Assembly: GCF_001997385.1 (NCBI RefSeq)
Contig: NZ_CP019633.1
Span: forward strand, 1,200,001-1,232,000
Length of the DNA stretch: 32,000 nt
From: Sedimentisphaera cyanobacteriorum
GTDB lineage: Bacteria > Planctomycetota > Phycisphaerae > Sedimentisphaerales > Sedimentisphaeraceae
Reading direction: 5' to 3'
How positions within the stretch are numbered: position 1 is the stretch's first letter; each line of letters opens with the position of its first letter. The position numbers and the translations under genes were made by a program. The notes beneath the pieces are model-generated. The model saw nothing but the letters and a program-made list of their open reading frames with translations, was not told the origin of the DNA and did no database searches. This document shows, piece by piece, positions 1 to 32,000 of this stretch.

Positions 1-1
1 A

Positions 2-196
2 AGTGCGAGAGTAATCCTCGACCGTGAAACAAAAAGAAGCAAAGGCTTCGGATTTGTTGAAATGGGCGATGATGAATCCGCAGCTACTGCAATCGAAGAA
101 TTGAACGGCCATGAGTTGGATGGAAGAACTATGAAAGTCAGCGAGGCAACTCCGCGAGAGGAAAAGCCACGCAGGTCATTTAATAGAAGAAACTAA
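2..196 (+). CDS. RRM-type RNA-binding protein, C-terminal part (5' end lies outside the window)
   Basis: Frame 2 is open from the window edge to TAA at 194-196. It reads ...ILDRETKRSKGFGFVEMGDDESAATAIEELNGHELDGRTMKVSEATPREEKPRRSFNRRN. KGFGFVEM is the RNP-1 octamer of bacterial single-RRM proteins. It is absent from the ORF track because no start codon lies in the window. Confidence 0.8.
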   Translation, partial: SARVILDRETKRSKGFGFVEMGDDESAATAIEELNGHELDGRTMKVSEATPREEKPRRSFNRRN

Positions 197-212
197 TCTG
201 GCTATCCAGAAA

Positions 213-239
213 GGCGGCATAAATTTGCCGCCTTTTTTT
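213..239 (+). terminator. Rho-independent terminator after the RRM gene
   Basis: GGCGGCA (213-219) pairs with TGCCGCC (226-232) around a 6-nt loop. A T7 run follows at 233-239, 17 nt downstream of the stop codon. Confidence 0.8.
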
Positions 240-356
240 ATGCGCTGAAAATTCTCTAAACTGCCGCAGCATTATATTCACTGCCTTACTTTTGAGTCAA
301 AATTCAAAAAGAATGCAGGATTCGCTGGGGGAAAATAAAAAATTTTTATCCAGCCC

Positions 357-385
357 TTGATTGTTCGGGTTATGTTCGGTAGTAT
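357..385 (+). promoter_or_regulatory. Sigma-70-like promoter for the radical-SAM gene
   Basis: TTGATT (357-362), a 17-nt spacer, then TAGTAT (380-385). AAGGA at 400-404 and ATG at 412 follow. Confidence 0.45.
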
Positions 386-411
386 ATACTGATATAAACA
401 AGGACTGGTTT

Positions 412-1572
412 ATGACAGCTATTATTACAAAACCCGATTTAGAGCAGAAGCTCAGCCTCCTCAGCAGGGACGCACAATACGATCTCGCCTGCGCCTGCAA
501 TGTTAGCGGCGAACAGAACCGGAAAGCCGGCAGCGACGGAAAATGGATCTATCCAGCAACACTTCCAGAAGGCGGCAAGAGCGTCCTCTTCAAAACTCTT
601 CTCACTAATTCCTGCACAAACGACTGCAAATACTGTCCTCTGCGCAAAGCCAGAGACGAGCAGCGCTTCAGCTTAAGCCCTGAGAGAATAAGCCGCGTTT
701 TTATGGATTATCTTAGGCGGGGAAAGGTGCACGGTTTGTTTTTAAGCAGCGGTGTTCATCGCGGCCCGGAATACGCTATGCAGCAGCTTATCGATACAGC
801 GGAGATCCTCCGCAGAAAGCACAGATTCAGCGGGTACATACATCTCAAAATTATCCCCGGGGCAAGTGCTGAATCTATTGAGAAAGCGGTATCGCTTGCC
901 AGTGCTGTATCGCTGAATATTGAAACCGCAGGCGAGGAGAATTTCCGCAGGCTCTCAGATAAAAAGGACTATATGCGGGATATCGTGCGGCCAATAAAGC
1001 TGATAAAACAGCTCACCTCTGCGGACGGGCGATACAGCAGGGTAAAACAGACCACGCAGTTTATCGTTGGAGCATCAGAGGAGAAAGACAGCGAACTGCT
1101 CGCATATATGCAGAGACTCTACGATAATATGAATATGCAGCGGATTTACTTCAGCGCGTATCAGAAGGGGCTCGGCAGTCCTGATCTGCCTGGTGAGAAC
1201 AGCTCCCGAACCGCAAACCAGCTTCGCCTCAGGGAGCACCGCCTCTATCAGGCCGATTATCTCTTCCGCATTTACGGCTTCAAAGCATCCGAGATGCCCC
1301 TGCTCAAAGACGGGAGCATGCCGGCAGATAAAGACCCGAAGCTCGCCTGGGCAGGACAACATCCCGAGCGTTTCCCTGTGGACGTTAATTCTGCGGGCAA
1401 AGCTGAACTGCTTAGGATTCCCGGCATCGGTCCGGCAGCGGCTAAAAGGATAATCCAGCGGCGCAAAAAAGAGAGCCTGCGCAGTCTTTCGGATATAAGC
1501 AGCAGACCTGCCGTTCAAAGCAGGGCCTGCCATTACATATCATTCAGCGGGAAGCGGGCTTCGCTTTTCTGA
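412..1572 (+). CDS. Radical SAM protein with C-terminal helix-hairpin-helix (putative DNA modification/repair radical SAM family)
   Basis: The track ORF is 361..1572 with a TTG start. I prefer ATG 412 (MTAIITKPD) because AAGGA lies 7 nt upstream and the promoter-like hexamers would fall inside the longer ORF. CTNDCKYCP is the CxxxCxxC [4Fe-4S]/SAM motif. LLRIPGIGPAAAKRIIQRR is a helix-hairpin-helix motif. The family name is recalled from memory, not searched. Confidence 0.8.
   Translation: MTAIITKPDLEQKLSLLSRDAQYDLACACNVSGEQNRKAGSDGKWIYPATLPEGGKSVLFKTLLTNSCTNDCKYCPLRKARDEQRFSLSPERISRVFMDYLRRGKVHGLFLSSGVHRGPEYAMQQLIDTAEILRRKHRFSGYIHLKIIPGASAESIEKAVSLASAVSLNIETAGEENFRRLSDKKDYMRDIVRPIKLIKQLTSADGRYSRVKQTTQFIVGASEEKDSELLAYMQRLYDNMNMQRIYFSAYQKGLGSPDLPGENSSRTANQLRLREHRLYQADYLFRIYGFKASEMPLLKDGSMPADKDPKLAWAGQHPERFPVDVNSAGKAELLRIPGIGPAAAKRIIQRRKKESLRSLSDISSRPAVQSRACHYISFSGKRASLF
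1546..1569 (+). terminator. Weak hairpin plus T-tract overlapping the 3' end of the radical-SAM gene
   Basis: AGCG-(GG bulge)-AAG, loop CGGG, CTT-CGCT gives 7 bp with a bulge, followed by TTTCT running into the TGA at 1570-1572. Only 9 nt separate this stop from the convergent stop at 1582. Confidence 0.3.
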
Positions 1573-1581
1573 GAGCCGCTG

Positions 1582-4500
1582 TTAATCGCTTATTTTGAGC
1601 CAATCCTGCGATGTTTCTTTTAGGTCATCAAGAAAATACTCCGCCTGCCATAAACTTGAAAGCTCGCAGAAGTCTTCCAAATCCACCGCCCTGCTTTGAT
1701 TTAAGTCGCCAGTGTGATAAATATCCTTTGCCTCAATCAGGGCTCTTTGAAGTGAGCACCTGTTCCACCAGCCTGCATCGATATACACGGCGAGAGGATG
1801 GCCTACTGCTGAAGTTTTATACTTAGAGCTGAAGTAAACAGAGACATCTGCATACCCATCCTGAGGCGGATACACCTTTTGGGAAACGATATCTGAATCG
1901 GTATCGGCGTTTTGCAGGGTAAGGGTAATTCCTTTGCCGGCGCGATTCTTTGCCCGAACCCTGAGGTAGTATTCAGTATCAGGCTGCACAACTGCGGAGG
2001 TATCTTTCCAGATGAGATTCCGCTTAGAGCCGTTGCCCCAGCTGTACAGCTCCATCCAGATTTCCCCGTCTTCTTCTATGATTTGGATTCCGCCGGTCTC
2101 ATCGCCCGGTTCGTCGGGTGCCAGAGACACCTCATTCCATCCGGAAGTTGTATCGAGGGCATCGCTCCATGGAGAGGCTGAGTCCGTTTCGTCGTAGTTT
2201 TCCCTGATCATCTTTACATCATCAATGAAAATACAGCCGTTTTGGTTCGTCGAAGAGGTTATGAAGCGGATCTGAGATACGTTATAGCCGTAATCGGCAA
2301 GCCTTATTTCCGCCTCTTGCAGCCCGTCCGGCACGCCAGACGATGCAGAAGAGTCTAATGCGTTATCGAAGTATCTTGCTTTCCATACAGGTCTCCAGCT
2401 CTGGTCGGCAAAGTCGTATATCTCAGCGGCAGCCCATTCGCCGGGGGCAAGCAGGTCTGCGTCGTATTTAAAGCTCAGAATCCAGCTCCATTCGGGATCC
2501 AGCTCACGGGTGATATTTGAACCGCCCGTAATTTTTGCTGAAGAATTGCCGTTCAGCGAGGCCACAGAAGCGCTGCCGGAGGCTGTCCAGCTTCCATTCC
2601 AGCCTGTCCCGCCTGAGAAATCGCCTGATTCAAAATCATCCACTGCATCGAACGGCCTCGGGCGAAGAGCTGCCTGATTGCTGAAACTGCTAAGCACACC
2701 GGAGAGATTCTCCGCTGCTGCAAAATACCTGTATCTGGCCAGCTCCACAACATCAGTATCGATGAAGTTTTTATTCTGCAAGCCGGCAGCAATTTCTTCG
2801 ATTGGGTTGTTGTTTTTCAAGCGGTATATATTATAGCCTGCAAACGCAGGGTTCTGGACGTGCTGCCAGCTGAGCTCAATCCCTTCATCAATCACTTCTG
2901 CGGTGAGGTTATACGGAGCGGCGGGAGAAGCATTCCCTGCTGCGCCTGCATCCTGAAGATTCCATACTGTCTGTGCTGAGGCAACTGAAGAAGGAGCAAA
3001 GCCCGGCTGGCCTGAGGAATCTATAATAAGCCTGCAAGGGTCTGCCTGCCTTTGGAGGCCTACATTTTCCAGATAATAATTATCCCCTGCGCTCAGCAGC
3101 TGCCATTTGGCATATTCCTGATTATTTTCTGTATCGCTGAGAATTAGCTGCCCAGTTGAAGAGCTGGCTGCGAGCCGTTTATCTGAACTTAAATCTATAT
3201 TGTCTATGTAGTAGAAAGCTCCCGCTTCTACAAACTCCCAGCGAGCTGAATCTTCGCTGTAAGAGACGGGCTCTGAATCAATATTTCCATTTTCGGCATC
3301 GAGTCTGAGGTTTCTGCCGTCGTTTTTCATAAACATAGTGAAATAGTCCGGGCAGCGGTTTGACCAAGCAACCTCCAAATGCTTTTCGGTATGCGAGGCA
3401 ACATCAATCTCCCAGCTTCTTGCAGGCCCTTCTCCGTTGAAGAAAACATCCCTGTCCATGCAGCGGAACTTCCATTTGCTCGGCAAAGCATTCCTTTCAC
3501 TGCCTGCAGCGAATGCCCATACCCTCTGCTGGAGATCTCTGTAAACGCAGCCTGCTGTCCAAGTGGATGCGTGGGTTTTATAACCCAAGCGTTTTCCTCT
3601 TATGGCTTTAGAAAACACCCCTCTGGTTTCGTCTATCTCGCCCCAGTATATCCCGCCCTCGCCCGGGATGCCGTGGTCTGAGCAGTTTGCCTGCACCATA
3701 AGCTCAACGATATTGTGAATCTCGGGGTTCAGGAAGGGTTTGCCGTCTTCGTGAGATTTGGTTACCGACCAGATTAGGCTATCAAGCGAGCCGTTTATCA
3801 CGTGAGTACCGCATATATCAGTGTACTGCGCAGTTGCAGAATACCAGCTTTCAAAGCTGTTCGAGCTGAGCGTTGAAGGGCCGAGCAGAGGAATCGAATC
3901 CAGCTCCGGTCTTGTCCTGTATTCGGCCATAATATCGGCCATTGCAGATTTGGTGGCCACAGGCCAGTCCCAGTCCGGTTCGTTGAACACTTCCACAAAC
4001 GCCCAGTCGCTCATTGTGTATCCGTATGTGCTGTTTACGTAGTTGATTGCAGCGATAAGCGCATCAACCCAGCGGTCCGGAATAATCTCGCCGCCGGAAA
4101 TATACCAGTCTGCAACTTCGTGATGGTCATCGGTGGGCAGGAGCATTATAGAAAGTTCTGCATCTGCTGCACGTCCTGCCTGAGCCATAGCGCTGTCTAT
4201 AGTGTTTTTTGCCGAGTCGGGAAGCTGGGGCTCGCCGCCGTCGTATGTGAGGGGCTCTATAACTCTCGAGCTGATCCGAACAACATCCAGAAGCGAGCCA
4301 AGATTCTCCAATGCAGCATCCATATTATTGCTTGTAATCCAGGTTTGGTCTGTACCCCAGTAGTCGAGGGGTTTGTCTTCGCCGAAGGCCTGAGAGGAGA
4401 AGTAAACCGTATTTGCCTCGGGCGGGTTTGCATCTATGTAAACCTTTCTAACCGCCAAATTATTCCACCACCCGGGATTGATTTCAATTCCGAGGGTTTT

Positions 4501-5433
4501 CCCTGCGAGGTCGGGTTTTTCGGCTGTGTCGAAACGCACTTCGCATTTGCTGAAGTTTTGCGTGGAAGGGTAAACTGTTTTGGATGCTATTGTATCAGCG
4601 GGATTGTCGGCGTTGAAAATTTTCAACTCTACAGGATCACTGTTGTCGTAGCTTAATATTTCCGCAGTGAGGCTGTATATTGTTCCTGAACGGGCTTGTG
4701 CATCAGTGCTTCTGCTGATTTTTACCCTTTTTGCCCCGTCCCACCAGCTGTTCAGACGGAACGACATATCCCCGTTTATCTGCGCAGTTCTGATTCCGCC
4801 GATATCATCGCCCGCTTCGCTTTCGGCATTTGAGTCTTCTGCCCAAGCCGAGAGCGTGTCTGCTGGGTCTGTAAAAAGCCTCAAAGCTGCTGCTGCCGGT
4901 CTGCCGGAATCAAGATGGATTTGCCTAATCCCTACATTGTTCTGACTTCCCGAGCTTATTTTTATCCCAATTGCTTTACCGATAAATTCTGGGTTTTGAT
5001 TAGTGTCAATACATAATTGAAAATTCCTGAAGCCCCCCGTTTCCGGATGAATTGTCTTTGAAGCCAGAGTTTCGGAGGGTTCTCCTGCATCAAATAAAGC
5101 AAGGGTTACAGGCTTTCCTGCTGAATAGCTCTCAATTTCCGCTGTAAGGCAGTAGATTTCGCCGGCTTCTGCGGCAATCGAGGTGCTTTTTGTGATTTGA
5201 GTGCTTTCTGCACCGTCCCACCAGCTGTTGAGTTGGAATATTATTTCACCATTCATTACAGATGCCCTGATTCCGCCTGTATCATCTCCAGCCTCATTTG
5301 CTGCTTGCGAATCTTCTGTCCATCCAGAGAGTGTATCAGCGGGTTCAGTTAAGAGCCTTTCGGCATTAACAGAATTTGCCACTAAAAGCACCATTAAAGC
5401 TGTAAATAAAACTGCACGCATTATTGAACACAT
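1582..5433 (-). CDS. Secreted multidomain glycoside-hydrolase-like protein (1,283 aa)
   Basis: Signal peptide MCSIMRAVLFTALMVLLVANSVNA|ERL.
Domain order from the translation:
- Two tandem unassigned ~149-aa modules (aa 27-175 and 186-334).
- A TIM-barrel clan GH-A-like core with FVEVFNEPDW (acid/base NEP motif, aa 479-490) and FLNPEIHN (nt ~3364-4416).
- Beta-trefoil/ricin-like repeats with ARWEF, AKWQL and TVWNL (nt ~2944-3351).
- An FN3-like segment, YNLTAEVIDEGIELSWQ...YNIYR (nt ~2659-2928).
- A concanavalin/LamG-like segment, DDFESGDFSGGTGWNGSW (nt ~2200-2658).
- A third copy of the module (aa 1089-1237).
- A dockerin-like tail.
The CDS call is firm. The substrate is unknown. Confidence 0.85.
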   Translation of the reverse strand: MCSIMRAVLFTALMVLLVANSVNAERLLTEPADTLSGWTEDSQAANEAGDDTGGIRASVMNGEIIFQLNSWWDGAESTQITKSTSIAAEAGEIYCLTAEIESYSAGKPVTLALFDAGEPSETLASKTIHPETGGFRNFQLCIDTNQNPEFIGKAIGIKISSGSQNNVGIRQIHLDSGRPAAAALRLFTDPADTLSAWAEDSNAESEAGDDIGGIRTAQINGDMSFRLNSWWDGAKRVKISRSTDAQARSGTIYSLTAEILSYDNSDPVELKIFNADNPADTIASKTVYPSTQNFSKCEVRFDTAEKPDLAGKTLGIEINPGWWNNLAVRKVYIDANPPEANTVYFSSQAFGEDKPLDYWGTDQTWITSNNMDAALENLGSLLDVVRISSRVIEPLTYDGGEPQLPDSAKNTIDSAMAQAGRAADAELSIMLLPTDDHHEVADWYISGGEIIPDRWVDALIAAINYVNSTYGYTMSDWAFVEVFNEPDWDWPVATKSAMADIMAEYRTRPELDSIPLLGPSTLSSNSFESWYSATAQYTDICGTHVINGSLDSLIWSVTKSHEDGKPFLNPEIHNIVELMVQANCSDHGIPGEGGIYWGEIDETRGVFSKAIRGKRLGYKTHASTWTAGCVYRDLQQRVWAFAAGSERNALPSKWKFRCMDRDVFFNGEGPARSWEIDVASHTEKHLEVAWSNRCPDYFTMFMKNDGRNLRLDAENGNIDSEPVSYSEDSARWEFVEAGAFYYIDNIDLSSDKRLAASSSTGQLILSDTENNQEYAKWQLLSAGDNYYLENVGLQRQADPCRLIIDSSGQPGFAPSSVASAQTVWNLQDAGAAGNASPAAPYNLTAEVIDEGIELSWQHVQNPAFAGYNIYRLKNNNPIEEIAAGLQNKNFIDTDVVELARYRYFAAAENLSGVLSSFSNQAALRPRPFDAVDDFESGDFSGGTGWNGSWTASGSASVASLNGNSSAKITGGSNITRELDPEWSWILSFKYDADLLAPGEWAAAEIYDFADQSWRPVWKARYFDNALDSSASSGVPDGLQEAEIRLADYGYNVSQIRFITSSTNQNGCIFIDDVKMIRENYDETDSASPWSDALDTTSGWNEVSLAPDEPGDETGGIQIIEEDGEIWMELYSWGNGSKRNLIWKDTSAVVQPDTEYYLRVRAKNRAGKGITLTLQNADTDSDIVSQKVYPPQDGYADVSVYFSSKYKTSAVGHPLAVYIDAGWWNRCSLQRALIEAKDIYHTGDLNQSRAVDLEDFCELSSLWQAEYFLDDLKETSQDWLKISD
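1723..2169 (-). repeat. Copy 3 of the module (aa 1089-1237), more diverged
   Basis: WSDALDTTSGWNEVSLAPDEPGDETGGIQIIEEDGEIWMELYSWGNGSK...YYLRVRAKN...IVSQKVYP...GHPLAVYIDAGWWNR...ALIE. Confidence 0.7.
4432..4878 (-). repeat. Copy 2 of the module (aa 186-334)
   Basis: FTDPADTLSAWAEDSNAESEAGDDIGGIRTAQINGDMSFRLNSWWDGAK...YSLTAEILSY...IASKTVYP...GKTLGIEINPGWWNN...VYID. At DNA level it shares blocks with copy 1, for example GTCCCACCAGCTGTT on the plus strand near 4740 and 5216. Confidence 0.8.
4909..5355 (-). repeat. Copy 1 of the unassigned ~149-aa module (aa 27-175)
   Basis: LTEPADTLSGWTEDSQAANEAGDDTGGIRASVMNGEIIFQLNSWWDGAE...YCLTAEIESY...LASKTIHP...GKAIGIKI...IHLD. It aligns colinearly with copies 2 and 3. 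Confidence 0.8.
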
Positions 5434-5542
5434 AATAAACCTTTGTCAAATTTAAGGGCTATACAATTACCTGTTAATGTTTAACACTTCTTTTTTTATA
5501 TCCTGAAAACGGCAATTTTTCTCACTGCATAAATAATTTCTC

Positions 5543-5574
5543 AAAAAAAGCCTGCTCCATCTGATCGGGCAGGC
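5543..5574 (-). terminator. Rho-independent terminator after the M24 peptidase gene
   Basis: On the minus strand, GCCTGC (5574-5569) pairs with GCAGGC (5555-5550) around a 13-nt loop. T7 follows (plus-strand A run 5543-5549), about 40 nt after the stop at 5614. Confidence 0.7.
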
Positions 5575-5613
5575 CTGAATTACTGTAGAAATTTTGAAAA
5601 AGGGGAATAATTT

Positions 5614-6696
5614 CTAAAATTTAACAATCTCCAGCTCCGGGCTTTTTTCGCCTCTGGAGAGTATTTCCCGCCCGTTTTCTGTTACGAGTATGTCATCTTC
5701 CAGCCTGATGCCGAACTTTCCGGACAGATATATCCCCGGCTCTACGGTGATAACGTGGCCTGGAGTGAATATATCCAAGCTTTTGCCGGAAAGGCGGGGC
5801 TGTTCGTGTATATCAAGGCCGAAGCCGTGGCCTGTCCCGTGGCCGTAAACATCAAAGCCGCTGTCTTTGATTACTTTTCTTGCTGCTTTATCTGCATCCG
5901 CCATTTTCACGCCCGGGGCAATCATATCAATTGCAGCTTTCTGAGCCAGTTTTACCGTCTCGTAAGCCCTGCGATATTCTTCCCCCGCTCTGCCTACTGC
6001 GAAACTGCGGGTTATATCGCTGCAGTAGCCTTTCCAAGATGCCCCGTAATCAATGAGTACATAATCGTTCTTGCGGAGTTTTCTTTTGCCCGGGATATGG
6101 TGCGGCTCAGAGCCGCCTGCCCCGAAACAGGCTATTGTGGTAAAGGCTCTGCCTGCGGAATGTTTTCTCATCTGGTATTCTATAAGGCCTGCAAACTCGC
6201 TCTCTGTAATTCCGGGCTTAAGCTCAGCAAGGGCAAACTTGAGAACCTTTCCGGAAATATTAACTGCTTTTCTGATATTCGCTATTTCCGCCTCGTCTTT
6301 TATCGCTCTTACTGAAGAGACAACGCTTTCTATAGGATGCAGCTGCACGCCGAATTTGTATTCGATATCCTGCGAAGCTCCGTAAGGCATATCCCGCTGA
6401 ACTGCAATATTATTAACAGACTTATATCTTTTTATAAGACTGCCTACTGCTTCAATCATCGAACCTTTTCTGGAAACAATCTTACACCCAAAGCATTCTC
6501 TCTCTGCCTGCTCGGTGTATCTTGAGTCTGTGAGGAGGAAAACCTGCCTCGGGCTTACCATTACCCAGCTGTCATCTCCACGGAAACCTGTAAGATAATT
6601 GACATTTGCCCAAGAGGTAAAGAGCCCTGCCTGACAGTTTTGCTCTTTGATATTCTTTCTTGCGCTTTTGACTCTCTGCTGAAAAAGCTCTTCCAT
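5614..6696 (-). CDS. M24-family Xaa-Pro aminopeptidase/prolidase
   Basis: Metal-ligand blocks are YCSDITR, HGTGHGFGLDIHEQP, VITVEPGIY and IRLEDDILVT, after an N-terminal creatinase/prolidase-like domain. I moved the start to ATG 6696 (MEELFQQRV) because the longer track ORF (to 6756) would overlap the upstream receiver gene by 47 nt. Confidence 0.85.
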   Translation of the reverse strand: MEELFQQRVKSARKNIKEQNCQAGLFTSWANVNYLTGFRGDDSWVMVSPRQVFLLTDSRYTEQAERECFGCKIVSRKGSMIEAVGSLIKRYKSVNNIAVQRDMPYGASQDIEYKFGVQLHPIESVVSSVRAIKDEAEIANIRKAVNISGKVLKFALAELKPGITESEFAGLIEYQMRKHSAGRAFTTIACFGAGGSEPHHIPGKRKLRKNDYVLIDYGASWKGYCSDITRSFAVGRAGEEYRRAYETVKLAQKAAIDMIAPGVKMADADKAARKVIKDSGFDVYGHGTGHGFGLDIHEQPRLSGKSLDIFTPGHVITVEPGIYLSGKFGIRLEDDILVTENGREILSRGEKSPELEIVKF

Positions 6697-6709
6697 AAAA
6701 AATCCTAAA

Positions 6710-7144
6710 TCACACTGTCCCGCTGCTGGACTGACTGCTGAGCCAGATAGACTCAATCTCTTTTACAATCTTAGTAATCCCGTCAAACTCCAGGGGCTTT
6801 ATTATAAACCTGTCTGCACCGGCCTTAATGCAGACATGTCTGTCTGTCTCGGCATCTGATGTAGTAAAAACAATTGTAATTATCTTCTCAGTAAGTTTAT
6901 TTTTCTTTATCTCTTTTACGACTTCCCTGCCGTCTTTTCTGGGCATATTTAAATCTAATATCACAATATCAGGTTTTGGAGAGTCCGCAAAATCGCCGGC
7001 ATTATGGAGAAAATCCATAACTTGAACCCCGTCTGTAACCCAGAAAATCTGAGCGTCCATATTGCTTTTCTTGATACCAATCTCAAAAAGCATCTTATCG
7101 GCAGGATTATCTTCGGCAAGAAGTATATTAACCTTTTTTCCCAT
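6710..7144 (-). CDS. Stand-alone response-regulator receiver (CheY-like), no output domain
   Basis: ILLAEDN acidic pocket, phospho-acceptor Asp in DIVILDLNMP, conserved T in IVFTTS and K in FIIKP. It is 144 aa long and ends 13 nt before the peptidase start. Confidence 0.85.
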   Translation of the reverse strand: MGKKVNILLAEDNPADKMLFEIGIKKSNMDAQIFWVTDGVQVMDFLHNAGDFADSPKPDIVILDLNMPRKDGREVVKEIKKNKLTEKIITIVFTTSDAETDRHVCIKAGADRFIIKPLEFDGITKIVKEIESIWLSSQSSSGTV

Positions 7145-7185
7145 TATTTCGCCTGTTAAATCTTTTGCTGTACACTTGTGAAATT

Positions 7186-7214
7186 TATTATTGTTACGTT
7201 TAGAATTATGTCAA
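7186..7214 (-). promoter_or_regulatory. Sigma-70-like promoter for the receiver/peptidase pair
   Basis: On the minus strand: TTGACA (7214-7209), a 17-nt spacer, then ATAATA (7191-7186). It lies between the gspD terminator and the receiver ATG at 7144. Confidence 0.4.
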
Positions 7215-7281
7215 TATAATGTTTAACTTCCGTCTGCTGAAGAGAGCTTAGGGGAAACTGAAATCAAAAAGCTTGCAAAAG

Positions 7282-7312
7282 AAAAAGCCGGCAAGATTGA
7301 AACCCTGCCGGC
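7282..7312 (-). terminator. Rho-independent terminator ending the secretion operon
   Basis: On the minus strand, GCCGGCA (7312-7306) pairs with TGCCGGC (7293-7287) around a 12-nt loop. TTTTTCTTTT follows. It starts 30 nt after the gspD stop. Confidence 0.75.
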
Positions 7313-7342
7313 ATTGAATAGATCATACTTCATCAAACCAGA

Positions 7343-9400
7343 TCACTTTTCCGGCTTAGACTGCATATTTTTTATATGTTTTTTGAGGGCAGGATTATTA
7401 TCAATCTCGGATATGCTTTCGCTGTTTGTCTTTTCATTCTCGGAGATCTTCATAAGATTTTCATTTCTGTCGGCAACGTGCGGCGTGAGAAATATAAGCA
7501 GTTCAGTTTTCTGCTTTTGTATTTCCCTGCTCTTGAAAAGCTCACCGAGAATCGGGATATCGCCAAGCAGCGGAACTTTTTTGTTCACTTCCTTGTCGTC
7601 ATCCTGCATAAGCCCGCCGATAACGATTGTCTGTCCGTCCTGTATCGCCACCCTGCTTTCTGAAGAACGCTTGCTGAACACAGTAGCATCCACGGTTTCA
7701 GAAATGGGGACTGTTTCAGTGGTTGTATTTGAAATTTCAGGTGCGATATCCATAGTAACAAGTCCTTCATCGTTTATCACAGGCGTAACTTCGAGAATAA
7801 TTCCAATATCCTCATACTGAATCGTATTGATTGTCTGGCCTGTTTCGGTGGTTCTTGTATCGGTAATGAAGGGCACTTCCTTGCCTACGTTTATCGTTGC
7901 TGTCTGATTGTTGCTGGTGAGGATATACGGCCTTGAGAGAACGTTCATTTCTCCTATACTGCTTAGAGCCTTAAACGCAAACTCCAGATCGCCTTCGAGA
8001 ATCTTCACTGCTCCGCCGTCGCCGAGGTCTGAGGGAAGAAATTCAGTACCGTAAAGTTCGCTGTCTGCCTGAAGCGAATCGGCAGTCCCGTCCCCGTCGG
8101 TATCCACAAATCCTTTGCCGCTGAGAACAGAAAATTCGGTGCCGAGCTCGAAATCATCATTCCTTGCAACCTCGGCAATAAGCACCTTTATAAGAACCTG
8201 AGGCACAGGCTCATCAAGCTCATCGATAATAGGCTTAATCTTATCATAATTTTCCTGAGATGTCATAATAATCAGCGAGTTGGTATCCTCCTCTGCCTCC
8301 ATATACACCTCTTCAGACAAATCGGTTTCTGATGAGCCGGAGCCCCCTCGCCGGATATTGCCTCGCCTGCCTGAAGACTCTCTGTCGTCTTCATTGAAAT
8401 CTTCCATCTTCTCGAAAAGATTATTCAGGACATCTTTTAGATTTGCGGCCTTGGCATTTTTGAGTTTGTAAACAAAGAAAGAACGCTCTTCAGCGGGATT
8501 TTTATCTATCTTTTCAATCACCTCTGCCACAATTTCCAGCGTATCTGAAGGGCCGCTAACCACTACAGTGTTTGTATCTTCGTCTGCGGCAGCCCGCACC
8601 TTGATATTCTGCGAGATAACTCCCGCCCCGCTGGAGCCGTTATCATCACGATCGCCCATTCTTGACCTCATCATACGTTCAAAGGGATTTCGCCCTCTTC
8701 TGCCTTCCTCCTGTGTGTCCTGCTCGAAAACTTCATTTATCAGATCGGCAGTGTTGTCGGCCTCTGCATAAACGAGATTAAACACCTTAACTGAAGCAAT
8801 AGATGCCATTCTCGTATCAAGGGCCTGAATAATCTTTACAATCCTGCGGATATTTGAGGCAGTGTCGGTAATAATTATGCTGTTGCTCGCTTCATTTGAA
8901 GTAAAATCGGCCTGCTCGGATATGAGCGAGGCGATATCATCTTTCACCTTCACCGCATCTGCATACTTTATCGGGATTATGTGCGTAATCACCTCATCAG
9001 TTTCCGGGACATCTCCAAGCTCGCTGCCTGAGCTTACAGGTATGCTGCTGTACTTGGCTCTGCTGATATCGAGAATCTTCAGCGTTCTGCCCACTCTCAC
9101 GGCAGCGTAATCCATATCCGCCAGCACGCTGTTTATCAGCGAAACCACCTCGTCAGCATCCAGAGGTTTTTTGCTAACAACAGTAACCCGTTCAGTCAGC
9201 ACAACATCTGAAACCACAACAAACCCGGCCTCCTCCGAGAGATAATCCAAAACATCAGCTACGGGGACATCCTGAAAATTCAAGGTAATTTGAACATCCT
9301 CAGAGAATCCTGCCGAATCATCTTCACCCGCCTGAGCCGCGCTTAAGCAAACGGTTATCAGCAGCGCTGCAATAATACATATTTTCTTCTTCGTTTTCAT
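7343..9400 (-). CDS. gspD: Secretin (GspD-type outer-membrane channel)
   Basis: Signal peptide ...CLSAAQA|GED. There are N0/N1-N3-like repeats separated by charged linkers. The C-terminal secretin blocks are VPLLGDIPILGELFKS and TELLIFLTPHV. It is the last gene of the pseudopilin/ATPase operon. Confidence 0.9.
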   Translation of the reverse strand: MKTKKKICIIAALLITVCLSAAQAGEDDSAGFSEDVQITLNFQDVPVADVLDYLSEEAGFVVVSDVVLTERVTVVSKKPLDADEVVSLINSVLADMDYAAVRVGRTLKILDISRAKYSSIPVSSGSELGDVPETDEVITHIIPIKYADAVKVKDDIASLISEQADFTSNEASNSIIITDTASNIRRIVKIIQALDTRMASIASVKVFNLVYAEADNTADLINEVFEQDTQEEGRRGRNPFERMMRSRMGDRDDNGSSGAGVISQNIKVRAAADEDTNTVVVSGPSDTLEIVAEVIEKIDKNPAEERSFFVYKLKNAKAANLKDVLNNLFEKMEDFNEDDRESSGRRGNIRRGGSGSSETDLSEEVYMEAEEDTNSLIIMTSQENYDKIKPIIDELDEPVPQVLIKVLIAEVARNDDFELGTEFSVLSGKGFVDTDGDGTADSLQADSELYGTEFLPSDLGDGGAVKILEGDLEFAFKALSSIGEMNVLSRPYILTSNNQTATINVGKEVPFITDTRTTETGQTINTIQYEDIGIILEVTPVINDEGLVTMDIAPEISNTTTETVPISETVDATVFSKRSSESRVAIQDGQTIVIGGLMQDDDKEVNKKVPLLGDIPILGELFKSREIQKQKTELLIFLTPHVADRNENLMKISENEKTNSESISEIDNNPALKKHIKNMQSKPEK

Positions 9401-9416
9401 TTAGTGTACCTTATCA

Positions 9417-9947
9417 TTAATTCAACTGACGTTTTCTTCTTTCCATTAGTTTTTTCAGTATCTCGCTTTTCTCAGAATCGGCGGGGGATTCGTCCTTCTC
9501 TTCGTCCTGGTCAACCCAATCAGATGCCTGCCCCGCTGAAACCATTTCTTTGGTTTCGGCTCTGCCGAGCTCGCCTCCGATTTTCACCTCGGACTGTGAA
9601 TCTCCCTCACTGCAAACAATCGTATCCTTCATAACTCTAAGAATCTTTATGCCTGCAATTTCCTCTCCCGGGCTCAGTATATACACCTTACCCGAAACCT
9701 CCTCCTCTATGAAAGCTGAAGGCTTGCTGCCGCTGAAGGCAGTACCTTTTAGTACATAAACCTTTATAACCCTGCGCAACTTCTTTTCGGCTCCCTCGGA
9801 TTCATCCTTAGGCAAATCAGGGATCCTGTTTTTGGAAAAAATATTCTTCTTGTAAATTATGCTGTAGTCCTCGAGGCCTAATGTCTTCCCCTTTTCTGAG
9901 GCAAAGAGCCCGAGGGTTATCAGCAGAATAAGCAGAGTTTTATTCAT
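9417..9947 (-). CDS. Small membrane-anchored periplasmic protein, PilP/GspC(HR-domain)-like by position
   Basis: N-terminal anchor MNKTLLILLITLGLFAS, then a beta-rich core (VYVLKGTAFSG...AFIEEEVSGKVYILSPGEEIAGIKILRV), then an acidic/basic tail. ATG 9947 is preceded by AAGGAGG, so I prefer it to the track TTG at 9950. The gene sits immediately upstream of the secretin. No PDZ-like region is evident. Confidence 0.5.
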   Translation of the reverse strand: MNKTLLILLITLGLFASEKGKTLGLEDYSIIYKKNIFSKNRIPDLPKDESEGAEKKLRRVIKVYVLKGTAFSGSKPSAFIEEEVSGKVYILSPGEEIAGIKILRVMKDTIVCSEGDSQSEVKIGGELGRAETKEMVSAGQASDWVDQDEEKDESPADSEKSEILKKLMERRKRQLN

Positions 9948-10485
9948 CAATATCCTCCTTTGACGGTTCTATAAACAGAGCGCTTAAGTCGATCTGAATC
10001 GATATCTCTGTTCCGTTTTCGTTGGCCGCCCCGAGCTGAAAAGATTCCATCCGCACAGGCAGATCAGAACAAGCCGCTGCGTACATAAATTGAGTAACCG
10101 ATCTGATGCTTCCCTTCCCGGAGATAGACATATCCACAGAGCCGAAGCCTTCTTTTACCGAAGAGACATCCGGCTGAACAAACGATATATCAAGGCCGGC
10201 AGAGCTGGAGGTTTGGTCGATAAAATCAAGAAGCCTGCTCTCAAGCTGCTGAACGTTTTCAGTGAGACCGTTTTCCTGCATATTCTTCCACTGCGGCTGA
10301 AAAAGCTTCTTTCGCTTTATCAGATTCTGAGCCTGTGCGAGGTCTTCTGCGTTTTTTTCGCCAGCGCTTATAATCTCAGTCCTCTTTTCAATCCCGGGGG
10401 AAATGATATACTTATCACAAACCAAAACCGCTATCGAAAGAAGGGCTATAATTAAAATCCTTTTTTCTCTCAAAGACAAATCCAT
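9940..10485 (-). CDS. gspM: GspM/PilO-like bitopic assembly-platform protein
   Basis: Short cytoplasmic N-terminus, one TM segment (ILIIALLSIAVLVC), a coiled segment, then an alpha/beta periplasmic domain. Its ATG shares one nucleotide with the gspL stop (TGATG junction at 10483-10487). The assignment rests on topology and gene order. Confidence 0.55.
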   Translation of the reverse strand: MDLSLREKRILIIALLSIAVLVCDKYIISPGIEKRTEIISAGEKNAEDLAQAQNLIKRKKLFQPQWKNMQENGLTENVQQLESRLLDFIDQTSSSAGLDISFVQPDVSSVKEGFGSVDMSISGKGSIRSVTQFMYAAACSDLPVRMESFQLGAANENGTEISIQIDLSALFIEPSKEDIDE

Positions 10486-11732
10486 CAGCCGGCCTCCTCA
10501 AAATCAAAACTAACTGCAAATTCAAATACATCCCTGCCCTTGCCGGACTTTCTTATGTAAAGAGTTTTCACAGATTTCATTCCCGGGCTGGCTTTGATGC
10601 GGTCTATAGTTTTGTTTACAGCCTTCTCGCTGACCGCCCTGCCTGTAACAACCTGCCCGAGACCGGAGTCTGAGGCAATCGAATTCACCCACACGCTGCC
10701 CTCAGCGGGGAAGGCCTCTGTAAGCTCTTTGAGCATATCGAGCCTTACAGGCTGCTTATCAAACCAGCCGCGGGCAAACTTCACCCTTTCGATAATCTTC
10801 TCAGCCTGCTGAGACTGCTCAGAGATCTCTGCAAGCTTTGTCTCCGTAGCTTTCATATCCTTGAAACGCATCCAAGTATCGTAAGAAAAAACGCCCGCTA
10901 AAATCACAGCAGCTGCTGCCGCTAAGCCTGCTTTAAGAATAATCGAACGGGATATTCTCCCATTCTGAGGCTGAAGCCTTCCTGCAAGGAAATCAATCTT
11001 CAAAGATGAACTTAAATATTGTTCAGCTGTAAGCCTTGCAGCATCCCTGTCCATCGTTTTGGAGAAATCCTCAGGCATATTTACAGCCGCATCCTCAGGC
11101 AGAGAACCTTTCAGCTTCTGCGTCTGGACATACCTGTTCACAGCAGATTCGGGATTATCGCCGGCATTCTCACTGCTGATAAAATCTACCATGCTCAAAT
11201 CAGAGCCAGCTTTATAGGCAAGCTCAAAGCCGCCGGCAACAGGCAAAACAGCAAGACCCTGAGCCTGCGGCTCTAAAACCGAACATAAGCAGCCGGCCGC
11301 TGCGGGGGTAATCCCTGCGGAGCGGAGAAATTGGAGGCGCTCTCTGATCGCAGCTTTTGTGATAACAAACACATTCAAAGACCCGTTTGCGGCAATATAA
11401 TCTGCCTCGATCTGGTCGAAGGGGATATCCAGCGAGCTCTCTATTTTGAGCCTCGCTGCTCCGGCAAGCTGAGGCTGCTGGAGATTTTCCGGAATCTCAA
11501 ACCTGCCTGCCATTATATGTCTTGCACTCAAAGAAAGAACTGCCTGAGATGCGGAAAACCCTTCATTCTTCAGGAATTCTCTGAACCTGCCTGCCTCCTC
11601 AGAGAGCTTGTTTTGAAGCTCAAACGAAGCAAAAGCAGTTTGTTCGAAATGCGTTCGTTTCTTATGAACCTCGCAAACCGTAACGGCCTTTGAGGTAAAC
11701 ACAATGCCAAGTATTTTCTTTTTATTCTTCAT
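10485..11732 (-). CDS. gspL: GspL-like protein (PilM-like cytoplasmic domain + TM + PilN-like periplasmic domain)
   Basis: N-terminus KKILGIVFTSKAVTVCEV resembles the actin-like PilM/GspL start. There is a single TM segment, IILKAGLAAAAAVILAGVFSY. The C-terminal ferredoxin-like part is LKELTEAFPAEGSVWVNSIASD...VVTGRAVSEKAVNKTIDRIKASP. It lies between gspK and gspM. Confidence 0.6.
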   Translation of the reverse strand: MKNKKKILGIVFTSKAVTVCEVHKKRTHFEQTAFASFELQNKLSEEAGRFREFLKNEGFSASQAVLSLSARHIMAGRFEIPENLQQPQLAGAARLKIESSLDIPFDQIEADYIAANGSLNVFVITKAAIRERLQFLRSAGITPAAAGCLCSVLEPQAQGLAVLPVAGGFELAYKAGSDLSMVDFISSENAGDNPESAVNRYVQTQKLKGSLPEDAAVNMPEDFSKTMDRDAARLTAEQYLSSSLKIDFLAGRLQPQNGRISRSIILKAGLAAAAAVILAGVFSYDTWMRFKDMKATETKLAEISEQSQQAEKIIERVKFARGWFDKQPVRLDMLKELTEAFPAEGSVWVNSIASDSGLGQVVTGRAVSEKAVNKTIDRIKASPGMKSVKTLYIRKSGKGRDVFEFAVSFDFEEAG

Positions 11733-11762
11733 CTATTCGCCTAAATTAAAGCTTTCAGCATT

Positions 11763-13097
11763 TTAATCCAGCTGCTTACCATTCTTAAGAGCTTGGAGCA
11801 TCTGCTCGTCCAGAGGCCAGCCCAGATGTTTTAATGCCTGCCTGTAAATTACCTGCGTGCCCCGATCGGAGGCCGTATCGATAATAACGAAATATCTGGT
11901 AAAAGCCCTGCCGTCTGATGAAGCAGCGACAATGTCAGCGGAATACTGAAACGATCTGCCCGTTATAAAGCTGCCTATCTCCACGGCCTTATCCTCCTCA
12001 AGCACTTGTGTAACCCATATAATGCCGCCCTCTTCCGGAGGATTCTCTGCCCTGTATTCAACCAAATCATCCACTTCAGACTCCTCAAGCCCGGGCAGGC
12101 AAAGAAGCACCTCGTAAGGAGCAGAATTCACATTTATAAGCCCCTTAATAATATCGTCATCGCTTGTGGTAAGATTTGTCCCTATCTTTTCAAATTCCTC
12201 GAGTGTCATCCCGCTTGTATAGTAGAAATCTATAATATTATCAAATCTCTGCTGAGTCTGAATTCCTGCAAGGATCTCATAAGCCCTCTCCTCTCCTTCG
12301 CTCTGCTTTAGCAGATTAAATATTTTCATATTGTTTGACTGATCATTAACATTTATCAGCTCTCCGCCTTCGGCGGACTCATTGGGCTGACTGCTGCAAA
12401 CTGTTACATAATTATAAAAGCCCGGATCCAGCTTTCCGTCTGCATCGTCTGGAGGCTGTGAGGCTGTTCCGTCGTTTTCATTTTCATCGAGCATGCCGTT
12501 TCTGTTTGTATCCTCGCCGAAAAGAATCTCCCTATCTGCGCCTTTTACCAAAAGCACCTCCTCAACTGTTTCGAAATCATCATCCTTGGCAGAATAAGGC
12601 TCGTCCAGCAGAAGGTAATACTCGCTTTCTGCACCGCCCGGGCTTACCTCCTGATCGCCGTCGCGCCAGTCTATTATTGAATACGCAAGCTCGCTTGTCA
12701 TTCCGGGAAGCTTTGTGAGCATATCGTAGGATGCAGTATTGAGATTAACTTTCCCCGCCTCATCGATAAGGCCGCAGGTAAGATTGTCTTCATCAGAGAG
12801 ATCAGGCTTAATTGCCCAGAAGTAACAATCCCCCACTCTCATAGCCTCAAACGGCGTTTGCTCATACTCCACAGAAGACTCCTGCTCACTGCTGATGCGG
12901 CTTAGACAATAATCGACTGCCCCTTCTGCCGCTGCCTCGCATTTAACCGTTGAAAGACTCCCCGCAGCGAACAAAGCATCCACGCGCAATGATCTGCCCA
13001 TAATAATCACCAGCCCCGCAAGGAGCAGAGTAACCCAAATCGTTACTATAAGCACAGTAGCCTTTCTGTTGTTTTTCAGCCTAACGTTTACTGACAT
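11763..13097 (-). CDS. gspK: Minor pseudopilin GspK
   Basis: Hydrophobic N-terminal helix lacking Phe+1/Glu+5 (KATVLIVTIWVTLLLAGLVII), as is typical of GspK. Two HhH-like segments are VNLNTASYDMLTKLPGM and INVNSAPYEVLLCLPGL. There is an Asp/Asn-rich Ca-loop-like stretch, GEDTNRNGMLDENEND. I moved the start to ATG 13097; the longer track ORF runs deep into gspJ. Confidence 0.8.
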   Translation of the reverse strand: MSVNVRLKNNRKATVLIVTIWVTLLLAGLVIIMGRSLRVDALFAAGSLSTVKCEAAAEGAVDYCLSRISSEQESSVEYEQTPFEAMRVGDCYFWAIKPDLSDEDNLTCGLIDEAGKVNLNTASYDMLTKLPGMTSELAYSIIDWRDGDQEVSPGGAESEYYLLLDEPYSAKDDDFETVEEVLLVKGADREILFGEDTNRNGMLDENENDGTASQPPDDADGKLDPGFYNYVTVCSSQPNESAEGGELINVNDQSNNMKIFNLLKQSEGEERAYEILAGIQTQQRFDNIIDFYYTSGMTLEEFEKIGTNLTTSDDDIIKGLINVNSAPYEVLLCLPGLEESEVDDLVEYRAENPPEEGGIIWVTQVLEEDKAVEIGSFITGRSFQYSADIVAASSDGRAFTRYFVIIDTASDRGTQVIYRQALKHLGWPLDEQMLQALKNGKQLD

Positions 13098-13824
13098 CGC
13101 TCTGCCCTTCTGCCGGTTCACTGCAGCGAAGTAGAAATGTTTTACTGTAAACGCTTTCATCCTGATTCTCTTGGTCTTGGGAATGCATTTGCTTGTCATC
13201 TTCGGTATCGTATAAACCTATGCTGAAACGAACCGCCTCGGGAACGGCATTATCCCTGTTAGAAGAGCTCCATTCCTCAAGCCACTGGCTCTGATAGTAA
13301 TATTCAATCTCAAGCGATCTGACACCTGCAAACAGTATATCCTCATTGAGCTGCTGGCCGTCTTCTGAAAGCGGGTTGTACCGCACGTACCTAACAAGCA
13401 GATTCTCCTTCTTGCCTTCAATATTAACCTGAGCAGGCATTGGAACTTCATCCTCGCCGTATGCAAGGGCATAGGTTATCTCTGCAACATTGCAGGTTTG
13501 GCTGTCTGCTGAGCCGCTGAAGCCCGCTGAATAGAAGGAAAGCTGATCAGAGGGATAATCGCCTTCTTCGTTTGATTCGCCCAAAAACTCTCCGAAAAGT
13601 ATGCCCTCCGGCGAGGAAACACATGTAATATCACGTCTTATGGATTCAAACACAGGAACAATTGTTCTGTACGGCTCAAGAGCTGCTTCTGCTGAATCTT
13701 TTGCATCGAAAGCAATACGCAAAGACGAATAAAGACTCAGCGCAATGATATTTATAAGAGCCATCGCCATTACAAGCTCTATAAGCGTAAAAGCAGTTTT
13801 TGTGTTTGAACCTGCGCAAATCAT
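13081..13824 (-). CDS. gspJ: Minor pseudopilin, GspJ-like
   Basis: Prepilin-type N-terminus NTKTA|FTLIELVMAMALINIIALSLY. Its size (247 aa) and its position between the gspI-like gene and gspK fit GspJ. Confidence 0.65.
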   Translation of the reverse strand: MICAGSNTKTAFTLIELVMAMALINIIALSLYSSLRIAFDAKDSAEAALEPYRTIVPVFESIRRDITCVSSPEGILFGEFLGESNEEGDYPSDQLSFYSAGFSGSADSQTCNVAEITYALAYGEDEVPMPAQVNIEGKKENLLVRYVRYNPLSEDGQQLNEDILFAGVRSLEIEYYYQSQWLEEWSSSNRDNAVPEAVRFSIGLYDTEDDKQMHSQDQENQDESVYSKTFLLRCSEPAEGQSDVSKR

Positions 13825-13829
13825 CTGCT

Positions 13830-14207
13830 TTAGTCCGTTTCCTGCTGCACGAGCGTAGTAAGCCTGATGCTGTCTCGCTCAATATCGCCGCTCCAGTAAA
13901 CTGTGATATCCACCTCGAGAAGTGAAGGGTCTGTCCAGTCCTGAGCAGTCATAATCCACTTATAATCATCAAATCCTTCTTCTTCAAAATCCCCGGTCTG
14001 CTCGCTTTTTGTCCAAAGCTTTTCCAGCCTTATCTCTGCGAGCTTATCCTCTGCAAGGATTGCCGCTCGCTGAATTTTTGCGGAATTTGAACCCACCCGA
14101 ACTGCCATTGAAATCCCCGATACAGCAACGGGAAGTATGATCCCAACAAGCACCACTGCTGCAAGAACTTCAATCAGAGTAAAGGCTTTCCGGCAGGCCT
14201 GCATCAT
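13830..14207 (-). CDS. gspI: Minor pseudopilin, GspI-like
   Basis: Prepilin-type N-terminus CRKA|FTLIEVLAAVVLVGIILPVAV. It is 125 aa long and overlaps the gspH stop by 4 nt. Confidence 0.65.
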   Translation of the reverse strand: MMQACRKAFTLIEVLAAVVLVGIILPVAVSGISMAVRVGSNSAKIQRAAILAEDKLAEIRLEKLWTKSEQTGDFEEEGFDDYKWIMTAQDWTDPSLLEVDITVYWSGDIERDSIRLTTLVQQETD

Positions 14208-14701
14208 TTCCTCCGCGAATTCTCAAGCTCTATGCGTGTAAATTTCCTGCCCGAGCCTCTGAACTGCACAAGGAAGCGGCTGCCTCTTGAATCTTCAAGC
14301 AGGACGCTGGAGTCTTTGCATTCTCCAAGCGAATCAAACGTGAGATAATGGGCATTCCCTTCCTGCTCGAAGCCGGCGAAAGTGATCTCAACCTCGCTGG
14401 GTATATCTTGCGGCACGCACATACTCTCCCTTATATGCTCATCCTCCCGGCCGGGCTTCTGTGCTACCCAGTAGCTCTTTTCAGATTCATCAACCACAAA
14501 ACTGTACGGCCGGCTTTCGGATACAGCCTGAAGACGGGCGTATCTTGCGGATACCAGAAACATATCGGCTAACTCGCCGAGCTGCCTCGAGGAGAAAAAG
14601 CCTCTGAGCGAAGGCGCAGCAATGGCAAGCATCGTACAGATGATCACCATCACAAGGATAAGCTCAATAAGCGTGAAGGCTTTTACTCTCACCGCCGGCA
14701 T
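14204..14701 (-). CDS. gspH: Minor pseudopilin, GspH-like
   Basis: Prepilin-type N-terminus VRVKA|FTLIELILVMVIICTMLAIAAPSL. It is 165 aa long and starts 2 nt after the gspG stop. Confidence 0.65.
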   Translation of the reverse strand: MPAVRVKAFTLIELILVMVIICTMLAIAAPSLRGFFSSRQLGELADMFLVSARYARLQAVSESRPYSFVVDESEKSYWVAQKPGREDEHIRESMCVPQDIPSEVEITFAGFEQEGNAHYLTFDSLGECKDSSVLLEDSRGSRFLVQFRGSGRKFTRIELENSRRK

Positions 14702-14703
14702 TG

Positions 14704-15135
14704 CTAATCCTCGTCCTTGTCCCAGTTGACAATATCATCGTCTGTTCCGCCTCTCTCATCAGGCCCGTTTGAATAGAGGTCGTAGCCGTATTCATTGTGC
14801 CTGCCCGGAAACTGATAGCTGTATTCATTGCCCCACGGGTCTTCCGGAACGCCGCGTTTGAGATAAGGGCCTTTCCACTTCTCTTCATCTTCGCCGGAAG
14901 GTTCATCCACAAGCGCCTCAAGCCCCTCGGAATCCGAGGGATAATCGCCCATGTCTATCTCATAGGTATCAAGAGCCAGCTCGATATTTGATATATCTGT
15001 TTTAGAAGCGCTTATCCTTGCCTCTTCGCTCCGGCCGGTAAACTTCGGGACTACCACAGCTGCAAGAACCGCAAGTATAACAACGGCAAGCAGAAGCTCT
15101 ATGAGAGTGAATCCTTTTCTTTTGTTTTCTTTCAT
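14704..15135 (-). CDS. gspG: Major pseudopilin GspG
   Basis: MKENKRKG|FTLIELLLAVVILAVLAAVVVPKF, then the GspG-type body ...LDTYEIDMGDYP...LVDEP...WKGPYLKR...DPWGNEYSYQ...YDLYSNGPD. ATG 15135 is preceded by GAGGG overlapping the gspF stop. I reject the track's upstream extension to 15204. Confidence 0.9.
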   Translation of the reverse strand: MKENKRKGFTLIELLLAVVILAVLAAVVVPKFTGRSEEARISASKTDISNIELALDTYEIDMGDYPSDSEGLEALVDEPSGEDEEKWKGPYLKRGVPEDPWGNEYSYQFPGRHNEYGYDLYSNGPDERGGTDDDIVNWDKDED

Positions 15136-15142
15136 TTTTCCC

Positions 15143-16345
15143 TCAATGTATAAGTTCCTGTAAATTGAATATAGGAAGAAGCATCCCCACCACAATTGTT
15201 CCAACGATAGAAGCCATAATAAAAAGCATCAGAGGCTCGCATACAGAAACTGCTGTTTTCAGCTTTCTGTCGAGCTGTTTTTCGTTCACCTCCGCAAGAC
15301 GCTGAAGCTCGCTGTCAAGGCGGGAGCTTTCTTCTGCAATAGAAATCATTTCAATATTGGCTCCGGAAAAAAGCTCCGGGCATCTTCTCAAACTCCCCGA
15401 AAGCGAGCTGCCTTTCTGAACATCTTCAACCGCATCGCTGACGGCTCTTGAGAGCACGTGGTTGCCTATCGCTTCCCTTGCAACCTTCAGAGAATCCACA
15501 AGCGGAACGCCCGCACCTATCAGAGTCCCGAGCATTCTTGTGAAACGCACGAAAGCGAATTTTGCTGTAATAGCTCCCGCAATCGGTATTGAAAGAAGCG
15601 TTTTCTCATAACGCGCTCTTCCCTGCGGCGTGGAGATATAGTTTTTGAAAAACACAACACCTCCAAAAACAGCAAAAATTATTATGTACCAGTAGCTCAT
15701 GATGAATCCGCTTACCGCCACAATCGATTTTGTCAGCCCGGGCAGTTCGCCCCCGAATTCCATGAAGATCGAAGAAAAACGCGGTATAAAAAACAGCATT
15801 AGAAACACTATTATTGCAAAGCAGAATACGCTCAAAATTATCGGATAAATCATTGCAGACTGAACCCTGCTTCTGAGCTCATTCTCGCTTGAACGGAAAT
15901 CTGCAATCTGATTTAGCACAAGGTCCAGGAATCCGCCCATCTCGCCCGCTCGAACCATCGCTGAATACACAGGGGGGAAATATTTCGGCCACCTGCTGAG
16001 AGCATCAGCAAGGCTCGCTCCGTTTGAGATATTCTCGGAAACATCCTTCCAGAGATTTTTGCTCGCAGGCTTGTCCGATTCATTCTCCAGCACCTTCACC
16101 GCCCTGCTCAGCGGCATACCGGAAGTGAGCAGGCTGCCCAGCTCCCTTGTATATGTTTCGATATCATTTCTCGAAACTCTCGCCCTGCCCGGAGAAGCAG
16201 GCTGTTTGTCGTTCTGCTGGATTTCAGAGGGCATAAGCCCCTTTGCAGCAAGGCTGTCCAAGGCAGCTTTGCGTCCTGCAGCCTCGAGCCTGCCGGATAC
16301 CGCAGCACCTGAGCTGTCAAAAGCTTTGTATTCAAATAAAGGCAT
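15143..16345 (-). CDS. gspF: Inner-membrane platform protein GspF
   Basis: MPLFEYKAFDSSG is the canonical GspF/PilC N-terminus. The GspF domain is duplicated and three TM segments are present. ATG 16345 is preceded by GAGAGGGGAAATT, so I prefer it to the track GTG at 16360. Confidence 0.9.
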   Translation of the reverse strand: MPLFEYKAFDSSGAAVSGRLEAAGRKAALDSLAAKGLMPSEIQQNDKQPASPGRARVSRNDIETYTRELGSLLTSGMPLSRAVKVLENESDKPASKNLWKDVSENISNGASLADALSRWPKYFPPVYSAMVRAGEMGGFLDLVLNQIADFRSSENELRSRVQSAMIYPIILSVFCFAIIVFLMLFFIPRFSSIFMEFGGELPGLTKSIVAVSGFIMSYWYIIIFAVFGGVVFFKNYISTPQGRARYEKTLLSIPIAGAITAKFAFVRFTRMLGTLIGAGVPLVDSLKVAREAIGNHVLSRAVSDAVEDVQKGSSLSGSLRRCPELFSGANIEMISIAEESSRLDSELQRLAEVNEKQLDRKLKTAVSVCEPLMLFIMASIVGTIVVGMLLPIFNLQELIH

Positions 16346-16356
16346 AATTTCCCCTC

Positions 16357-18039
16357 TCACACCTTCGTTACACGAAGCATTTCTTCTACAGTCGTCTCGC
16401 CGGCATCGAGATACCTCTGCACGTCTTCTCTCAAGCTTCTCATACCTTCTTTTTTCGCCTGAGCCTTTATGTCTGTAACAGAGGCGTTTTCCATCAGAAG
16501 AGCCCGTATATCATCGCTCACAACAAGCTGCTCGAAAATCCCCGCCCTGCCTCTGTAGCCTGTGCCCTGGCAGTTTCTGCATCCTGCCCCGCGGTAGAGC
16601 GTTTCGGGGATGATGATTCCGTATTTATCCCTCAAATTCTGCGTTTCATTCGCATCTATTTCCTGTTTGCAGTATGGGCATATCTTCCTGAGAAGCCTTT
16701 GGGCAAGCACGGCCTCCAGCGAAGAGGCCACAAGATACGGCTCAACGCCCATATCCACGAGCCTTGTAAGGGCTCCGGAAGAATCGTTTGTATGGAGCGT
16801 GCTGAATACAAGGTGGCCTGTGAGAGATGCCTGAACTGCGATTCTCGCTGTCTCAAGGTCTCGTATTTCACCCACGAGAATCACATCGGGGTCGTGTCGC
16901 AGGATTGAACGCAAACCCGCTGCAAAGGTAAGCCCTCGCTTATTGGAAACCTGTATCTGATTCACGCCGTAAAGCTGATACTCGATCGGGTCTTCTATTG
17001 TTATAATCTTCCGTTCCAGATCGTTTATCTTTGAAAGAGCGGCGTAGAGAGTTGTAGTTTTTCCGCTGCCGGTAGGGCCGGTAACGAGGATAATCCCGTG
17101 CGGCTTTGTGATTACATCTGAAAAGATGTCCCTGTCTTGGGCATTCATCCCGATATTCTCAAGCCCAAGCAGCATTGATGAGCAGTCCAGAAGCCTCAAA
17201 ACCACCGCCTCCCCGTAAAGCATCGGGATAATCGAAACACGGATATCCACCTCTTTGCCTGAAAGCAGAACCTTTATCCTGCCGTCCTGAGGGATTCGCT
17301 TTTCAGCAATATCCAGATTGCTGAGAATTTTTATGCGGGAAACAATCGCCGCCTGAAACTGCTTTACCTCAGGAGGCACCGATGCCCCCTGAAGAACCCC
17401 ATCCACGCGGTATCTCACACGCAGCTCATCCTCAAACGGCTCGATGTGCACATCTGTTGCCCTTTTCTCTATGGCTTCTGTGAGCAGCTGATTCACAAAG
17501 CGGATAATCGATGCCCCTTCAGCCTCGTCTTCAAGATCAATATCCTGCTGCTCGATTTCGCTGAGTATCTTAAGCCCGCTGGTCTCAGCCTCATCCACCA
17601 TAGTCTGGATTGTATCTGCCCCGAGGCCGAGATGAGTTTTGATGAAGCGGTCTATATCAGACCTGCAGCAAAGGGCAATCGGGCAGTCCAGCCCGGTTGA
17701 GATGCGAAGCTGATCGATCCCCCTGCTGCTGAATGGGTCGCTCACGGCAATATGCAGCCTCCCGTCAATCTCTACAGGAGCAATGCAGTGTTCAAGAAGC
17801 AGCCTTGCAGGAAATTTGGCAAGCATATCTCGGGAAGGCAGGAAGCTTTCAAGCGAGCTCAAGTATTCACAGCCGATAATCTCGGCCAGCGATTCGAGAA
17901 GACTCGGCTCGTCCAAATCCGTATTCGAGCTCACAGCCTCCATAAGGCTGTTGTTTTTGGATATGGATTCATCAACAGCAAGAGCCTGAGATGCACTTAT
18001 CAGGCTCTTTTCCTGCAATTTCTGCGACAAAAAACTCAT
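16357..18039 (-). CDS. gspE: Secretion ATPase GspE
   Basis: Walker A GPTGSGKTTT, Asp box/Walker B region DVILVGEIRD, His box TGHLVFSTLHTND, and tetracysteine CPYC...CRNC. There is an N-terminal GspE_N-like domain. ATG 18039 (MSFLSQK) is two codons inside the track TTG start at 18045, and either is possible. Confidence 0.9.
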   Translation of the reverse strand: MSFLSQKLQEKSLISASQALAVDESISKNNSLMEAVSSNTDLDEPSLLESLAEIIGCEYLSSLESFLPSRDMLAKFPARLLLEHCIAPVEIDGRLHIAVSDPFSSRGIDQLRISTGLDCPIALCCRSDIDRFIKTHLGLGADTIQTMVDEAETSGLKILSEIEQQDIDLEDEAEGASIIRFVNQLLTEAIEKRATDVHIEPFEDELRVRYRVDGVLQGASVPPEVKQFQAAIVSRIKILSNLDIAEKRIPQDGRIKVLLSGKEVDIRVSIIPMLYGEAVVLRLLDCSSMLLGLENIGMNAQDRDIFSDVITKPHGIILVTGPTGSGKTTTLYAALSKINDLERKIITIEDPIEYQLYGVNQIQVSNKRGLTFAAGLRSILRHDPDVILVGEIRDLETARIAVQASLTGHLVFSTLHTNDSSGALTRLVDMGVEPYLVASSLEAVLAQRLLRKICPYCKQEIDANETQNLRDKYGIIIPETLYRGAGCRNCQGTGYRGRAGIFEQLVVSDDIRALLMENASVTDIKAQAKKEGMRSLREDVQRYLDAGETTVEEMLRVTKV

Positions 18040-18125
18040 TGGCAATCAATCCGGAAAAATGTTTATATATTATTTAAGTACCGGCCGGAAATCATTACGG
18101 CCGATTGACAATTCAGCTTGCAGAA

Positions 18126-18665
18126 CTACTTGAGAAGCCCCATAGACACCATCTGAGCCTCCTGGACTACGGTGAGAATCTCTTTGAGCTTTTTCTGCGC
18201 CTCAAGAAGCTTCTGCTGCTCCTTTGCCCTTGCAGCACGCAGCTCGCTGAGCTCTTTTTTGATTTCATCAATATCAGGTTCTTCTTTTTCAAGAGCAGCT
18301 TCAAGCTCTGCGGCCTCTTTTCTTGAACCCTCAAGGTCTTCAGCGTTTCTTTCAGGGCCTCTTCTTCTGAAAACATTGACCATCCCTCTGTTTGCCCCAA
18401 ATTCATCTTTCTGCTTGAGCTCCATCACCGTTTCAACACGCGGCTTTACAACAGCCCATTCATCATCGCTCACAGAGAGTCTGTCTTGGATTGCAGTCAT
18501 AATACGCTGCTGCACCATCTTGCGCATCTCGTCCATATCACGTCTGGGTCTTCTGTCTCTGTCCGGCCTTGCCCTGCCTCTGTTTTCACGGTCTCCTTCA
18601 GCAGCTAACAGCCCGCCGGATAAAACTGCAAAAAGCAGCATTGTAAAAAGCAATTTGTTTCTCAT
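18126..18665 (-). CDS. Secreted charged helical protein, possibly Spy/CpxP (LTxxQ) family
   Basis: Signal peptide MRNKLLFTMLLFAVLSGGLLAAEG. An Arg/Asp-rich stretch is followed by long E/K-rich helices. LKEILTVVQEAQ contains an LTxxQ-type motif. It has the same orientation as gspE and lies 80 nt upstream of it. The family call is weak. Confidence 0.45.
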   Translation of the reverse strand: MRNKLLFTMLLFAVLSGGLLAAEGDRENRGRARPDRDRRPRRDMDEMRKMVQQRIMTAIQDRLSVSDDEWAVVKPRVETVMELKQKDEFGANRGMVNVFRRRGPERNAEDLEGSRKEAAELEAALEKEEPDIDEIKKELSELRAARAKEQQKLLEAQKKLKEILTVVQEAQMVSMGLLK

Positions 18666-18849
18666 TTTTCAGTCCTTTTTAACTAAAATTATATTTACGG
18701 ATTGTATTCATAATAAATTTGTTGAATTATTAGACGTTTCAAAAGCACAGCATATTTCAAAAGCTAATAATAATATCATTTTTTTTCAAGACTCTTCTAA
18801 TTTTTTATTTTTTTGTTACATTTAAGCCTCTACAAGCGTAATAGAGGGT

Positions 18850-18861
18850 GAAGTCGACTTC
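18850..18861. promoter_or_regulatory. Perfect 12-bp palindrome in the leader of the 313-aa/ECF module
   Basis: GAAGTCGACTTC lies 54 nt upstream of ATG 18915, directly after the hairpin CCTCTA (18827-18832) / TAGAGG (18842-18847). Confidence 0.3.
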
Positions 18862-18914
18862 CGGAAAGACGGTACTAAATTTAACTAATAATAACTTACC
18901 GAAAGGGAATTAAA

Positions 18915-19856
18915 ATGAAAAAAATATTAACCCCTATTATACTGATTGCGTTTATCTGCTCAGCTGCCGCAGCAGCAAATCTGAAAATGAATCACATCCC
19001 CTCGGATTCCAAATGGGTTTTTCACTGGAATTCAGATCAATTCAGCGAAACCAAATACTGGGATCTTGCTAAAGACGACATACCTGCAGACAAAATGGAA
19101 GATATTCAATGGCTCTCTGATTTTCTCGGCTATGATGTTCTCGAACAGACACACGGGATAACTCTTTACGGCCCAGACGCCAAAAAGCAGAACGGCGTTT
19201 TAATGGTTTATGGAGAATTCGACAAGCCTCATGTGATTTCCGGGCTCAAAGAAAACGAAGAGTATGCCCAGGAGCTTTACAGAAGCGAGATAATTCATCA
19301 GTGGAGAGACCCCAAAGACAACAGGCTGAAATCCGGAATTTTTGCAGACCCGCAGCAAGTTGTTGTTTCAGAAAACAAAAAGGCTCTAAAGAAATTTATC
19401 GATATGAAGGCTGGAGATCAGGAGAGCCTAAAATCGGACAGCTCTTATTCATTAAGCTCTCTGCTTGAAGCAGCAAACGATGATGCATTTATGATAATCG
19501 GAGTAACCCAAATCAGCAATCTTAAAAAATTCGGCAAGAACAATGCTATTTTCAACAACTCCAGTATGCTCGCAGTGGTCAGCGGTGAGAAAAGCGGAAA
19601 AACCTACATCGATATAGACCTTACAGCGAAGGACGAGGAATCCGCAGAGCAGGTTGAGAAGATGATCTCTGGAATTAAGGCGTTCTTAATGCTGAAAAGC
19701 AAGAACAACGATGAAACACTGTCCATTCTCGAAAATACCACACTCAAGCAGGATAAAAACCAGCTCTTTATGAGCGTTGAGATCCCCTCTGAGAAGGTTT
19801 ATAAAGCCATCAAAAAACACGCAGAAAGAGAAAAATCCAAGGACTCTGAAAAGTAA
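18915..19856 (+). CDS. Secreted protein of unknown function (313 aa)
   Basis: Signal peptide MKKILTPIILIAFICSAAAAA|NL, with RBS AAAGGGAA upstream. I recognise no motif. It ends 15 nt before the ECF sigma start. Confidence 0.7.
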   Translation: MKKILTPIILIAFICSAAAAANLKMNHIPSDSKWVFHWNSDQFSETKYWDLAKDDIPADKMEDIQWLSDFLGYDVLEQTHGITLYGPDAKKQNGVLMVYGEFDKPHVISGLKENEEYAQELYRSEIIHQWRDPKDNRLKSGIFADPQQVVVSENKKALKKFIDMKAGDQESLKSDSSYSLSSLLEAANDDAFMIIGVTQISNLKKFGKNNAIFNNSSMLAVVSGEKSGKTYIDIDLTAKDEESAEQVEKMISGIKAFLMLKSKNNDETLSILENTTLKQDKNQLFMSVEIPSEKVYKAIKKHAEREKSKDSEK

Positions 19857-19871
19857 ATTCTTTTTTTATAA

Positions 19872-20468
19872 ATGCACAATAACCTAAAAAACTTTGGCGA
19901 CAGCACACTTGCCCGGTTCGCCTCTAACGGCAACCGGGCAGCTTTCGATGAGCTTGCAGCCAGATTTACCGGACAGCTGCTTATATTCGCTTCATCGAAA
20001 ACAAATAATTATCACGATGCCGAGGATATTGTGCAGGAAACGATGATGAAGGCCTACAAAAATATAGAAAATTTTAACTGCAAAAGCAGCTTTAAGACTT
20101 GGATATTCACAATTGCATACAGAACTCTTGTTTCGAATGCGAGAAAAATGAGGCCGGCTCTGCTGAACGAAGAATCTCAGCAGAATTTGGAAATTATCGA
20201 AGAAAATGATGAAGACTTCGGATGGGTATGGGAAATAGCCAGAAAGCTCGGACAAGAAAGCTTTACAGTTTTATGGCTCAAATACAAGCAGGAGATGAGC
20301 ATATCTCAGATAGCCAAGGTGATCGGCAAAACAAACGCAGCTGCAAGAGTTATGCTTTACCGGTCTCGAAAGAAAATGGCTAAAAAGCTGTATCTTGAGC
20401 GTGAGAACAGGCAAAACAGTTTTTTTAGATCAGATGAAGGGATGAGCTTTGAAAGGGCAAAATTATGA
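19872..20468 (+). CDS. ECF-type RNA polymerase sigma factor (sigma-70 family, regions 2 and 4)
   Basis: Region 2 is DAEDIVQETMMKAYKNIENF...FKTWIFTIAYR. Region 4 helix-turn-helix is MSISQIAKVIGKTNAAARVMLYRSRKKM. Confidence 0.85.
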   Translation: MHNNLKNFGDSTLARFASNGNRAAFDELAARFTGQLLIFASSKTNNYHDAEDIVQETMMKAYKNIENFNCKSSFKTWIFTIAYRTLVSNARKMRPALLNEESQQNLEIIEENDEDFGWVWEIARKLGQESFTVLWLKYKQEMSISQIAKVIGKTNAAARVMLYRSRKKMAKKLYLERENRQNSFFRSDEGMSFERAKL

Positions 20469-20965
20469 AAATTAAGCTTTTCAGCTTTATGAAAACCTAT
20501 GAAAATCTTAACAATCCCAGAAGGCTCAATTCCAAAGAGTTTGATGAGATAATGAAAAGCAGCGTTCTTGATGTTTCTGAAAACAATAAAGAAAAGGTTT
20601 ATCAAAAAGTGTCAGGAAAGCTGGATGAAATTGACAGAATAAAAAGCAGAGAATCTGCCGGCAAGAGCTATTTAAGGCTAATATTAGCATCCTCTGCAGC
20701 GGCAGGGATTTTACTGCTGGCCGGGGTCTTTTTAATTTATTCTAACTCTAACAGTCCAAAGAAGTCCGCTAACTCTTACAGTGAAACAGAGCAGATGAAT
20801 TTCAGCACAGCACTTCCCGAGATAAATAATTTTGCTCCGGAGACAATGCTTGAAAGGGAAGTTGAGAATATTGAAAAAGACATTAGAAGCGGGATAGATT
20901 TCCTTCAAAGCTGTATGCCCCAAGGAGTAAATCAATCTAACAGCAGCACAGATTCAGAAACCTAA
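20465..20965 (+). CDS. Single-pass membrane protein, candidate anti-sigma factor
   Basis: ATGA overlap with the sigma-factor stop. There is one TM segment (LRLILASSAAAGILLLAGVFLIY) between a ~70-aa cytoplasmic part and a ~70-aa external part. No HxxxCxxC zinc motif is present. The assignment is by position only. Confidence 0.5.
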   Translation: MKIKLFSFMKTYENLNNPRRLNSKEFDEIMKSSVLDVSENNKEKVYQKVSGKLDEIDRIKSRESAGKSYLRLILASSAAAGILLLAGVFLIYSNSNSPKKSANSYSETEQMNFSTALPEINNFAPETMLEREVENIEKDIRSGIDFLQSCMPQGVNQSNSSTDSET

Positions 20966-20998
20966 AAAGCCTATTTTAATAAAACCTACTTACCGCAG

Positions 20999-22027
20999 CT
21001 ATTCGAAGAGCGGCTGGTTGTTTGGAGCTTGAGGAGATATGCCCAAATGAGAATAGGCAAAAGGGGTTGCCTCTCTGCCCCGCTTCGTTCTTCTGAGAAA
21101 CCCTTCCTGCAAGAGATACGGCTCAACAACATCCTCCAGCGTGTCCCTTTCCTCGCCCAGAGTAGCAGCGAGCGCCTCAATACCGGCGGGTCCTCCGCCG
21201 TAAACTGAGATAAGCGATCTGAGAAAGCTTCTGTCCAAGCGGTCTAATCCGCAGGAGTCTATACGCTCCATTTCAAGCGATTTATTAACGATTTCAGTGG
21301 TCAGCTCGCCCGTGCCCTTAACCTGAGCATAATCACGAACTCGTTTCAAGAGCCGGTTTGCTATCCTCGGAGTTCGCCTGCTCCTGGCAGCTATGAGCCT
21401 GATAGCCTCATCTGAGCCCTTGAGCCCGAGCATATCCGCAGACCGGCTTACAATCTCAGCAAGCTCTTCAACCTTGTAGTACTCCAAATGGTACAGCATA
21501 CCAAATCGGCTTCTAAGCGGGGAACTCAAAAGCCCTGCCCGAGTTGTAGCCCCGATTAGGGTAAAGCGTTTGAGCGGAAAGTTTATCGTTTTGGCGTGCA
21601 GGCCGCTGTCAACCGTGAAATCCACCTTGAAATCTTCCATCGCAGGATAAATAAACTCCTCCACAGCAGAATTTAGGCGGTGTATCTCGTCTATAAACAC
21701 GATATCGCCGGTATTTACATTGCTCAGAAGCCCCATTATATCGCCCTGCTTGGCAAGAGCGGGCCCTGAAGTAACGCGTATGGCCGCATTCATCTCTCGG
21801 GCTATAATGTTGGCGAAAGTGGTTTTGCCGAGCCCGGGAGGCCCGTAAAACAGTATATGCTCAAGCGGTTCATCTCTCTTATTTGCCGCCTCTACAGCAA
21901 TCCGAAGCTTCTCACGCACATTCTCCTGCCCGATGCACTCTGAAAGACTCTGAGGGCGAAGGGCAGCATTAAAGCTGTTTTCTGCGGGATTTTTCTCTTC
22001 TGCGCTTAAAACTCTCTCTATAGCCAT
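20999..22027 (-). CDS. ruvB: Holliday junction branch-migration helicase RuvB
   Basis: LRPQSLSECIGQENV..., Walker A GPPGLGKTT, Walker B FIDEIHRL, and TLIGATTRAGLLSSPLRSRFG. The protein is colinear with RuvB over its full length of 342 aa. Confidence 0.95.
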   Translation of the reverse strand: MAIERVLSAEEKNPAENSFNAALRPQSLSECIGQENVREKLRIAVEAANKRDEPLEHILFYGPPGLGKTTFANIIAREMNAAIRVTSGPALAKQGDIMGLLSNVNTGDIVFIDEIHRLNSAVEEFIYPAMEDFKVDFTVDSGLHAKTINFPLKRFTLIGATTRAGLLSSPLRSRFGMLYHLEYYKVEELAEIVSRSADMLGLKGSDEAIRLIAARSRRTPRIANRLLKRVRDYAQVKGTGELTTEIVNKSLEMERIDSCGLDRLDRSFLRSLISVYGGGPAGIEALAATLGEERDTLEDVVEPYLLQEGFLRRTKRGREATPFAYSHLGISPQAPNNQPLFE

Positions 22028-22084
22028 CTGATTCCTGACAAAATTGTTTCTCTCTTTAATTGCCGCATAATCGGCGTGCTGATA

Positions 22085-22112
22085 ATTATAACTCCCAGAG
22101 GTATTATTTCAA
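22085..22112 (-). promoter_or_regulatory. Sigma-70-like promoter for ruvB
   Basis: On the minus strand: TTGAAA (22112-22107), a 16-nt spacer, then TATAAT (22090-22085). AGGAA lies 5 nt before ATG 22027. Confidence 0.5.
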
Positions 22113-22138
22113 AGCGTTTCGCAAGGAAATCGGCGCAT

Positions 22139-22170
22139 AAAAAATCTCGGGTCTGAGGCAAACCCGAGAT
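22139..22170 (-). terminator. Rho-independent terminator after the sulfatase gene (symmetric, T-rich on both sides)
   Basis: ATCTCGGGT (22144-22152) pairs with ACCCGAGAT (22162-22170) as a 9-bp stem with a 9-nt loop. On the minus strand TTTTTAT follows; on the plus strand TTGTTTG follows. Confidence 0.8.
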
Positions 22171-22184
22171 TTGTTTGTACTTCG

Positions 22185-23864
22185 TTATTTATTGCCTCTG
22201 GACTGAGCCTTCGTTCGCACTTTCCATCTTTGCCACTCATTTGAAAGCGTTTTCACAAGCTCGGGATGCTTATCCGCCACGTCTTCAGTTTCGCAGGGGT
22301 CTTTCTCAATATCATAAAGCTCCCATTCTATCGGCTCAGGGAATCGTTTGCCCCAAACCATCTTCCACTTGCCCTTAATTATTGCTCTGGCCTTCTGATG
22401 GTTGTAGCAGAGCGTACGCGGCTCAAGCTTTCCGCCGGGCTCGAAGGTTTTCGTAAGGCTCACGCCCTCCATCGGCTGAATCCGGCTGCCGTTATAAACC
22501 CTTGGATACTTCGCCTTGGCCACATCGAGCAGAGTGGGCATAACGTCAATAATATGCGTGTAATCACGAACCCAGCGGTCTGTTGAATTCAGCCCGGCAG
22601 GCCAGTGAACGATAAACGGCGTTACAATTCCGCCCTGATGCGTGAAATGCTTGTAGAGCCTGAAGGGAGTGTTGCACATATTCGCCCAGGCAGAGCCGTA
22701 TGCGTGGTGAGTTCCAGGCCCGCCCATTTTCTTGAGCTCCTCGCCCTTATGGAGCTTTGTTATACCAGCACGTGAGCGGCCGTCGAAGCCGAAAGGACCC
22801 CATTCATAGCAGGCGCCGTTGTCAGAGAGGATCATTATTACAGTATTCTCATACTCGCCCTGAGCTTTAAGCTTCTCAACAATCTTACCGATTCCGTCGT
22901 CAACGTGCTTAACCATAGCAGCATATACAGCCATCCTGTGGGCAAGGTCTTCCCGGCGGTCTTCAGGCAGCGAGTCCCAAGACGGGTTCGGCTCTCCCGA
23001 ATAGCCGTTTGCGATCTTGTTGTTATTTTCAACCGGCACAAGCGAGCGGTCTGTGAGCTTCCAGCCTTCGTGATTAAACAGCCCTACATCCTTCTGCCTT
23101 TCGAATCTCTTCTTCCTAAGCTTATCCCAGCCCTTGCGGTATGTATCAAGCAGCGGCTTTACAGACTCATAAGGAGCCTGTACTGGAAAATGAGGCGAGG
23201 AATGAGCGAGATACATAAACCAAGGCTTGTCCTTTTTCTTGGCCTGATCGAGAAATTCGAGTGTATAGTCGTTGAAGGCGTCAGTAGCGTAGAAATTCTC
23301 TTTATCGTAAGTAATTTCCGGCTTGCGTCCTTCCGGAAGGCGGTGATATCTGTCCGGTTCCCACTGGTCCTGAGCGTAGCCTCTGTAATAGCCGTAAAAT
23401 TCATCAAAGCCGCGGTCTGTCGGGCGTGTGCCTTCCTTTGCTCCAACGTGCCATTTGCCAACGTGATAGGTCTGATAGCCGTTCTTCCCGAGAGCCTCAC
23501 CGAGCGTTACGCAGCTGTCAACGAGTGAGCCGCCGAAATTCGGTATGCCTGTCTGTCCCGGGTGCAGCCCTGTGAGCAGGCTCGCCCTCGATGGGCAGCA
23601 TCGTGCGGAATTGGTCATATGCGTATAGCGAAGCCCGCCATCTGCAAGCTTGTCGATATTTGGCGTTGGAACTTCACCACCGTAGCAGCCAAGGTCGCTG
23701 TAGCCAAGATCGTCAAACAATACCAAAAGAATATTCGGCCTTTTGACGGCCTGATCCGCCCCTGATATGTTTGCAGAATTAGCGCCGAAAGAATTAATAT
23801 ACCCGGCAAAAGGAGCAGCCGCTGCTGCAAAACCGGCCTTCTGCAAAAATTTCCTGCGATTCAT
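22185..23864 (-). CDS. Sulfatase (formylglycine-dependent arylsulfatase family) with Tat signal
   Basis: Twin-arginine signal MNRRKFLQKAGFAAAAAPFAG. The active-site motif SARCCPSRASLLTG carries C-x-P-x-R. Also present are LFDDLGYSD and GKWHVG. Confidence 0.9.
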   Translation of the reverse strand: MNRRKFLQKAGFAAAAAPFAGYINSFGANSANISGADQAVKRPNILLVLFDDLGYSDLGCYGGEVPTPNIDKLADGGLRYTHMTNSARCCPSRASLLTGLHPGQTGIPNFGGSLVDSCVTLGEALGKNGYQTYHVGKWHVGAKEGTRPTDRGFDEFYGYYRGYAQDQWEPDRYHRLPEGRKPEITYDKENFYATDAFNDYTLEFLDQAKKKDKPWFMYLAHSSPHFPVQAPYESVKPLLDTYRKGWDKLRKKRFERQKDVGLFNHEGWKLTDRSLVPVENNNKIANGYSGEPNPSWDSLPEDRREDLAHRMAVYAAMVKHVDDGIGKIVEKLKAQGEYENTVIMILSDNGACYEWGPFGFDGRSRAGITKLHKGEELKKMGGPGTHHAYGSAWANMCNTPFRLYKHFTHQGGIVTPFIVHWPAGLNSTDRWVRDYTHIIDVMPTLLDVAKAKYPRVYNGSRIQPMEGVSLTKTFEPGGKLEPRTLCYNHQKARAIIKGKWKMVWGKRFPEPIEWELYDIEKDPCETEDVADKHPELVKTLSNEWQRWKVRTKAQSRGNK

Positions 23865-23988
23865 ATATCCTCCGAAAAGTCTAAATCTTGTTTCGTAAAC
23901 CCGCCCAAAAAAGCGGCCTTATATCAAAATAGCAGTTTGAGGAAGATTTTTACAAAAAATACAGGATTGTTTCGGATTTTCCGTTAAA

Positions 23989-24243
23989 TCAGGGCTTATT
24001 TTCAGAATCGCCGCCGGAATCATCGTCATCTTCTCTGCCGCGTTTGAGGACAATATAAAGCTGAAGGGCAAAGCCGGCAAGTGCGCCAATAATTATAAAG
24101 CCCGGTTCAGTATTTTGGATTCTATCAAGAAGTGAACCGAGAAATGCACCTAACATCATCAGAACTGCATACTCTATGCCCACAGTTACCCAGCGGTAGT
24201 AATCGCCCTGACTGTCGCTGTTTTTGTCCTTTTCTTCTTTCAT
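23989..24243 (-). CDS. Small two-TM protein, AtpZ/AtpI-like
   Basis: WVTVGIEYAVLMMLGAFLGSLLDRIQNTEPGFIIIGALAGFALQLYIVLKRG follows the G-x-E...G-x-x-L-G-x-x-L-D...P...G-x-x-G pattern I recall for the AtpZ/AtpI (ATPase_gene1) family. The tail is acidic. No atp genes are nearby. Confidence 0.45.
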   Translation of the reverse strand: MKEEKDKNSDSQGDYYRWVTVGIEYAVLMMLGAFLGSLLDRIQNTEPGFIIIGALAGFALQLYIVLKRGREDDDDSGGDSENKP

Positions 24244-24257
24244 AAATCATCCAAATG

Positions 24258-24302
24258 AAAAACAGTGCACCGCCTAAGCCTTACCAGCCGGCAGATGCAC
24301 TG
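24258..24302 (-). terminator. Possible terminator after the HEAT-repeat gene
   Basis: On the minus strand, CAGTGCA (24302-24296) pairs with TGCACTG (24269-24263) as a 7-bp stem, followed by TTTTTC. The 26-nt loop is unusually long. Confidence 0.4.
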
Positions 24303-24330
24303 CTTCAAATTCCTGTAATTCTGGTTTAGC

Positions 24331-26100
24331 TCAGCTTCTGGCCTGATCGAGTATGAGAGTTTTAACCTTCTCGCTCGGTAGGTTCAGCGAACCGTAAGCG
24401 CTCGCCGCAGACTCTCTGAGCTCAGAATCTATTGCCCTTGAAGCTGTCATTGAATAGAGCTTGTCTATCTGTTCGTCGGTCAGCTTGCTGCCGTGAAGCT
24501 TGGCTGAGTGGATCAGAGAATCGAAAACGCTCATCCTCACAGATTTATCAAAGTCTTCGCTCAAGGCAACATTCGCAATCGCCTTCTGAGCCTCTGCTGT
24601 TTTGAGAAATGCAAGCACCTCAGCAGCTTCTATGCGGTATTTATCGCTGTCTGAACGGATAACCCTTATCAGCGTCTTCTGAGCCTTCGATACTTTCACA
24701 ATTCTGTTCCTCGCAGAGCAGAGCTTATCGAGCACATCAAATGCCCTGTCTGCATATTCTGCGGCCTTATCTTCGCCGAACTTATCTGCATTTTCCTGCA
24801 TAATCGCAGTGCTGAGCCTCTCTATTATCAGCGAGCTGCCAACGAAATCCTTAGTTGGGTTCGCCCCGCCGAGAGCTATAGCTGCGCTGAGCTGCACTGC
24901 GTTATTATCGTATTCCAGTGCATCCACAAGCGGCTGGCTCGTTCCGAAGCTCTCGAGCAGAGAAGCCTCGCCTGAGCTTGCCGCAAGAGCCTCAACCAGA
25001 TTCAGCGTAATATAATCGTTCTTGTCTTTGATAGCTCTCGCAAGAGCCTGATGGAGGTATTCCGGCCCCGCTGTTACAGCGTATGTCATAGCATCTGCAT
25101 GCCCCTGCCCGAAATACTCCGGCATCTCAATACCAGTCTGCTGGGCTTTGAAGAAGCCGTCGAGCCAGAGGGCAATAGCCTCGCCTGTTTCGGGATCTGC
25201 CTTCAAAGACCACTCACAGCTGCGCATGCACATAAGCTCGAAGAAATACCCTCGCTCTACCTTTTCACGAGTAAGCCTCTTTTGAGTATTGTCCCAGAAC
25301 CATACATTCGCAAAATCGAATTCGGTATTCGGCTTGAGGGAATCTTTGTGGTAGTAGTAGTCTTCTGCAAGTGTGAAAAACAGGTCAGATGAAGAAACCT
25401 TGAGAGCAGAACCCTTAATTTTTTGTATGTTCTTCTCAGCAAGCTTTTTAATATCTTCTGTTTCAGCGGTTTCCCAAACAAGCTTCAAATGTGGAAGCGC
25501 CTCTGAATAGCCGATGCTCCCAAGAGCACGAACCGCCTCAGACTTCACCGCCACATCCTTCATCTGCAAAGCAGCGCAAAGCGGCCTAACCGCATCTCTG
25601 CCCATCTTGCCGAGGGCTGCTGTGATATAGGGCATCTCATCCTTGCGGGACTCATCCGCTATAGCATTGAGCAAATACGGAACGGCAAACTCGCCGGAGT
25701 TGCGAAGGCGTTTCTCAGCCTTGATCCTGCCGCGTATTGTGCTGCTGAGACGCTTTATCTCACGCCGGATTATTTCCGGATCGGTTCTTTTTATGTAACG
25801 CCCTTCTTCGATAATGTCGATTATTGAGGAGGCAGCGTCTTTGAGCTGTTCATTGCTGTTGTAAACCCTGAGCAGGATTGAATACCCGCGGGGATTTTCC
25901 TGACTGAGCTCAAGCATCTTTACCGGATCCGGGTCGCTTTCGATTAGCGCCTCGGCCTTGCTCTTTGCAAGCTCATATCTGCCGATTGCCGTGTAGTGCA
26001 GGAAGTCGTTCCAGTTTTCTTCCATAGCAGCAGCGCTGAGCAGCGATGTACAAGAGAGCATTGCCGCCAGCAGCCAAATCTTACTGATTTTAATAGACAT
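24331..26100 (-). CDS. Secreted HEAT/armadillo-like repeat protein (589 aa)
   Basis: Signal peptide MSIKISKIWLLAAMLSCTSLLSAAA. Repeated helical units resemble HEAT repeats, for example AVPYLLNAIADESR, VRPLCAALQMKDVAVKSEAVRALGSIGYSEALPHL and AVQLSAAIALGG. Confidence 0.7.
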   Translation of the reverse strand: MSIKISKIWLLAAMLSCTSLLSAAAMEENWNDFLHYTAIGRYELAKSKAEALIESDPDPVKMLELSQENPRGYSILLRVYNSNEQLKDAASSIIDIIEEGRYIKRTDPEIIRREIKRLSSTIRGRIKAEKRLRNSGEFAVPYLLNAIADESRKDEMPYITAALGKMGRDAVRPLCAALQMKDVAVKSEAVRALGSIGYSEALPHLKLVWETAETEDIKKLAEKNIQKIKGSALKVSSSDLFFTLAEDYYYHKDSLKPNTEFDFANVWFWDNTQKRLTREKVERGYFFELMCMRSCEWSLKADPETGEAIALWLDGFFKAQQTGIEMPEYFGQGHADAMTYAVTAGPEYLHQALARAIKDKNDYITLNLVEALAASSGEASLLESFGTSQPLVDALEYDNNAVQLSAAIALGGANPTKDFVGSSLIIERLSTAIMQENADKFGEDKAAEYADRAFDVLDKLCSARNRIVKVSKAQKTLIRVIRSDSDKYRIEAAEVLAFLKTAEAQKAIANVALSEDFDKSVRMSVFDSLIHSAKLHGSKLTDEQIDKLYSMTASRAIDSELRESAASAYGSLNLPSEKVKTLILDQARS

Positions 26101-26158
26101 CTATTGTCTCCATAAAGGTGTTCGCCGTACTTTAAAAACGAATAATTACTCTTAGAGG

Positions 26159-26186
26159 ATTATAATTTGTCTAAACGAGGTGTCAA
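26159..26186 (-). promoter_or_regulatory. Consensus sigma-70 promoter for the HEAT-repeat gene
   Basis: On the minus strand: TTGACA (26186-26181), a 16-nt spacer, then TATAAT (26164-26159). GGAGA lies 6 nt before ATG 26100. Confidence 0.55.
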
Positions 26187-26257
26187 TTAAAAACAAATTC
26201 CCCGCCCCGCCAATTTCCAAATTCATCACCTCGCTCAACTAAACAAACTTAAAACCT

Positions 26258-26292
26258 GCCACTCGCCACTTGCCACTCGCCACTCGCTACTT
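26258..26292. repeat. Five-unit tandem heptamer repeat (GCCACTC type)
   Basis: GCCACTC GCCACTT GCCACTC GCCACTC GCTACTT with no spacers. The last unit contains the epimerase stop codon (26287-26289). On the minus strand the repeat reads TAG-CGAGTGG-CGAGTGG-CAAGTGG-CGAGTGG. Confidence 0.9.
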
Positions 26293-27213
26293 ACTCCCCA
26301 AAACTTCCTTAAAATATTCAATAGTCTGCATTAAACCTTCATCAAAATTAGATTTTGGTTCAAAACCGGCTGCTTTGAGCTTGTCTATCGAGGCCATACT
26401 GTGCCGCACATCGCCCGGCCGTTCTTCGGCATACTGGATCTCTGAGCTCGAGCCGGTTAGGCTGATTATACGCTTGGCAAGGTCGTTGATGGTTGTTTTG
26501 CCTCCGTAAGCAACGTTGTAAACGCCTGCAGGCGCATCGGACTCTGCGAAGAAGGCGTTCGCTGATGCCACGTCCTGAACGAACACGAAATCGCGGGTTT
26601 GTTCGCCGTCGCCGAAGATTGTGATCGGCTCATTGCGGAGGGCTTTGTGGATAAAGATGGGCACAGCAGCAGCATATTGACTCTTGGGGTCCTGCCGCGG
26701 GCCGAATACGTTGAAGTAGCGAAGGCAGGCGGTATTGAGCAGCCCCTCGGAGCTGAACATATTGCAGTAGTATTCGCCGTCGAGCTTGGTGATGGCGTAT
26801 GGGCTTTTCGGCTCGGGGAGCATTGTTTCGAGCTTCGGAACGGTTGGGTTGTCGCCGTAGATTGCGGCGGATGTGCTGAAGCAGAGCCGCTTTACGCCGG
26901 CCTTGCTCGCCTCGCTGAGCACGTTCAAGAGCCCCTGCACGTTCGTTTCTACGCATTCCTGCGGCTTGTGCATCGATTCAGGCACGCTGATCATTGCGGC
27001 CAGATGGAATACGTAATCGCAGCCGCGAACCGCCTCGCGAACCGCCTTGCGGTCGGTGATGGACCCGCAGATAAGCCGTGCGCCTGTGCCGGCCAGATTC
27101 TCCTCAAAGCCAGAACGAAGATTATCCAAAACCACAACCTCCGCCCTGCCGCTGTAATGCCGAGCGATATGTGAACCTATAAACCCCGCCCCGCCAGTAA
27201 TGAGAGTTTTCAT
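26287..27213 (-). CDS. NAD-dependent sugar-nucleotide epimerase/dehydratase (extended SDR)
   Basis: MKTLITGGAGFIGSH Rossmann motif and catalytic YAITKLDGE (YxxxK). I prefer ATG 27213 to the track TTG at 27219. Confidence 0.85.
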   Translation of the reverse strand: MKTLITGGAGFIGSHIARHYSGRAEVVVLDNLRSGFEENLAGTGARLICGSITDRKAVREAVRGCDYVFHLAAMISVPESMHKPQECVETNVQGLLNVLSEASKAGVKRLCFSTSAAIYGDNPTVPKLETMLPEPKSPYAITKLDGEYYCNMFSSEGLLNTACLRYFNVFGPRQDPKSQYAAAVPIFIHKALRNEPITIFGDGEQTRDFVFVQDVASANAFFAESDAPAGVYNVAYGGKTTINDLAKRIISLTGSSSEIQYAEERPGDVRHSMASIDKLKAAGFEPKSNFDEGLMQTIEYFKEVLGSK

Positions 27214-27215
27214 AA

Positions 27216-27884
27216 TCAAACCTTCATACTTTCCGGCATATCAGGAATACCCTTAAACATCTTACTCACATCAGCCTTTGAATGAAGAATAACAAGGGCA
27301 GTTGCGATAATAAGCTTAATATCCAACAGGAAACTGAGATTTTTTGCATACCAGACTTCAAGCTCTGCTTTATGTGCCATTATCTCGCTGTAACATTCGC
27401 TGTAATCTTTATCAGATGCTCCTATAATGGCTTCTTCATCCCTGAAAACCACCGACCCTATGCCCGTAATGCCCGGGCGGAGCTTCATTATTTCCTGCTT
27501 TAGATCTTCAGGGAAATACCCAAAGCACTCCGGCGTCTGCGGCCTTGGGCCAACTATTGCAATATCGCCCTTAAGCACATTAAAAATCTGAGGGAGTTCG
27601 TTTATCTTTGTCTTCCTGAGAAATCTGCCGAAGGGAAGAACGCGGGGGTCGTTCTGAAGAGTTATAGTGCCAGAACCTATATTGGGGCTGTTTTTGAGCA
27701 TAGTTGCAAACTTGAGCAGCTCGAAAGGCCTGCCGTCTTTACCAACCCGATGCTGAAGATAAAAAATTTCACCCTCTCCGGTTAATCGCAGGGTTATCAT
27801 CAGAGGCAAAAGCAAAGGAAGAAGAATTACAGTTGCGATAAGTGCTAAAATAAAATCAATGGGTCTTTTAAAGAATTTATACAT
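27216..27884 (-). CDS. Small monotopic phosphoglycosyl transferase (bacterial sugar transferase, PglC/WbaP C-terminal type)
   Basis: One N-terminal hydrophobic hairpin (ILALIATVILLPLLLPLMITL), then PFELLKFATM and KINELPQIFNVLKGDIAIVGPRP. Confidence 0.85.
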   Translation of the reverse strand: MYKFFKRPIDFILALIATVILLPLLLPLMITLRLTGEGEIFYLQHRVGKDGRPFELLKFATMLKNSPNIGSGTITLQNDPRVLPFGRFLRKTKINELPQIFNVLKGDIAIVGPRPQTPECFGYFPEDLKQEIMKLRPGITGIGSVVFRDEEAIIGASDKDYSECYSEIMAHKAELEVWYAKNLSFLLDIKLIIATALVILHSKADVSKMFKGIPDMPESMKV

Positions 27885-27891
27885 ACTCGGC

Positions 27892-29088
27892 CTACATCTT
27901 CTGATCTAAATTTTTCCCTGTTTCACTATGCTTCAGTGTAGGAACAGCTTTTATCATAGCTTTTACATAATCTGTTTTAGTAATATTGGGATTTGTTTTA
28001 GCTGCCCTTGCAAAATCGAGAAATTCTTCAAGGGCATCCTCACCGGAAAATTTATCCCGCATTATAACTCCCACATTCTGAAACCTCTCCGTATCCAAAT
28101 CTTCGGCCTCTGTATAGAACTCTTCATAGCCCTTCTCCCCCGTTGTATCAGTGTTAAAGAAATAACATGGCCACTTGCCCTGCGGGGCAAACTCTTCAAC
28201 TTTTGCCTTAGCTTCCTCCTCGCTGCTGCATTCTACCGGCTCAAGCCCCATCTCATGCAAGAGATCAACTGCTATCTGTGAAAAGGTTTTCTCATCCTCG
28301 CCTGAAGAGAGCTTTGGGAAAAAAACATCCCTGTTGCTTCCTAAAGCAGCAGAAAGTACGCAAAGCTCGCCCGCCTCCTGATGGGAGATGAAATATCGCT
28401 TCACATCTCTAGGGGCTGAAAGCGGCTGCATTTTGTTGAGTCTCTCATGGAAACCGTGCGGGAGGCTGCCGTCTGAGAATGCTACATTTGCAAATCTCGC
28501 AGTTGAAAAAGGCTGCTGGTCTGAATATTTCATCAGCACCTGCTCCATTACCATCTTGCTCGCACCCATCATATTTGCAGGATTTGCCGCTTTATCTGAT
28601 GATACAGAGAAAGCCTTGCTGAATCTATAAGGCATTTGCTCCAAAAAATCATTCAGAGACAGGACGTTCGTATCAAGCATACGCATAAGGCAGTAAATAT
28701 CCTTTTCCGATCGAACATGCTTTACCGCACTTAGATTGAAGAAAAAATCAAAACGCTCCGTCTCAGCAAAATATCGGTCGAATTCTATTGAGCCCAGACC
28801 AATCGGCATGGTCTTGAAGTCTTTAGGAACTTTTACGTTTTTGGAAGATCTTAAATCACGTACCAGCTCTACAAGATTATTTTCACTTATGTCAACGAGA
28901 GAAATCGCCTCCGGCTCAAATCTCAGAAGCGTTTTAACCACCCAGGAGCCTATAGAACCCGCTGCCCCTACCACAGCTATACGGCTGCCTTTGATAACAT
29001 TCAAAAGCTCTGCCGAATTCGCCTCTATATCTTGTGCGAAGAAAGAACTTCGCCTGCCTGTAATAATATATTCATATTTTAGATTCAT
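27892..29088 (-). CDS. CapD/PglF-like sugar-nucleotide 4,6-dehydratase (polysaccharide biosynthesis protein), soluble short form
   Basis: VVGAAGSIGS nucleotide-binding motif and SSDKAANPANMMGASK (the S/T-D-K-A-x-x-P...G-x-S/T-K block of CapD/PseB/PglF enzymes). No N-terminal TM segments are present. Confidence 0.75.
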   Translation of the reverse strand: MNLKYEYIITGRRSSFFAQDIEANSAELLNVIKGSRIAVVGAAGSIGSWVVKTLLRFEPEAISLVDISENNLVELVRDLRSSKNVKVPKDFKTMPIGLGSIEFDRYFAETERFDFFFNLSAVKHVRSEKDIYCLMRMLDTNVLSLNDFLEQMPYRFSKAFSVSSDKAANPANMMGASKMVMEQVLMKYSDQQPFSTARFANVAFSDGSLPHGFHERLNKMQPLSAPRDVKRYFISHQEAGELCVLSAALGSNRDVFFPKLSSGEDEKTFSQIAVDLLHEMGLEPVECSSEEEAKAKVEEFAPQGKWPCYFFNTDTTGEKGYEEFYTEAEDLDTERFQNVGVIMRDKFSGEDALEEFLDFARAAKTNPNITKTDYVKAMIKAVPTLKHSETGKNLDQKM

Positions 29089-29133
29089 TATTATTTCCCT
29101 TCTGAGCCGCTGAGCATCTTAAAGATGTTTTTT

Positions 29134-29164
29134 AGCCACTAATCTGCACTAATTTGCTCTAATT
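29134..29164. repeat. Left arm of the inverted heptamer array flanking the GxxExxY gene
   Basis: AGCCACTAAT-CTG-CACTAAT-TTG-CTCTAAT-T. Heptamer starts fall at 29137, 29147 and 29157, a 10-bp period. Confidence 0.85.
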
Positions 29165-29169
29165 ATTAT

Positions 29170-29185
29170 ATAAGATTAATCTTAT
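29170..29185. repeat. Perfect 16-bp palindrome just downstream of the GxxExxY stop
   Basis: ATAAGATTAATCTTAT equals its own reverse complement. It lies 3 nt from the stop codon at 29189-29191. Confidence 0.85.
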
Positions 29186-29188
29186 CAA

Positions 29189-29560
29189 TTAGCTGTTATA
29201 AACATATCTTTTCCACTCAAGCTTATTACTGTTTCCCCAATTAATCAGATAACCAACAGCTTTGCCGGTAGCCTTAAGATAATTTAATAACTGAGCTTCT
29301 TCAACGCTTGTTATACTTGGAATAGCTTTCAATTCAACAACAATAACTTGAGACACAAATAAATCCGGGCGATAATACTTATTTAATTTAAAGTTCTTGT
29401 AATACACGTTTAATAAAGGCTGACTTTGGTATTCTATACCGCGTCTTTCAAGCTCTACCTCAAGGGCATCTTGGTAAACCTCCTCCAAAAACCCATAACC
29501 TAAAGTGTTGTAAACTTCAAAAGCAGCAGCCATTAAATCATAACCTTCTTGTTCATACAT
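29189..29560 (-). CDS. GxxExxY protein (PD-(D/E)XK nuclease-like fold family)
   Basis: MYEQEGYDLMAAAFEVYNTLGYGFLEEVYQDALEVELERRGI... contains the eponymous G-F-L-E-E-V-Y motif, followed by PDLFVSQVIVVELKA, a D...E-x-K-like block. I prefer ATG 29560 to the track TTG at 29575. Confidence 0.8.
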   Translation of the reverse strand: MYEQEGYDLMAAAFEVYNTLGYGFLEEVYQDALEVELERRGIEYQSQPLLNVYYKNFKLNKYYRPDLFVSQVIVVELKAIPSITSVEEAQLLNYLKATGKAVGYLINWGNSNKLEWKRYVYNS

Positions 29561-29589
29561 AAAACTAACTTTCAACTAAATCAAAAAAA

Positions 29590-29620
29590 ATTAGTGTCTT
29601 ATTAGTGATAATTAGTGGCT
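29590..29620. repeat. Right arm of the inverted heptamer array
   Basis: The plus strand reads ATTAGTG-TCTT-ATTAGTG-ATA-ATTAGTGGCT. The reverse complement reads AGCCACTAAT-TAT-CACTAAT-AAGA-CACTAAT. Heptamer starts fall at 29590, 29601 and 29611. Confidence 0.85.
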
Positions 29621-29637
29621 CTGCCTTTCCTCCCCAG

Positions 29638-30810
29638 CTACTTCTGGCCATTACCGGCCAGCACATAACACACACGCTGTATCTCTTCATCTCTGAGGTT
29701 GCTTGAGCAAGGCAAGTTCACAATATGCTCAAAGAAGTATTCGGCTTTCTCAATATTATAGGCTTGGCAGCTTCTGTACGGCTTTTGGTGGTGGTTAAGA
29801 TTCCAGATCGGACGCACCTGAATATTGTTTTCTTTGAATTTATGTATCAAATCGTCTCGGCTGAGCGGGTAGCTGTCTTCGATGAACAGCGAATAGAACC
29901 AGTAGTTCGAATCGCAGTAATCGGGAATTTCTATCAGCCTCAGGCCGTCAATTTCGCTTACTGCCTGTTTGTATTTTTCAAAGCTCGCCTTTTTGTGGGC
30001 GATAAAATTATCAATCTGCTCGATTTGGCCGAGCCCTATAGCCGCCTGAACAGCGGTGAGCCGGTAGTTGTAGCCAACTTCATTATGCACATAATATAGC
30101 GGGTCGTCTTTGGCCTGAGTGGTAAGATATTTAGACTTTCTGATCATCTCCGGATCCTCAGAAACAATCATGCCTCCGCCGCCGCAGGTAATGATTTTGT
30201 TGCCGTTGAACGAAAAGCAGCCGAAATCGCCAATAGTACCTGCATATTTGCCTGCATATCTGCCGGATGTTATCTTCGAGCCGAGGGCTTCTGTGGCATC
30301 TTCGATTACAGGCAGATTGTGTTCTGCCGCAGCATCCATAATCTGCTCCATCTGGCAGATCGAGCCGAAAATATGTACCGGAACCACAGCTGCAATCCGC
30401 CTGCCGGAGGTTTTGTTGTAGAGCCGGCCTCCCTTCTGTTCGCACCCCTCGCTCAGGAAAGATGCCAGGCCTGCCGGATCCATATTCATATAGCTGTCGC
30501 AATCTATGAATACCGGCTCGCAGTGAAGATAACGAACTACGTTTATCGGGGCGATGAAGGTTAGCGTGGGTACGATTATCTCCTCGCCCGGCTTAACGCC
30601 GCTGAGCAAGAGGGAGATGTGAAGGGCTGACGTGCCGTTCACGCACGCACACGCCCCGCCGGCAGAAGATACGTATCCGGCCAGATAATCCTCAAGCTCC
30701 GATACGAAACGCCCGGAGGTGGAAACCCACTCACTCTCCATACACTCATTTACGTATTTCTTCTCATTCCCCGCAAAATATGGAGCGGAAAGAAGGATTA
30801 GATCATTCAT
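29638..30810 (-). CDS. DegT/DnrJ/EryC1/StrS-family PLP-dependent sugar aminotransferase
   Basis: LSAPYFAGNEKKYVNECMES..., GTSALHISLL, and FSFNGNKIITCGGGGM with the PLP lysine. Confidence 0.85.
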   Translation of the reverse strand: MNDLILLSAPYFAGNEKKYVNECMESEWVSTSGRFVSELEDYLAGYVSSAGGACACVNGTSALHISLLLSGVKPGEEIIVPTLTFIAPINVVRYLHCEPVFIDCDSYMNMDPAGLASFLSEGCEQKGGRLYNKTSGRRIAAVVPVHIFGSICQMEQIMDAAAEHNLPVIEDATEALGSKITSGRYAGKYAGTIGDFGCFSFNGNKIITCGGGGMIVSEDPEMIRKSKYLTTQAKDDPLYYVHNEVGYNYRLTAVQAAIGLGQIEQIDNFIAHKKASFEKYKQAVSEIDGLRLIEIPDYCDSNYWFYSLFIEDSYPLSRDDLIHKFKENNIQVRPIWNLNHHQKPYRSCQAYNIEKAEYFFEHIVNLPCSSNLRDEEIQRVCYVLAGNGQK

Positions 30811-30830
30811 TTGGATTCCCTATATTAATC

Positions 30831-31991
30831 TCAAGCAAATGCTTCTTCGCAATACTTAGTAATAAAATCAACAGTTCTCCTTGCTGTTTTTTTACTCACG
30901 CGAGTATGAAGAGGCAAATTTACTACCTGCTCGCAAGCCTTATCTGCAACCGGACACATTCCAATTTCATAATCATACTTTTCAAGAGGCGTTTCAATAG
31001 GATGAAGGGCACATTCGAACCAAGTTCCCAGTTCAATACCATGTTTAGCAGCGTCTTCTATTGCCTTCTGTTTATCTTTCACTCTAACAGGATACCTCAC
31101 CATAACCGGATCTTGTTTTGAGCTGTCAAATTGCCTTATACCCCAACCTTTATTTCCTAAAAGCTCATCGTAAAAAGAAGACATTTTTTTTCTGTGCTCA
31201 ATATTAGCTTCAAGTGATTTCATTTTTTTAACGCCTTCCTTAGCCTGAACACTGCTCATTGCCTTAAAGAAATTCTCCGGCATTTTTGGTTCAAATTCTT
31301 CATTGGAAGAAGAACCGACAACAATTCCTTTTTTTGTTAACCATCTGAATAAATTCTGAGCAAGCGCTGTAGTCCGTGGATAAATCAAGGCTTTATATAC
31401 CCAAAGCTGAGCTTGAAGCATTAAAACTTCTTTAAAGCTCGGCTTAATTAATTCATTTTCACATAATTCTTGAATGTCTTGAGCTACATTTTCGTCATTG
31501 CAAGTTACCATACCGCCGATACCAGTAGTGAAAGGTTTATTCCACTGCCCTGAAAAATATGAAGCTATTCCAAACGTTCCAGCCAGTTTTCCTTTATAAG
31601 TAGAGCCGACACATAAGCAGCAATCTTCAATGACAGTTACACCGTATTTCTCAGCAATCCCCATCAGTTCATCCATATCACAAACATAGCCGTATGTATG
31701 CTGTGCTATGATAAGCTTTGTATTTGGAGTTATCGCCTGCTCAAGCAAAGACACGTCCATATTAAAGGTATCCGGCTCAATATCAACATAAACCGGATTT
31801 GCACCAACATACTTCACTGGATTAACATCCATCACGCAAGTGTAGCCGGGAAGGATAACCTCATCACCTTTGCCAATTCCAAGAACTCTCAGAATTGCAT
31901 ATAAGGCCACCCTGCCTTTCCACATTGTAAATGCATCGAAGGCCCCAAAAATAGATTTGAGGTTTGTTTGGTATTTTTGCGAACTATTCAT
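30831..31991 (-). CDS. Second DegT-family aminotransferase-like protein
   Basis: GDEVILPGYTCVMDVNPV, IIAQHTYGY, and SGQWNKPFTTGIGGM as the candidate PLP lysine block. It is visibly AT-richer than the adjacent DegT gene. The start ATG is 9 nt from the window end. Confidence 0.75.
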   Translation of the reverse strand: MNSSQKYQTNLKSIFGAFDAFTMWKGRVALYAILRVLGIGKGDEVILPGYTCVMDVNPVKYVGANPVYVDIEPDTFNMDVSLLEQAITPNTKLIIAQHTYGYVCDMDELMGIAEKYGVTVIEDCCLCVGSTYKGKLAGTFGIASYFSGQWNKPFTTGIGGMVTCNDENVAQDIQELCENELIKPSFKEVLMLQAQLWVYKALIYPRTTALAQNLFRWLTKKGIVVGSSSNEEFEPKMPENFFKAMSSVQAKEGVKKMKSLEANIEHRKKMSSFYDELLGNKGWGIRQFDSSKQDPVMVRYPVRVKDKQKAIEDAAKHGIELGTWFECALHPIETPLEKYDYEIGMCPVADKACEQVVNLPLHTRVSKKTARRTVDFITKYCEEAFA

Positions 31992-32000
31992 AACTACGCC

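Follow-up and report, generated by a model that had tools for sequence, protein, structure and literature searches.

The window, a 32-kb stretch of Sedimentisphaera cyanobacteriorum DNA that was analysed as a whole, carries on its minus strand an operon in which a small gene of the GxxExxY family lies between a DegT-type aminotransferase gene and a CapD-like dehydratase gene. Two inverted arrays of heptamers, here called arms, frame the small gene, and gene and arms together are referred to as the cassette. The features of this part of the window are the following, in order of coordinates:

27892..29088, minus strand: CapD-like Polysacc_synt_2 dehydratase, the host gene downstream of the cassette (domain match)
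29089..29133, minus strand: remnant of the ancestral DegT-CapD junction (alignment A2 with loci L208, L209 and L210)
29134..29164, plus strand: gene-downstream arm, AGC, then CACTAAT, ctg, CACTAAT, ttg, CTCTAAT and a final t; outer end at 29134
29165..29188, minus strand: gap of 24 nt between the stop codon and the downstream arm
29189..29560, minus strand: GxxExxY / PD-(D/E)XK gene, 123 aa, with its ATG at 29560 and its stop codon at 29189-29191
29561..29589, minus strand: leader of 29 nt from the upstream arm to the start codon, U-rich, then GAAAGUUAGUUUU-AUG
29590..29620, minus strand: gene-upstream arm, AGC, then CACTAAT, tat, CACTAAT, aaga and CACTAAT; outer end at 29620
29621..29637, minus strand: 17 nt from the DegT stop codon to the arm (read by eye)
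29638..30810, minus strand: DegT/DnrJ/EryC1 aminotransferase, the host gene upstream of the cassette (domain match)

On re-reading, both arms have the sequences given in the initial annotation, and they enclose the 123-aa gene, which is intact. The heptamers start at 29137, 29147 and 29157 in the downstream arm (spacing 10 and 10; the third unit, CTCTAAT, has one mismatch) and, on the minus strand, at 29617, 29607 and 29596 in the upstream arm (spacing 10 and 11), which bears out the earlier observation that the units (10, 10 and 11, 10) are spaced by about one helical turn. The 24 matched positions of 31 that had been counted between the arms are reached if one gap is allowed, but not without it; a repeat search reports 29134-29153 and 29601-29620 as an inverted repeat of 20 nt with 85% complementarity. 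Five of the seven CACTAAT matches in the window fall inside the two arms, against a shuffle mean of 2.9 for the whole window, and a generic search of the window for phased 7-mer arrays returned the two arms together with unrelated weak arrays at 2585 and 5183. The AGC prefix of the window arms stands in place of the usual AAC and is also found in 9 of 136 exact arrays elsewhere. A chance origin of the arms was considered and rejected on the strength of the window shuffles, the expectation for the genome scan and the enrichment of arrays near the gene. The layout is beyond chance also in that it recurs around homologues on dozens of unrelated contigs.

The spacers of 100 and 77 nt on the two sides of the gene, compared with junctions of 7 and 20 nt elsewhere in the operon, were confirmed. 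The low G+C content noted earlier for the cassette (0.325-0.355) is indeed below that of the adjoining gene ends (0.43-0.50), but other parts of the operon fall equally low (0.32-0.37). Because other stretches of the operon are just as AT-rich, composition is weak evidence, and we rejected it as a proof of foreign origin.

The window protein is 100% identical to an annotated Sedimentisphaera cyanobacteriorum protein; an upstream TTG start would extend it to 128 aa. It matches PF13366 (PDDEXK_3; E 6e-40, 136.7 bits, cut-off 22, covering profile positions 3-116 of 117) and TIGR04256 (GxxExxY; E 6e-39, 133.1 bits, cut-off 35). PF13366 is its only domain, and recognised transposase, integrase and HUH domains are absent. 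The signature G23-x-x-E26-x-x-Y29, D66, E76-x-K78 is intact, and alignment A1 shows no variation at G23, E26, Y29, D66, E76, K78 and Q90, all of which the window protein has. An AlphaFold2 model (pLDDT 93.8) shows a confident PD-(D/E)XK fold with the alpha-beta-beta-beta-alpha-beta core of solved nucleases, and Foldseek places Cas4 SSO0001 (4ic1; E 1.8e-4, TM 0.58), lambda exonuclease and RecE nearest among solved folds. Likeness of the model to tRNA-splicing endonucleases (probability 0.6-0.9, E 0.03-0.1) and to I-Bth0305I (E 0.14) is weak. As judged from the model, the window protein is a member of the PD-(D/E)XK nuclease fold, with putative nuclease activity. A search of PDB sequences with the family profile gave nothing meaningful and hence no solved close relative by sequence; PADLOC and PHROGs profiles did not match the window protein, and a search of viral contigs for its relatives returned none.

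GxxExxY / PF13366 is a large and widespread family without known function, listed as “Unknown” in a 2012 survey of PD-(D/E)XK proteins. The initial annotation knew of no described function either, in agreement with the searchable literature. Literature searches for GxxExxY, PF13366/TIGR04256, the heptamer, REP and MITE elements in PVC bacteria, and intervening-sequence or four-helix-bundle proteins yielded no description of the arms. A promoter and terminator scan of the cassette gave nothing terminator-like and, on the gene strand, nothing promoter-like; its one promoter-like match lies on the plus, non-coding strand inside the ORF, in a count not above that of shuffles. With no promoter-like site found for it, the gene is presumably transcribed as part of the operon.

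Empty orthologous CapD-DegT sites, which the initial annotation had proposed to look for, were found at three loci (L208, L209 and L210). Their CapD-like orthologues are 80-82% identical to that of the window and lie within the same DegT-DegT-CapD-Bac_transf operon; the epimerase gene that comes next in the window is matched in L208 only. At all three loci DegT and CapD overlap, by 11 nt (as in L208) or by 1 nt, and there is no cassette. Positions 29089..29133 have their homologous counterpart in the empty sites directly before the CapD-like start codon, and in alignment A2 the homology sets in again where the arm has its outer end. These alignments show that the window cassette was inserted between DegT and CapD genes which in relatives abut closely or overlap. 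By eye, the DegT C-terminus in the window (AGNGQK, followed by the stop) differs from that of the empty sites, so that the insertion appears to have remodelled the DegT 3' end. A search for target-site duplications, as direct repeats of 2-5 nt at offsets 0-8 in 56 loci, showed no enrichment over a shifted control. At the window junctions, GCCAGAAG (left) and GCTAAAAA (right) are slightly alike by eye, a likeness that we do not trust.

In the sister species S. salicampi, a copy 75% identical to that of the window, with arms, lies in a different operon, between an epimerase gene and rmlA. The S. salicampi RmlA query had no S. cyanobacteriorum orthologue among its best 120 matches, and this S. 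salicampi operon looks foreign.

Whether other GxxExxY genes carry such arms had been named as a check, and most close homologues do. Among 83 loci with close homologues (53-75% identical to the window protein), 63 have both arms in the layout AAC-C[A/G]CTAAT x3, ORF, ATTAG[T/C]G x3-GTT, and 11 more have one arm. The density of phased arrays is 4.03 per kb up to 300 nt from the gene and 0.28 per kb beyond. The spacing within arms is 10/10 or 10/11 throughout, save for one 11/10 arm, and the pattern is the same in both arms at 51 of 56 distinct loci. Compact cassettes of homologues measure 424-465 nt; in this form the start codon follows the upstream arm after 3-30 nt, and in many homologues the stop codon lies in or beside the downstream arm, without a gap. 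At many loci 6-12 nt separate the arm from the start codon of the host gene that follows. The occupied junctions are functionally unrelated (glycan synthesis, haem, tRNA amidation, purines), and the comparison shows the unit of gene and arms recurring in many lineages at other operon junctions. Deviating layouts exist: two loci (L054, L055) have an “inside-out” arrangement, R-gene-L, and five (L145, L150, L155, L185, L009) a hairpin-gene-hairpin arrangement. The more distant GxxExxY genes at L040 and L060 have no arrays, limiting the arm rule to the close GxxExxY subfamily.

The same arrays are also dispersed. A 21-base pattern of three units was scanned in 596 Gb of genomes, where about one match was expected by chance, and matched at least 120 loci in Planctomycetota, Verrucomicrobiota, Bacteroidota, Nitrospinia, Nitrosomonas and others, although several matches may stem from one MAG. 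Among the matches listed, 51 are hairpins, with loops of up to 104 nt in the measured ones, and at about 110 of 120 array loci the 8-kb stretch contains no GxxExxY gene. Wherever the arms enclose protein-coding cargo among the matches listed, it is PF13366; the only other candidates there were a host ThiF between two separate arms and unsupported short ORFs. Pairing is perfect in 1 of 36 ORF-less hairpins, and in a hybrid hairpin at L009 (CACTAAT against CACGAAT) one position is unpaired in every unit. The earlier idea that the arms belong to this gene thus holds around close homologues, but the arms are not private to it: the scan shows them in large numbers without the gene, mostly as ORF-less hairpins.

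The second position of the heptamer, A or G, is usually uniform over all six units of a cassette (AAAAAA at 29 loci, GGGGGG at 17, mixed at 10), and it tracks residue 25 of the protein, which adjoins the catalytic Glu. Proteins with Leu25 (48) are accompanied by 289 A-units and 21 G-units, those with Thr25 (17) by 5 and 99, those with Ala25 (7), a mixed clade, by 31 and 17, and the one protein with Gly25 by 0 and 6. The window protein has Leu, the type paired with CACTAAT. Protein and sites therefore seem to change together, Leu with A and Thr with G, and we infer that the GxxExxY protein recognises the heptamers. The covariation rests on few independent changes, since the Thr25/CGCTAAT group is essentially one clade.

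Thirty-eight loci lie directly upstream of hemL, most of them at the nadE-hemL junction. Hosts whose HemL proteins are 90-97% identical carry there either Leu/CACTAAT or Thr/CGCTAAT cassettes that are only about 60% identical to each other, and decayed solo arms lie upstream of some hemL-side cassettes. Such divergent cassettes in near-identical hosts suggest turnover at a hot spot. Heptamers and their phasing are kept in place at this junction while spacers and protein diverge, a conservation that could equally reflect a cis function of benefit to the host.

Together, these data suggest a model, to which we assign a probability of roughly 55%, in which 29134-29620 of the window is a selfish cassette, compact (about 490 nt) and insertable, similar to REP/RAYT or MITE elements, whose nuclease reads its own phased heptamers. 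Each cassette end consists of (A/G)AC or AGC and then the heptamer C[A/G]CTAAT three times, at intervals of roughly a helical turn. The GxxExxY protein would bind each arm, as double-stranded DNA, in several copies, one molecule on every heptamer, with residue 25 helping to read heptamer position 2. The two ends would then be brought together, and breaks made by the nuclease would let the cassette copy or move, by cut-and-paste, homing-like repair or another route, into a new junction or displace a rival from a junction already occupied. The ORF-less hairpins would be served in trans by the protein, as non-autonomous derivatives resembling REPINs with their RAYT or MITEs with their parent element. 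The TAA in each heptamer, combined with the 10-nt spacing, would put stop codons in all three frames of an arm, so that the cassette can sit inside an operon without giving rise to fusion proteins. Of the three hypotheses in the initial annotation, an inserted cassette with ends recognised by its own product is the one best supported, by the empty sites, the family-wide arms and the covariation; the privacy of the arms did not hold, and recognition is the conditional part. Against the model speaks that no target-site duplication was found at any offset in the 56 loci, and that a simple two-ended transposon does not predict the inside-out and hairpin-gene-hairpin layouts. The cassette also has no recognised transposase, integrase or HUH domain, and we know of no 123-aa PD-(D/E)XK protein that moves DNA alone.

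The absence of target duplications and the tolerance of deviating layouts would fit a domesticated cis-acting module, in which the phased heptamers are operators or insulators that the protein occupies so as to adjust transcription or translation of flanking operon genes (hemL, gatA, purQ or capD, for example), the ORF-less hairpins being further binding sites of a small regulon. The conservation at the nadE-hemL junction and the short distance from arm to downstream start codon at many loci point the same way, and the strict 10/10 or 10/11 phasing fits the earlier hypothesis of operators bound on one face of the helix, which is inseparable here from that of recognised cassette ends. We nevertheless consider such a module unlikely: a pure DNA-binding regulator has no need of the invariant catalytic D-ExK-Q residues, the occupied junctions have no function in common, near-identical hosts carry at one site cassettes of only 60% identity and of different specificity, and the empty sites of close relatives have no obvious replacement. 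The large share of arrays without a gene nearby, together with the variable layout of gene and arms, could instead mean that the hairpins are an independent host repeat, like REP or ERIC, with its own mobilising or maintenance factor, and that GxxExxY genes merely land there. This is quite improbable, as passive landing does not explain a stop codon that is often inside the arm, a start codon 3-30 nt off and a constant unit of 424-465 nt, nor does it account for GxxExxY as the only cargo among the matches listed, for the link between residue 25 and heptamer type, or for the joint arrival of gene and arms at a junction that is empty in relatives.

The arms might also act in RNA, by pairing within the polycistronic transcript into a structure of helix, internal loop and helix that serves as a substrate for RNase III or for the GxxExxY protein, the latter being then a structure-specific RNA endonuclease. 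Cleavage would set the ORF apart, or even remove it by splicing, and so free it from its coupling to the host operon, in a manner likened to rRNA intervening sequences or bulge-helix-bulge introns. Folding of the window transcript does give a minimum-energy structure with the two outer arm units paired, the outer spacer of one arm co-varies with that of the other (0.595, with 0.343 in shuffles), and the spacing pattern is mirrored in both arms. The weak likeness to tRNA-splicing endonucleases and a cassette that has neither a promoter-like site on the gene strand nor a terminator-like site would also suit such a role. Yet the fold is no more stable than those of shuffles (z = -0.98), transition mismatches on the sense strand comprise 12 G.U and 23 A.C in units and 27 of each in spacers, and values are close to random for the inner spacer and for the spacers of hairpins. 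Pairing explains neither the concerted change of three units inside one arm nor hybrid hairpins, such as that at L009, with an unpairable position in every unit, and it sits poorly with the rarity of perfect hairpins. The Rfam 15 covariance models gave no match in window positions 28500-30200 up to E = 5. We regard an RNA-level module as quite unlikely, and the long duplex looping out the ORF, as originally proposed, is not supported by this analysis. Spacers that are barely complementary and the lack of a G.U bias point to heptamers that are probably read at the DNA level rather than as a continuous stem.

Returning to the selfish cassette, a far broader claim can be put forward only tentatively, and we think it somewhat doubtful: that GxxExxY genes and C[A/G]CTAAT-type arrays constitute a previously unrecognised class of bacterial mobile DNA, in which a 123-aa nuclease is the sole enzyme, reads the three phased heptamers of each end by a simple and mutable residue-25 code (Leu for A, Thr for G), and mobilises its own cassette of about 450 nt, as well as ORF-less hairpins in large numbers, with precise insertion at gene junctions of operons in Planctomycetota, Verrucomicrobiota, Bacteroidota and others. 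The findings provide a first testable handle on GxxExxY / PF13366, as one subfamily is now linked to a defined DNA motif; the handle consists of the motif's fixed geometry and its dispersed copies without the gene, together with the empty sites and a residue that varies with one base of the motif. If the cassette is mobile, a nuclease-fold enzyme would join the short list of proteins that drive REP- or MITE-like repeats, and there would be an explanation for a type of hairpin that lies between genes in PVC bacteria and Bacteroidota, as well as for small “hypothetical” genes that interrupt tight operons. Mobile cassettes might also yield compact, reprogrammable, sequence-specific DNA binders or cutters.

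Several known systems share part of this architecture. Free-standing homing endonuclease genes, including those of the PD-(D/E)XK enzymes I-Bth0305I and I-Ssp6803I, are likewise small nuclease genes between conserved genes, have empty and occupied alleles, and turn over as divergent alleles at a hot spot with conserved flanks, but they have no inverted multi-site arrays and leave no ORF-less hairpin copies. Several phased binding sites at each inverted end are known from Mu (L1-L3/R1-R3) and from Tn7 (TnsB sites), and TnsA of Tn7 is a PD-(D/E)XK nuclease active in end cleavage. Mu and Tn7, however, need a large DDE transposase and accessory proteins and make target duplications, whereas a single 123-aa protein is the sole product encoded by the cassette. 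Mobile restriction-modification units flanked by inverted repeats have been described (PMC2853133); they too are selfish, repeat-bounded units with a PD-(D/E)XK-type nuclease gene in operon-like contexts, but the cassette has no methyltransferase partner, is far smaller, and has specific phased heptamers as its repeats.

MITEs and their parent insertion sequences, such as Correia/NEMIS of Neisseria, share with the cassette inverted repeats of about 30 nt at their termini, short derivatives that lack the ORF and are more numerous than gene-bearing copies, and sites at gene boundaries within transcription units. The cassette has the terminal inverted repeats and the orthologous presence and absence of a classical DDE transposon or MITE; it differs in having no target duplication and no DDE transposase, and in ends that are built of helically phased sub-repeats. 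REP/REPIN sequences and RAYT offer a further parallel. RAYT is a HUH/Y1 (IS200-like) transposase, whereas the window protein has the PD-(D/E)XK fold. REP repeats are short palindromes tagged with GTAG or CGTC (PMC3733652), while an arm here consists of three phased direct heptamers with an AAC prefix, and its spacers are unpaired, making the arms poor hairpins by comparison. Neither HUH/Y1 nor the tagged palindrome is thus present in the cassette, but its inverted repeats are also dispersed as ORF-less hairpins, and both systems combine a small single-gene unit flanked by short inverted repeats, many intergenic hairpin copies without the ORF, insertion without target-site duplication, and repeat variants that pair with protein variants.

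In the window, the GxxExxY gene lies inside a glycan operon:

30831-31991, minus strand: DegT, first gene listed
29638-30810, minus strand: DegT, directly before the small ORF
29189-29560, minus strand: small ORF, GxxExxY, 123 aa, matching PF13366 and TIGR04256
27892-29088, minus strand: CapD-like dehydratase, after the small ORF
minus strand, following the CapD-like gene: sugar transferase, then epimerase

The product of the small ORF is 100% identical to an annotated protein of Sedimentisphaera cyanobacteriorum (Phycisphaerae), the source of the window, and its full-length matches to Pfam PF13366 (PDDEXK_3, E 6e-40) and TIGR04256 ("GxxExxY protein", E 6e-39) clearly place it, by homology, in this family. 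The initial annotation described the gene as framed by inverted arms of phased heptamers, which is borne out in the window sequence: re-reading and a repeat search returned both arms exactly as written there, as well as the 100- and 77-nt spacers around the ORF. CACTAAT occurs seven times in the 32-kb window, five of them inside the arms, and a generic array search found no comparable phased 7-mer array elsewhere in it. The cassette is AT-rich as claimed, with a G+C of 0.33-0.35, but it shares this with other parts of the operon.

The arms are real in the window, but they are not private flanks of its gene. Strictly defined, both arms are present at 63 of 83 homologue loci, one at 11 and none at 9 (3 of these 9 being truncated by contig ends); the density of phased arrays is 4.03 per kb up to 300 nt from the gene vs 0.28 per kb beyond. 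In S. salicampi the closest homologue (75% identity) belongs to another operon, where its neighbours are an epimerase gene and rmlA and its arms read AAC-CGCTAAT-tga-CACTAAT... upstream and ...ATTAGTG-aaa-ATTAGCG-GTT downstream. The same arms flank a marine metagenome homologue (70% identity), whose locus also holds a separate, perfect hairpin of three-unit arrays without an ORF; a further 80 metagenome loci were sampled at 53-70% identity. Compact cassettes measure 424-465 nt and run AAC, three C[A/G]CTAAT units spaced 10/10 or 10/11, 3-30 nt, ORF, mirrored array, GTT, the stop codon of the ORF often lying within or abutting the downstream array. The window copy keeps this plan, but with AGC/GCT instead of AAC/GTT; among the matches listed, 9 of 136 exact arrays elsewhere carry the AGC prefix. 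No arrays were found around the more distant GxxExxY genes of loci L040 and L060. The S. salicampi operon (L001) is headed by a nucleotidyltransferase/HEPN (MNT-HepT-like) gene pair (1-621). Among the best 120 matches to its RmlA (6511-7380), relatives are mostly proteobacterial or unassigned and an S. cyanobacteriorum orthologue is absent, which suggests horizontal acquisition of the rml operon.

Each CACTAAT contains TAA and each ATTAGTG contains TAG, also at 29590-29620 and 29134-29164. At 10-nt spacing, three units put stops into every reading frame, as seen on the sense strand in 35 of 56 upstream and 41 of 56 downstream arms, and may insulate translation within operons.

A search for cassette-free CapD-DegT junctions, which the initial annotation had proposed, found empty sites in a Phycisphaerae MAG (L208) and two metagenome contigs (L209, L210). 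Their CapD-like orthologues (80-82% identity) lie in the same DegT-DegT-CapD-transferase operon, followed in L208 by the epimerase gene as well, with an overlap of 11 nt or 1 nt between DegT and CapD. On alignment with these sites, homology ends in the 3' end of DegT and restarts at about 29133, next to 29134, where the arm has its outer end; the old junction sequence is kept on the CapD side (29089-29133). The comparison shows that the window cassette is an insertion. It also appears to have remodelled the DegT C-terminus, which reads ..VLAGNGQK* in the window (29621-29660) vs ..VLEDCGKIENES* and ..VLADAKSEILHKS* at empty sites. The junction sequences GCCAGAAG (left) and GCTAAAAA (right) are faintly alike, which could reflect a decayed short duplication.

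In other lineages the cassette likewise always occupies an operon intergenic gap, such as nadE|hemL, gatC|gatA or purS|purQ. Thirty-eight loci lie upstream of hemL, most at nadE|hemL, where contig pairs with 90-97% identical HemL carry cassettes that are only about 60% identical and differ in heptamer type. Host and cassette are thus decoupled at this site; overall, HemL and GxxExxY identity correlate weakly (r = 0.32). Some CGCTAAT cassettes at nadE|hemL have, immediately outside them, degenerate solo arms of a different type (CACTGAT-gaa-CACTTAT-gng-CACTGAT). In L171, L199 and L204 these arms are some 107-197 nt upstream of the gene, and L192 has them in its upstream region; they may be footprints of earlier, replaced occupants.

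We infer that the GxxExxY protein reads the arms. Across the six units of a locus, heptamer position 2 is AAAAAA at 29 loci, GGGGGG at 17 and mixed at 10; since units within one arm change in concert, arm-to-arm pairing cannot be the explanation. Residue 25 of the protein, which lies between G and catalytic E in the GxxExxY motif, varies with the base at this position: A-units and G-units number 289 and 21 with Leu25 (48 proteins), 5 and 99 with Thr25 (17 proteins, essentially one clade and therefore few independent events), 31 and 17 with Ala25 (7 proteins), and 0 and 6 with Gly25 (1 protein). Together with the catalytic residues, invariant in the homologue alignment, these patterns point to recognition by the protein. 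AlphaFold2 confidently predicts a minimal PD-(D/E)XK domain (pLDDT 93.8), to which Cas4 SSO0001, lambda exonuclease and RecE come closest among solved folds; a PDB sequence search with the family profile found no solved structure of a close relative.

An RNA duplex between the arms, as also proposed initially, is disfavoured. At minimum energy, RNA of the window cassette folds with its two outer units paired, but the stability of this fold does not exceed that of shuffles (z = -0.98). Among 51 distinct loci whose two arms are spaced alike, sense-strand transition mismatches within units show no G.U excess (12 G.U vs 23 A.C), nor do those in spacers (27 vs 27). Spacers are poorly complementary: only the outer one exceeds expectation in likeness between arms (0.595 vs 0.343), the inner one does not (0.378 vs 0.333), and in ORF-less hairpins they are near random, 1 of 36 being fully complementary among the matches listed. 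These results argue for selection on heptamers and spacing rather than on a continuous stem, which would fit proteins on one face of duplex DNA; structure-specific recognition of a helix-loop-helix form is a possible alternative.

Most arrays lie apart from the gene. The pattern CACTAAT-N3/4-CACTAAT-N3/4-CACTAAT (21 fixed bases; by our arithmetic about one chance match in 596 Gb) occurs at at least 120 loci in a one-genome-per-species scan, with a nearby GxxExxY gene at about nine among the matches listed. These matches comprise 51 hairpins (partner arm within 170 nt), about 45 solo arms with canonical prefix and 6 microsatellite-like tandem runs, in Planctomycetota including anammox bacteria, Verrucomicrobiota, Lentisphaeria/Kiritimatiellales, Bacteroidota, Nitrospinia, Nitrosomonas and others; wherever arms enclose protein-coding cargo among them, it is PF13366. 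Plain tandem repeats among the hits (L010, L070, L083 and L102 from Bacteroidales; L085, L109, L111), such as CACTAATCACC or CACTAATGGAC, have a period of 10-11 nt, up to 8 copies and no inverted partner, and are probably unrelated microsatellites.

Other heptamers with the same phasing (CACGAAT, CACGGAT, CACTGAT, CGCGGAT) stand beside CACTAAT arrays and some GxxExxY genes, hinting at a superfamily of specificities. At L009 (1280-1400, 2640-3460), L015, L019, L036, L048 and L126, CACGAAT, CACGGAT, CACTGAT, CACAAAG/CACGAAG and CACGGAG adjoin CACTAAT arrays at 10-11 nt phasing, and some hairpins are hybrid (left arm CACTAAT, right arm CACGAAT). In Alloprevotella and Prevotella MAGs (L016, L030, L038, L046, L087, L095, L107) a conserved inverted repeat of greater length, GGTTGTCCACGAAA...TTTGTGGACAACC, encloses the CACTAAT hairpins, suggesting that these gut and oral Bacteroidota carry a larger, composite repeat. 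One Candidatus Anammoxibacter MAG (L013, L023, L027, L042) has many solo TTAAC-CACTAAT x3 arrays, with at least four within 700 nt amid A-rich "aaaagcaaaagc" repeats in L042. Exact three-unit arrays also occur in 28 IMG/VR viral-collection contigs (L211-L238), some labelled giant-virus MAGs, which encode no relatives of the GxxExxY protein.

A simple transposon is a poor fit. No target-site duplication was found at any offset tested around 56 loci, and no transposase-like domain in the cassette; heptamers are maintained at their sites across long divergence, and the more distant GxxExxY genes of L040 and L060 lack arrays. Some loci are laid out hairpin-gene-hairpin, and two are inside-out (L054, 6289-6766; L055, 1045-1656), with ATTAGTG x3-GTTCC before the gene and GGAA-CACTAAT x3 after it, so that the gene is faced by what are normally the outer ends, an arrangement that a simple two-ended element leaves unexplained.

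The inserted cassette is the best supported of the initial proposals, but too narrow, as the repeat family spans several phyla. We put at about 0.55 the probability of a selfish, insertable nuclease cassette, in which the GxxExxY nuclease would read the phased heptamers of its own cassette and the ORF-less hairpins would derive from the gene-bearing form. The literature searched holds no description of the heptamer arms or of any GxxExxY family function, and Rfam, PADLOC and PHROGs gave no match. In its behaviour the system most resembles REP/REPIN-RAYT systems, MITE-transposase pairs and free-standing homing endonuclease genes; it misses defining features of each, having no HUH transposase, GTAG/CGTC palindromes, DDE enzyme or target duplication.
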